64,000 bases of DNA, from NCBI GenBank assembly GCA_963779615.1, contig CAVZZA010000005.1, positions 320,001-384,000 on the forward strand. Direction: 5' to 3'. How positions within the stretch are numbered: position 1 is the stretch's first letter; the number at the start of each line of letters is the position of its first letter. A model generated the notes under the pieces. That model saw nothing but the letters and a program-made list of their open reading frames with translations. It had not been told where the DNA came from and ran no database searches. The position numbers were made by a program, and so were the translations under genes. The DNA comes from an uncultured Nitrososphaeraceae archaeon (GTDB lineage Archaea > Thermoproteota > Nitrososphaeria > Nitrososphaerales > Nitrososphaeraceae). Positions 1 through 64,000 of this stretch are shown in pieces.

Positions 1-436
1 TTTGAAATACTATGAAAAAATAAAAAGATCAATATTCGTATTTTCTGAAATTTGATTTTATAAAAATTATTATCGTTTAATTTTGGGATATAATTACAAA
101 TAATATGCTGGTATTCGTCAAAATTTTTGACTATGGTTATAGCTAGCCCTGCTTTAGGGACATTGTTTCTCAATGCCATTACGTCTTTAAAATAAATTAA
201 TTTTTTTTTATTGTCAAAATCCCTTAATAAAAAAAATCTTGTCGAAATTCCATCATTTTCTAAAAACCTGGAGCAAGGTTTAGGGGATAAAACTACACTG
301 GAAATAATATCATTTATTAAAACATTCATTTTAAATCAACTACTTTATAGTTATATTATAAACCTTTAAATCAAACAATAAAAAAAAACCGTTATATTTC
401 ATTAATTTTTAGTATATTTATTTGAGATCAGAGACA

Positions 437-553
437 ATGTCTATCTGCGACTGCCAATGCCATAAAAAATATGGGGATAAATCAATGTGTCAAAAATGTA
501 TTGAAAGGCATAAAGCTTCTCCCTATTACAACATTATGAAGAAATACAAATAA
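437..553 (+). CDS. putative Cys/His-rich micro-protein (38 aa, possible zinc finger)
   Basis: Hand-translated ATG..TAA: MSICDCQCHKKYGDKSMCQKCIERHKASPYYNIMKKYK, with CxCxCH and CxxCxxxH motifs; below the ORF-track cutoff. Confidence 0.55.
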   Translation: MSICDCQCHKKYGDKSMCQKCIERHKASPYYNIMKKYK

Positions 554-669
554 TTACATTAAAAATGAAAATATATCTAGATAAATGATAAAACAAAAAA
601 TAAATTCTGTAAAAGCATTCTTATATAGAACAAAATATTTAACTGACTTGGCTTAAAACACAGAGTATC

Positions 670-1515
670 ATGGTAGTTGACAATAAGGCAACGGTGTCGT
701 ATATCAGCGTTTTAAAGGAGGATCTTGCAATTTATCGTATAAAACCAAGTGAGGGTCAAGTCCCCGATTTTAAACCGGGACAATTTGTGACACTTGGAGT
801 AAATGTTCCAAGTGAAAAGAAAGTAATCAGAAGAGCATATTCTATTGCATCTCCACCTCAACAAAAAAAATATTTTGAATTAATTATAAGGTGGGTAAAA
901 AAACCGGTCCCAGGTAGACTCACCACACAAATATTTGATAAAAAAGAAGGAAATGAGATATTTTGGGTCAAACCTACTGGAATTTTTACAATTAATGAAA
1001 AAATGGCTACCGGCGTACCAGATAATAGAAGATTAGTATTGATTGGTGGAGGGACTGGCCTTGCTCCTTTTATTTCATATTCATTGTATTTAAAAGCGAT
1101 TGGAAGCAAACGAGAAATCATAGTTTTACACGGGGCTAGCTATGTTGATGAACTAAGTTATAGAGATTTGTTAACAGAATTAGAGAATGAAAGTATCGAT
1201 AAAGGAAAAGATAACTGGAACTTTCGTTATCGAGCAAGTATAAGTAGGCCTCAAGAATGGTTCAACAGGTCATGGAGTGGACAAAAAGGAAGAGTCGAAA
1301 CATTTCTTAGACCTAATAAGCCAGGTAAAGACAAATCAGTTTTAGAAGAAGTGGTTGGAGAAACAATAACTCCAGAAAATACATCATTTTATGTATGTGG
1401 ATGGCAAGGAACAGTTGATGGTGTTCTAGACACTTTGGTACCTAAAGGATTTGTTACCGAACGGAATAAAAGAAAAGATGGAACATTTGACGTTAAATTT
1501 GAATCGTATGGATAA
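670..1515 (+). CDS. ferredoxin--NADP(+) reductase family FAD-binding oxidoreductase
   Basis: FKPGQF, RAYSIAS (FAD), GGGTGLAPF (NADP), YVCGW and C-terminal FESYG motifs. Confidence 0.9.
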   Translation: MVVDNKATVSYISVLKEDLAIYRIKPSEGQVPDFKPGQFVTLGVNVPSEKKVIRRAYSIASPPQQKKYFELIIRWVKKPVPGRLTTQIFDKKEGNEIFWVKPTGIFTINEKMATGVPDNRRLVLIGGGTGLAPFISYSLYLKAIGSKREIIVLHGASYVDELSYRDLLTELENESIDKGKDNWNFRYRASISRPQEWFNRSWSGQKGRVETFLRPNKPGKDKSVLEEVVGETITPENTSFYVCGWQGTVDGVLDTLVPKGFVTERNKRKDGTFDVKFESYG

Positions 1516-1578
1516 TTCTCTTTTATTTTTTATTTTTATTATAAAGTTTATTTATCCTAATTATAGTGTATAATTTAA

Positions 1579-1920
1579 ATGAAATTTGAATATGAAGAAT
1601 TTGAAACTATAGAAGACGTTTTAATTTATTTGGTTTCTGTTGCGCCATATATGAAACAAATACTCCCAATAAGTTCATACAAAGAGCATGTCTTTTCCAT
1701 GGTGCCAATTACACCCCTTTCAGGAGACGTATTATTAATGATTTACACAAAGGGCAATCTAGATCGTGGCATGTATGAATTTGACATATCTACAAAAAAA
1801 CACAAGTTAGTAGCAGCAATGGAAAGAGCAGACAAAAACTATTTCATAGTAATAACCCCCAAAAAGGACACACTAGCAGATGCAGCTTTAAATGAATTAA
1901 CTAAGCTGCAGCAGCAGTAG
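1579..1920 (+). CDS. hypothetical protein (113 aa)
   Basis: Clean ORF with coding-like composition, downstream of FNR. Confidence 0.7.
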   Translation: MKFEYEEFETIEDVLIYLVSVAPYMKQILPISSYKEHVFSMVPITPLSGDVLLMIYTKGNLDRGMYEFDISTKKHKLVAAMERADKNYFIVITPKKDTLADAALNELTKLQQQ

Positions 1921-2026
1921 TAACAACAATAAAAAAGCAATCTATACCCACCCTTATTTTAGGATACTAATTTTATTATTAAAAATTGAAGAATGAGGTT
2001 AGAAATTTATGAGGAACAACAAATTG

Positions 2027-3670
2027 TCATAGCTTGGGTGGCAGCGGTGCTGTAACAGAGCGATTTTTTACGTATTTTGCTACGACATCTTCTGCAAGTT
2101 TGCCGTCAAAAAGACCTTTAGACAAACCCCTTAAATATTTCATAATGGCCCATGTGCCTGCTTTTATCAACATAGCCATAAATATTTTCATCGCAGGTCC
2201 ATATGATTTATTTCTAATAATTATCGGAATTATATTATCAATGACTTTGAGATTATGTTGCCAACATGTCCAGAAAAGTGCAAATTGTGATTCATTAAGA
2301 TTTCCAAAATGCATCGAATTTTTCTCTGAGAAATCCTGATATAACAAGGGTGCCACCAGTCCCCTCATATTCATTTGTTTAAAATCTTGTATCAAATCAA
2401 TAGTATATTGTGTTTCATCAGGGGTTTCATCAGGCCATCCAATAATCAATGTCAGTGCAGGAAACCAATGGTTGTTGTTTAGTATTTTACAACCCTCTCT
2501 TACAACTGAGCCCCATTCTTCAGGTTGAAATGGTTTTGTTTTAACACCCAGGTGTTTTTTTACCATTCTTGGCGCAACAGTTTCTACGCCCAAATTAGTT
2601 GCAAGCCATCGGCCATTATTCTCCATATCATTAACCAAGGATATTTTTTTAATTAAATCAGGAGATGAAGCAACAGCTGATAAGGTCATATGAGTCGTGC
2701 CAATAAAATTGGCGCCAATAGACTTTAACCCTTTCCAAACATCTAGTATTGCGTCCTGATTTGGAATAAAATCTTTATTATCGCATCCATACAACAGCAT
2801 CTCATCAGATTGAAGCCAAATAGAATCAAATCCATATTTAATATTTATTTTAGCTTCTTCTTGGAGCCGCGGCAAAGGAATGTCCTTTTTAGAACGTTTA
2901 TTTACATCACAAAAGTCACACCCCCTTCCACAGCCACGCATAGCTTCAATTAAAGAATTTATTGTTGGGCCTTGTATCGTGGGTATGTTTTCAATGTTTC
3001 TAACAAAAGTATGCAACAGTTCAGGGGCATCACCCGCTTCTAAATCATGGAAAAGGTCAAGTGCGAGTTCATCAGCTTCTCCAATAACAACTGTATCAAT
3101 TCCATGAATTTTCATTCTTTCAGGCTTTGCCAATTCCCAAGAACCATTACCTCCAACTACGACCTTAAAATCATATTTTTTCTTTAACTGTATGATGGAA
3201 GCACACATTTTTTTAAATTTCATTGCCACATAAGACAATTTTTCAGGAGACATTGTGGTAGTAACAGGAGCCATACCTAATGGATCCATAACGTTAATAC
3301 CCACTACTTTTGTATCAGGACCTATACATTTATCCAACATTTCAGGATGAGCAAGAAAAATATCATTTCGTGGATATTCCTGAAGCAGGGCGCTTTCAAT
3401 TCTTCGAAGTCCACATTGAGCAACTTTTATCTCTCCTGTATCTTTCTTAGTCTCTACACTAGGACAAAAAAGTTTATCAAAAACAAATTCCGGAACAAGT
3501 TCATAAGGACCGCATGCAATAAAGCCATAAAGGAAATTTCCTCTGTAATTTGTCATTAAACTACGATCAGCAGTTAAAACAATTCTTTTGCCCGATACCA
3601 ATTTTAATCTATATCCTATAATAACTATTATTAGAGAGTATAAAATTATTTTCATAGGGTTTAGGTTCAA
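2027..3670 (-). CDS. B12-binding domain radical SAM protein (true start probably TTG at ~3601)
   Basis: CxxxCxxC (RGCGRGCDFC); VVVGGNG and VIGEAD cobalamin-binding-domain motifs. Confidence 0.88.
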   Translation of the reverse strand: MNLNPMKIILYSLIIVIIGYRLKLVSGKRIVLTADRSLMTNYRGNFLYGFIACGPYELVPEFVFDKLFCPSVETKKDTGEIKVAQCGLRRIESALLQEYPRNDIFLAHPEMLDKCIGPDTKVVGINVMDPLGMAPVTTTMSPEKLSYVAMKFKKMCASIIQLKKKYDFKVVVGGNGSWELAKPERMKIHGIDTVVIGEADELALDLFHDLEAGDAPELLHTFVRNIENIPTIQGPTINSLIEAMRGCGRGCDFCDVNKRSKKDIPLPRLQEEAKINIKYGFDSIWLQSDEMLLYGCDNKDFIPNQDAILDVWKGLKSIGANFIGTTHMTLSAVASSPDLIKKISLVNDMENNGRWLATNLGVETVAPRMVKKHLGVKTKPFQPEEWGSVVREGCKILNNNHWFPALTLIIGWPDETPDETQYTIDLIQDFKQMNMRGLVAPLLYQDFSEKNSMHFGNLNESQFALFWTCWQHNLKVIDNIIPIIIRNKSYGPAMKIFMAMLIKAGTWAIMKYLRGLSKGLFDGKLAEDVVAKYVKNRSVTAPLPPKL

Positions 3671-4300
3671 TTAACAATTAAAACTTCTTTTCCTTTTGGA
3701 TATTATCCTTCTTAATTTAAGACCTAAAAAAATATAATTGGAGCATAACCAAAATATTCTCCAGGAAGGAGCTTCGCTTTTTTAAGGTTCATGAAATAGG
3801 GCATATCTTTAACCCATGTACTACTTCTTAAGTGAACTGATAATTAGATTTAATGTATTGTCCGGTAAAACAGACATATAGTATGATGTTTGCTTTATCA
3901 CACAAAAACAATATGTTTTATGTTGCTTTCCACTCAAAAAGATAACAACACATGCAAATTTTTTAATGCCAATCAGCATCCATGTTTTTAGGGCTAGTTC
4001 ATTAAGCCAGTCATTCAAAAACAGGAAAAGCAAAACAACTGGGCTGTTTTGTTAAATTATTATTATCAATCAATACAAAATCACCATATTTTGTTTGAAA
4101 CCATCAAGGGCATTTAATGAAGGTATTTTCTCAGGGGAACAAAACCAAGAAAATTTTTGATAGTTTTTTCTTATTAAAAATATGACCATGATAATAGATC
4201 TCTTGCATAATTAGGCATACAAACACCTTTCCATATGTCATGTGCGTTTGCCATCTGATAATTTGGTTCATTATCCTATAGTTAGCCAGACCTGATACTA

Positions 4301-5415
4301 TACCAAATAGCATAATTAAACAAACAATTATTTTTGATATGTTTATAGCTAGGCAGATTACATTAACATCCTGTATAGCCCTTGTCACTTACCAAAACAT
4401 CGTTTGAAAAGATCTATAGGGATGAAGAGGATGCAAAGACAAAGGAAAGGGTGCTGCTTGTTCTTAATGTAGTTTATCAAGGCAAGATATCTGCTCATGT
4501 GGCCACAGATCTGCATAGAAATAGAGCATGGGCTTGTGTTTGGTTAAAAAGATACGAGAAAGAAGGTTTAGAGGGATTAAAGAATAAGCCAAGAACAGGC
4601 AGACCATCGGAGTTATCGGAAGAAAATGCCTGCAGCATAAAAACGACGCTAAAAGAAAGCAATCATGGTTGGGCCACAAAACAAGTAGAAGAGTTAATCA
4701 TAAAGAAAAGCGGCATAAAATATCATTATACTCACATATACCGCATACTTCGCAAGTGGGGTTTCAAACAAAAGGTACAAGAAAAATGCATGTTAATACA
4801 GCATCCAAAGAGGAGAAAGAGGCTTTCAAAAAAAGACCGAACAGATATTTGTGGATAAGCAGCAAGAGCAAAAGCAGCAGCAGGAAAGTTTCACCATAAT
4901 ATCTACGGACGAATCATTCTTTTTTCATGATTCTCTTATTAGAAGGGTTTGGACAGATGAAAGCAAAAGACCCATAGCAAGAGTAACAGGCTCGCACAAG
5001 CACTCATGCATTTTTGGGGCCATAAGCATGGAAGGAAATCATCTATTCAGACAGCATGACAAATTCAATGGTGATACATTTCTTGACTATCTAAAGAAAA
5101 TACATGCCAAATTTCCAAAATGCTATCTGTTCATGGACAAGGCATCACCTCATTACAGATCAAATAAGGTGTTAAAGTATTTTGAAGAAAATAGAGATAC
5201 CCTAATCCCTGTCTATCTTCCTACTGCATCACCAGAGTTTATGGTTATGGAACATGTATGGAACATGGCCAAACGAGACCTGCTTGTCCTAAAATACTAT
5301 CCATCGTTTGCAGATTTTAAAAACAGGATATCTAGATATTTCAGAACAAAAAGGTTTAATCTTAATACGAGGAACTATCTATTAAGAGACGTTTGGTAAC
5401 TTATGCTAAATGGTA
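4301..5415 (+). mobile_element. IS630-family insertion sequence
   Basis: TIRs TACCAAATAGCATAA and TTATGCTAAATGGTA, flanked by TA on both sides (4299-4300, 5416-5417); HTH ORF plus DDE ORF. Confidence 0.88.
4382..5399 (+). pseudogene. IS630 transposase split over frames (HTH part 4382-4858, DDE part 4851-5399)
   Basis: KPRTGRP HTH, TDES, MDKASPH, YLPTASPE; A7 run at ~4827 typical of a programmed frameshift, plus an apparent extra 1-nt deletion near 4777. Confidence 0.8.
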
Positions 5416-5429
5416 TATATCCGATTTGA

Positions 5430-6028
5430 GTCGCTGGTTAAAGTGTTTACCAATACCTCAAAACATGCACAGAACAACAAAAAGGCTGCGCACACCGGAA
5501 GAGGTTGAAAAAATGTTTCAGGCTTTCTGTCCTTCATAAACTGCACAGAACAGCAGATACCAAGGCCTAAGAAAAAAAAGAAGAAATATGCATTATTCTG
5601 GAAAGAAGGAAAGGCATGCCGTAAAGACAGCTCATGATTAACAACCAGTGCGTCATCATCTATACAGAAAACAAGAAAGGAAAAAGGCATGGCTATGACA
5701 TCTATAAAAAGAATCATCCCACAACCCCAAAAGAAGTGATAAATGTGTTTGACCTTGGGTATCTTGGGGTTGAGGAAGACTTTTCTGACCAAAAGTCGCC
5801 CATACCGAACAGAAAGAAGAGAAGCCAAAAAGATTTGGCTAAAGGGGAAAAAGAGTGCAACCAGAACCACTCTAGAAAGAGAATGGCGATAGAGCACACC
5901 ATTTGCATGATGAAAAAGTACAGGATAATTATCGAGAAAGTCTTCAGAAACAGGTTGAGAAAGTACAACTGGGTATAGGATATAGTACCTGGACTGGTAT
6001 ACTACAGAATATTGGCATCATCTTTTTA
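5430..6028 (+). pseudogene. IS5-family transposase C-terminal remnant
   Basis: ORF 5634-5978 (HGYDIYKKNHP...DLGYLG...IEHTI) plus frameshifted upstream pieces. Confidence 0.75.
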
Positions 6029-6232
6029 GAAGAATTCAGTCATAGCCATACTGAATAGAGCATACTGTTTCCAGTTATGCAAGAGATCTAATGAATACTG
6101 TACTTCTTTCTTTTTCCCATTTATCCATACTTTTAGAATACACGATATGAAATTATTGTAAAATATCTTTTTTACACAAGAATTTTACAAATAGTTTTAA
6201 GGATCTAATTTTTCATAATAAAATGATTACTA

Positions 6233-7693
6233 ATGAGTGCTTATGATGATATAGTTCAACTTGCCTTAGAAAGAGGATTCTATTTTCCAAGCTGTGAACT
6301 TTATTCTGATTCTAGTGCCGGATTTTGGGAATATGGGCCTAACGGCGTTAAAATTAAAAATAAATTCCTTGATCTGTGGAGAAGAGAATTGGTAAGAAGG
6401 GATGGTATGTTGGAAATAGACGGCACTCAAATAATGAGTAAAAATGTTTTTTTAGCATCAGGACACCTTAAAAATTTTTCTGATCCTGTGTTAAAATGTA
6501 GAAAATGCAACAGCTCATTCAGGGCAGACAAATTGATACAGGACGAAGTTAAAATGGAGGTGTCAGAAAGGCTGCAAAATGAAAAGGTAGATCTAATTAT
6601 TAAAGAAAATAATATAAAATGTCCCAATTGCAATGGGGACTTTTATACATCAGAAAGATTCAATATGATGTTCAAAGTAGAAATTGGACCTAATCATGAC
6701 GAGGCATATTTAAGACCCGAAACCTGTCAATCGATTTTTGTTGATTTTCCAAGAATATTCAAAATTAGTCGTGGAAAGTTGCCACTAGGAATAGCACAAA
6801 TAGGTAAAAGTTTTAGAAACGAAATTTCTCCACGACAAGGTTTATTACGACTTAGAGAATTTTATCAAGCTGAAATTGAGATTTTTTGTAATCCCCAAAA
6901 ACTGGATGATTTGCAAAAATTTGAAAATCTGAAAGATACTATTTTACGAATATATGACAAACAAATGATGGAGATTACGGCTATTGAAGCATTAGAAAAA
7001 AAAATTCTCCCGAATAAACTTGTGGCATATTACCTATCCTTATTGGTGAATTTTTTTGATAAAACAGGCATTTCGAATAAAAGAACGAGACTTAGACGAC
7101 TGTCAGATGAAGAAAAGGCATTTTATTCCAGTGTTGCTTTTGATTTTGAAGTAGATACTTCCTTTGGTTGGTTGGAGCTTGTGGCATGTAATTATCGTTC
7201 AGATTATGACTTGCTATCCCATTCGATAACAAGTAAAACAAACCTCCATGTAATGGATGATGAAACAAAAGTTTTACCACATGTATTTGAGTTATCTTTA
7301 GGAGTGGATAGATGCATATATTCAATTTTGGAACACTCGTATTTTATAGACAAAGAAAAAGATGATCGGGTGTTACTCAAGTTAAAACCATATTTATCCC
7401 CCATTCTGGCCGGTATTTTGCCTCTTTTAAAAAAGGATGAATTTAAAAATAAATCTCAATTGTTGTTATCTTCAATAAATAAGGATTTTGATGTTTTCTA
7501 TGACGAATCCGGTTCCATAGGCAGACGCTATCGTCGATTAGAAGAAATAGGAACACCATTTGCATTTACTATCGATCATCAAACAATAGAAGACAATACT
7601 GTTACAATCCGATACAGAGATTCAATGAACCAAGAAAGAATTAAAATTTCTGACGTCCATTCTTTTCTAACCAAAAGTCTTTATATCGACTAA
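6233..7693 (+). CDS. glyS: glycine--tRNA ligase (archaeal/eukaryotic alpha2 type)
   Basis: YLRPETCQ, GKSFRNEISPRQGLLRLREF, C-terminal anticodon domain GSIGRRYRR. Confidence 0.96.
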   Translation: MSAYDDIVQLALERGFYFPSCELYSDSSAGFWEYGPNGVKIKNKFLDLWRRELVRRDGMLEIDGTQIMSKNVFLASGHLKNFSDPVLKCRKCNSSFRADKLIQDEVKMEVSERLQNEKVDLIIKENNIKCPNCNGDFYTSERFNMMFKVEIGPNHDEAYLRPETCQSIFVDFPRIFKISRGKLPLGIAQIGKSFRNEISPRQGLLRLREFYQAEIEIFCNPQKLDDLQKFENLKDTILRIYDKQMMEITAIEALEKKILPNKLVAYYLSLLVNFFDKTGISNKRTRLRRLSDEEKAFYSSVAFDFEVDTSFGWLELVACNYRSDYDLLSHSITSKTNLHVMDDETKVLPHVFELSLGVDRCIYSILEHSYFIDKEKDDRVLLKLKPYLSPILAGILPLLKKDEFKNKSQLLLSSINKDFDVFYDESGSIGRRYRRLEEIGTPFAFTIDHQTIEDNTVTIRYRDSMNQERIKISDVHSFLTKSLYID

Positions 7694-7712
7694 CAAGTCC
7701 TAGTCAAAAAGG

Positions 7713-8018
7713 TTACCAATAGGCGCTTTCACTTCCATAATTTTTCATCTTATCCTCATCCAAATCCATATTCTGTTGCCTTTTTTTTAATGAATTTATG
7801 TAATTATTTATATTTTCTTCATCCCTAAATACACCTTCTTTTGCAATTACTGAAGGAGCTTTTGTAGTAGGCAATTCACCACAACAGCTTTCTTCAAATT
7901 TTTTTACATGGTATTCTACAAAGTCGACTTTATTTTCGTTTAATATTTTTTTAATTCTTTGGGAATTAAAAGAATCATCCACTATCAATATCGGTTTCCT
8001 TTTTATCATATCCCACAT
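7713..8018 (-). CDS. small glutaredoxin/thioredoxin-like hypothetical protein
   Basis: Grx-like pattern (IKKILNENKVDF...CCGE...APSV); no canonical CxxC. Confidence 0.55.
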   Translation of the reverse strand: MWDMIKRKPILIVDDSFNSQRIKKILNENKVDFVEYHVKKFEESCCGELPTTKAPSVIAKEGVFRDEENINNYINSLKKRQQNMDLDEDKMKNYGSESAYW

Positions 8019-8110
8019 TAATCTAGATTGAATCCATTATAAACATAATTTTATGGATTGTTTAAAAGAAAACTAAAAATAATTTTAATTATAAAAATAA
8101 TCAAAAACTA

Positions 8111-8709
8111 TTGAAAACTCTCCTAATAAACAATTTTTCTCCCTATATTAACAACATAATAAAAGTATTAAAAGACCTTGACCATGATTTTACATGCCAT
8201 GATTGTAATTACCTGTCATCTTTTGAACAAGGTTACCTCGATTTATTGCAAAAATATGATAACATAATTTTATCAGGAAGACAGCAAAATTCTACACTCA
8301 TCAATAGAGTAAATTCGGGTATTGTTAAAGGGTGCATATATCTATGACAAACCTCTACTAGGAATTTGCTATGGTGGGCAAATACTTGCTCTAACTTTGG
8401 GTTGCACTTTAAAGAAAATGGAGAAAGTACATGACATTGTACAGATTGATATATCTGAAATCCACTACATTGTTACCCAATTATAAAGCGGTAAACATGT
8501 TTGAGAGTCATAATTTTTGCATATCTCAAATTATCCGAAAAATCTTACATTATTGGGTAGTTCCAAAGCATGTGACAATGAATTTTTTTGCCATAACAAA
8601 AAGCCTTTATTTGGGACACAGTTTCATCCAGAGAAAAGTGGGAAGCAACGGTAAGGTTTATAATAGAAAATTTTTTAAAATTGTAATCAAAAATAAATAC
8701 AGGGTTTGA
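8111..8709 (+). pseudogene. class I glutamine amidotransferase (GMP synthase subunit A-like), frameshifted
   Basis: IILSG, LGICYGGQIL nucleophile elbow, ESHN and GTQFHPEK lie in different frames. Confidence 0.75.
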
Positions 8710-8909
8710 TTATACTTTTGTTTAGTTTTAAATTAATTGTTTTGTATTATTTACAGGGAATTTAGATTTAGAAATCAAATAACCCAAAAATTAATCAAAA
8801 CCTTTCAAAACGATTGACTCTACATCCATATATGATTTTACACTTGCCCATATAATATATTTATTTTCTAACATTATGATTTTTATTTAATTATGTTTTT
8901 TGTAGAATT

Positions 8910-9897
8910 ATGCAAAGAGATAAAAATGACATCCTGGTCGAATAATATTACCTTTAGTAGATAAGCAAGAAGAAAATGTGGTTTTTCCTCTCGTAGTAAA
9001 TGTAATTTCCAGATTCTGGGGAGAAGAAATCCCTACAAATGAAATTAACAAAAGATCTGCGGACTATGAAAATTTTAAAGGTACTATTTTTATTGAGGGT
9101 CTAGAGATAATTGAAAAAAAATTAGGCCTTTCATCCATTGTTTATCGCGGATCTCTTGCAGACCTAAAAAAAAGAGTTACTCAGGGTTTTCCTGTTATTG
9201 TTGTACTACCTGGCATTGGAGAAACAGTTCAATTTGCAACTATCGTGTGCGGTTATGATGTTAATGAAAATAGGATCTTGACCTATATACCAGAACCTGA
9301 TTCATATGGTGCAATTCCAGAAGATAAATTTGAAGAGGAATGGTCCCAGGATGATTATTTTTCGATTTTGATATTTCCAAAAGACATGGCCGATATATTT
9401 AAAAAAGATGAATTTGGATTTGAAAAATCAAATAGGATTTACCTTGAAACCGAAAGATTAAAAATTAAAGGAAAACTGCAAGAATCAATAGACATTATTG
9501 AATCAATCTATTAATAACTAGTTCATCTAACTAAGGGCAAAACCGAAAATCCCCAAATCTATGCTTGCTTGCGGGAATTCTAAATGAACTAAATGATGAA
9601 AAATGCATACATCTGTATAAGCGAGTACCAAAATAAATCCAAAGTTTTATTTGGCTTATAAAGGGTTGGGGAAACTTTTATCTTAAAAATAAAAATTATC
9701 AATTGGCAAAAGAGCATTATACCAAAGCAATAGAAATAAATCCAATACGATTTGGTCCAATATATAAAAATCTTGGAATTGTTCTTATTGAATCTTGGCA
9801 ATGAGCGGATCTGCAAGAATTGCATTTAGAGACATATTTAAAACATGTTCCAGATGCAGCAGACAAGGAAAACATATTGCAATTTCTTAATTCCTAA
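8910..9897 (+). pseudogene. peptidase C39-like plus TPR-repeat protein, frameshifted
   Basis: ORF 8978-9514 has C39-like PVIV...TIVCGYD; downstream fragments (LAYKGLG, KAIEINP, YKNLGIV) are TPR-like in shifting frames. Confidence 0.65.
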
Positions 9898-10359
9898 CCT
9901 TGATTTGATTTTTATTTACTAATACCTTTTATTTTGGGGAATTGGAAATGAATGATAAAAACAAGGTTCATAGTAATCGAACCCATAATCAAATCAGATG
10001 CGTTTTTAAGTCATTTGAAACAAATTAATAAATGATACTATTGCATGAAAATAGAATATCGTTGTATCAATAAAAAAAGATGGATTTTACTTACATTGTA
10101 GAAATAGAAAACACAAAGAGAAATGGTATTTGCAATGGATCTTCTGGGCAAATTTCTGGAATATCCTGTATTTTTATAGCTAAATGCCTTGATAATCGAC
10201 TTTGACACTTTATCACAATCAGTTATCCAAATTGGAAAAAAGTTTTATTGCCGGATGAAAAATTTTCCGTTCAATAAGAACTGCTAATGCGGAAAATGGC
10301 CTATGCAAGATAATGATGATTTTTTATTTTAAAAAAAGGACTTGAGTTTTTTATAATAA

Positions 10360-10880
10360 GTGAGATATCCAGTTTATCTCTGGCATAAGACATGTTACAA
10401 ATGAATATGAAGCGGACAAAATATTATTTGTGTTAATTGGCAGCGATTTTGCATATGTCAGTATTGTCACTGATAAAGAAATAAAGAGATCATTCCCTTT
10501 AAATTTTTAAAGGAGACAGTCATTTGCCCAATTTATAACGATTATTCTTTTTTATCATTAATTTCGATTTTGAATAATGGGTTTTTCCCAATTCCGTTTA
10601 TTTTTTACAACGGTGAAAGTAATCTGAGACAAATTATTGAAGACATTTGAAAAAATTATCAAAAGATACCCAATCAAGAACATTATTATTAATTTGATTC
10701 ATCTCACTGACCTCAATCCCACTAAACACTTGATAAATTAGACAATGAGCTTTGGACTAAATTCCAAGAAAGATAACAAAAGAATATGATGAAGAAATTG
10801 ATATTTGATGAAATTATTGTAAAAATTTTGTTGCAGGTGAAAGTTGATACAATTTTATTTGCCTCCCCTTTTTACCTTTT
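10360..10880 (+). pseudogene. fragmented hypothetical gene
   Basis: Coding-like fragments (NEYEADKILFVLIGSDFAYVS; DNELWTKFQER) broken by indels; boundaries approximate. Confidence 0.3.
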
Positions 10881-11152
10881 TTGCATCCTTTTTGGTTCTT
10901 TAAAAAAAATATTCTGATGTCTTTTGAGTCGGGAAAAATTCCGTTGACTCCATTTCTTTTTAATTATGAAATTAAAAGATAATCTAAATGATTTTTATAA
11001 TGGTTCAGTGACAACATGCCAGTGATGAAAACCCATAGGGCTTTTATCCTTTGTATTTAGATGTAACACCGGATGATTTCGAACTTGTTTTAAAAAAATC
11101 AAAACCAATAGGGTGAAAGATGATTCATCGAAGGAAACCAGAACAATTCAGT

Positions 11153-12329
11153 TTAGATGTGGGAAAAGACGATATTCTTGATATTCTCAATTCCATCTAA
11201 ATTGTTGCTTATCTCCATTAACATTGCGATGCTTTTTTTACATACTTATCTGTCATTGCTTATCCTTTCAATCATTTTTATTATTGATGCTGTATCTATT
11301 TTTTGGATTGAGGGTCATTCCGATTCCTAGTTTTTCTATTTTAATGGAATTTGAAATCTGTTCACCGTGATTTTCTATAGGTATTGATATAAATGGTTTT
11401 CCAAATTGAATTGCTTGGGAGATTGCTGTGTGTCCGCCCCTAATAATTAAACATGTCGATAGTTGGAATATTTCATCCCTATGTGGACACCATTCATAAT
11501 ACCATATATTGCCTGAAACTTTTTTTGGACGGCATATCTCCATTAGATTTTCCTTCTGAAAAAATAAATTGAATATTGGTTAGATTTTGACATGCTTCAA
11601 TAATTTTCAAAATAATTGGTTTTCTTGTTTCCTTGGGCCCGCTAATATGAACAAAGATCTAATAGTTTGGTTTTATCGATTTGAAGTAAACTTCGCAACG
11701 CTGTTTATTCTTTAATTTGAAAGGGTTTTTTTAGGTGAAATGAATCCAATATATTTTATTTTGGATTTTGTAGATTTAACTGAATTTATTGTTTCTTCTG
11801 AAATTGTGTACGGTGGGGGTAAATCTGGTATCAAAATGTTCGTCTGATATGTCTCCATAAACCTCCCATCAATTCCCCCATGCAAGTCTCAAAAAATTTT
11901 GCGATTCGAAATTTTCCTTAGCCTTGGTGTCAATAATAGTTTGATTTGGTTGATTAGCAAAATTGTTGGTATATTTAGCAATTTTCCTGCAACCAGTGAT
12001 GATATCCTTGTATCTGAAATTATGATTTGTGGATTGAATTTTTTTAAATATCTTATTTCTCTGTTGATTTGAATTGGTAAATTGGTTACCCATTTGGGAA
12101 TCTTCGAGATGTTGTGTTTAGCTGAGAACTCTCCATCTCTTCCCCACAAAAACTCTACTGGGGGTACAATATTACACTCATATCCATGGAGGTTCAGGTA
12201 GTTTTTTGCCTCTCCAAATGATGAAAATCTTGATTCAAGTCCAAATCCTTTAAGATAGTCTGCCAAAACTAAAAGCCGGCTTGCATGACCTAAACCAACG
12301 CCATATGGTGTAAAATACAGTCTCCGCAA
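11153..12329 (-). pseudogene. MurG-like/GT28 glycosyltransferase, frameshifted
   Basis: N-terminal GVGLGHASR, middle PDLPPPYTI, C-terminal RGGHTAISQAIQFGKP..IP...HGEQ..N, in separate frames. Confidence 0.8.
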
Positions 12330-12497
12330 TATTATGACGATTTTCTATAAAGCGTTTAAAAATGTTAGTTTATTCAACGAAAATATTGTTAATGCATGAC
12401 ATTCTATTATAACATTCCTTAATAGTGGACTTATGAGTGTTAGATACTACGTTGTTAATGGTAATATTGATAAATTAGCAGATGTAGAGTTTAAGCA

Positions 12498-13334
12498 GTG
12501 AGCACAAAATCATTCTCATCAAAATACAATCATAGTCATCTTATGCAATATGCGATAGGAATTTTGTCAATTTTATTGGTTATTCAAATGCTTTCATATG
12601 GTAAAACACCTGTTTTAGCTGCCACTGATAATTCTTTTAGTGGCTCAGCAGTCAACGGCGCCATTACCACAAATCCCAATTGTGGGCAGGTAGTAACAGG
12701 AAATGTTAAGCTAACCTCCAACCTGATTTGTAACAGTGATGGACTAATAGTAGGGGGCCCAGACACTAAGATAAATCTTAATGGCTTCTCCATCAAAGGC
12801 CCTGGCATGGACAGCAATAAGGCAGGAATAAGCACCTCCGGACAAGAAAATATTACCATAACTGGAAATGGCGAGATAACAGGTTTTTCATCAGGGATAT
12901 ATATTTCAGGAAGTAACAACGTTTTAACTAAAAATGTTAACATTAGCATCAACAAAATTGCAATTTACATCTCTGGAAGCAAATTTTCTGACATAAACAA
13001 TAACATGCTAAACAATAACACTATTGCAATATCATCCCAATCTTCAACTCAAACAAATATAACAAACAATCTTGTAAGTGGAAATAGTAACGCTGGGATA
13101 ACTTTCAAAAACACCGTTGACTCCTTTATCAGTGAAAACAACATATTGAATACAAAAATTGGAATTTTTATGGATGTTCAAAGTTCATTGAATAAAGTAA
13201 ATTTCAATAATTTGTTCAATAATGAGTTGGACATTGATAATGCGAACAATCTTGCGGTCAACATTAACAATAATTATTTTACAAACAATAACTGCAACAC
13301 AAGTTTGCCATCCGGTCTATGTGTTGGGAGATAG
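12498..13334 (+). CDS. secreted right-handed beta-helix (NosD-like) protein
   Basis: Signal peptide, CG..V...VKL..NL.C..DGL..., INLNGF, Asn/Ile-rich repeats. Confidence 0.8.
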   Translation: MSTKSFSSKYNHSHLMQYAIGILSILLVIQMLSYGKTPVLAATDNSFSGSAVNGAITTNPNCGQVVTGNVKLTSNLICNSDGLIVGGPDTKINLNGFSIKGPGMDSNKAGISTSGQENITITGNGEITGFSSGIYISGSNNVLTKNVNISINKIAIYISGSKFSDINNNMLNNNTIAISSQSSTQTNITNNLVSGNSNAGITFKNTVDSFISENNILNTKIGIFMDVQSSLNKVNFNNLFNNELDIDNANNLAVNINNNYFTNNNCNTSLPSGLCVGR

Positions 13335-13432
13335 TGATGTAAAACAAGATAAGACAACACAACTTCCATCCCTGTTCGATAAAAAAAAATAAAGAATTAG
13401 GTTTTTTTAAGGTATAGTATGTTATGCACCAC

Positions 13433-14119
13433 CTAGGTCGTATTGCCTTTCATCACTGATTTATCTACCATGGACATGTTTTTAGCCATACTGTCATTGT
13501 CGCTCATAATTGACTGATTCATTCTCCAGTCCTTCATATTCTTTATCATGTCTCCTGTCATCAACGGTATCCATTTTTTCACCATTTCTGAATCATTCAT
13601 CGCGATTTTCATCATTTTCATTTCCCCGTTGAAATCATGTACAAGTCCGTAAATTGGGGTATCTCCAAAATGGTTATTTACTTTAGACGGATCTATTGAA
13701 ATAGCTATTGTGTTGTTGTTAGCAATAGTGACTTGGGCAGGGACATTATCAACTGGACCATCTTTCATTGTTATTGAAACGGTTCCGTCAAATATCGTGT
13801 CATTTCCCTGCTTAGCCACATTGTTTACAATTGCATTGTATATTTTGTGAATATGTGGCGCAGATCCATTAATCATGACCATATTAAAGATGCTATGAAA
13901 ACCGGCATCAGTTTTGTTTGTATCATTCATGTTCGCCATCCATTTCCCTGCTAAAATCCAGTCCTGGTTTATGCTTGCAATGGGTCCAAAATGAAAGTTG
14001 TGGGTTTGCGAATAGTTAGCGGTGACCGAGTTTATCCCGGTTAATGAAAGTAAAAATCCAGCAATTATGCATGTGCCAAGAATTTTAAAACATTTTTTGC
14101 GGTTAAACACAATAAACAC
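13433..14119 (-). CDS. secreted hypothetical protein with Met-rich C-terminus
   Basis: Signal peptide; GPIASI/WILAGKW/NNHFGDTPIYG core resembling a Nitrososphaeraceae family; Met-rich tail. Confidence 0.75.
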   Translation of the reverse strand: MFIVFNRKKCFKILGTCIIAGFLLSLTGINSVTANYSQTHNFHFGPIASINQDWILAGKWMANMNDTNKTDAGFHSIFNMVMINGSAPHIHKIYNAIVNNVAKQGNDTIFDGTVSITMKDGPVDNVPAQVTIANNNTIAISIDPSKVNNHFGDTPIYGLVHDFNGEMKMMKIAMNDSEMVKKWIPLMTGDMIKNMKDWRMNQSIMSDNDSMAKNMSMVDKSVMKGNTT

Positions 14120-14226
14120 ATGGTAAAATAGTTTATAAATATTAAAGGTAAGATTATCCTACTTAAATTAACCACCAAATAAAAAGTATTTAAAACAGCC
14201 TTTTATTACTAAATCAACTAAATATT

Positions 14227-14922
14227 TTGTATTCAGTAAATTGGCAACGAGACATAGAGATTGCACTTGTTGATGGTAGAAAAGTGATAATAAAAAAAGA
14301 CAAAGCCACCAAAATAATAAATGAATCCCTATTAGTTTTCCTATATTCATTAATATCTATTTTATTATTACATCCCTCATCACCACCCAAACTTGGCAAA
14401 TCAGTTTTATTAAACGAAGGTGAAGAAAACAGAAGAAAATTAAATAAAATGGGAATACCAACCCCACGTCTTCACCATATTAGCAATGATACCATAATAG
14501 AAGAATATGTAGAGGGTGGGAATTTATACAAGTTTTTAAAAAACGGCGGGAATTTAGAAATTGTTTTCAAAGCAGGGGTAATAACAGGAAAATTACACCA
14601 GGCTGGCTTTTGTTTTGTAGACAATAAAGCCCAAAACTATCTAGTGAATAGGTCGGATCTGATTCGCACAGATATTGGACTCATTCAAAAAAAAAAATCC
14701 ATCTATGCAAAAAGTGTGGATATTGGCATATTTTTATCCAGCCTTATAGACCTTGACAGAGAAAAATATAAAACAATCGAGAGGGTTTTTTTAGAAGGAG
14801 TAAAAGCAGGGTCTAAAAATAAAATACCATACTTGTCAACAATTGTGAGAAACATATCTTCCCTGGCATTATCATCTAATCACCACAACTTGATAATAAA
14901 CTTGATTCTCAAACCAGACTAA
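14227..14922 (+). CDS. protein-kinase-like (Bud32/RIO/Kdo-like) protein
   Basis: GIPTPRL, IIEEYVEG, LHQAG..F.D.K..NYL, TDIG kinase-like subdomains. Confidence 0.65.
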   Translation: MYSVNWQRDIEIALVDGRKVIIKKDKATKIINESLLVFLYSLISILLLHPSSPPKLGKSVLLNEGEENRRKLNKMGIPTPRLHHISNDTIIEEYVEGGNLYKFLKNGGNLEIVFKAGVITGKLHQAGFCFVDNKAQNYLVNRSDLIRTDIGLIQKKKSIYAKSVDIGIFLSSLIDLDREKYKTIERVFLEGVKAGSKNKIPYLSTIVRNISSLALSSNHHNLIINLILKPD

Positions 14923-14933
14923 TCATTCAGAAT

Positions 14934-15329
14934 TCAGATAGGTGGCAATTCAACTTTCTTGTCAAACCCGCCGGATCCAAATTTACAGTAAAAGCATTTC
15001 TCTGACATCATGTATGGAATTTGTTGTATGACAACAGCACCCAGTTTTAATGCAATTTTTGTCATTACTCTGTATTTTAAAGGCATGGCGGGAATTACTT
15101 CCTTGAAATAAACATTATAGTGATCAGGGCAGAATTTCAGGGTCACGTTTGAAGAAGACCTTTTGCTCATCTCTAGGTTTTTACTAGCTGAATTTAAATT
15201 TTTTGCAACGTTAATCTGTTCACGAATATACTCATGTTTAGGACATGGACAATCCTTTCCTCCGGGATGTTTGTAGGCTGGAGTATTTTTCCAGTCAAAC
15301 TCTGAAAAATCTTTATCGAAATCATCCAT
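14934..15329 (-). CDS. hypothetical protein with Cys/His motifs
   Basis: CPCPKH, FCPDH, CFYC; clean ORF. Confidence 0.7.
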   Translation of the reverse strand: MDDFDKDFSEFDWKNTPAYKHPGGKDCPCPKHEYIREQINVAKNLNSASKNLEMSKRSSSNVTLKFCPDHYNVYFKEVIPAMPLKYRVMTKIALKLGAVVIQQIPYMMSEKCFYCKFGSGGFDKKVELPPI

Positions 15330-15768
15330 TCTTTTTCATGTACATATATGTTGTATAGAATATAAATATATAGTTCGACTTTTCTGATTAGACCGACCAA
15401 TAATCAGCGGTTCAATCGTTATTAAGAGGGGTAAATGTGTAAAGGTTTGTGTTTAGTCGGTCAACAGCGTTTTTAAAAAGAAAATAATTAACAACAATTA
15501 ATCATTTTATTATCATCAGAATTCATATTTATGGGTTCATCATTTCAATTCTCACACAAAGGGACTAAATAACGATTTATTCCCAAATTTCCAAAAGCAA
15601 TATGGTTTGCACACTGGGAAATGGTGTTTTACCATAGTTGTCTTCTACTGTTTTTGTGTTCAAATTCCTTTTTTGGAAAAACATTAAACAATTTTGCAAA
15701 AGACCATTAGATTAGACAATTTTTGCGTCTTTCCTTTTTCATAACAGAATAACATATGATTCTTTTTA

Positions 15769-16839
15769 ATGATTGTAAAGAGAAAGATTATATTTTTCTA
15801 CATATTAACAGTTGTAGGCGGCGTGGTTCAAGAACAGACTGGCGGAAATTCAGCTATAGCTCCAACTGCTGCAGCTATAGCTTCTGCAACAAAAAAAGAC
15901 AATAGAATGAATAATACAATAGATTCAAATCAAAAAACACTTTTAGATTTCAAAAAAAAGTTACTAGATGAACAGAAAAACGGAGAAGGCAAAATAGACA
16001 AAATTAACCAAAAAATAGAAGAAACCAAAAAAATAATTGACGAGGAAAGGGTAAAGTTAGAAGAAGAAAGGTTAAAATTAAAGCACACAAATGAAGCCAA
16101 AGATGCGGATTATACAAAGTTCACAGAATTAAAAAATAATTTAATTGAAGAAAGAAAGCGGATGAAAACATTGGATTCTAAAGCCTCCAGTACAGGTACA
16201 GGTACAGGTACAGGGTTTAGATCCAGAAGAGACAAATACAATATTTCAAATTTAACAAGAGCACTAGATCAAATCGAAAAAGACATCCAAACAAAAAAAC
16301 TGTCCAAGGACGAAGAAAGGAGACTGGTTCTAAAATCCAAGGAGATTGCGACCAGACTTCATGCATTAAAGGTCATTCACAAAAAGGAAGACACATACAA
16401 AAACATGGCAATAAAATTTGATGACCTAAGGGGAAAGATGACCAAAATATTTGACCAAAAAGCTGAAATTGGAAAGGGAATAGGCAAATTAAAATCAAAT
16501 TTAGACGACTTGTTAAATAAAAGAGAAGAACTTTACGAAGAAAGAAGAATGGTCATCCATCTGGTAAGGGAAGCAGGTGCAAAATTAGAAATGGTGGATA
16601 CACAGCTTAATGCGATAGAATTCAAAAGGACTCGTTTACAATATTCCTCAGACAGACAACGAAGGCAAACAGGTGAAAGAAGAAGTAGGCATGAAATTCC
16701 ACAGGATAAAATGAGGAAAAACAGGGAAAACCAAGAGTTGTGGAATTCGTTAAAGGAGGTAGCAATGAAGAAAATGTCTAGCGGAGAAAAACTTACATTT
16801 GATGAAATGAAATTGATTTATTCTGATGATTCAGAGTAA
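15769..16839 (+). CDS. archaeal coiled-coil protein
   Basis: Long K/E heptad-rich helix; QTKKLSKDEERRLV and C-terminal GEKLTFDEM motifs; start uncertain. Confidence 0.8.
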   Translation: MIVKRKIIFFYILTVVGGVVQEQTGGNSAIAPTAAAIASATKKDNRMNNTIDSNQKTLLDFKKKLLDEQKNGEGKIDKINQKIEETKKIIDEERVKLEEERLKLKHTNEAKDADYTKFTELKNNLIEERKRMKTLDSKASSTGTGTGTGFRSRRDKYNISNLTRALDQIEKDIQTKKLSKDEERRLVLKSKEIATRLHALKVIHKKEDTYKNMAIKFDDLRGKMTKIFDQKAEIGKGIGKLKSNLDDLLNKREELYEERRMVIHLVREAGAKLEMVDTQLNAIEFKRTRLQYSSDRQRRQTGERRSRHEIPQDKMRKNRENQELWNSLKEVAMKKMSSGEKLTFDEMKLIYSDDSE

Positions 16840-17202
16840 TAACGAGTAATAAATTATTTAATTTTTTAAATAATCTGTTAATTCCTGGTCTTTTATCTAT
16901 CAGTTGTATTTGAATACATAAAATTAATCACATCAACAAATTTTCTTTTTCTTTTACAAAAACCGACTGGCTTTGATTTATGATTCGATAGCATTATTTG
17001 ATGATTTTACCCCAATTGATTGTCGCCATTTTCAGAATAGCAATTGGTGTTACAAATGATAAAAGCATCAGATAGCGATTACCCCGGATTCATCAACACC
17101 TTTTTCAAAGGTTACTTTATAATATGACAACAAATGATTTGCCAATATTTGAATCTGATAAAAACCGTGTTGTTTAGATTATGTGAATCTAATATCACGC
17201 TA

Positions 17203-17663
17203 AAGTATATCATCAAAGAGAAAGAGAATTTCTGAATTCACAGTTGACGAGGCGCCAATTAAGGCCGGTTCAGAATACATTTGGTTGTGGGTTGCTATCG
17301 AGCAAAAAAACAAGCAAATTCTCGCACTGTCCACATCCAAAAAAAAAGAAACATGTTTGTGGCAGAGGTTTATCGAAGGTTTGGCCAAGAATCATGGAAA
17401 ACATCCGGTTTCCACAGATGGGGGGACATGGTATCCACAAGCATGCCGGTTCTTGAAAATAAATTATCACATTCATTCACCCTATGAGAAAAGCACTATT
17501 GAAAGGACAATGCAGTATATCAAGGACAGGACAGAATGTTTTGGTGATTACTTTCCTTGCAGCAGAAAGAAGGGTTGCAATTTCCTCCATATCAATAACT
17601 GGCTCGGACTATTTGCGACAATGCATAACAAGGAGAGTCTAAAGGCCTTAAGTTAACAGGGCC
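17203..17663 (+). mobile_element. 5'-truncated IS6-family remnant
   Basis: VDE..IK.G...WLWVAIE, STDGGTWYPQAC, IERTMQYIKDRTE; right TIR TAAGTTAACAGGGCC ending 17663. Confidence 0.85.
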
Positions 17664-18198
17664 GTATCAAGGGTTTGTGAAAAAAGCAATAGCAATTTTA
17701 ATATCGGATCAGATGTTCCTATTGGCACTCATTCTTGTTTGGACTGCAAAGTTAAGTCATTCCCCTTTTTTTGAAACCACGCGCACCAAACTTAACCGTT
17801 ATTGTACATGACTTGGCATTCAAATTTTTTCGCTCTTGAAAGCAAGTATCAAAACAACTTCATCTATATCTTTGATTCACTGGTGCGTTGTCCTTTCAAT
17901 GAACTCTTTAGCAGGGAGTAAACGTGAGACGGCTTGGTTACAACGAATGGAAGGTCTGCTGACGGATACTATGCAATATCACACCTTTTAAAACCTGATG
18001 TTTCCCCATACTCTTGTTCCTTCCATCTCCCAAGAAACCTTGCCTTAGCAATAACAACTCAGTATTGCCAATCACCAAAATTGATTCAATGCGGTAGAGA
18101 ATATCCCCAATTCGCATGAAAAATGTTTATTGCAACCTAACGTTTTATTTTGTAAAAACATTTCTATAGTCAATGGACAGAATTGATTATTAGACGTT

Positions 18199-18561
18199 TC
18201 ATTTCTCAACAAGCTCATCATATTTTCTTTTGATTTCGTTATAATCACTAGACTGAATGTCAGGAGTATTTATGTAGAGATAGTTTTTTGCCGGTTCATT
18301 TTTTTGGAATCTTTTCCAATTGTCTAAAAATTTTTTTATGAAATCCTCAATTATCTCTGTAGTGGTGATTCCTGTAGAATCTATCCTTAGTGATTCGTTA
18401 ATTAAGCATATTTCCTCTTTACTGTCTCCACTAATGTATTCTATTGGAATTGGTTTAAACTTTGTATCTTTGACTCTAAAAGGCAAGATAATTGCAATAT
18501 AGGCCCTGGAATCTTCATGTTTTTTTGATGGTGGTTTCATGGGTATTATAATATACACCAA
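18199..18561 (-). CDS. hypothetical protein
   Basis: 120-aa ORF, no recognisable motif. Confidence 0.45.
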   Translation of the reverse strand: MVYIIIPMKPPSKKHEDSRAYIAIILPFRVKDTKFKPIPIEYISGDSKEEICLINESLRIDSTGITTTEIIEDFIKKFLDNWKRFQKNEPAKNYLYINTPDIQSSDYNEIKRKYDELVEK

Positions 18562-19111
18562 TCAACTAAAAAATTCTTTGCTCAACATATTTGATGATGG
18601 GTTGTTTTCACAATCACAATAGAAAACATTGTTTTGATAAATTCATCACTTAATTGTAATTATGACACCATTTTTTGCTTAGCAACAATTTCACACAAAT
18701 AGCATGATTGAATGAAAACTTGCCATTATGAAACGTGAAATAATGTAAAAACCATATCTATTTGCTCGCTGGATCTGTCCATGTGATGGTTTGCAATCAT
18801 TATTCAAAAAAACTTACAAGATTCAACCAATACTCCACATGCTTTGGTTTACATCCCTTTTTCTTTACCTATGGGGGATAATCGTCAAAAAATCAAAGAA
18901 CCTTTGGATGAGGTATTTTCTTTATGGCAGTGTAAAAACATATTGACAAAATGAGTTTTTAGTGCCCTTAACGATTTTGCCGTGACAAATGCCAATTTAC
19001 AGCCCAAATGAAGACTCAGACAGGCAATGTTTTGAATTGACATCATCAGCAGTTATCAAGGCATTAAGAAATACAATAGTTTAAGACAATAGGGAGATTG
19101 ATCTTCTATAT

Positions 19112-19924
19112 ATGATGGTAAGTGTAAGTGCAAATTGGCTTGCCTCCAACTTAGACGATTCAAATTTGGTTATTATAGACGCGAGAGGAATATTGCCGTA
19201 CAGATACGGACACATCAGAAACGCCGTGCCCTTAGGTGTTGAGGGAGTTATTTCTGTTTCGGACAATGGATCAAACCTGGTTGTAGACGCGCAGACAGCA
19301 GAAAAGACATTTAGTGACCTTGGTATCGATGATACAAAGTCAGTCGTGGTCTATGGCGAATATCCCGATCCTTCAGTGGCCAGGGTAGTTTGGACCCTAT
19401 TGTATTATGGGCATTCAAGGGTAAAACTTTTAGATGTGGGGTACTGCCAATGGCAGAAAGAAGGATTCCCAAGCACTGAACAAATTCCAATTACGGCAAA
19501 AAAACCAACAAAAGGTGATGATGGTGTTGTTAATAATGTTGGTGTTAGTTTTACCGCAAAAGCAAATCCTACAATTAGAGCAGATGCTCAGATGATTAAG
19601 GAAAAACAAAAGGATCCTAATGTGGTCATTATCGACGCCAGAACCCCTCAGGAACACTTTCAAGCAAGAATTCCTGGCTCAATTTTGCACAACTGGGAAG
19701 AAGGATTAGGCGACCATGGAGAGATGATAAAAGATAAAGACAGGTTACAGAAGGATTTTGAAGAAAAAGGAATTACTAAAGAAAAGGAAATCATATGCTA
19801 TTGTCACTCAGGAATGAGGGCATCGCACAAATACTTACAATTAAAGCAAGCAGGCTTTGATAATGTCAGGATGTATGACGGATCTATCATAGATTGGGCA
19901 AATCGACGTAACCCCCTACGGTAA
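19112..19924 (+). CDS. two-domain rhodanese / thiosulfate sulfurtransferase
   Basis: IIDAR twice, GHIRNAV, active site YCHSGMR, YDGSIIDW. Confidence 0.92.
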   Translation: MMVSVSANWLASNLDDSNLVIIDARGILPYRYGHIRNAVPLGVEGVISVSDNGSNLVVDAQTAEKTFSDLGIDDTKSVVVYGEYPDPSVARVVWTLLYYGHSRVKLLDVGYCQWQKEGFPSTEQIPITAKKPTKGDDGVVNNVGVSFTAKANPTIRADAQMIKEKQKDPNVVIIDARTPQEHFQARIPGSILHNWEEGLGDHGEMIKDKDRLQKDFEEKGITKEKEIICYCHSGMRASHKYLQLKQAGFDNVRMYDGSIIDWANRRNPLR

Positions 19925-20087
19925 AATTGATCATATGGAAAATTGATCACCGTATCTTTAATTTGTGTTGTTTATCAATCAATAAATTATAATGACCAGA
20001 TTAAATTGTTAATGAGAAGTTTAAGCATCAAAGCTGGCTAAAAATGTGTTTTGAGAACGGTTAACTATTTAATACTTATTCCAATAA

Positions 20088-21092
20088 ATGTACTCTATAA
20101 TACTAATGTCAAATTCTAATAACGCTGTTAAGGGAGATATGGATAAAAGCCCCAACAATAAAAACAAAAATAGTAAAAAAACTTTAAAATCAAATATTCC
20201 AGTAACTAATGAAGAAGTGAATGCGGGTAAAGCTAAACCCACCCAAAGCCATAAGGATCAAACAGGAAATTCGACTGTACAGAAGAAAAAATCTATAACG
20301 AAAAACAGTAATGACCAACAGGGCAAATTCGCCGATAAAGAAATTGAGAAAAGGTTAAGAATAGAGCATGAGGAGAGAGCCAAGGCGGATGCTGAGAAAA
20401 AAGCTCAGAGCCTTCTGCAACAAGCTGAAGTAAAGTCCAAAATCGAGGCCGAGAAGAGATCAAAGGAAATAGCAAAAGAGGCTGAGGACAAAGCCAGGCA
20501 GGAGGCCGAGAAGAGATCAAAGGAAATAGCAAAAGAGGCTGAGGACAAAGCCAGGCAGGAGGCCGAGAAGAGATCAAAGGAAATAGCAAAAGAGGCTGAG
20601 GACAAAGCCAGGCAGGAGGCCGAGAAGAGATCAAAGGAAATAGCAAAAGAGGCTGAGGACAAAGCCAGGCAGGAGGCCGAGAAGAGATCAAAGGAAATAG
20701 CAAAAGAGGCTGAGGACAAAGCCAGGCAGGAGGCCGAGAAGAGATCAAAGGAAATAGCAAAAGAGGCTGAGGACAAAGCCAGGCAGGAGGCCGAGAAGAG
20801 ATCAAAGGAAATAGCAAAAGAGGCTGAGGACAAAGCCAGGCAGGAGGCCGAGAAGAGATCAAAGGAAATAGCAAAAGATTTTGAATACGTTCCTGAAGAG
20901 GAAATGGGAAACCTAGTCGATGGCTATAACGCAAATGATAAATTAATTAATCCATTTAGTACGGGCATAGACCTATGGCAAAGTTACTCTAGAATGTGGA
21001 TTTTTTTTTATAAAGAAACCATGAACAACACCGCAAAGTTAACCCAAGAGCTAGGGAAATCAGTGCGAGATGGCTTTATAAAAAACGCATAG
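20088..21092 (+). CDS. charged helical repeat protein
   Basis: Basic disordered N-terminus, 19-aa E/K/A/R repeats, C-terminal amphipathic NPF...LWQSY..MW segment. Confidence 0.75.
   Translation: MYSIILMSNSNNAVKGDMDKSPNNKNKNSKKTLKSNIPVTNEEVNAGKAKPTQSHKDQTGNSTVQKKKSITKNSNDQQGKFADKEIEKRLRIEHEERAKADAEKKAQSLLQQAEVKSKIEAEKRSKEIAKEAEDKARQEAEKRSKEIAKEAEDKARQEAEKRSKEIAKEAEDKARQEAEKRSKEIAKEAEDKARQEAEKRSKEIAKEAEDKARQEAEKRSKEIAKEAEDKARQEAEKRSKEIAKEAEDKARQEAEKRSKEIAKDFEYVPEEEMGNLVDGYNANDKLINPFSTGIDLWQSYSRMWIFFYKETMNNTAKLTQELGKSVRDGFIKNA
20445..20878 (+). repeat. 57-bp perfect tandem repeat, 7 full copies plus a partial
   Basis: Unit GAGGCCGAGAAGAGATCAAAGGAAATAGCAAAAGAGGCTGAGGACAAAGCCAGGCAG = EAEKRSKEIAKEAEDKARQ. 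Confidence 0.95.
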
Positions 21093-21347
21093 CCCAAAAA
21101 ACAGAATGCAAATGCGACACAACCTCCAGGAACAAATAATTGTGTAGTTGCTACACTTATTGATATCCCTTAGTGACTTCCAACCTAAATCCAGTATTAA
21201 CAGTCTTTGCCGTCAAGAAAACATTTCGTCCAAGAGAAACCATATAAAATGAGGCCTTGGTAATGCGGTGTTTGCAAACCGGATTAGCGCAAAATTGCAA
21301 TAAAAACGGAATCTGCCAAAGGAACTTGATGAATTCTGAATGTTTAT

Positions 21348-22316
21348 TCAGGCGTCTCGAATAAGCGAACTTATGACAGCTGTCCACCCTTCCGCGATAT
21401 TTGTGTGGTTATACCCTCCTCCGCCTAATGAAATCAGCCTCCCGTTACAATGCTTGTGCGAAAGATGATGCAATTTATCCGCCGCATAGGCGTGCGATTT
21501 TGAGGTAAACCGTAAATGAGTTAAGGGGTCACCGCCAATACCGTCAGCACCGCATTGGAAAATTATCAGTTCAGGCCTTGCAATGCTATCTATAAAATCT
21601 TCAACTTTTTTAAATGCAACAATAAAATCATCATCTTTTGAACCTGGCTTCAACGGTATGTTTAATTTTGTACCTTTGGCATCCCCAGAGCCTGTTTCTG
21701 TCTCATTGCCAGTTCCTGGATACAGATACCTTCCATCCTCATGCATATCTGCAATAAACACCGAAGAGTCTTCTTCAAACCCATAATAAACCCCGTCACC
21801 ATGATGAGCATCTATATCCACATAACTTATTCTTTTTACACCATACCTTTTTTTTGCCATCATGATTACGACACCTATGTCATTAAACACACAGAATCCC
21901 CCGGCAGAATTCCTTTTTGCGTGATGAAGCCCGCCAATGGGGCTGAATGCATGCAACACCCCATCTCTTCTCTCCATCACCATATAAAGTGCTTTGAGAC
22001 TTGTGCCGACTACATAACATGAGGCTTCATATACGCCTTTAAACGCCGGGGTATCGCCAATATCTAAAAAACCTGCCCCTACTTTTGAAGATGCCTTAAC
22101 CGTATCAACATAATCCGCATCATGGAATTGTCGCAGAATTTCATCTTGCACAGTTTCAGGTTTCTCTATTGTTATTCTATCAGACTGGGAAAGATTCATT
22201 TCATTGAACTTGGACCAGAACGAATAGATTCTATTAGAATTAAATGGATGCGATTCCCCAAATCCATACTTTGCAAGTTCTTTTCCAAAAAATACAGCTG
22301 TTTTGCACACACACAT
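21348..22316 (-). CDS. histone deacetylase family protein (AcuC-like)
   Basis: GGLHHA, GGFCVFND, DIDAHHGDG, GADGIGGDPL, GGGGY motifs. Confidence 0.93.
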   Translation of the reverse strand: MCVCKTAVFFGKELAKYGFGESHPFNSNRIYSFWSKFNEMNLSQSDRITIEKPETVQDEILRQFHDADYVDTVKASSKVGAGFLDIGDTPAFKGVYEASCYVVGTSLKALYMVMERRDGVLHAFSPIGGLHHAKRNSAGGFCVFNDIGVVIMMAKKRYGVKRISYVDIDAHHGDGVYYGFEEDSSVFIADMHEDGRYLYPGTGNETETGSGDAKGTKLNIPLKPGSKDDDFIVAFKKVEDFIDSIARPELIIFQCGADGIGGDPLTHLRFTSKSHAYAADKLHHLSHKHCNGRLISLGGGGYNHTNIAEGWTAVISSLIRDA

Positions 22317-22591
22317 TAAACCACGTACACTGCAAAAAAAGATTTGTTGATCCAAAATATGGTGTACCTTAATTTTTTTTCATTCATGAAATTAACTTGA
22401 CTACGTCTCCAAAGATCAAACTCAAGAATTCCCCAAATTTGGGTTGAAATACACATCAAACACCAAATTCATTACTGCACAATTTGACAATGCGTTATTT
22501 TTTTTTAACCAAAATATAACTATTACCAATGTTTTCTCCTTACCCTTTTTATGAATTTATAAAGATTATTACCATGAGGTGAAAAATTGTT

Positions 22592-22990
22592 ATGATGGAG
22601 GAGATCAACAACAGATTTTATCAGGCATTTCAGAGCTTGTCAATGGAACAGATGGACAGAATCTGGGACCATGGTGATGACATCGTGTGCATACATCCTG
22701 GGTGGGAATTGTTTACAGGATGGTTAGCGGTACGTGAAAGTTGGGTGGCGATATTTCAAAACACCACCAGCATAAAATTTTTAATAACAAATACAAAGTT
22801 ACGTTTCTTCAATGATCTTGTAGTTGCAGTGTGTTTAGAAAACATAGAAAGTAAAACGGGACACAATACAGCCAGATCAGGAATACTGTCTACAAACATA
22901 TTCAAAAAGTCTAACAGCGACTGGCTAATGATCCATCATCACGGCTCCACGGTAGCTGATTACATGACCCCCAACATTTCGCCTGTATAG
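22592..22990 (+). CDS. SnoaL-like / NTF2-family protein
   Basis: NRFYQAF, CIHPGW...G...VRESW, W.MIHHHGS. Confidence 0.88.
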   Translation: MMEEINNRFYQAFQSLSMEQMDRIWDHGDDIVCIHPGWELFTGWLAVRESWVAIFQNTTSIKFLITNTKLRFFNDLVVAVCLENIESKTGHNTARSGILSTNIFKKSNSDWLMIHHHGSTVADYMTPNISPV

Positions 22991-23444
22991 ACATATGCGA
23001 TAATCAAAAGAGCTATAGCATCTTAGATGGAATCTGGTTGTTTTTGATTCGTACCAATTGCTTTTCAACCCATTGCAACCATCTAATGAATTAATCTCTA
23101 TTAATGAACGCCTCTGTATTTGTTGTCAAAATACCAATATGGACACCCACACAAAAAAAAGTTTTCCTCAGATAAATAGCCATTAGATTGTCTCCATACC
23201 CATGATTTGATTTTTAAGGTAATAGGGAAAGGCACTCTCCAGTATTACCATCTTCACCATATACTTTTGTCCGTCCATACAATTATCGAAACATCAATGT
23301 TTGTTCCTGCCTGAAAAAATCAATTTCTGCGCAAAAAAGACACGAACAGTGTTGCAATCGGTTTTTAAAATTCACCTTGCACACCCAAACTCGCTCAAAC
23401 AGAAATATCTATCTATAACCGGAAATCTAAAGAATGTCGTAATT

Positions 23445-24296
23445 ATGATCAACAAAAATTCAAACGATATTGCAATTCAAGGTTTTGGATTATTTCCAAT
23501 CCTTTTTTTAGCTTCATTTTTAATGTCGCCTTTCCATGCTCAAGCTCAACCAAATACTGTCACAGATGGCATTAACGCCAGCGTTGAAAAGGGCGTTCAA
23601 ACGTATTTATTTCATGAGGACTCCAAACCATACGGACTAACTTTTGGGGAATGGACGGCAAAGTGGTGGCAATGGGCTTATGCAATACCAAAAAACACCA
23701 ACCCGGCGTATGACGATACCGGCAGATATTGTACAGTAAACCAAAAAGGTCCTGTATGGTTCTTTACCGGATCCTACGGAAAAGATGCATCACGACAATG
23801 TAGCGTACCTTCAGACAAAGCTATATTGTTCCCGATATTAAATTCTGAATGCTCTTTCGCAGAGTTTCCAAACTTAAAGAACGAAGAACAATTGAGGGTG
23901 TGCGCTAAGGAAACCCAGGACACAGTAACGCAAGTAAAAGCAAGTATTGACGGAAAAAACATCACAAATCTGGAAGGGTACAGAATTCAATCGCCTTTAT
24001 TCAGCCTTTCAATGCCCGAAAATAACCTTGTAGGTTTGCCACCTCAAAGCACTCAAGGGGTTTCAGACGGCAATTGGGTATTTTTGAAACCGCTGCCCGA
24101 AGGTGAGCACATAATTACCTTTAAAGGCGATTTAAGGAATATATCTGACGTTCAGGAAAACAAAAACAACAGATATTCCTTTGCGGGACCCTATGGATGG
24201 GACAACAAAGTTACATACCACACATCATCAATAGTTGGCAGCAGCAGCAGCAGCAGCAGCAACAATTCGTCACTCCCTTCCAACCCCATTACCTGA
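23445..24296 (+). CDS. secreted hypothetical protein (PYG..GEWTAKWWQW family)
   Basis: Signal peptide ending AQA; PYGLTFGEWTAKWWQWA, GPVWF, DGNWVFLKPLPEGEH; ORF track starts at 23301. Confidence 0.8.
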   Translation: MINKNSNDIAIQGFGLFPILFLASFLMSPFHAQAQPNTVTDGINASVEKGVQTYLFHEDSKPYGLTFGEWTAKWWQWAYAIPKNTNPAYDDTGRYCTVNQKGPVWFFTGSYGKDASRQCSVPSDKAILFPILNSECSFAEFPNLKNEEQLRVCAKETQDTVTQVKASIDGKNITNLEGYRIQSPLFSLSMPENNLVGLPPQSTQGVSDGNWVFLKPLPEGEHIITFKGDLRNISDVQENKNNRYSFAGPYGWDNKVTYHTSSIVGSSSSSSSNNSSLPSNPIT

Positions 24297-24353
24297 GATT
24301 CAAAATACAACTGATAAAGAAAATAGAATCTGACAATTTGTTGAACCTTTTGT

Positions 24354-25270
24354 CGCAAAACCTTGTTTTATTTTCTTGTATGATGGTGTGTAATTCATCA
24401 CAACAGTTTCAATTAACAAGACTAAGGCAATCGGCAAATTCTAGAATCCGCGTCAACAACACAACAAAAACATCACAACAAAAATACATGGGAGAGCAGG
24501 AAAAAGAAAAAAAATTGCTAGGCTACGTGTTTTATGAACGGATGACCCAGTTATTCTGGACTGCTTTCACAGGCTTACAGAATGCAAGTGCCTGGGGCCG
24601 TCAAATGTTTCTTTAACCATGCCTGTTTTTCCATTTATGGCCTTCTTGAAGCTTTGGAGGTTTGTAGATGGTGATTGTTGCATGGTTTGGTTAGAGGTGG
24701 AAGATGCTTTGCTTATGCCGGAATCGGCAATTTTAACCCCGTTTTTGTCTAATAATACATTCGATCGCCCCTGGCAAAATCAAGGGTTTGTAGCATTTTG
24801 TTGTACACATCAAAATTTAGCCCTGCTGCCCAAATTATCAACAGTGATCTGTCGTTATTGTCATTGCTTGTTTTTGAAAACATGTGCATGGCGATTACTG
24901 CCTGGTTGCGGCCGGAACAGCCAGCCTGTAATGACGCCACCAAGAATTACATTTTTTGTGTCGATTGCGCCCTTGTAGTAGTCCCTAAAGGACAAGTTGG
25001 CTGCAGAAAGACTCTGTTGGCGAGAATATGGCTCTACCATATAAACATCACCGTTTCGCATCAAAAAAATCATGGAAACAAAATCCTCGTGTGGTTAGAA
25101 TATTCTGCGCTAATTTTCTTTTTCCTGCTCTCCCATGTATTTTTGTTGTGATGTTTTTGTTGTGTTGTTGACGCGGATTCTAGAATTTGCCGATTGCCTT
25201 AGTCTTGTTAATTGAAACTGTTGTGATGAATTACACACCATCATACAAGAAAATAAAACAAGGTTTTGCG
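24354..25270. repeat. 157-bp perfect inverted repeat pair (24354-24510 and 25114-25270) enclosing 603 bp
   Basis: Reverse complement of 25114-25270 matches 24354-24510 base for base on manual comparison. Confidence 0.92.
24520..25113 (-). pseudogene. Cache (dCache-like) sensor-domain gene fragment, frameshifted
   Basis: IFLMRNGDVYMVEPY...FRDYYKGA, GRNQAVIA, LLDKNGVKIADS, FKKAINGKTG, PVKAVQNNWVI in shifting frames. Confidence 0.65.
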
Positions 25271-25482
25271 GTGCCTGCTTTTCTATTTGAGCACAACTGA
25301 CGATAAACAGCAAGCCAGAACAACTTATTCCACTATTAGCCTATTCGCGCCATCAAACAGGAATTTAGATAGGTCAAATCACGCCAAACAGGGTGAAGTA
25401 AAACGATAACACAACAATATCAAAAGCAGCAATACATTAGATTAAAAAACATGTTCAGAGATAATGTTATGGATCTTTCTAG

Positions 25483-28173
25483 ATGGACACCATTCATCCC
25501 GAGGCAATAGATTATTTAATTTCTGTAGACGGGTTTTCCGATTTTAATGGTGCGCAAAAAGACATACTCGAAAAAGGTTTTATTGATTATTCATCCAATT
25601 ACATAGTTGCTACAAATACAGGGACAGGAAAAACAGCCCTGGCACAATTGCGTATTGTAGACACTCTAAAGAAAGGACAAAAAGTCGTTTACATTTCTCC
25701 ATACAAAGCAATTGCAGAGGAAAAAAGACAAGATTTTGGATACTATAGCAGATACGGGTGGTCATGCATATCTTCCTCAAATCCTGATGAGACAAAAGAT
25801 TCCATCGATTACTCAAAGTTTAATCTAATATCAATGACTTATGAAAAGTTTGATTCGGTGCTAAACAACCATAGGTTTGTCAATGGGTGGTTAAAGAGGG
25901 TGGGGCTGTTGGTGGTTGATGAAGCACACATGATAAGTGATGCGGAAAGGGGACCCACACTTGAATCATCCATCACAAAGGTTATCACCATTTTTAATAA
26001 AAAAATAAGAATCCTAATGCTCAGCGCAGTGCTTCCAAACGTGGATAGTGTCGCTGGATGGATAAACGCAAAATATGGAACCAGCAATTGGCGACCTGTT
26101 GACCTGGAAGTAGGTTTTGCCCTTTACGGATCAAACACCAAAAACGGTCACGCTAGAAAAAAATTCGCACCTGTCCCAAATGCAGAAAAAATAATCAATA
26201 GGGAATTGACTCCCAAAGAGATTCTTGTAAAGTATGGCAGCCTTAATGCAATCAACAAGATTATTTGCAACAACAATAGGTTGGAGGAAAACCAGGCAAC
26301 AGGCGGAGGCAGAGACGCTGATACTAAAAAAAACGCATCAAATGACGATGAAGATGATGATGATCCCGCAAATAATGCAAGAAAATCAGGCAAAAGTGTT
26401 CATGACACGGCATTACTCGAATCAATTTACAAAGCTTTAAAACATGAGCAAAGAGCCAATGACATATCCAACCCATTGTGGTTTTTGTCAGAACAAATAA
26501 TAAAAGAAAACGGCCAGGTCCTGATTTTTGCGACCGACAGGGCAAGCACAGAGTCCATTGCTTTAAAAATGGCATCCTCAATTCGCAGCTCAAAGAACCT
26601 CAAAACCTATCTTTCAGCCCCGGATATTGAGGAGATAGAAAACAAGTTCATATCAAAAATGAAATCAAAGGATGAAAATCTAATTACTGCCATGGCAAAC
26701 GGTGTAGCTTTCCACCATGCAGGCCTCGATTTACAAAAAAGGAAATTAGTCGAGGATGCATACAAGTCTGGCAAAATAAAGATTCTCACCAGCACAACAA
26801 CACTTATTGCCGGAGTCAATCTGCCCGCAACCCTTGTGATTTTTGATTCGCTGTCATTCTGGAATGGAACAAGCAGGCAGACCATGGCAAAAAGGGATTT
26901 CCTCAATGGGTGTGGGAGAGCAGGACGTCCCGGATTTGAAACTCGTGGCAGGGCTTTAATCATGGCGTCTTCCCTCACATCCGCTGTTCAATTTATTGCC
27001 AGACCCTTGGAAAAAGTAGAAAGCCAGTTTACCCTTGACACCCTCATATTCCAAACACTATCCATAATAAAACGAAATGCAGATGTTGGCCAAAGATATA
27101 CCACAATAAAGGATATAGATAATTTCTTTAAACATAGTTTTTATTTTTCCTGTGGCTTTAAGGTTGATATCCATGGCTATTTGAAGCAGCTTCTTGACAT
27201 GGACATGATCTATGTTTACGAGGGATCTCTAAATGCAGACATAAATAAAATCCGAACAGAAAACATAATCGCCACTAACAAGGGCAGCAGCGGAATTAGC
27301 AGGAGCAGTAACAATAGTAACAATAATAAAAAAATCAAAGAAAAAAAAGATGGTGGCAATATAGATACTGCTATTGAAGACGGACTGGATCTCAAATACA
27401 GCATAACCAGTCTTGGTTATGAAACAATAAGATTCTACTTGAATCCCCGTACAGGGCACCTTGTCCGGAATATGCTTTTTGCATTAGAGGCCTTTATTTT
27501 AAAAACAAAATTCACGTCAAACGAAATATTCAAGAGAGTAAGTATTCCAAGGAAAATCACCGAATTATCCATTATTCACACGCTAATGCATTCAAAAGAG
27601 CTACAAAGTCTTTGGAAAACAACAAAATGGAAAGACGATGAATTTGAATTTGTTAGGAACCACATTGACGAAATAATGGTTAACCAAACTACGTATTTGC
27701 AGGAAAAACTGCCTGAAGACGAGAGAAAGTGCCTGTGTACTGCAATGGCATTTTATGACAAGATGAATATGGAAGACATTGAATACAAAGCAAGCTTTGA
27801 TTCTCTATACCAAAGGTTTGGACGAGGGGATTTTTCAGCCATTCAGGAAAACATGGAATGGTTAGTTGGAGCCACATTAAGGATTGCCAAAGTCATTTTA
27901 AGGACTGATGCAAATTCGCTCCAATCAATTTCAAACATCCTCATCACTTTAGCAAAAAGGATTAATTCTGGAATGGTAAAAGAGGAACTTTTGGAATTAT
28001 GTGGCATACGCGAAATTGGGCGAATGAGATCGTTTGCGCTTGCCAATGCAGGCATAAAAACAATAAGTCATCTTGTCAATACAAACAACAAAAGGATCAT
28101 TGCCGCTGTCCTTGAATCAGAACAATTGGCAGACCGTCTAATAGACAACGCAAAAAAAGCTCATAAAAACTAA
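25483..28173 (+). CDS. Ski2/Hel308-like DEAD/DEAH-box helicase
   Basis: TGTGKT, PYKAIAEEK, TYEKFD, DEAH, LSAV, FHHAGL, TTTLIAGVNLPA, GRAGRPG; C-terminal HhH-like segment. Confidence 0.92.
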   Translation: MDTIHPEAIDYLISVDGFSDFNGAQKDILEKGFIDYSSNYIVATNTGTGKTALAQLRIVDTLKKGQKVVYISPYKAIAEEKRQDFGYYSRYGWSCISSSNPDETKDSIDYSKFNLISMTYEKFDSVLNNHRFVNGWLKRVGLLVVDEAHMISDAERGPTLESSITKVITIFNKKIRILMLSAVLPNVDSVAGWINAKYGTSNWRPVDLEVGFALYGSNTKNGHARKKFAPVPNAEKIINRELTPKEILVKYGSLNAINKIICNNNRLEENQATGGGRDADTKKNASNDDEDDDDPANNARKSGKSVHDTALLESIYKALKHEQRANDISNPLWFLSEQIIKENGQVLIFATDRASTESIALKMASSIRSSKNLKTYLSAPDIEEIENKFISKMKSKDENLITAMANGVAFHHAGLDLQKRKLVEDAYKSGKIKILTSTTTLIAGVNLPATLVIFDSLSFWNGTSRQTMAKRDFLNGCGRAGRPGFETRGRALIMASSLTSAVQFIARPLEKVESQFTLDTLIFQTLSIIKRNADVGQRYTTIKDIDNFFKHSFYFSCGFKVDIHGYLKQLLDMDMIYVYEGSLNADINKIRTENIIATNKGSSGISRSSNNSNNNKKIKEKKDGGNIDTAIEDGLDLKYSITSLGYETIRFYLNPRTGHLVRNMLFALEAFILKTKFTSNEIFKRVSIPRKITELSIIHTLMHSKELQSLWKTTKWKDDEFEFVRNHIDEIMVNQTTYLQEKLPEDERKCLCTAMAFYDKMNMEDIEYKASFDSLYQRFGRGDFSAIQENMEWLVGATLRIAKVILRTDANSLQSISNILITLAKRINSGMVKEELLELCGIREIGRMRSFALANAGIKTISHLVNTNNKRIIAAVLESEQLADRLIDNAKKAHKN

Positions 28174-28578
28174 TTTTTTACGGCATCAGTGTTCTTGGGT
28201 GAGAAACAGTTTAAATCCACAACCCACATGGATTTGCCCTGTGTTTCAAGTGTTTTACTATAGGCCAGGTTGTCATTTTTTTTACAACAAACCAGAATTA
28301 ACTAAAATCCTAAAGTGACTCAGTCTTGTGAACTGGAACAGCAAAAACATTTTTTTCCCTTTTTGTCTTAATGCCCTTAGATGGGGCCTTTTTGTATTTG
28401 ACGACGACCCTAAAGCATCACTGAAAAAAAAGGGTCTGCTTTATTGGCAACATATAGAGAGCTACCAAGACACTTTAAAATAGTATAATGGAAAAAAAAT
28501 TCGGAATTGAGGCTTGATGGGTGCGAGATATGGACATGAGGAATTTATCGGCAAACTAATAAAAAAAGACTGATTTTA

Positions 28579-30000
28579 CTATTTTGTCATATCAGGCGAC
28601 ATCTCTGGCGGTAAAGGCCTTGCCGCCACGTTTAAGCCCAAATCCGCATACTGCCCATCCCTGTACACAGTCAAGGTCACCGTGTCGCCTGGTTTGGTGT
28701 GCTGATCGATGTACGTAATCAGCTCGTCTGTTTTTGTTATGTTTTGCTTGTCGAGTGCCGTGATAACATCGCCACCATGCTTTTCACCATAATAGTCCGT
28801 TACGGCACCGCGCAGCCCTGCCTTGTCGGCAGGCCCATCCTTCACAATTGTGTTGACATACACCCCCCTGAAGGTCTTTGACAGGTTCTCAAACTGTGGT
28901 GTGACATCGGAAGTCAATGTGACGCCACTAAGCCCCAGATAAGGGTGGGTAAAGTTTCCATCCTGTATGAGGACAGGCGTCTCTTTGGTGATGGTGTTGG
29001 AGGAGATTGCAAATCCTACCCCATCCGATATTCTTGCGGTGTTCATTCCAATGACCTGCCCCTTGATGTTCAGCAAGGGACCTCCAGAATTGCCCGGGTT
29101 TATGGATGCGTCAGTTTGAACGACATCGGGGATGGAGTAGCCGGCATCCTCTGGAAGCAAGCGGCCGGTTTGGCTGACTATGCCCGTTGTCATGGTATTG
29201 TCCAAACCGTAGGGGTTTCCAATTGCTATCACCTGGTCACCGATCTCAAGGTTGGATGAGTTGGCAATGTCAAGTGGGGCAAGGGGTTTGGTCAGATTCT
29301 CTATGATCTTCAAAACGGCCAAATCACTAAACGGGTCTTTGCCCGCCACTGACGCGGTGTACCTGTTCCCATCTGTGAATGTGACATCAAAGACCTTGGC
29401 CTTGCTAACCACATGGTTGTTGGTAATTATGTGCCCCTCGCCATCATATATAAAGCCAGAACCCAATGCAGTAACATTTTGGCCACTGCCCGGAATGGAG
29501 GGATCTGCCGGAGGCGAGGACACCTTGCTTGTAATCTGAACCACAGAATTTTGCACACTCTCAAATATCGAGTTCAAGTGGCGGCTTTGCAAATTGAACA
29601 AATCAGCAACATCGGAGGCGTTGGAGGCGTTGGAGGTGGTGCGGGCGTTGGAGTCCAAGTTTTGCTGAGGTTGCTGCTGCATGTGCTGCGACTGCGAGGG
29701 TAATTGAGTTGAGGGTGCAGCAGATTGAAACGGTGATGATGGTGATGATGTGGAGGAGGCTGGAGTGGTGGAGGAGACAAGGTTTGGGTATGCCCCTGCC
29801 ATTGCTACTGACAACATAATCACCAGAAAAAACAATGTCAAAGGTGACATTACGAAATGGTGGGTATTGTTCATACCAGGTTTTAATGCTATGACTCTTA
29901 TAGAAGTTACTGCCATTGCACACAGCAAAGGATTATCAGAATTCTCCAATAGTTTTAGTATAAAATATATCCTTCGCTTTTGTATCCAATCCGTAAACAA
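28579..30000 (-). CDS. HtrA/DegP-like trypsin serine protease with PDZ domain (copy 1; true start probably ~29916 or 29874)
   Basis: GSGF, TNNHVV, DLAVL, TDASINPGNSGGPL, PDZ GPADKAGL; N-terminal signal/TM segment. Confidence 0.93.
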   Translation of the reverse strand: MFTDWIQKRRIYFILKLLENSDNPLLCAMAVTSIRVIALKPGMNNTHHFVMSPLTLFFLVIMLSVAMAGAYPNLVSSTTPASSTSSPSSPFQSAAPSTQLPSQSQHMQQQPQQNLDSNARTTSNASNASDVADLFNLQSRHLNSIFESVQNSVVQITSKVSSPPADPSIPGSGQNVTALGSGFIYDGEGHIITNNHVVSKAKVFDVTFTDGNRYTASVAGKDPFSDLAVLKIIENLTKPLAPLDIANSSNLEIGDQVIAIGNPYGLDNTMTTGIVSQTGRLLPEDAGYSIPDVVQTDASINPGNSGGPLLNIKGQVIGMNTARISDGVGFAISSNTITKETPVLIQDGNFTHPYLGLSGVTLTSDVTPQFENLSKTFRGVYVNTIVKDGPADKAGLRGAVTDYYGEKHGGDVITALDKQNITKTDELITYIDQHTKPGDTVTLTVYRDGQYADLGLNVAARPLPPEMSPDMTK

Positions 30001-31319
30001 TAATTAATGCTCTCAATATATTCCGATTAATAAAATTAAATTAGTCAGACGATGAGTGAATGGGTCACCATCTTGAATGATTAATCGATGTCTTTTACAG
30101 TTTGTGATGGCACTACCATAAAATGCAATATTATTTGTCGGTTCTAGTCTACACTGTATGAGCGGCTGTAATAATTCCATGCTCATTAAAATTAAATCAA
30201 CTGTCAGTGTTTATTAATAATTTTGTCAATATTAAATAATGTAATAAATGCCTCATTATTTTCATTGATGAATCCGGCCTTTTTATTATTGAACAGATAA
30301 CAATGATAACAATGATCTAAACCACGAAACTACACTGTATGTAACAAGTATTATGAGCGAATCTATTTGGCCATAAGCGTCACTAGTGAAATGTAACATA
30401 TATTTTGAAAATAATGAAAATTATTTGTGTATGTGTATTAAGTATAACCCATGCAATTCTTTTATTTTTTTATCCCGGGTTTATCTACTATGCAATTCAG
30501 TTATCAATCTAATTTCCATTTTAGCATTTCATGGATGCCGCTAATCACACTATATGCCAGGATTTTTCCCACAGATGGCGCTCCAGTCTTTTATCCAGTA
30601 TTAAAATTAGCAAACCAAAAACCAACAGACATTATATGATTTGATAATATTTTGGTCTTCTATTGTCTCATGTATATGCGCAAGACACAAAATATTTCGA
30701 TAAGGACACGCCCGGATAACCCACTAAGACATATTTGAAGTCATTCATTGAAAAGGCATAACATTGTGCTTTAGATTGTTTGCCATATCGCTTTAAAGAT
30801 AAAGTAAAGATGAAAATCCTTATTTTTGAAAACCTGACGAAGGCGTTAATTGCATGCTATTCTATAGAGTATTTTAAACTTTATCTGCAATATGGAGTAA
30901 ATTCCATTCATTACAATTTAGAGAATAAAAAATCCAAACATAATTTGTCAAAAGATAGTGGCATATTTCTGCTTACATTAGTAAGACAGAATAGTCAATA
31001 TGATATCTACAAATATTCCATATGGAATTGCTCCTGTTGTATAAGTATTGGCATTAATCGGAATTATTACGGCAGTTACAGTGTGGTAAAATAATGGTTT
31101 AGTGTATCACAATAGGATAACCACTAATCAAAGCATGTGGACTGAACAAATTCAGCACAATTTTTGATTCTGGGGAAAATGGAAAATTGCAACAATAAAC
31201 AAGATCGGCAGATGAGTGTGGTATTAGCAGGTGAAGGTTTTATAACGCATAGGTACCTTCGTTTTGTAATTTATTAAAAATTTAAGGTTACTATTAAATA
31301 AACATCATCTTTTTTTTAT

Positions 31320-31986
31320 GGCTCTGTTAACTTAAGAAAAAGCTATAGTCGCGATTATGCCATAAACAATATTGACATACAGAAGGCAGAGAACCAAACC
31401 GAAAGATGTTGCCTATTCCCTATATCTTTACTTCCTGGGTCTCTCTTGTAGAAGCACCGCAAAGGCGTTGAAGCGATTTGTGAAAAGGAGCCATGTATCA
31501 GTCTGGAAATGGATCCAGAAATACAGGCCAAAGAGGCTATCAACCAGGAGAAAAAAGATTAATGGATACATTGTTGACGAAACCCAGATTAAGGTTGGCT
31601 CCCAATGCATATGGCTTTGGGTTGCAATTGAGCCAAAACACAGGGAAATTCTTCAGATTGATGTGTCAGTTGAAAGAGCAATGCTAGTTGCCGAGAGATT
31701 TATTGCGTCTCTGGTAGATGGGTATGGAAAACATCCAGTTTCCACCGATGGGGGAACTTGGTATCCGCAAGCATGCAGGTTCCTGAAACTGAAACATCAT
31801 TTGCATTCCTCATTGGAGAAAAGCTTGATAGAAAGGGCAATGCAGTACATCAAGGACAGGACAGAAGGATTTGATGACTACTTTCCATGCCTAAAAAAGA
31901 AATGCAAACTAAAGCATGTAAAACAATGGTTGAACCTGTTTGCTTATTACCACAATAGGGGAATAATCTCTTAAGTTAACAGAGCC
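31320..31986 (+). mobile_element. IS6-family insertion sequence (copy 1)
   Basis: TIRs GGCTCTGTTAACTTAAGA and TCTTAAGTTAACAGAGCC; 8-bp TSD TTTTTTAT on both sides. Confidence 0.95.
31372..31974 (+). CDS. IS6-family transposase
   Basis: VDETQIK, WLWVAIE, STDGG, IERAMQYIKDR DDE motifs. Confidence 0.92.
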   Translation: MTYRRQRTKPKDVAYSLYLYFLGLSCRSTAKALKRFVKRSHVSVWKWIQKYRPKRLSTRRKKINGYIVDETQIKVGSQCIWLWVAIEPKHREILQIDVSVERAMLVAERFIASLVDGYGKHPVSTDGGTWYPQACRFLKLKHHLHSSLEKSLIERAMQYIKDRTEGFDDYFPCLKKKCKLKHVKQWLNLFAYYHNRGIIS

Positions 31987-32070
31987 TTTTTTATTAACAG
32001 AATGTTTTTATAACAAATTTTATAGGAATGTACAGATTCATTATTATAGAACATGCATTGCTAAAGAAAT

Positions 32071-35019
<2,949 letters not shown>

Positions 35020-35905
35020 CAACAACGACAACAACAACCTTCTTTTTCTTTTCTACATTTTCTTTCCACCCCTTACTTTCACTACAAATCTCACTCTAAA
35101 ACACCATTTCTACAATATAGACACAAAACTGGATAATTAGTGTCGGTAGTCTGATTTTAGAACGGTAGAAACAATCCAACCAAGACAAACTATTTTGCGA
35201 AACAGGCAAATGTCTTTCATATCGGCATCATATCCTAATAATCTGACAATGATATTTTGCAGTAATAAAGGTGAAGAATGTCATTTAATTTGAAAAATCC
35301 GACTGAATTGTAATAGTAGTAAAGCAGCAAGTCGTGAAGCAAATCCCCCTCCACCTCTTTTCTTTTAAACGCGTTATTTTAGGCATATGAATTATTAGGA
35401 TATCGAAATAAATTTGATATTCATGCATCTTCTTTAACTTTTATTTAATTTTCCTTCTTTCCCACATTCTATTTCAATATAACCAAAATGCTTTCTTTGA
35501 AATAATTATGTTTTGGATTCGATAACACATGCACAAATATCAAACAACTGGTTGAAGATTATGTTGTAGTGTTAGTGCAGTAATTGTAGTTATTGATGTA
35601 TTAATTTGCAGGATCGCTAATTTTTGTAGTTTTGGTACAGGCAAGCACAAAGTATTTTTGTAGACATCAAATTAAAAAAACATTTTTAAATCAATTCTCA
35701 TAAAACCAGCAATTGATTTTCCACTGTATGGGATCAGTTAAAATAATTATTAGTTGTGAAATTGTCAGGTTTTCATCCTTATTCTAAGATACGAAGTGAG
35801 ACTTCTTGATATAATACTGCAAAATGTTTGAAAATGTTAATGTGGCATAGCAACAAAAAAGGGTTATTAACTATTTTGCGTATTAATTAGACATCAGAGG
35901 TAAAT

Positions 35906-36754
35906 GTGACAATGAGCTCAATATCACCAACAACAATCAGGACAATATCCGACACAAATAATTTACAAAAGAACAAAGCAGTACCTATTGCAGGTTTTCC
36001 AGGCCCTGGGCTTGTAGGATCAATAAGCACCAGTTATATGATTGATAAATTGAACATGCGTCAAATTGCATGCGTCGAATCACAGTACATTTCACCTGGT
36101 GTGATATACACGGAAGGAAAACTAAGGCACCCATTTCGCTTATATGCAAATGCAGAAGGAAATGTTTGTGTTCTTGTTTGTGAAGCGCCTATAATGATAA
36201 ATGGTATCCATTCCGTTCTAAACACGGTAATGGATTGGGCGATAAAAAATACTATTCAAGAAGTTCTTGTTTTAGATGGAATCCCTGTGCAAGACATTCC
36301 TAGGTCCGAAAGACAAACCATTATGCTAGAGAGTAACGAAATGGATCAGAACATGCAAAGCAGTGAGAGCAATGAGAACAACCTAGTAATTTCCAATAGC
36401 CAAGGAAACACGTCAAGTAATTTTAACAGGAGTTTAACTAAAGACACTCATAAAAAGTACACCACTTTCATAGGAGGGATTGCAGGAGGGCTGCTATCAG
36501 CATGTCTATCATATCAAATTCCATGTGCGGCAATTCTTGTTCCTGCATTAAATGGCATTCCAGATCCTGAAGGAGCATCTCTTTTAATTGAATCGTACAA
36601 TAGCATCATAAAGGATGAAAATTTAAAAATAAACTCAACTCAACTGAAAGAGCAAGGGCAAAATTTAAAAAGACAGTTAGAACAAATCATAAGATCAGAA
36701 CAAGAGCAACGAGACCAGGGGACTTTGACAGGACAAAAAGAAATATACGGATGA
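35906..36754 (+). CDS. PAC2 family proteasome assembly chaperone
   Basis: AGFPGPGLVGSI, HPFRLY, IGGIAGGLL, PDPEGA. Confidence 0.9.
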   Translation: MTMSSISPTTIRTISDTNNLQKNKAVPIAGFPGPGLVGSISTSYMIDKLNMRQIACVESQYISPGVIYTEGKLRHPFRLYANAEGNVCVLVCEAPIMINGIHSVLNTVMDWAIKNTIQEVLVLDGIPVQDIPRSERQTIMLESNEMDQNMQSSESNENNLVISNSQGNTSSNFNRSLTKDTHKKYTTFIGGIAGGLLSACLSYQIPCAAILVPALNGIPDPEGASLLIESYNSIIKDENLKINSTQLKEQGQNLKRQLEQIIRSEQEQRDQGTLTGQKEIYG

Positions 36755-36865
36755 TTTTAAATTATTTAGCCTTTTGTTGTTAACCATCACGCACTCAGGG
36801 AAAGCAGGCAACTTGTATATCACAAAGTTTGGTGAAAACAATGAGTTAATTTTGAAGTCAAAGCC

Positions 36866-37099
36866 ATGAAAAAGGAAGGGTTTTTGATGCAACTTTCATT
36901 GATTGCTCGCCTTGCCCAAAAAGACATACATTATTTATGGTTTGCAATATTTGCATCACATTTCTTCCTGTTTGTATTGCATAGGTTCGATGCGCGCACT
37001 GCATTACTTGTTTCTGTAATGGACGCGGCACTATATCTTGCATGGGTAATATTCTTTCGAATGAAGGTCATGCAAAACTGGAAAAGAGATGGTTTTTGA
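36866..37099 (+). CDS. small membrane protein or fragment
   Basis: 77-aa ORF with two hydrophobic stretches. Confidence 0.3.
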   Translation: MKKEGFLMQLSLIARLAQKDIHYLWFAIFASHFFLFVLHRFDARTALLVSVMDAALYLAWVIFFRMKVMQNWKRDGF

Positions 37100-37804
37100 T
37101 ATTTTTACTGCACAATCAAATTTATACAAGGCCAACAGGAGTCCAAAAAACTCGGCGGTCGCAAGAATCAAAATATTAGCGAACTTCAAATTCAAGACTA
37201 TAAAATAGCGGACAATTTAGCAAATACCAAAAGTCGTGTAATTAAATAAATCTAAAAATAGAAACACCATGTCAACACACAAAATTATTTATCATCTCTA
37301 TTCTATTACTACTGCCACAACCTTATTTTATTCAGCCATCAATGCAGATCGACAGGAATAGCGGCAAAAATTACATGTATCTTTTTTACTAAAAGTTTAT
37401 AGCTTAGTTTTTTCATATGATTTTGAGCGCAGAAGTAGCTTCCATGGTTACTATTTCTGTATCCAAAAAAGTCATTATTATCATAACATGTGGAATGCTA
37501 AAACCAAACCACATGTTATTTTTATCATTCATTCAATCCAGAAATTTGTCAAAATTACAAAATTTAAATATTTAAAGGAGTCTACAATCATATTTTCCTC
37601 CATTTCTTGTTAATTTAATTATCCAGGCAATGCAATATGCTCAATTACAAATAATGCAGGGTGAAACATATTTTTGGTTCTTGACTGTAGTGAAATCGCA
37701 TATTATGCAGATATCGAGTTAACAATAATCAATAACATCGACTAGACCTCCATTTTGTTTGTTGTTGTTGTTGTTATAGGTATCATTATTCCGCCATCTC
37801 ACAG

Positions 37805-39262
37805 TTAATCTGTCATATCAGGCGACAGCTCTGGCGGTAAAGGCCTTGCCGCCACGTTTAAGCCCAAATCCGCATACTGCCCATCCCTGTACACAGTCAA
37901 GGTCACCGTGTCGCCTGGTTTGGTGTGCTGATCGATGTACGTAATCAACTCGTCTGTTTTTGTTATGTTTTGCTTGTCGAGTGCCGTGATAACATCGCCA
38001 CCATGCTTTTCACCATAATAGTCCGTTACGGCACCGCGCAGCCCTGCCTTGTCGGCAGGCCCATCCTTCACAATTGTGTTGACATACACCCCCCTGAAGG
38101 TCTTTGACAGGTTCTCAAACTGTGGTGTGACATCGGAAGTCAATGTGACGCCACTAAGCCCCAGATAAGGGTGGGTAAAGTTTCCATCCTGTATGAGGAC
38201 AGGCGTCTCTTTAGTGATGGTGTTGGAGGAGATTGCAAATCCCACCCCACTATATAATCCGGCGGTGTTCATTCCAATGACCTGCCCCTTGATGTTCAGC
38301 AAGGGACCTCCAGAATTGCCCGGGTTTATGGATGCGTCAGTTTGAACGACATCGGGGATGGAGTAGCCGGCATCCTCTGGAAGCAAGCGGCCGGTTTGGC
38401 TGACTATGCCCGTTGTCATGGTATTGTCCAAACCGTAGGGGTTTCCAATTGCTATCACCTGGTCACCGATCTCAAGGTTGGATGAGTTGGCAATGTCAAG
38501 TGGGGCAAGGGGTTTGGTCAGATTCTCTATGATTTTCAAAACGGCCAAATCACTAAACGGGTCTTTGCCCGCCACTGACGCGGTGTACCTGTTCCCATCT
38601 GTGAATGTGACATCAAAGACCTTGGCCTTGCTAACCACATGGTTGTTGGTAATTATGTGCCCCTCGCCATCATATATAAAGCCAGAACCCAATGCAGTAA
38701 CATTTTGGCCACTGCCCGGAATGGAGGGATCTGCCGGAGGCGAGGACACCTTGCTTGTAATCTGAACCACAGAATTTTGCACACTCTCAAATATCGAGTT
38801 CAAGTGGCGGCTTTGCAAATTGAACAAATCAGCAACATCGGAGGCGTTGGAGGCGCTGGAGGAGCTGGATATGTTGGAGGCGTTGGATATGTTGGAGGCG
38901 TTGGATATGTTGGAGGCGTTGGATATGTTGGAGGCGTTGGATATGTTGGAGGCGTTGGATATGTTGGAGGCGTTGGAGTCCAGGTTTTGCCGAGGTTGCT
39001 GCTGCATATGCTGCGATTGCGAGGGTAATTGAGTAGAGGCTGCAGCAGATTGAAAAGGTGACGATGATAATGATGATAATGATGATAATGATGAGGTGGC
39101 TGGAGTGGTGGAGGAGGCAAGGTTTGGGTATGCCACTGCCATTGCTACTGACAACATAATCACCAGAAAAAACAATGTCAAAGGTGACATTACGAAATGG
39201 TGGGTATTGTTCATACCAGGTTTTAATGCTATGACTCTTATAGAAGTTACTGCCATAGTCAC
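37805..39262 (-). CDS. HtrA/DegP-like serine protease with PDZ domain (copy 2)
   Basis: Near-identical to 28579-30000; catalytic H/D/S motifs intact. Confidence 0.93.
   Translation of the reverse strand: MTMAVTSIRVIALKPGMNNTHHFVMSPLTLFFLVIMLSVAMAVAYPNLASSTTPATSSLSSLSSLSSSPFQSAAASTQLPSQSQHMQQQPRQNLDSNASNISNASNISNASNISNASNISNASNISNASNISSSSSASNASDVADLFNLQSRHLNSIFESVQNSVVQITSKVSSPPADPSIPGSGQNVTALGSGFIYDGEGHIITNNHVVSKAKVFDVTFTDGNRYTASVAGKDPFSDLAVLKIIENLTKPLAPLDIANSSNLEIGDQVIAIGNPYGLDNTMTTGIVSQTGRLLPEDAGYSIPDVVQTDASINPGNSGGPLLNIKGQVIGMNTAGLYSGVGFAISSNTITKETPVLIQDGNFTHPYLGLSGVTLTSDVTPQFENLSKTFRGVYVNTIVKDGPADKAGLRGAVTDYYGEKHGGDVITALDKQNITKTDELITYIDQHTKPGDTVTLTVYRDGQYADLGLNVAARPLPPELSPDMTD
38867..38974 (-). 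repeat. 18-bp tandem repeat x6 encoding NASNIS
   Basis: GGATATGTTGGAGGCGTT x6 on the + strand. Confidence 0.92.
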
Positions 39263-39597
39263 AGCAAAAGATTATCAGGATTATTTTCCATTTTCGATAT
39301 ATTTTTATCCAGATTAATATTGCTCTATAAGTTACGCTCTAAAGCCATTACTTGGATTAGAAAAATAGATCAAATAGACAACAGATATTTTTTAGTATCC
39401 CAATGTATTGTTTGATGGGACTTCATTTTTTTATTTCAAAGCGTTAATTATACATTCTTATTTTTAACAAACTTTTTACTCAAGAATTGAGAATATGAAT
39501 ATTTAAATTTTTTAAAACATCACATAGAAATCGAAAGGTAAGAGGCAGGGTGCCATGCCGCATAAGAGTGGCTTCCCCTTTTCAAGAAATGATTTTA

Positions 39598-40279
39598 CTA
39601 ATTTCTTTTGCTATTGTTAGATTGTGTAATAAATCCTGAGCCGGCATTGGCATTAATACCAGTGCTAACATTTGAATTGTTCCTGCGGACATCTTGTACT
39701 GATGTGGTCAAATCTTTAAAGTTTTGCTCAAATGTTTTTGCTGTGTTAATGCTCAAGTTGGACAGGTGTTTTGAATTATCCTTTGCCTGTTGCATCACTG
39801 ATTGACATGAATCCAAGTTTGAGAATATAATGTTGTTTGCAAGTCTGATTGCGGATACAGCGTTATCTGCAAAATTGCTGACAAAACTGGCGTATGCCTT
39901 GGCTATGGAGTTTGCGGATGCAAAGCTGAGTTATCATGCCATTGTAATTTTCATTATATCGTTTCCATGCTAAATTGAGTGAGTTGATGATTTCTTTTTG
40001 TGAGTCAATGTAATCCTCTGAAATCTCTCTTGCTGTTTGGAGTGATTGCTCCTGATAGCTGTTTACAATGCTGTTGATTCTTGGAATCTGATTCTTGGAC
40101 TCGTCTAGGGATTTTCTTATGTTGTCTTTGGCCTCGTCAAATGACCTGTTGACTGTTTCTTTGAAATCATTGGTATTGGTATCAGTGTAATTGTTATTGG
40201 AATAGCCTGTATTAGTTGTGGAGGTAGTAGTAGATGGAGTAGTGTTTGTAATATCGGAGGTATCGAGTTTCTTTGACAT
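39598..40279 (-). pseudogene. frameshifted paralogue of 57667-58305 (amphipathic helical, phasin/apolipoprotein-like)
   Basis: ORFs 39863-40279 and 39598-39816 join into a full homologue with one extra base near 39927. Confidence 0.8.
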
Positions 40280-40811
40280 AGAATTATGTTCGTTACCGCA
40301 CTATTCAAACAATGGTATTTTCTGGATTTTAATGCCGAATAAAGCCATAACAAATCAAAATGCAACAAGTAGATGAATATCGTATAAAATTTTCACGAAT
40401 AAAGCCCTTATTGTGCGTAATCAAAAACTTTCTTTTTTATTGAAATGCAAATTGTTTTGGCAATACAAAAATATAACAAAAAACATTTTCTGGCTAATAC
40501 AATATAGCATCATGTTTGCGTAGTAAACACAAAATTCAGGTTATTTTAGTGCAAGTAAACAACAAGCAATTCCTTATGCGACTAGAGCATTAGGTAATAT
40601 TATATATTCTATGAGAGGTTTGTGCAATTTTCAAAGCAGGATGTCATTATGCTGCGGCATAATGATGAGTTCACCCAACAATCCAAAGTACAAAGGCGAA
40701 AGAAATGAAATTTGAGCATTCATTTAATCACCTGACATGGAAAAAATATGTTTTTCAGAGTGGCAAAGTGTCCCCTTGTATTGATATTGTGATCCTCGGC
40801 TCTATAGCAAT

Positions 40812-40988
40812 CTAGTAATCGTCTTTTTTTATAAATTTTTTATAGGCCCAATACCCAACTACAGCTATAATTGCCAATACAATAAATCCTATAAAAAAAG
40901 AGACAAGTATTTTTATTATAAATGCTATAATTGCAACTACTACTATCAATACAATTATACCAATAATAATATTGCCGATCATCTTCAT
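40812..40988 (-). CDS. small two-TM membrane protein (58 aa)
   Basis: Hand-translated MKMIGNIIIGIIVLIVVVAIIAFIIKILVSFFIGFIVLAIIAVVGYWAYKKFIKKDDY. Confidence 0.7.
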   Translation of the reverse strand: MKMIGNIIIGIIVLIVVVAIIAFIIKILVSFFIGFIVLAIIAVVGYWAYKKFIKKDDY

Positions 40989-41432
40989 CCATAATTTAAG
41001 GTTTCATATATTTTTTCTTATCCTACTGATGCCAATTACCAATCCTAATTTTGGTATAGCGAAAAAAGCAAATTATAAAAAATATTTTTTAGCATGTTTA
41101 GTTTAATCATTCGATTTTTTGAAAAACTCCAATTTTTTTGTTTTCGCAAAAGCATTTATCGTTACCAAATCAATTAGACACTAGAAAAATGAGGCAAAGT
41201 TTACAAAATTATGATTTAGGCATCCGTTGCAACTGCAAAGTATTTGGGCTTTGGAGCAATGATAAAGAAACCTAAATTTGAATGCTTAAAAAGCATGCAT
41301 AAAGCATACAGACTAACAAAAATTCTATAGACCGCAACCGGAGGGAATGCAACATTGTTTGTGTCCAATTCCCTATCTAATGCCCATCTAATGCGATTAC
41401 CTATTTTTAGTCGGCCTAATGCAAAGTCTTCT

Positions 41433-42452
41433 CTACAATGCCGCATCCTTCTTTGCCAACCTATGTACAGGCGGCAGAATTTTCTCCAGGTCTTTTCTAT
41501 CGGGTTCGTACCACGGCGGCAACACAAGACGTGTGCCTAGTTCTTCAGCTCTTTCGTCAACAGTGAAACCCGGGGTGTTTGTAGCAATTTCAAAAAGAAT
41601 ACCCCCAGGTTCACGAAAGTATACAGAATGAAAGTAAAACCTGTCTATAACGGGTGTTGCATTCAATCCAGCCCTGACTACACCCTGTCGCAATACCTTT
41701 TGTTGTCCATCAGTCGGAGTGCGCCACGCTACATGATGCACCGACCCAACCCCTATGTCAGCCTTTTGATTATAAGGTATACAAAGAACATCAACAATAT
41801 TTGCACCCCCTATTTCTTTTTCCTCCACTTGCGTTTCGGAGGAGGATTTTGGTATTTCGTATCGAAATCGGTTTCCACTATGGTGTGTGGGCACAAATCC
41901 CAACTCATCGGTCAGGACAGAGGCAGTTTGCTCGTATCCTTCTTCTGCAAGGGTTACTGAATAAAAGCCCCGTATAGCATTATCAACAGGTATGGGGCCT
42001 TCTTTCCATATATTACCGGCTCTACCTTTTGCGGATTTATGGGCAATCAGTTCCAACTGCAGGCCATCAGGGTCATTAAGGGTTATTACCCGCTCATCAT
42101 CAAAACGTTCGTAAGGCCCGCCAAACTCTATCCGATAACTCTTTAGCCTGTCCATCCAATAGTTTAGAGAATTCTCCGGAATAAGGAAGGCTGTCGAACC
42201 TACCTCACTTGTTCCACGGCGCCCTTTGGGCAGGAATGGCCAATGGAAAAAGGTAAGACATGTGCCGGGCCGTCCAAGCTCATCGCCATAATAGAGATGG
42301 TATGAGGATGGATCATCCTGGTTTACAGTCAGTTTTACGAAACGAAGTCCAAGAATATTCGAATAAAAATCAATGTTTTTGTTTGGATCACTGGTAACAG
42401 CAGTGACATGGTGTATTCCAAAAATACCTTTGTTTTTGCCTTTGTCCATCAA
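41433..42452 (-). CDS. ring-cleaving dioxygenase, VOC/glyoxalase family (MhqO-like)
   Basis: GIHHVTA, TVNQDDP..YHLYYGD, VHHVAWR, DRFYFHSVYFREPGGILFEIAT. Confidence 0.93.
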   Translation of the reverse strand: MMDKGKNKGIFGIHHVTAVTSDPNKNIDFYSNILGLRFVKLTVNQDDPSSYHLYYGDELGRPGTCLTFFHWPFLPKGRRGTSEVGSTAFLIPENSLNYWMDRLKSYRIEFGGPYERFDDERVITLNDPDGLQLELIAHKSAKGRAGNIWKEGPIPVDNAIRGFYSVTLAEEGYEQTASVLTDELGFVPTHHSGNRFRYEIPKSSSETQVEEKEIGGANIVDVLCIPYNQKADIGVGSVHHVAWRTPTDGQQKVLRQGVVRAGLNATPVIDRFYFHSVYFREPGGILFEIATNTPGFTVDERAEELGTRLVLPPWYEPDRKDLEKILPPVHRLAKKDAAL

Positions 42453-42679
42453 ATGCTCATCCTCATTGAATTACAATCTATATGATCGTTGATTACTCAT
42501 AAACATTATATCCGCGCCACCATTGACAAGCACGCGAAAAAAATTAAATGCCTGCAATTCCGTTAAGTTAAGAAAGGACTTGTATCAAATTCATTTGAAA
42601 TCTTCCAAATAACTTGCCTTGTTCACATTTACCTTGGAAAATTTCCTTGAGCCAAAAAAAATGCATTATTGCCCTATGC

Positions 42680-43172
42680 TATTTACGGCTGTAGCATTTA
42701 AAGTGAAAGTCACATTATATAGACTGCTATGAGTGCTGTGTGCTAAAATACCGCTTCCGTTAAACTACACAGACCCTTCGGTCACATTCTTTAAAAGCGT
42801 AACTGGTAAAAGTTTTTTGCCACCGGATTCCCAGACCCTTATCGTTGTGTTTGCATTTTGTTTTCCGGTCACATCTTCAAACGAAATCACATCCGCCGGT
42901 TTGGAGGAGTTAAAAGTGACTGTTCCGGCATATGTCACGCCATCACCAGAGTTCTGAAACTTACTATTTGCTGAAACTTGTGTCCTTTCGCATCATTAGG
43001 TATTGATGCCTGAGTTTGATTTAGTTGCTGTTGCTGTTGCTGTTATTGTGCTTGTACGTTGTTGTATTCTGTCGTCAGTGCAACGCCCAAGGCAATGGTC
43101 GTCCCTGCGATCAACATTATTCACAAGCCAAATGCAAGAGTCTATTCTGGAAAAACCTTTTGTGTTTTCATT
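42680..43172 (-). pseudogene. decayed secreted-protein gene
   Basis: Signal-like start, then PNDAKGH...FQNSGDGVTYAGTVTFNSSKPADV...GILAHST with stops and frameshifts; boundaries approximate. Confidence 0.45.
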
Positions 43173-43274
43173 TAATTGGATAGGATAATTTTGTGATTAA
43201 AGCATTTCTGATTGAGATGGCTATTATGTCATCATAAATATCACAACATATCGCTATTCCCAATGAAAAAAGAA

Positions 43275-43388
43275 TCACTTTTTTGTAAAGAACCGGAGTG
43301 CTATCAAAAAGACCACTACCGATATGATGAGTGTTACAATAATTACAACAAGTGATGAAATTGTATAAATCAAGTCCACAACAGTCAA
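43275..43388 (-). CDS. putative single-TM micro-protein (37 aa)
   Basis: TTG start: MTVVDLIYTISSLVVIIVTLIISVVVFLIALRFFTKK. Confidence 0.45.
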   Translation of the reverse strand: MTVVDLIYTISSLVVIIVTLIISVVVFLIALRFFTKK

Positions 43389-44403
43389 TTAAGTTTTACA
43401 TTCTATTTATGTTCTCTATTCGCTATTTTGATTATCCTTATCTTTGTATTACCATGTGTGAATTTAATTTCAATAACATAATTCAAAACCTGCCTAAAAT
43501 AGAAAGAAATGCAGGCTAACAATCACCAATAACATGCACCCAATACCCACCAGCAGAAAAGTCCAAAACATCACCACAAAGTGTTAGATTAGTTACAGGA
43601 TTAAGCTATTGCGTTTATTACCTGATTGGAGTTTCAGGAACTCCAAAGATCACCCATTCTTTTCCCATTACGGTTATTTGATGCCATTGTGTATGCGTTC
43701 GACTGAAACCAATGGAAAATTCCACCAAGAGAATACGATTGTGACAGCATGTCAAAGATTTCAACAAGAGGTGGCAACTAGCAACATGCAATAGCAAAAA
43801 AGGAATCAATCAGCATTACAAATACTTGTTGAAAGCACAACAATAAAGTCACCTTTGGGAAAAACGGCAAGCAATTATCCTGAATAGAAGCAACAGGGGG
43901 ATAAGGAAAACATGTATAACATAACAAAATGGCATTGGCCTTTCTAAAGCTTTTACAATATCAGATAATGCTTCCCCCTGACATTGGGGATACATACACC
44001 TCATAAACAACACAAAAGACACAGAAAGACAAAACGCACCAAGAAAGATATCCTGGCAGACGTTTGTTTGTAAAGGGAGAACTATTCATGATACCGTGAT
44101 GGCTTACGAAACCTTTTGCAAGATCAAATAGAAAGAGGAGAATTATTTTAATTTAGCAAACTCACCAAGCTGTATAGCATTTGTAGGAAAGATTATTTGT
44201 ATATGTTTTTGACAAATGTGACATTTTGCATCATCAGCTAAACACCTTCGTCATGTTTAAAGCGTGACAGCATTAATCCCAAACTTTGAAGCTCAGGAAG
44301 ATACTGAAGAATTATCATGTAAAAATAAAAAAATAAATTGCCGCACAAAAAAGAATATTTTTAATGCCTGTGTTAGTTGGAGAAAGGAACTATTGTCATA
44401 AAA

Positions 44404-44649
44404 CTATTTTGAATTAACTACTAAAGAATTCGACTGAGTGTTTGAAGCTTCAGTGTTCAATCCATTAGCACTAGTCTGTCCCTTGCTGATTTGTATTATA
44501 ATTGTGTTCCCGTCGCCTGAAACGCCGTCTTTGTCCTTGTGTTTGTCGCCTGACGCGTATGACGATGGTGCTGCAATCAATGAGCCTGTTACCAAGACTG
44601 ATGCCGCGAAGATGGCGATTAATCCCAGTATCGTTTTTGAGTTAATCAT
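44404..44649 (-). CDS. small secreted protein, array member A (81 aa)
   Basis: Signal peptide, SYASGDKHKDKDGVSGDGNT, then unique C-terminus; start chosen from the conserved upstream TATA spacing. Confidence 0.85.
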   Translation of the reverse strand: MINSKTILGLIAIFAASVLVTGSLIAAPSSYASGDKHKDKDGVSGDGNTIIIQISKGQTSANGLNTEASNTQSNSLVVNSK

Positions 44650-44815
44650 ATTGTGATATTCAGTTACATTTCCATACATATAGCAAGTGAGGTACCTGAT
44701 ACTGCAAAATATATCTGTTTTATTAACATGAAAACATAAACATTGAAGGAAAAGCCCGCAAAGCAACAAAAATATACCTATATCCACAGGTTAAAAAGGC
44801 TTTGATTTTAAAACG

Positions 44816-45483
44816 GGCTCTGTTAACTTAAGAAAAAGACTATAGTCGCGATTATGCCATAAACAATATTGACATACAGAAGGCAGAGAACCAAACCGAA
44901 AGATGTTGCCTATTCCCTATATCTTTACTTCCTGGGTCTCTCTTGTAGAAGCACCGCAAAGGCGTTGAAGCGATTTGTGAAAAGGAGCCATGTATCAGTC
45001 TGGAAATGGATCCAGAAATACAGGCCAAAGAGGCTATCAACCAGGAGAAAAAAGATTAATGGATACATTGTTGACGAAACCCAGATTAAGGTTGGCTCCC
45101 AATGCATATGGCTTTGGGTTGCAATTGAGCCAAAACACAGGGAAATTCTTCAGATTGATGTGTCAGTTGAAAGAGCAATGCTAGTTGCCGAGAGATTTAT
45201 TGCGTCTCTGGTAGATGGGTATGGAAAACATCCAGTTTCCACCGATGGGGGAACTTGGTATCCGCAAGCATGCAGGTTCCTGAAACTGAAACATCATTTG
45301 CATTCCTCATTGGAGAAAAGCTTGATAGAAAGGGCGATGCAGTACATCAAGGACAGGACAGAAGGATTTGATGACTACTTTCCATGCCGAAAAAAGAAAT
45401 GCAAACTAAAGCATGTAAAACAATGGTTGAACCTGTTTGCTTATTACCACAATAGGGGAATAATCTCTTAAGTTAACAGAGCC
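44816..45483 (+). mobile_element. IS6-family insertion sequence (copy 2)
   Basis: Same TIRs as copy 1; 8-bp TSD TTAAAACG (44808-44815 and 45484-45491). Confidence 0.95.
44869..45471 (+). CDS. IS6-family transposase
   Basis: Identical to 31372-31974 except one L/R change. Confidence 0.92.
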   Translation: MTYRRQRTKPKDVAYSLYLYFLGLSCRSTAKALKRFVKRSHVSVWKWIQKYRPKRLSTRRKKINGYIVDETQIKVGSQCIWLWVAIEPKHREILQIDVSVERAMLVAERFIASLVDGYGKHPVSTDGGTWYPQACRFLKLKHHLHSSLEKSLIERAMQYIKDRTEGFDDYFPCRKKKCKLKHVKQWLNLFAYYHNRGIIS

Positions 45484-45640
45484 TTAAAACGCTACCGACT
45501 CCTTTGAATATCGGTATTTAATAATTTGGTTTGTTTTAAATAATTAGGTTTTTAAATCAGGAAAAAATAAAAATGGCGGCAGTGAGAAACTGCCAATGTG
45601 TTTTTTGTTGAAAGAATTTGTTTCTATCGAGTTAAACTAT

Positions 45641-45916
45641 TTATGGTATAAAAGGGACGTCATTAACACATTCTCCACCCTTAAATGCGATACAGTTGCT
45701 TTGCTCGTTGTCTGCGTCAACATCCCATCCACCTACAGGCTGCTTGTTTATGTTCTTGAAGTTGAGGTTGGTGTTCCCGTCGCCTGAAACGCCGTCTTTG
45801 TCCTTGTGTTTGTCGCCTGACGCGTATGACGATGGTGCTGCAATCAATGAGCCTGTTACCAAGACTGATGCTGCGAATATGGCGATTATACTTAAACTTG
45901 TTTTTGAACTAATCAT
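45641..45916 (-). CDS. small secreted protein, array member B (91 aa)
   Basis: Same leader and constant segment; C-terminus NLNFKN...NCIAFKGGEC. Confidence 0.85.
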   Translation of the reverse strand: MISSKTSLSIIAIFAASVLVTGSLIAAPSSYASGDKHKDKDGVSGDGNTNLNFKNINKQPVGGWDVDADNEQSNCIAFKGGECVNDVPFIP

Positions 45917-46403
45917 ATTGTGATATTCAGGTATACTTTTATGCATATATAAGGTGAGTTTCCTGATACTGCAAAACATATCTGTATTATTTATATGAAA
46001 AAGTGTTTTTTATACCATAAATAAGAAACATGGGTTACTGTTAAGCATTTAGGTTAGTACACCTTTTCAACGTTAGGGCATTGTTCATCAATTGAAGATT
46101 TTGTAATCGAATGGTTTCGTAGTGATAATGTAAGGTATCGTAATACTGAAACAGATAGGCGACAATGAATTAGTAACTTTTCTTTAAATCAACGATTTAC
46201 AATAAGATTAGGATATATTATTTGCTGTGTGTTTAATACAAATAAGTAATACTATTTGGCAATTTTCTTCCCTCGAAGTTATTAATAAGAAGAAAAAATT
46301 GTAAAGATTTTTGAGCGACATAAAAAAATGGAAAATGATAGGCGCATGGAGAAAAAGCAGGATCCTCCCATAGAGGATTATTAGTTAACCCCCTAGCCAG
46401 AAT

Positions 46404-46664
46404 TTAGCAAGATGCAAGCTTAAAAGTTAAGCAGTTTTTTTGCGTGTTTGTTGCTGTAACGTCAGAGCCACTAGCTTTGGCCTCTCCTTTGCTGATTTGT
46501 ATAGTAATTGTGTTCCCGTCGCCTGAAACGCCGTCTTTGTCCTTGCTTTTATCCTTGTGGCCTCCGCCTGACGCGTATGAAGGTGTCGCGAGTAGTACTC
46601 CCGTTACCAAGACTGATGCTGCGAATATGGCGATTATACTTAAACTTGTTTTTGAGTTAATCAT
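46404..46664 (-). CDS. small secreted protein, array member C (86 aa)
   Basis: Same leader; C-terminus ITIQISKG...NCLTFKLASC. Confidence 0.85.
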   Translation of the reverse strand: MINSKTSLSIIAIFAASVLVTGVLLATPSYASGGGHKDKSKDKDGVSGDGNTITIQISKGEAKASGSDVTATNTQKNCLTFKLASC

Positions 46665-46966
46665 ATTGTGATATTCAGTTGTACTTTTATGTATATATAG
46701 GAAGTGAGTTTCCTGATACTGCAAAACATATCTATTTAATCGACATAGAAAAAACTACAGATATGTTGGTAAAATAATTGCACTGTAATTAGCGCAGGCG
46801 TAAGTAGTTTATTGCGCTTCCAAAATTGTTGTGTTTATAGCCCATCAAGGGATATACATAATAATTAAAATCAAAAATTAAAAAAGACAGGTATCTATAA
46901 AAAGAATATTGTTGCAACAGCAAAAAGCTGCCAAGTGTTTTTTTGTGGCTATAAAATACTTTTTAG

Positions 46967-47257
46967 TTATCCACCAATTCCACCAATGAGGCCAAGATCT
47001 AAGCCCAGTTCACAGGCTGCAAGCTTGAAGGTTAGACAGTTGCTTTGGTCATTTGGTGCCTCATTGTCAAATCCACTGATAATTGGCTTGTTCGAATTCT
47101 TGAACTTGAGGTTGGTGTTCCCGTCGCCTGAAACGCCGTCTTTGTCCTTGTGTTTGTCGCCTGACGCGTATGAAGGTGCTGCAATCAATGAGCCTGTTAC
47201 CAAGACTGATGCTGCGAATATGGCGATTATACTTAAACTTGTTTTTGAACTAATCAT
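46967..47257 (-). CDS. small secreted protein, array member D (96 aa)
   Basis: Same leader; C-terminus NLKFKN...NCLTFKLAAC plus Gly/Leu tail. Confidence 0.85.
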   Translation of the reverse strand: MISSKTSLSIIAIFAASVLVTGSLIAAPSYASGDKHKDKDGVSGDGNTNLKFKNSNKPIISGFDNEAPNDQSNCLTFKLAACELGLDLGLIGGIGG

Positions 47258-47325
47258 ATTGTGATATTCAGGTATACTTTTATGCATATATAAGGTGAGT
47301 TTCCTGATACTGCAAAACATATCTA
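47258..47325 (-). promoter_or_regulatory. conserved promoter block repeated before all four array genes (also ~44650-44716, 45917-45983, 46665-46733)
   Basis: AGATATGTTTTGCAGTATCAGGAAACTCACCTTATATATG...CTGAATATCACAAT-ATG; TATA-like element ~27 nt before ATG implies leaderless mRNA. Confidence 0.7.
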
Positions 47326-47850
47326 TTAGATTAGCATGGAAAAAAATTTCAGATAAAATGTTGACAATAACTTTATTTTTATAATTAAAACTAATTTGTA
47401 TTACAAATTCTGTCAGTCATTGTTATATAAAAAAAGATTGAGACAACGTTTTTTAGTGACTTTGAAAAACCTGGTCTATAACTATATGTGACACATCAGT
47501 TTAATACAGAGTAACGTTTTCTTATCATATGGCTAATGATTAAACATAACCAATTTAGGAAAGTTTACTTCATGATAAGATGGATTTCCGGATCCAAATC
47601 ATAATTAAAGCAAATATTATAGAATGTATTTAAACTACAGAATTACATAAAAAGGTTTTTGAAGACACCTATCTTCACTAACGACAGATGATTACATTTT
47701 TTCAATGTTACCAATGATGGGTTTGGTCTCAATCATAACCTTCGTGTTGTCATGGTGACATAGCAAAACCTGTTCCTTTGACATCCCCATACAGTAATTC
47801 AAATATGAGATCAAGGCGACTCAATCTTACTCTGGGAAAAACCGGTAAGA

Positions 47851-48306
47851 TCACTTGCATTCATCACTTCCATGTTTGCAAAAGGCCTTCACACCTAGTC
47901 CCAATACACTGGCCGCAATTGGTGCAACAATCATAGTAGAGCTTGTTGGAAGTTTTAATTGGCTCATTATCATGGTCACAATGGATGTTCCTGAAGGGTT
48001 CGTTTCCGTTTCAATTTTCTTGCGGATTGTACCATTTGGATTACACAACTCTTCATGCAAAACGTCAGCATATGCAATCCAAATTGACCTGCCATCAGGA
48101 TAAGTTCGATTATATACTAGATCCACCTCGTACAAACTAGGCATAACCAAATCCAAATCACCGCCGGATCTTCGATAATTTATTAGAATTTCCTCAAGTT
48201 TATAGTAGATTGCACTCAAGTTACCATTAGAATTACGAACCTTAAGTGCAAGTTGTTCAGCAAGCTCGCCTGCCTTCTCAATGTCAGATTGAATCAATTT
48301 AATCAC
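47851..48306 (-). CDS. hypothetical protein
   Basis: 151-aa ORF with coding-like composition. Confidence 0.65.
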   Translation of the reverse strand: MIKLIQSDIEKAGELAEQLALKVRNSNGNLSAIYYKLEEILINYRRSGGDLDLVMPSLYEVDLVYNRTYPDGRSIWIAYADVLHEELCNPNGTIRKKIETETNPSGTSIVTMIMSQLKLPTSSTMIVAPIAASVLGLGVKAFCKHGSDECK

Positions 48307-49452
48307 ATTTTACAACGGACAAACCGTTTATTGTTATTATCCCCCTTACAGCGAATTTAACATGTTTTATCATAATATCTCAATAAAAAGGATATTCTTA
48401 AATTTTTCATAGAAAATACATATCAATAGCTAAAATTTTTTTAATTTATCTCTATGCCTTTCAGGAAATGACATAAGTGATAAAAAATAAAAAAAGGGAG
48501 GAGTATTTAAAAAGGTAGTTTATGGTTGAAGCCTTCTATACCATGCACAATAAAATCTAGGTCCAACAAGCCCAAAAAATTTCCCCTATAATCTCGACAC
48601 TACAGAAAAAATTGTGGCAGGATATATAAAAAATCTTTATCACTCCGCATTGCTACAGACAAAGGCAAAGAAAACCTATGCAATTTTACCGGGCATAAAA
48701 ACATAGAGCAGCAATATCGTGCTAAATCAACAACCACAACAACAATGACCATAACGGGTTTCATTCGAAGAAAAATTACAAAATACAGCAAACAAAAACT
48801 ATAATAGATTATTTTTTTGAGTAAAACAATACCTTACTGCAACATAGTCTCTTTTTATGAGAATAATTCTAACGCTTTCTTAATTTGAGGGGATTTGGTT
48901 CGACATGCATTAACACATGGTAATAATATCCTGATTAAACGAGTTCTGTTACTGTAGGTGATACTGACTGGAATGACACAGTGGGAAAAAAAGCTGGCGG
49001 ATTAGGTGATGAGGATCTTTGAAAGGCCCAAGAAATACATGGGGATATTGTTGCAACAAATCCCGATTCACCGGTAAAGCCGGATATTGTTCTTAAAAGT
49101 CTCTCGATTAAGCAAGGAATAACTGACACACCATTAGAGTGTCAGTTAATTTAGATGGCAATTACTTTTAATGGCTTACTGTAATAGGCTAGAATCGGTT
49201 TGAGACGGAATAACGATTGACGTGGGAACGAGCACCCTCAGAGCACCTATCGCGTGTTATGAAGTGGGCCTTAATTTTGCGACAGACGACATTTTTTTCC
49301 CTTGCAGCCTCAAAGTAGATAGACAAATGCTGTAAATACCGTGGCAGTCAGATTCTAAAGGTCCTGTGGTACACCGCGTTCATGGTGAACAACTGCAACC
49401 GGTTTATCCATTTTGGATTTTTTAGGCTAAATTTCAGATGGCATTCTTTTTT

Positions 49453-49917
49453 TTAAGTACCTTTATGCAAATACTCGGTATATCGTGGAGGCAGATAAAA
49501 TATCTTTTCAGGTTTTATTTTAAGAATAATCCTCTTTACATTAGGTGAATGAGAAGGATACCTTTCAGCATTAAGGTATCGTCTCGCAAGCTTATCGATG
49601 TGTTCATCAGCACCCTCAGTGGTCTGTTCAACTACCCTTCCCTTAATAGTTACCATACTATAAGGATTGGTTTCATCAACAATTGAGATTGACACTCTAG
49701 GATCTCTTGATACATTTTTTTGCTTTATGCGGTCCTTAGCGGTATTTACCAAAATCATGCCCTCATGGCCGTTTTCATTTTCTATTATATCTATCCACGT
49801 GGGTGTGACGTGTGGTGAACCATTTTTGTTTATAGTGCCCAAAAATGCAAAATTTTTTCCTCTAAAGAATTTAACTATTGGTTCTGTTAGTATATTATTA
49901 TTATTCTCCCTGCTCAT
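49453..49917 (-). CDS. PPOX-class F420-dependent oxidoreductase
   Basis: FAFLGTINKNGSPHVTPTW, KQKNVSRDPRVSISI, HIDKLARRY. Confidence 0.9.
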   Translation of the reverse strand: MSRENNNNILTEPIVKFFRGKNFAFLGTINKNGSPHVTPTWIDIIENENGHEGMILVNTAKDRIKQKNVSRDPRVSISIVDETNPYSMVTIKGRVVEQTTEGADEHIDKLARRYLNAERYPSHSPNVKRIILKIKPEKIFYLPPRYTEYLHKGT

Positions 49918-50319
49918 GTACTAATACAAAGTACTAATATTTTCTATTGTAGAAATAAACGTTTTTAGGCAAAACAGGTAGTTTCAAGATCATCATAAAA
50001 AATTGAGCCTTGATTCCTTCATAAATGGATTTTTTTCACCCCAACTTGGATAGTTGTGCGAACCCATCTTAAGCCTGATTTGAAAATTCTAAAAGTAAAA
50101 TATAGATACCTTCGTCAGGCCCATAAGTCAGATTTAGGCACTATCAAATTAACAATTTTTTCCCATCAAACATGTAAAATATCATACTAGAACATTGTTG
50201 GGGATTTTATCAAAATTTTTTATAATATTGGCGTTACTTGCTGAACCAAAGTCAATGAAACGTTTAATAAATATATTTTTTTAGCTAAAACTTTAGCAAA
50301 GATTCAAAATTTATACCTA

Positions 50320-50555
50320 AAGTTCTTTTTCTTTGAGGAAAGCCTCTGGTTTGTACTTTTGGATCCAGTTCCGGCTGGAAACACGGTTTCGTTTGGTAAA
50401 GTACGAGGACAGTATTTGCGAGTCCTTGTTAAAGACAGACCTGCAAAATAAAAACATAATCCATAGCCAATACGCACTGAAGGTGCCCTGTTTCTAGTAA
50501 TCACAATGGAGATAGGCATCTTCAAGCTACAGGATTTAGTTGAGTGAACAGAGCC
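50320..50555 (-). mobile_element. IS6-family 5' remnant
   Basis: Left TIR-like GGCTCTGTTCACTCAAC; RNRAP...YGLCFYFAGLS and out-of-frame NWIQKYKP. Confidence 0.7.
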
Positions 50556-50681
50556 CTAGAAACCGAGATACAACATACATATGATAGCATAGAATATTTC
50601 TAATTCTTAACCAGTTACCATAATTATGTTTTGAAGGAACTTAACTTCAAATCAAATATTTTATATAATGAGACTCACTTA

Positions 50682-50891
50682 ATGGTTTCAATGAATAAGG
50701 CACTTTTTATAGTTGGCTTTCTGGCAATAGCGTTTGCAGGCGCATTTATGATCAGCACCAGTGCTGTACAGGCAGACGAAAAATGTCCTAACAAAAGTAG
50801 CGGCGATACAGCATCAAACTCAAATCCAATTATTTCAACCTCCCTGAATGCTCCATCATCTTCACAATTAGCACCAGGTCAAACAGCATAG
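50682..50891 (+). CDS. small secreted protein
   Basis: Signal peptide ending VQA; short Ser-rich mature part. Confidence 0.7.
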   Translation: MVSMNKALFIVGFLAIAFAGAFMISTSAVQADEKCPNKSSGDTASNSNPIISTSLNAPSSSQLAPGQTA

Positions 50892-51237
50892 TCAACAACC
50901 TAACTTTTATTTTCAAAAGTTTTTCTTAAATAGATTAAGTCGTCTTCCCACTATGGCAAACCTATTTTCTATATTTTATTTCCATTGTAGCAGCACCATC
51001 AAGTTTTGGCCGCACCCGCATTCAATAACGCATAAGAACAAGCAAAACATTACCGCCAACATATCCTTTTTGAGCGGTGGATTTAAAACCAACATCACTA
51101 GAATGCATACTATAGCATTATAACGATTATGGTTATATCCAATAATGCCATAGCTTTCATGTCGAGGTAAAATTTAATTCGCTAATCAGCGTTCATCCTA
51201 TTTAAAAGCATATATAAAAGAAAAGGGAAGTAATACA

Positions 51238-51318
51238 ATGGGAATAATTAATAAAATAAAAGAAAAGTTAAAAAAGTCAAATAAAAAAGGTAACAAACAA
51301 GTGACAGAATCAAGGTAA
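51238..51318 (+). CDS. putative 26-aa Lys-rich micro-protein
   Basis: MGIINKIKEKLKKSNKKGNKQVTESR; TATATAAA ~20 nt upstream. Confidence 0.4.
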   Translation: MGIINKIKEKLKKSNKKGNKQVTESR

Positions 51319-51901
51319 CTTTATTGATTCTATTTAGAGGTATTTTATGAAACAATAACCTGTTTCTTATAATAAGATAATTTAAAGAACAGCAAATTTA
51401 AAAACACAGCTTGAGGGATAATAATTTGATCTTTTTTGACTATTTCATAAAGCCTGCCACTTTATCCCAATCTAAAATAATTTTAAGGACAAAGTTAAAA
51501 AATGTGTTTGTGTCATTGGTTTTTTCTGTTTGTTTTGCCTTGGTGCATTCGCAAGCAATAAAAAAAGAATCCAAACAGAAATACCACTATCAATTGAATT
51601 TAACGTCTTGCAAATACTCACCAATCACATCAAAAATATATCCATAGCTAGGGTAAATTCGTAGTGTGTGACATCAGAGGCCCCCATTAAAGCACCGAAA
51701 CCAACCGTGAAATTCGACAAAGGCGAAACCTGAAAAAAGTAGTTGGCACCACCAACAGCGCTGCAAAAACAATGGAAGGAGAAAAAGAAGAGATACAAGC
51801 CGCAGCCATCATCGTCATCAGATAAGCAATATTTTATCAGAACAGCACAAATGTTTAGGTCATTAGCAAAATGTATGACTAACCTCGTTCACTTAATTTT
51901 C

Positions 51902-53545
51902 ATGGTCGAGGGAGAACGACGACAAGGAGAAGAGGAAGAAAATGTTTCAGCAGCATCTGGTTTGAGCCCTTTTAAATACAGCATATACAGGACGCTGTGG
52001 ATTGCAGTCCTCTTTTCATATATTGGGGCAGCTATGTATGATGTCGGGGCGTCGTGGCTAATGACTTCGCTTGCCCCAAATCCTTTGTTGGTTTCTCTCA
52101 TCACAACATCAACTACTCTTCCAATTTTTCTCTTTGCACTGCCATCCGGGGCAATTTCTGACATTTTCGACCGGCGTAACATACTCATTATTACCTGTGC
52201 ATACATGTTTACAATATCCACGGTGTTAGGAATACTCACCCTTGCTGGTATTACTACCCCAGAGGTATTATTGATACTCACTTTTGCTCTGGGAGCAGGT
52301 CTAACTATGATTAGGACACCCATTATTCCTATTATGAGTGGGCTAGTTTCAAGATCAGAACTGCCTGCCGCACTAACCCTTAGTGCAGTTGCTAGTAGCA
52401 TCGGTCGCGTTATAGGCCCCACAGCTGGAGGCATTATTGTGGCAGCAATTGCACCCTGGGCGGTGTTTTTTCTTAATTCAGCTTCCTTTATTGGCATGAT
52501 TATAGTCCTAAGCAAAATGCCAAAAAAGTCAAGTGTCAGCGAACAAAGTGCTCTTCCACAAGAGAACATAATTGGAGCCATTCGGGCTCAGATTCGTTAT
52601 GTACGCTATTCCCGAGCAGCTCATGTGGTAATTGTTCGTTCGGGTTTGTTCGCAATATGTGGAAGTTCACTGTTATCTCTCTTGCCGCTTTTAGCTAAAC
52701 AGGAACTGGGACTTGACTCGATAGGGTTTGGATTGCTCCTAGGATCCTTTGGCATGGGTGCAATAATTAGCGGAATTGCAATATTACCAAAGTTGCGGCC
52801 TAGGGCTTCAGTGGAATCTCTCATCACAGGCTCTATTGGATTGCTCGCTGTTGTAATATTCACAATGGGATATGTCCAAAATTTCGGTATTCTTTGTATG
52901 GTTATGGGCATAGGAGGAGTAGCTTACACCACCATTTTATCAACGCTTTATACTACTGCAATGAAATCTGCACCAAAATGGATCGGAGCCAGAGTATTAG
53001 CAGTTTACCTGCTTATACTAAATGGTGGCTTTGCGGTTGGAAGTGTAGTATGGGGTACAACAGCTTATGTTTTAGGGATTCCAGTTACATTGTCAGTGTC
53101 ATCTGTTGCATTAGCAGCAACTATTATTGTTAGAAAGCGTTACGGGACAACTCTCTTAAATGATCTCAATTTTACCCCAGCAGGCAGTGACTATTGGTCG
53201 CTTCCTCCGCAGCTGTTAGCAAACCCTCTAAAAAGTGATGGACAGGCCCTGATAACAATCGAGTACAGAGTTGAACCTAAATTAACTGATGAGTTTGAGC
53301 AGACAATGCGTCAACTAGGGATTATTCTCAAAAGCGAGGGATTTGCTTATTGGGAATTATTTCAAGATCCGGCGGACAACAGTCGTTACATAGAGATAAG
53401 GATTGCCGAGACTTGGACTGAGCATATGCGTCAGCATGAACGCGTTACCAAGAACATCCAGATCATGGAAGACAAAATCCGAGCGCTTGTCAAAGAGGGA
53501 ACTCAACCAACAATTTCTCACTATATAGGAAAAACCACGATATAA
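51902..53545 (+). CDS. MFS transporter (MFS_3/DUF894 type) with C-terminal soluble domain
   Basis: About 12 TM segments, GAISDIFDRR, WTEHMRQHERVT tail; ORF track starts at 51743. Confidence 0.9.
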   Translation: MVEGERRQGEEEENVSAASGLSPFKYSIYRTLWIAVLFSYIGAAMYDVGASWLMTSLAPNPLLVSLITTSTTLPIFLFALPSGAISDIFDRRNILIITCAYMFTISTVLGILTLAGITTPEVLLILTFALGAGLTMIRTPIIPIMSGLVSRSELPAALTLSAVASSIGRVIGPTAGGIIVAAIAPWAVFFLNSASFIGMIIVLSKMPKKSSVSEQSALPQENIIGAIRAQIRYVRYSRAAHVVIVRSGLFAICGSSLLSLLPLLAKQELGLDSIGFGLLLGSFGMGAIISGIAILPKLRPRASVESLITGSIGLLAVVIFTMGYVQNFGILCMVMGIGGVAYTTILSTLYTTAMKSAPKWIGARVLAVYLLILNGGFAVGSVVWGTTAYVLGIPVTLSVSSVALAATIIVRKRYGTTLLNDLNFTPAGSDYWSLPPQLLANPLKSDGQALITIEYRVEPKLTDEFEQTMRQLGIILKSEGFAYWELFQDPADNSRYIEIRIAETWTEHMRQHERVTKNIQIMEDKIRALVKEGTQPTISHYIGKTTI

Positions 53546-54151
53546 AGATGGCAGAAAAATTGCGCAATCAGAGCCTTAGCAGTGATCAGATGTCACAAGA
53601 ATTGAAAGCAAGCCATTAAGCATACACAAAAGAGAAATTTTGCCTTGATAAACTTGCCTTGGATATTGTCAAACATTCTAAAAACAGATAAGTGAAAACA
53701 AAAACATACCGATCAAAAGGAACAATACTCCCAATGCCGATATTATCATAGATACGGATGTAAGCAGAATTCATCAAGTTCTCTCCAATTTGATTAATAG
53801 TTCAATCAAATTTATCAAAAAAGAGGGAACCACACCTGTCGATGCAAGTTAAAAAGAAAAACGATTAGCGGCAGCAAAGGTGTAATTGTTGTCAGTTTCA
53901 CCGCGACTGGCATAGGAATTGATGTTGAAATAACCGAGATTATTTAATAAAGTCATTACAAATTCCTTTCAAGGAACAGGATTGGAGGTATTTTTATCTC
54001 GAGAGGTATTTTTGCATCTCATGGCGGAAACGTGGGCTGAAAACAATAAGGATGGCATAGGAACAACACTCTCGTTTAGTTTGCCTTTAAAAGCATAATA
54101 TAAATTTCCATAGCAGTTAAAAATCTCTTATCCTCTTGCCGCAAGTGGTTG

Positions 54152-54574
54152 CTATGTGCCTACCTGTTTGTCTTCTCGTTCCTGGTGCTCAAGTGACGCG
54201 GAATTAATGCAATACCTCAAGCCAGTGGGCTTTGGCCCATCTTCAAACACATGACCAAGGTGTGCACCACACCTGTTGCAGTTGGCCTCAACACGCCTCA
54301 TAAAATAACTGTTGTCTGCCTCTTCTTTGATGTTTTCGTCTCTTATCGGGGCATAGAAACTTGGCCATCCGGTGCCAGAGTCAAACTTTGCGTTAGAGCT
54401 AAACAAATCGTTTCCGCAGACCACGCACCTGTAGACCCCGGGCTTTTTGTAGTCATTGTACTTGCCGGTGAAAGCCATCTCGGTGCCTTTGTTGACACAC
54501 ACCTCGTACTGCTCGGGGGTAAGCTTTTGCTTTAGTTCCTCTTTGGATATTTTTGGATGATCTTCAGAAGTCAT
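54152..54574 (-). CDS. msrB: peptide-methionine (R)-S-oxide reductase
   Basis: [30 protein letters not shown], two CxxC. Confidence 0.95.
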
Positions 54575-54639
54575 GCCACTATAGACTACGCAAAAACAAA
54601 TTATAAGTTTACTTGTGTCATCAGGGCCACCCATCGTTG

Positions 54640-55139
54640 CAAAAAATGTATCGTGTTGGAGGTTTTAGACGCCCTGCCGTCATCTGTTTTTACAATGCGT
54701 GCAACAGGATCCTTCAGTAATAACAATCCTAACCTACGATCATTTGCTGGTTTCACAGGTGGAGCCAATGGCATTGTAAATTTATGTACCTGCAATGTCA
54801 CTGAGGATTTTTCAACTGATTCACCTGCACAATAAAACCAGTACAGCACTTTGGTGAAGATTGCGGAAGCAGCAGTATAAACACAGATGGGGAAAACAAA
54901 AAATGCATTGCATTAAACGAATATGAACCAAAGCAGCATATGTCTTTCTAAAGAAATGGGGATCTTTGCAACTTGTAATGGACAGTAATACTCTATGAGG
55001 TATTGCAGTAAATCCAACTTCTGGTCAAGTCATTGTAGATGACAGAGGCAATAACATCACCATTAGTTGTGGGGATAACCACCCGACGACAATGCAGTCA
55101 GATGCCTTAAAGGTAAAAGTTCACTCAAAAGGCTCCTAA
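54640..55139 (+). pseudogene. decayed secreted/NHL-repeat gene remnant
   Basis: Fragments FLKKWGS...GIAVNPTSGQVIVDDRGNN; many stops; boundaries approximate. Confidence 0.35.
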
Positions 55140-55374
55140 CATCTGCTCTCAATCCGCTCTTTGCCAACAATATAGCACAGGGGTTTTATTTGTTTATTTT
55201 ATACCCCAAACTTGTGGAGGAAAAAAGTTTCCATGTTCCTGGTAACGTGTGTGCTATTCTATTTTGTTTTGTTTTATTTTCCAGCAAACGTGCAAAGTCA
55301 CTGGTCAAAATAAGGTTATGACCAAGGATCATAATAATATATCAAAAAAGGTCAATAACAGACGGTAACAACTC

Positions 55375-56874
55375 TTGGACGAAAATTTTAAGTTGAAAGG
55401 CAAAAGATACAAAGCGTTTCCTCCCGGACCTGTTCAGACAACTCCATACAGTTTGGCTTTAAAATTCATATCTAATCCTTTACCAATACTTGTCGAAATT
55501 GTCAACAAATATGGTGACATTTCACACTTTAAGTTTGGACCAAGACTACACGTTTATTTGATAAACAATCCTTACTGTATTGAAGACATACTGGTAAAGC
55601 ATAGCAGTAGTTTCATTAAAAGCCCAGGGCTACGCTTGGCTAAACGCGTACTTGGGAATGGATTGATAACAAGTGAAGGAGAAATGCATGATGTTCAAAG
55701 AAGAATCGTTCAGCCAGCTTTCAATAGAGATAAAATAAACCCATATGGAAAAATCATTTTAGAGCATTGCTTTGAATACATAGATAGCCACTGGAAAGAT
55801 GGAATGATATTAAACATCCATAAAGAGATGACCAAACTATCACTTTCCATAATCAGCAAGATACTTTTTGGCAGCAATTCACTCACAATATCAGATATTG
55901 ATAAAATAAGCAATTCCATCACTGCAATTATTGAATACATAAACAAACTGCGGATACCGTTCCTAAGGTTTATCCACATACTGCCATTGCCATCCACCAT
56001 AAAATACAGGCAAGCGTTGAGGGGACTAGACAGTGTTATCTATGACAAAATTATTGAGCGAAGAAAAACAATAGAGGGCATGTCAAGGAGCATCGGCAAT
56101 CCCCCATCAGAAAAGGTGAATGAACCATTCAAACAGAGTTATGCGGACATGCTTTCAATTCTGATTGAATCAACAGACGATAAAAACATAGAGGGCAAAA
56201 AATACGCACCAACAAATGAAACAGCATTAAAGATGACCAACAAGCAGCTGAGGGATGAAGTAATGACAATATTTTTGGCAGGCCATGAGACCACTGCCAA
56301 TGCCCTAACTTGGGCATTCTTTCTTGTATCCCAGCATCCAGAAGTTGAATCCAAAATCATGGATGAAATTGCTTCAGTGGTTGGAACAGAGAAAAACAAC
56401 CATAAAAAAATCACGTTTGAGGATGTGCCAAAACTAAAGTACACAGAAAAGGTTTTAATGGAATCCATGCGCCTTTATCCGCCATCATGGGCCATAGGCC
56501 GACAGGCCATAAAAGACTATGAAATTGATAACAGGTATGTTATACCGTCAGGATCAGTCATAATTATGAGCCAATATCTTATGCACCGTGATGCCCGCTA
56601 CTTTTCACAACCTGAGCGATTTTATCCAGAGAGATGGTCTCCAGAATTTAGAGCATCAATTCCCCGGTTTAGCTACTTTCCTTTTGGAGGGGGTTCCCGG
56701 TCATGCATAGGAGAGCCATTAGCGTGGATTGAGGGAGTGATCATACTGGCCACGATTCTCAAAAAATGGAGTGTTACACTCGAGGAAGACGCACAAAACA
56801 TTAAACTTCAGCCTTTGGTTACGCTCCGCCCCAAATGTGGCATAAGGATGAAATTACGCAAGAGACAGCATTAA
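55375..56874 (+). CDS. cytochrome P450
   Basis: AGHETT I-helix, ESMR (ExxR), [14 protein letters not shown] heme ligand. Confidence 0.96.
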
Positions 56875-57116
56875 TCGCATAATGCAACACATAAGGCATT
56901 TTATAATCGGTTAGTTGTCACAACCTGAAGGAAATTCAACAATACTTCCATCATAAACGATCGTTTGCGAAGGGATTCATTGGGTTGGGGCTGTTAACAG
57001 TATTCTTGAATGGATACCATATAAACATAAATTACATTTAAAAAAGGTTGAGTAATTTATAGTTTAAAAACAGTTGCAACTACAGAAAATAAAGAGGCGG
57101 CAGTGCCTTTACGGAT

Positions 57117-57566
57117 TTATATAAAAAATTTGACCTCCAGGGTATCAAAGTCTGTCCAAATGTTGTACCCTGTGAACACAAACACGTGAAAATGCAGGTG
57201 TGGGACATATGTGTAGCCTGTCATGCCAACCCTGGCTATCATTTGGCCTGCGCGCACCTGTTGGCCCACCCTTACCCTTGCGCTGCCGTATTCAAGGTGG
57301 TCGTATCGCGAGTGTTCTCCGTTTGGGTGCACAATTGTGATAAAGTTGGTGTAACTCCAATAGGATGGACTAGGACCCCCAACATTGCAGTCATCCTGGA
57401 CAAAGGCCACCACCCCATCTGCCGCGGCAAGTACAGGGGTGTTTTGTGGAGCAATCAGGTCAACTGCATTCCTTAGGCTGCCAAAATGCAATGGAGAGGA
57501 GGTCCTGTCTATCCTTAGCAGAAGGTCCTTTGGCACCGGTATTGCATAATTGTTTAAGGTAATCAC
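57117..57566 (-). CDS. M23 family metallopeptidase
   Basis: AVDL, TPVLAAADG, YDHL, GQ.IARVG.TG...PHLHF. Confidence 0.88.
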   Translation of the reverse strand: MITLNNYAIPVPKDLLLRIDRTSSPLHFGSLRNAVDLIAPQNTPVLAAADGVVAFVQDDCNVGGPSPSYWSYTNFITIVHPNGEHSRYDHLEYGSARVRVGQQVRAGQMIARVGMTGYTYVPHLHFHVFVFTGYNIWTDFDTLEVKFFI

Positions 57567-57666
57567 TAAAAATATACGCCGCCTTTTGCACTAGTTTGGT
57601 TTGTCAACAAGCCACCATAAAGGTAATGGGCAATGATTGGCTGAACCTTTTTGGGGTTCTGGCTAT

Positions 57667-58305
57667 TTATTGCTTTTTTGCTGTTGTTGTTGTACTGTAG
57701 TCTGTAGATGAGGAGGAGGTAGGGGTAGAGGTGGACACACTGACGTTAGAGTTTGCTGCTGCTGCGTCTTTGGCTGCTGCTGTCAGTTGTCTTGAGTTTT
57801 GCTCAAATGTTTTTGCGGTGTTTACGCCCATGTTTGACAGGTGCTTTGAGTTGTCCTTTGCCTGTTGCATCACTGATTTCCATGAGTCCAGGTTTGAGAA
57901 TATCATGTTGTTTGTGAGTCTGATTGCTGACACTGTGTTGTCTGCTACACTGCTAACAAACCTTGCGTATGCCTTGGTTGCTGCGTCAGGGGTTGCGAAC
58001 CTTGTTACTAGCCCGTTAAAGCTTTCGCTGTATGGGGCCCATGCTGATTGGAGTGAGCTGATTATTTCCTTTTGTGAGTCAATGTACTCCTCTGAAACCT
58101 CTTTTGCGGTTTGGAGTGACTGCTCCTGGTAGCTGTTAACGATGTTGTTGATTCGTGGAATCTGGTTTTTTGACTCGTCTATGGATTTTCTGATGTTGTC
58201 CTTTGCCTCGTCAAGTGACCTGTTGACTGACTCTTTGAAATCATTGTTATTGTTGTTATTGTTATATGAGTAACTTTCTTGTGTTTCTATTTTCTTTGAC
58301 ATCAC
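57667..58305 (-). CDS. amphipathic helical protein (phasin/apolipoprotein-like)
   Basis: VNRSLDEAKDNIRKSIDE..., YIDSQKEII..LQSAW; intact paralogue of 39598-40279; family label is inference. Confidence 0.75.
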   Translation of the reverse strand: MMSKKIETQESYSYNNNNNNNDFKESVNRSLDEAKDNIRKSIDESKNQIPRINNIVNSYQEQSLQTAKEVSEEYIDSQKEIISSLQSAWAPYSESFNGLVTRFATPDAATKAYARFVSSVADNTVSAIRLTNNMIFSNLDSWKSVMQQAKDNSKHLSNMGVNTAKTFEQNSRQLTAAAKDAAAANSNVSVSTSTPTSSSSTDYSTTTTAKKQ

Positions 58306-59234
58306 TATCTGTTGGTTGGCATCCTATATAAAGACTGGTATCAAACGGTTTTTAATGCCAATAATTTACAGAACAGTGGCCAACCTCATGTGTATAGATG
58401 GTGGCAGCACCGTAACCTTGACCATCTGTCTTCGCGGCCATCGCACCGTCGATGTTGTGCATTGCAAAAAGACCAGTCTTACAACCACAACTCCTTATAT
58501 GCGTACTTGCCATAGATATATTATGGGTAATTACTCGGGCATTAGTGTATTAAAGTACACAACTTCCTTCCATACTTATATATAAACATTTGGTAGTGTG
58601 GGGTTCTCCTTTATTTTGAAAGGTGTACCGTGCCGCATAGAGGCATTTCCTGCCTTTGACGCCCACAACGGCTACGTGGCAACCCCAAAGCGAATACCCT
58701 ACCCTGGGTGCAAGTAAAAGGTGCCTGCTCGCGTGGAAGAGTGGGGATTCTGGACAATCCACTTTTGTTTTGGCGACCGATGTTCATGCTTGGCGGGTGC
58801 CGCACGCCGCGCGGTCATCCACAATCCAAGAGTGGGCATCAGGAAATATCGTCATGCGCATGCATGTGGAGAGGAGGTCATGGTGACGGCGTACATGAAA
58901 CAGGATGAGCTGAATTTCATGCTGTTAGCAACAAATTGCTGAAGGGAGGCAGCAGCAGCAGCGCGCTGCTCCATCATGTTTTTCAGTGGCTAAAGGAGAG
59001 CACAAGGCTATTCCGGATATCCTGTCAAGTCTCTGGGCAGCCCATTTTGTAGCCTTCTGGCGTGTCAGCAATGGTCAGACAATGAGAATTCCGATGTCGC
59101 TATCCGCCAACTTGTTTCTTTGCCTTCTTCTCTATGTGTTTGTGATGGTTGTTGTTAACTCCAGGCAATTCTCTGTCTCCTTCATTCCCTTCAAGGGTCA
59201 TTGGAAATGAATAATTATTGAACCCAATGAATAA

Positions 59235-59252
59235 CGGGTCCGGAGGGCTTCG
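59235..59252 (-). other. tRNA 3'-end-like fragment, possible att site
   Basis: Minus strand CGAAG-CCCTC-CGGACCC-G fits T-loop end, T-stem, acceptor strand and discriminator; no 5' half nearby. Confidence 0.45.
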
Positions 59253-59563
59253 TGTCGATATCGGCCCTCTAAAGTAGATTCTAATCTTTGGAACTGTTAA
59301 GGATTTAAGGTTTTCAATTCATAAATAATTGCAAAACCCTTTCTATCCGGATTCTGCCAATTTCAATTTCTTTGTGATTGTCTTTTGAAACTATTGCCAT
59401 GTGTTATTTTTTCAGATATGGGACATGGTCAGAGTTTTGCCTTGTTTCTTTTTTTTGATAGTAATTCTTCTTTTTAAATGAAATCATCTGACTTTAGAAA
59501 ATGGGGAATATTTTGTTGTTGTATTTGGTTTCGTAATACCCTTCTTTTATTCTAAAATCATTA

Positions 59564-60589
59564 TCAGGATACAGCAATACTATGGGGGTCTAGAAATTGA
59601 TCGTTGGCACTCCCTTCAGAACCCCATTTCAAAATAAATTTGCCGTTGCTATCAAACTTTTGTACCCTGAAATTACCCTGTTCTGCTACATACACGTTGC
59701 CTGCTGAATCTATTGCTAGATCATGGGGACCATCTATTTGACCTTCTGCTGAGCCTTCAGAACCAAATGCTGAAATAAATTTGCCGTTGCTATCAAACTT
59801 TTGTATTTTGCCATTGCCATCATCAGTTACATACAAATTATTTGATGAGTCTACATCAATTCCTGCAGGTTGCTTCATCTGACCTTCTTCACCCCCTTCA
59901 GAACCCCATTTCAAAATAAATTTGCCGTTGCTATCAAACTTTTGAATATTTGCGTTATCTGTATCTGCTACATACACATTGCCTGCTGAATCTACGGCAA
60001 TTCCTTCTGGAGCCTCAAACTGTCCATTCTCTGTACCACCTGACCCCCACCTGAGCAGAAACTTGCCGTTGCTATCAAACTTTTGAACATTCAGGTTTGC
60101 CATGTCTGTCACATAGACGTTATCTTGTGAATCCAAAGCAATGCTGTGCGGATGAAAAAATTGTCCATTTTGTTGGCCTGCCGACCCCCACCTGAGCAGA
60201 AACTTGCCGTTGCTATCAAACTTTTGAACATTCAGGTTATTCATATCTACTACGTATACGTTGCCAGAAGAGTCCAGTCCAATTCCATGAGGAACTCCAA
60301 ACTGTCCAGTGTCTTTGCCTTCGAAACCCCACTTGAGCAGAAACTTGCCGTTGCTATCAAACTTTTGAACTCGAATGTTTTCGTAATCCACCACATATGC
60401 AGAAGGTGTTGAACCATTGTTTTTACTGGTTGCTTCTTTACCCGCGGCAGATCCATTTGTTCCTTGAAGGACAAAATTTCCTTGTGTCATGTTGATTGCA
60501 TATATAGGTACAAGGCATTGCAAAAGTAAGGTAAAAGATATTGAAAAAACCATTAAATAAACAATATTTGCAAGTTTTATTCTATTCAT
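59564..60589 (-). CDS. secreted NHL-repeat beta-propeller protein
   Basis: Signal peptide; six repeats of QKFDSNGKF...WGS.G...GQF..P.GIA.DS.GNVYV.D. Confidence 0.93.
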   Translation of the reverse strand: MNRIKLANIVYLMVFSISFTLLLQCLVPIYAINMTQGNFVLQGTNGSAAGKEATSKNNGSTPSAYVVDYENIRVQKFDSNGKFLLKWGFEGKDTGQFGVPHGIGLDSSGNVYVVDMNNLNVQKFDSNGKFLLRWGSAGQQNGQFFHPHSIALDSQDNVYVTDMANLNVQKFDSNGKFLLRWGSGGTENGQFEAPEGIAVDSAGNVYVADTDNANIQKFDSNGKFILKWGSEGGEEGQMKQPAGIDVDSSNNLYVTDDGNGKIQKFDSNGKFISAFGSEGSAEGQIDGPHDLAIDSAGNVYVAEQGNFRVQKFDSNGKFILKWGSEGSANDQFLDPHSIAVS

Positions 60590-60898
60590 AAATATATATA
60601 TATAGTATTACTGTTTCGGGTATATCTGCTTTTTAGCATAATCGTCTACTTTATCATTATAAATGAAAAAATTTATAGGAATTTACCGCATAATGATGCT
60701 GCTTCGCCGCCTAATTCAGCAGATGTGTTTGGGTTGGTGCTAATGAAAACATTATAAAATAATTGTCATCTGCTGCCTGTTGCATAACTAGTCATTCTTA
60801 AGATCATGCCCATCTTGCTCATGCCATTCTTTCCAAACATGTTGGCATTGGATAACCCGTTTTAGAATTATCATCATCTTGTGGACACGGGTTCGTCT

Positions 60899-61534
60899 TT
60901 ATTCTATCTTTACTTCTTTTCCTTTGGGCTTTGTTTCTTTCTTTTTGTTAAATGCTATTTCCAGTATTCCGTTATTGTATGTGGACTTTACAGTTTCGAT
61001 ATTTGCTTCTTGTGGTAAATCTATAGTTTTGTGGTATTTTCTTTTAGGATCATTGGACAGTATTTCTACCGAACCATCGTATACATTTACCTTTATGTCT
61101 TCTTTTTTCACACCAGGCATCTCTAGTATGACCTTTACTTCCGTATCAGTCACATTTACGTCCGCTAACGGTTCTCTTTCAGCAGTAATCTGCGGATGAG
61201 CACCCATTCCTCCAGTTCCCCCCATTCTACTGTCAAGTGATTTAACATTTCCAAATTCTCTTACATGGGGTTTGCCATCAGGCCCAATAGTCATTGAATA
61301 GCCATATACTATTGGTCCCACTTCTCGCACTTTACCCCCCTCTGGCGTTTGGTATTCCCTTACCAATTCTTTTGGAGCATTTGATTGAATATCACCAAAC
61401 TGGTTGAACATTCTTTGCATTTCCCTTTGCATGTCGTCTAATTCTCTGAATACATCTCTTTCGAAAAAATCTCTTCCAGATCCACCAAAGAATCGCTTAA
61501 ACCAATCATAAGGTTGAATATCTTTACTACTCAT
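60899..61534 (-). CDS. archaeal small heat shock protein Hsp20
   Basis: GPIVYGYSMTIGPDGKP..REFGN, EMPGVKKEDI, YNNGILEI; ORF track starts at 61573. Confidence 0.93.
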   Translation of the reverse strand: MSSKDIQPYDWFKRFFGGSGRDFFERDVFRELDDMQREMQRMFNQFGDIQSNAPKELVREYQTPEGGKVREVGPIVYGYSMTIGPDGKPHVREFGNVKSLDSRMGGTGGMGAHPQITAEREPLADVNVTDTEVKVILEMPGVKKEDIKVNVYDGSVEILSNDPKRKYHKTIDLPQEANIETVKSTYNNGILEIAFNKKKETKPKGKEVKIE

Positions 61535-62523
61535 ATCGAGTAATATTATATAACATATGTTAAATACCCACATATTTTAAAAAATAGACTAAATAATAAA
61601 TTTTATTACTTTTATATTCAAATAAATGAAATTTTCCTTTGAATGTTTTTAAAATGTTATAAAAATGAAATATAAAGCTAATAACAGCAACTGGACAAAC
61701 AAAATTGGCCATTATAAAATTCGGCAACTGACTATATACAAATCACAAAAAAAAGATTGCCGCTATACTGGATAATGTTGGATCAAAGGAATTTATGATC
61801 TCAATCACCACATTAAAAGAACGACGCGTTAAATTTATTTTAACTGAATAGTATTTTCAATTGGTTTGAATATAGACGAATATCCAAATGACTCAATTTT
61901 TACCTATCAAAAGTATGGCATTGTAAAAGCATACAATTTGGAAAAAGTTATTAGAACACAAAAAAAGGTCGATTTAGAGCGCATTATTAATTTAGTTTAC
62001 TTCTTGATATTTTTCTCTGGTTAAAGGGGGCCTTAACCCAAATAATTACAATATCTAGATAGCAAAATCCTCCTTCTTATAAGATCTATCAACCTATACG
62101 CCTTTTATTCGTAGAACCCTTTTAAAAGAACCGTTATGAGTATGAACCGGGTGGAATATATGCTGCAAGAATGACATGGAACTTTTTTCTAATATTTTTA
62201 GCACAAAATAGTTATCATTTGATTATGATTTACTTGAATGATACAAATTTATACATTTTACTTGGTTTATTGTAACAATCTCATTAAACGTTGTTAGATC
62301 TTATCAGCACAATAATATAGTGACATAAAAACCGGAAATTAGGAGTTTATCAAAAAAATTTTGGCTATACATGATTAAATAAAGTGATTTTAATCCTAAA
62401 CAAAAGAGGCTCAATACATAAAACTTCCCGGTAATGGAATTTATCGCCTATACTATGAAATTGCTAAAATAGAGAAAGAATGAAAGAAGGTACGCTAGGC
62501 GATGGACTTATCTATTCTTCCCC

Positions 62524-64000
62524 TCAGTCTGAGCCGCCACCGTCTGAGCCGCCACCGTCTGAGCCGCCACCGTCTGAGCCGCCACCGTCTGAGCCGCCAC
62601 CGTCTGAGCCGCCACCGTCTGAGCCGCCACCGTCTGAGCCGCCACCGTCTGAGCCGCCACCGTCTGAGCCGCCACCGTCTGAGCCGCCACCGTCTGAGCC
62701 GCCACCGTCTGAGCCGCCACCGTCTGAGCCGTCGCCATTATCTCCCTTTGAGCCGTCGCCATCGTCTGGGAAACCTATTCCATTGTTGTCACCGTCACTT
62801 TCTGAAGTGGGTTGAGCACTGTTGTCTTTTTCTGCAGTAGTAGGAGGCGCTGTCGTGTCTGCAGTAGTAGGAGGCGCTGTCGTGTCTGCAGTAGTAGGAG
62901 GCGCTGTCGTGTCTGCAGTAGTAGGAGGCGCTGTCGTGTCTGCAGTAGTAGGAGGCGCTGTCGTGTCTGCAGTAGTAGGAGGCGCTGTCGTGTCTGCAGT
63001 AGTAGGAGGCGCTGTCGTGTCTGTAGCACCCTCTGGAGGAGGCAATGTTACACCTGAAACCACGAGTGGTGTGGATGCTGTCGTGTCTGCAGTAGTAGGA
63101 GGCGCTGTCGTGTCTGTAGCACCCTCTGGAGGAGGCAATGTTACACCTGAAACCACGAGTGGTGTGGATGCTGTCGTGTCTGTAGCATCCTCTGAAGGAG
63201 GTGTTGTTGCACCTTTAACATCTGGTGAAGTAGGTAATATCGACGCAGCCGATTCTGTTGATGTAGGTCCACCGGGTGATATAGGTAGTACCGGTACAAG
63301 GTTTCCATTTGTATTCTTTACAAGATTAAGAGATTCACCTTTTTGTATGGTTACAGAAGCGAGATCTCCTGTTGGACTATTGGCTGCCTGCAGTGCTATT
63401 ACCCCTATAGATGCAAGTTGTAAAGTGTTTGGATCAATATTTCCACCACTTCCCGCAGCTAGTCGCCCGTTTACATTATTTATAACAGTATTACATTGGG
63501 CATTATTTTGACAATTGATAACCGTATCAGTGACTATAACTTGACAGATACCGATGCAATCGATGTTGTAGCTGCCACCGCCTTTCTTGCTGTTGCCGCT
63601 GCCACTGCTACTTTTATAAATTTTCTTTACAACTAAATCATAAGTACTCTTTTTAGATGTTATTTGTTTTACATATATCACAAGTGATGAACCTACAATT
63701 CCGTGCGGGTTGGACAAAATCTGATAAGCGATCTGCTGAAGTTCCTGACACGCTTTGGTCTGTCCAGAATTAGTGGTTGCTTCTTTAACCATCTGTTGAA
63801 GTAAAAGCGTGATACTAGACGTACTGACACCAGGATAGGATTTTGCAATAACTTGTGCTAGTGGATTAATCAGATTGGTACAACTAGTTTTCATAACCCA
63901 ATTCTTTATTTGGGCAAGATTCGCATTCTGTGCATTAACATTTACATTTAGTGCTGGGACAAATGCTAAACCAGTTATTAGTAAAACTGCTAATGTAACT
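62524..64000 (-). CDS. secreted low-complexity repeat protein (5' end runs off the window)
   Basis: Frame open beyond 63894 into a signal peptide (VTLAVLLITGLAFVPALNVNVNAQ); TADTTAPPT and GGGSD repeats. Confidence 0.85.
   Translation of the reverse strand, partial: VTLAVLLITGLAFVPALNVNVNAQNANLAQIKNWVMKTSCTNLINPLAQVIAKSYPGVSTSSITLLLQQMVKEATTNSGQTKACQELQQIAYQILSNPHGIVGSSLVIYVKQITSKKSTYDLVVKKIYKSSSGSGNSKKGGGSYNIDCIGICQVIVTDTVINCQNNAQCNTVINNVNGRLAAGSGGNIDPNTLQLASIGVIALQAANSPTGDLASVTIQKGESLNLVKNTNGNLVPVLPISPGGPTSTESAASILPTSPDVKGATTPPSEDATDTTASTPLVVSGVTLPPPEGATDTTAPPTTADTTASTPLVVSGVTLPPPEGATDTTAPPTTADTTAPPTTADTTAPPTTADTTAPPTTADTTAPPTTADTTAPPTTADTTAPPTTAEKDNSAQPTSESDGDNNGIGFPDDGDGSKGDNGDGSDGGGSDGGGSDGGGSDGGGSDGGGSDGGGSDGGGSDGGGSDGGGSDGGGSDGGGSDGGGSDGGGSD
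62527..62730 (-). repeat. 15-bp tandem repeat, ~13.6 copies, encoding (GGGSD)n at the C-terminus
   Basis: GTCTGAGCCGCCACC repeated on the + strand. Confidence 0.95.
62831..63185 (-). repeat. 27-bp tandem repeat (TADTTAPPT, ~7 copies) plus a duplicated ~90-bp block
   Basis: TGTCGTGTCTGCAGTAGTAGGAGGCGC units. Confidence 0.9.

Follow-up and report, generated by a model that had tools for sequence, protein, structure and literature searches.

An array of small, putatively Sec-exported proteins defines an undescribed module family of Nitrososphaeraceae with a possible role in extracellular surface or matrix association

Small Sec-exported subunits that come both as short forms and as forms with extra domains are familiar from the chaplins and from CsgA and CsgB of curli. 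Chaplins have a hydrophobic mature domain with one conserved Cys pair; curlin repeats are Q/N/G/S-rich strand-turn-strand units, five of which stand in tandem in CsgA, and curli loci include dedicated nucleator and secretion genes (csgB, csgEFG). Sec-dependent class II bacteriocins and the archaeocins (halocins and sulfolobicins) are small exported peptides, often with disulfides and often encoded in multi-gene loci, and paralogue arrays that combine a common leader with divergent mature parts are typical of bacteriocin and signalling peptide families. In Synechococcus elongatus PCC 7942, the four-gene operon for EbfG1–4 encodes small secreted proteins that are needed for biofilm (PMC9981879); the products are reported to carry a double-glycine leader (PMC4997328) and to reach the cell surface and the matrix, and EbfG1–3 to form amyloid (PMC9981879; PMC4997328).

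The DNA analysed here (64,000 nucleotides from an uncultured Nitrososphaeraceae archaeon, referred to below as the window) contains an array of four genes, A–D. Like the EbfG set, it comprises four neighbouring genes whose small exported products combine a common leader with differing mature parts, whereas EbfG differs in its double-glycine leader and single operon: the leader of A–D is, by reading, a hydrophobic Sec-type signal and not of the GG type, and every gene is preceded by a putative promoter of its own. EbfG and A–D are unrelated in sequence. The genes and their modules, the latter delimited in the module alignment, are the following.

44404–44649, minus strand: gene A, 81 aa; A-type module, Cys-free, ends NSK
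44407–44511, minus strand: A-type module
45641–45916, minus strand: gene B, 91 aa; B-type module followed by a short hydrophobic tail
45668–45778, minus strand: B-type module
46404–46664, minus strand: gene C, 86 aa; C-type module ending in a C-terminal Cys, with an A-like head and a D-like tail
46407–46517, minus strand: C-type module
46967–47257, minus strand: gene D, 96 aa; signal peptide, K/D spacer, D-type module, Gly/Leu-rich tail
47012–47122, minus strand: D-type module, 37 aa, with C-x7-C

The initial annotation of this DNA had described four co-oriented genes with a near-identical signal peptide and a constant charged segment, and the alignment of A–D, all of which lie on the minus strand, bears this out. 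All four reading frames are intact, the start being the ATG behind a conserved upstream block, and the products share one layout: a near-identical signal peptide of 32 or 31 aa that ends in SYA (a cleavage site read by eye from the alignments), a charged K/D/G spacer and one module of ~38 aa. By reading, this succession of a hydrophobic stretch, a small-x-small site (SYA, AFA) and a charged spacer is that of a Sec signal and does not correspond to the class III (type IV pilin-like) signal layout, in which a short charged N-terminus is removed ahead of a hydrophobic helix that the mature protein retains. The mature chains, of 49–65 aa and 5.0–6.7 kDa, are hydrophilic (GRAVY −0.54 to −0.90; −0.15 to −0.57 for the module plus tail), with net charges of 0, −4, +2 and −2, and A has no aromatic residue. 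The motifs reported for the variable parts were also recovered, IxIQISKG being common to A and C and NLxFKNxNK to B and D, as was the C-x7-C pair in B, C and D, with no Cys in A. The evidence supports A–D as real, conserved genes for small proteins that are predicted to be exported via Sec.

Each gene has its own conserved promoter copy, as previously proposed, but the conserved block extends over ~85 nt, not ~65 bp. These blocks and the regions that follow the genes are located as follows.

44650–44734, minus strand: promoter region of A, conserved upstream block
45917–46001, minus strand: promoter region of B, conserved upstream block
46665–46749, minus strand: promoter region of C, conserved upstream block
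47258–47342, minus strand: promoter region of D; block CAGATATGTTTTGCAGTATC and TATA-like CTTATATATGCA ~33–44 nt before the ATG
44320–44403, minus strand: 3′ flank of A; T6, T7 and T5 runs, likely terminator
45560–45640, minus strand: 3′ flank of B; hairpin, then T5 and T6 runs
46320–46403, minus strand: 3′ flank of C; hairpin, T5 and T7 runs
46870–46966, minus strand: 3′ flank of D; hairpin, T5 and T6 runs

The upstream block and the TATA-like CTTATATATGCA apparently act as promoter elements. The block is conserved in five further gene copies on four independent metagenome contigs, and the recurrence of the same putative promoter block and module types in independent contigs is far more than chance would be expected to produce. 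Because T5–T7 runs occur 41–106 nt past each stop, A–D can be regarded as separate transcription units. In four soil RNA libraries, all from one study, contigs match the modules and 3′ flanks of A, B and D at ~97–99% identity, one of them spanning 44340–44492 (3′ flank and module of A) and another 45609–45791 (3′ flank and module of B); coming from a single study in which DNA carry-over is possible, these contigs are consistent with transcription of A, B and D in soil. The intergenic parts are free of RNA-contig cover, which carries no weight either way.

The 5′ half of the genes is nearly constant, and the divergence begins at a sharp boundary. In pairwise comparisons of A–D, 57–69 of 73 positions are identical in the upstream 75 nt and 119–142 of 143–146 in the coding sequence up to GGGAACAC (142/143 for B and D), compared with 45–72 of 109–111 in the 111 columns past GGGAACAC, in agreement with the abrupt stop of DNA identity seen there initially. 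Between B and D, dS is 0 over the 40 constant codons, as against about 0.95, with a dN of 0.34, over 31 module codons. The leader tree needs 29 module-type changes, compared with a shuffled mean of 33.4, and three sets of identical leaders are common to different module types; leader trees appear to ignore module type. Promoter, signal peptide and spacer are homogenised among the paralogues by gene conversion, with the modules keeping their type, and the identity boundary at GGGAACAC is sharp because it is the 5′ half that is converted. The array is a clean case of concerted evolution that acts on promoter, signal peptide and spacer only and leaves the functional modules distinct. Within the module of C, the mosaic structure noted earlier is found in the DNA itself, with codons 1–9 resembling A (23/27 positions matching, 6/27 against D) and codons 23–34 resembling D (27/36 matching, 14/33 against A). 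The view of the C-termini as shuffled variable cassettes had to be abandoned, however: they represent one homologous module in five discrete, conserved types, with dN/dS below 1.

Over ~38 aa, the module follows the pattern G-N-T..T.Q...S-G-F...N.I/C...C. In addition to the A–D types of the array, a fifth discrete type, E, is found elsewhere; identity is 0.69–0.95 within types and 0.28–0.60 between them, with the C type being near-invariant (0.95). The numbers of clusters are 22, 13, 13 and 8 for the A, B, C and D types, respectively, and with the Cys-free A type conserved across its 22 clusters, gene A is not a decayed copy. The C-B-A order and the spacers are colinear in two metagenome loci, L047 and L048 (80–82% over about 1.05 kb), and the discrete types are kept together in arrays.

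The family amounts to 1347 database clusters (E ≤ 1e-3, among 8000 scored candidates), which fall into 259 clusters when the members are grouped at 50% identity. Its layout is a signal peptide followed by a charged spacer and the module, all within the first ~100 residues; A–D match the module-only profile at E 3e-11 to 3e-17, and all fit this layout. Two stretches of the module in one protein occur in only 3 of the 150 listed representatives, and A–D have one each. One apparent multi-module member (P0298, 597 aa, six ‘stretches’) turned out to be an unrelated repeat protein and was rejected as a false positive. None of the 120 family members listed has a Pfam domain, a Pfam scan of A–D at E ≤ 0.1 returned 0 families, and sequence searches of Pfam, NCBIfam and PDB gave nothing usable (best PDB E 0.32) and no confident match to a characterised family of other function. 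Matches in the ESM Atlas are Nitrososphaerota clusters without names, and nothing else. No paper describing the family was found in a literature search whose scope ended short of the biofilm-transcriptome supplements of an AOA paper (PMC12448741).

When the Nitrososphaeraceae were searched with the module-only profile, an approach suggested in the initial annotation, the module was found in 8 of 238 genomes, representing 5 of 18 genera, with at least 32 copies in a single MAG (G015); across 19 other families sampled in the class, it is present in 0 of 322 genomes. Searches of genome contigs for related loci yielded none with query A2 and, with query P0005, the G015 MAG again and nothing else, and a metagenome scan added four short contigs. 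The module is a previously undescribed family, in these searches confined to Nitrososphaeraceae, and a large secreted protein family without annotation is now defined. The source genome carries the four array genes, one family pseudogene elsewhere and no others, and of the 34 species genomes of the genus only 1 contains the array, with one additional weak match, so that it is dispensable. The pseudogene, as well as an IS insertion in the region, could be taken to suggest non-functional repeat ORFs or decaying duplicates, but this is barely credible given the four intact frames, the conservation of each type in 8–22 independent clusters, a dN below dS, promoters that are conserved across contigs and RNA-library contigs over three of the four genes.

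The placement of the module in longer proteins bears on its likely role. In a diverse set of 132 representatives, 118 have the start of the module in their first 70 residues, and 48 continue past it with a tail of more than 80 aa; 56 module-bearing proteins are 211–329 aa long. The one tail modelled with AlphaFold2, that of P0123, is predicted to form a beta-sandwich (pLDDT > 90), for which Foldseek finds weak matches, three of them at E ≤ 1e-3, to Ig domains of Gram-positive pilins and adhesins. The resemblance is to the Ig-like domains of sortase pilins and adhesins (Spy0128, T-antigens, SpaC and GBS52; E 7e-4 to 2e-2), but A–D lack an Ig-like domain altogether. Relatives score 16.4–22.9 bits against NF033902 (SpaH/EbpB LPXTG major pilins), in the N-terminal region only and relative to a cut-off of 95, and A–D have no match to this model. 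The source genome encodes no long Ig-domain family member, and the ‘head’ analogy therefore comes from other genera.

The reading preferred here, tentatively and with a probability of roughly 40%, is that of an extracellular surface or matrix association module. The module would be a docking or assembly unit outside the cell, heading larger secreted proteins at their N-terminus in many relatives, and A–D would be ‘head-only’ family members that are produced jointly under identical promoters. Once exported and freed of their signal peptides, they would work as a set of complementary small structural subunits, on the cell surface or within the extracellular matrix. Soil ammonia-oxidising archaea drive nitrification, and little is known of what they place outside the cell; should the module be an assembly or docking unit, it would provide a handle on the building of archaeal surfaces, aggregates and biofilms.

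In the set of 310 unique module rows, Cys residues at columns 9 and 26 co-occur (both in 80 rows, neither in 223, discordant in 3), and among the 250 rows that possess the last Cys, 249 have another at column 29 or 31. The module is a putative folded unit held by one or two disulfide staples, A-type copies having none. AlphaFold2 modelled only the signal-peptide helix of D (123 sequences, mean pLDDT 50.4) and gave the module of P0123 a pLDDT of about 43; with the module below 50 in both contexts, it is the Cys covariation that argues for a folded association unit. The polar positions T3, T5, Q7, Q24 and N28 are each conserved in 233–304 of the 310 rows. A disulfide-stapled unit with such a conserved polar face, placed as a head on varied secreted proteins, might instead be a small ligand-binding or protective domain, using its T-x-T-x-Q / Q-x-x-x-N face to bind a glycan, mineral, metal or ice-like surface, or an inhibitor of extracellular enzymes, and assembly would play no part. 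This alternative looks decidedly unlikely: no similarity to a known binding or inhibitor family emerged from Pfam, NCBIfam or PDB, the joint keeping of several distinct types would be left unexplained, and the I-C-T-H-P Cys-His motif that is found in many relatives is absent from A–D, which makes a conserved metal site unlikely.

A self-assembling fibre, the idea of the initial annotation, is a further alternative. Strand-turn-strand arches of A–D would then stack as a cross-beta or donor-strand filament, with the K/D spacer as a fuzzy coat and, in other genera, the Ig members as decoration. The ebfG operon of Synechococcus provides a functional analogue (PMC9981879). Two short beta-prone segments flank a polar loop, T/Q/N residues are conserved at alternate sites, the Cys9–Cys26 covariation sets both segments side by side, several conserved subunit types occupy one array with identical promoters, and the long relatives have predicted pilin- or adhesin-like Ig domains; A–D also share with chaplins and curli the small Sec-exported subunits and the combination of short and extra-domain forms in one family. 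Nevertheless, the likeness to curlin repeats and chaplins that had been suggested at the outset found no support in closer comparison. In the Pfam scan of A–D, neither Curlin_rpt nor the chaplin domain (DUF320) is matched at E ≤ 0.1, each protein has one module instead of a repeat array such as the five tandem repeats of CsgA, the mature chains are hydrophilic, unlike the hydrophobic chaplins, and A is devoid of aromatic residues, the AlphaFold2 monomer of D shows no strands and neither a beta-stacked nor any other confident fold, and a Pfam-level check revealed no nucleator, secretion or assembly genes near the array or recurring in the relatives' loci. A fibre of this kind is considered unlikely, and the same applies to the idea that an undescribed extracellular filament or matrix lattice of archaea polymerises by way of the module. 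Head-only A–E would make up its shaft or mesh, Ig members would be displayed on it, and gene conversion, by maintaining a single promoter and a single export leader for all subunits, would keep their production in step.

The initial observation that modifying enzymes are not found nearby was upheld by a Pfam scan of the window and by inspection of 28 neighbouring ORFs in the relatives' loci, which include no recurring modifying, transport or immunity gene, and in the G015 array region the ORFs listed for two stretches of 20 kb include no obvious machinery. No conserved small ORF or membrane-protein gene was seen beside A–D. The array region is IS-rich and not syntenic with five congeners, as might equally be expected of an accessory trait for competition or communication. 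In that case, A–D would be diffusible secreted peptides, archaeocin-like or of a signalling family, exported by the common leader and with a distinct active peptide in each module type. Like bacteriocins and archaeocins, A–D are small, exported and encoded in a multi-gene locus, with a disulfide loop that would close the C-terminal end, and the common-leader array and the patchy, accessory occurrence point the same way. However, no immunity, transporter, processing, receptor or kinase gene is adjacent or recurs in the relatives, the products are near-neutral to acidic and hydrophilic rather than cationic or amphipathic, and the types are strongly conserved, with no sign of arms-race diversification. 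In 48 of the 132 representatives, moreover, large multi-domain proteins carry the module fused at their N-terminus, which is hard to reconcile with a diffusible peptide, and this explanation is judged unlikely.

One IS element interrupts the array between B and A.

44816–45483, plus strand: IS, 668 bp; DDE_Tnp_IS240 transposase ORF at 44869–45471

The element has perfect inverted repeats of 18 bp and is flanked by a target duplication of 8 bp, TTAAAACG, at 44808–44815 and 45484–45491. It is absent at the same place in the metagenome locus L047 and does not belong to the system. Upstream of D lies a 151-aa gene that is widespread in the genus, its occurrence being unrelated to the distribution of the array.

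The four genes A–D are genuine: each is conserved, has a promoter of its own and encodes a small Sec-type exported protein. All lie in the same orientation:

44404–44649, minus strand: gene A, 81 aa (ORF reading)
45641–45916, minus strand: gene B, 91 aa (ORF reading)
46404–46664, minus strand: gene C, 86 aa (ORF reading)
46967–47257, minus strand: gene D, 96 aa (ORF reading)

The genes have in common an upstream block, an N-terminal signal sequence (M-I-N/S-S-K, ~20 hydrophobic residues, P-S-(S)-Y-A) and a charged spacer ending in K-D-K-D-G-V-S-G-D-G-N-T. In pairwise DNA comparisons, 57–69 of 73 positions are identical within the 75 nt preceding the ATG and 119–142 of 143–146 from the ATG to GGGAACAC (142/143 for B and D), compared with only 45–72 of 109–111 in the 111 columns beyond GGGAACAC; the constant leader and the abrupt loss of DNA identity noticed in the initial annotation are both seen here. 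The motifs it listed are likewise present (IxIQISKG in A and C, NLxFKNxNK in B and D, a C-x7-C pair in B, C and D, with A lacking Cys), and the mosaic make-up of C holds in the DNA, where codons 1–9 of the C-terminal module described below are A-like (23/27 positions matched by A, 6/27 by D) and codons 23–34 are D-like (27/36 by D, 14/33 by A). Runs of T5–T7 lie 41–106 nt past the stop codon in all four genes, preceded in three by a small hairpin, and since each gene has both its own promoter block and its own T runs, A–D are separate transcription units. The mature products have 49–65 aa (5.0–6.7 kDa, pI 4.5–8.7), with a GRAVY of −0.54 to −0.90 and an N/Q/S/T/G content of 37–55%.

Contigs from four soil RNA libraries match A (module end and 64 nt of flank, 44340–44492, 4 differences), B (module and 32 nt of flank, 45609–45791, 3 differences and 1 gap) and D (module, 46961–47115, 3 differences), which is consistent with transcription of the array genes in soil populations of close relatives, although these contigs are not proof of it because they all stem from one study and could reflect DNA carry-over. 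In two of the runs (X1 and X4), a C-like leader is joined to a B-type module (window 45770/46510) across a 36-nt shared stretch, and this joint is either a recombinant that arose naturally in a related strain or a chimera made by assembly.

The C-terminal part is a new, family-specific, disulfide-stapled module that comes in discrete types. When 21 relatives were aligned, full-length and then as mature parts alone, the region after G-N-T proved homologous throughout, forming a module of ~38 residues with an initial G-N-T, T-x-Q, a basic K-Q-K turn, an invariant S-G-(F), Q/N...N-x-I and a closing Cys. A single-sequence search with A gave 69 close relatives; with 10 stored relatives added, typing by motif covered 68 proteins in all.

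Module types in the typing set
Type A: 22 clusters, Cys-free, NSK at the end
Type B: 13 clusters
Type C: 13 clusters, nearly invariant
Type D: 8 clusters, Gly/Leu-rich tail
Type E: 8 clusters, absent from the window
Unclassified: 4 clusters

Module identity is 0.69–0.95 within types and 0.28–0.60 between them, whereas leader identity is alike within (0.77–0.84) and between (0.78–0.81) types, so that the ends, previously described as shuffled variable C-termini, are not free-running cassettes. They are instead old, discrete paralogue types under constraint, and the Cys-free type A is a conserved variant rather than a decayed copy.

It is a familiar theme that small secreted paralogues stand in arrays and have a leader in common; an unusual feature here is that gene conversion appears to end exactly at the module boundary. 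Concerted evolution is confined to the 5′ half of the genes: between B and D, dS is 0 over the 40 codons of the constant part and ~0.95 over 31 module codons (dN 0.34), and for the other gene pairs, dS is 0.34–0.58 in the constant part and at least 1.2 or saturated in the module. Module dN is below dS in every pair, and nothing points to diversifying selection. The trees use 59 rows and exclude nine, namely the four unclassified ones and five in which the leader falls short of 42 residues or the part past the G-N-T motif has under 28. In the module tree, 4 changes, the minimum, suffice to group the five types (mean after shuffling, 31.1), a partly circular result because the types were defined by module motifs; the leader tree, which is non-circular, needs 29 type changes against a shuffled mean of 33.4, and identical leaders occur across different types in three sets. 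The promoter block is kept in five more copies on four metagenome contigs, and two contigs that bear relatives (L047 and L048) are colinear with window 46560–45485 (3′ end of C, spacer, B and downstream) at 80–82%. The array, at least C-B-A, would thus have been inherited, gene conversion within the genome would homogenise the promoter, signal peptide and spacer, and selection would hold the modules distinct.

The family is large and patchily distributed. A profile of the four proteins found relatives in 10 of 201 Nitrososphaeraceae genomes, counting the window's own (G000), and a module-only profile was positive in 8 of 238 (5 of 18 genera), with at least 32 copies in G015, 10 in G049, 5 in G006 and 2 each in G024 and G027; the module was found in none of 322 sampled genomes from 19 other families of the class. 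A broad profile matched 1347 proteins at E ≤ 1e-3 among 8000 scored candidates from a 5.8-billion-protein set; the 120 matches listed include none with a Pfam domain, and almost all are called ‘hypothetical’. In an exhaustive search it matched 259 clusters (50% identity), 109 with E ≤ 1e-10. No match to the family was found in Pfam, NCBIfam or PDB sequences, the ESM Atlas matches are only unnamed Nitrososphaerota clusters, and the family has no curated model and no published description that a literature search could find. Among the 34 genomes of the window's genus, the array is present only in the window's genome; there were two matches, the second weak and unconfirmed by the module profile. 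Besides A–D, G000 holds one pseudogene of the ‘canonical’ subtype:

contig C2 of G000, about 2200–2400, minus strand: pseudogene (locus L050) with an MN..KTLAIVAVL leader, a G-N-T module and two in-frame stops

This genome formerly possessed, or acquired, that other subfamily. A further small ORF, on contig C1 of G000 (424654–424779), has a G-G-D-K-H-K-N-N-D-K spacer behind a similar signal peptide and is without the module, which suggests that the leader-spacer cassette extends beyond the module family. G015 is a 5-Mb MAG; ten of its copies lie inside ~72 kb (e.g. contig C36, 74–146 kb; loci L032 and L033), interspersed among unrelated genes, and several are long forms with Thr/Pro linkers.

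A second unusual feature is that larger secreted proteins, too, bear the module, as their N-terminal head. In 56 members of 211–329 aa, an N-terminal signal, spacer and module are followed by a Thr/Pro-rich linker and further domains, and the module begins inside the first 70 residues in 118 of 132 diverse representatives with a module match. The tail past the module has at most 15 aa in 35 of the 132, 16–40 in 23, 41–80 in 26 and more than 80 in 48; one family member contains collagen repeats. A–D are head-only members, the head being joined elsewhere to varied secreted proteins, one tail of which was modelled: in the long relative P0123, AlphaFold2 gives a beta-sandwich with pLDDT above 90, weakly similar to the Ig-like domains of Gram-positive pilins and adhesins (three Foldseek matches at E ≤ 1e-3; TM 0.22–0.32 when normalised to all 215 aa of the query, ~100 of them well modelled).

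For this large, unexplained family in an ecologically important group, function is what we infer from such features. In the preferred and most economical reading, to which we give a probability of about 40%, the module serves as an extracellular association unit, with A–D acting jointly at the cell surface or in the matrix. The patchy, accessory distribution would suit a diffusible peptide with antimicrobial or signalling activity, but this is unlikely given that immunity and transport genes are missing, the chemistry is non-cationic and the module also occurs fused to large proteins; a role in ligand binding or as an inhibitor is quite improbable. The self-assembling fibre initially proposed, a narrower version of the association unit, is distinctly unlikely: the strand-turn-strand layout of the module, arrays of several types and pilin-like relatives are in keeping with it, but the monomer models are without beta-stacking, A–D are hydrophilic and the suggested resemblance to curlin repeats and chaplins found no sequence link. 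Published work offers an analogue in EbfG1–4 of Synechococcus, which are small secreted proteins of the biofilm; EbfG1–3 form amyloid (PMC9981879). The Nitrosocosmicus clade, relevant only if it is the window's genus, is reported to be S-layer-free, to attach in aggregates and to be devoid of known adhesion proteins (PMC12448741).

The module has a defined fold, as natural covariation among 310 unique module rows shows. Cys columns 9 and 26 are both occupied in 80 rows, neither in 223, and discordant in 3; the final Cys (column 38) is present in 250 rows, with a partner at column 29 or 31 in 249, these two columns being mutually exclusive (91 and 187 rows). Column pairing 9–26 places the first segment (T-x-T-x-Q-x-N/C) next to the second (Q-x-A/C-x-N-x-I), and the second disulfide closes a short C-terminal loop. 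In the window, B, C and D have the loop disulfide only and A none. AlphaFold2 modelled only the signal helix of D (123 sequences, mean pLDDT 50.4) and gave the module of P0123 a pLDDT of ~43. In the alignment of relatives A6, nearly all long forms have a four-Cys module (K-C-K ... Q-E-C-E and I-C-T-H-P...C), compared with two Cys or none in the window's subfamily. The 110-aa metagenomic protein P0303 has two tandem Cys-free modules, the only clear natural tandem seen, and might be useful for testing module-module packing.

Two further features adjoin the genes:

44816–45483: IS, 668 bp, with a DDE_Tnp_IS240 transposase, between B and A
47851–48306, minus strand: 151-aa ORF just upstream of D

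The 151-aa ORF, which has a hydrophobic stretch at its C-terminal end and no Pfam or NCBIfam match, is kept in 25 of 33 congeners irrespective of the array and, lacking a counterpart in the other array-bearing genomes, is not a partner of it. Nearby genes in the window encode a glyoxalase-fold protein, a PNPOx-like protein and an MFS transporter, all unrelated, and the 28 neighbouring ORFs in the relatives' 3-kb loci show no recurrent gene family. The array region shows no synteny with five congeners and is rich in copies of the IS. The IS is an intruder in the array, recently inserted as judged by its 18-bp perfect inverted repeats and 8-bp target duplication; on L047, the family gene after B comes at 343 nt, with no IS. 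The element is intact, with an IS240/IS6-type DDE transposase, and a second 200-aa ORF, equal in length to that of the transposase, lies at 31372–31974. Dozens of related copies occur in congeners, G001 holding the most, and a ~200-nt stretch at about 50348–50555 of the window, which directly adjoins IS copies in congeners, is probably an IS-associated fragment.
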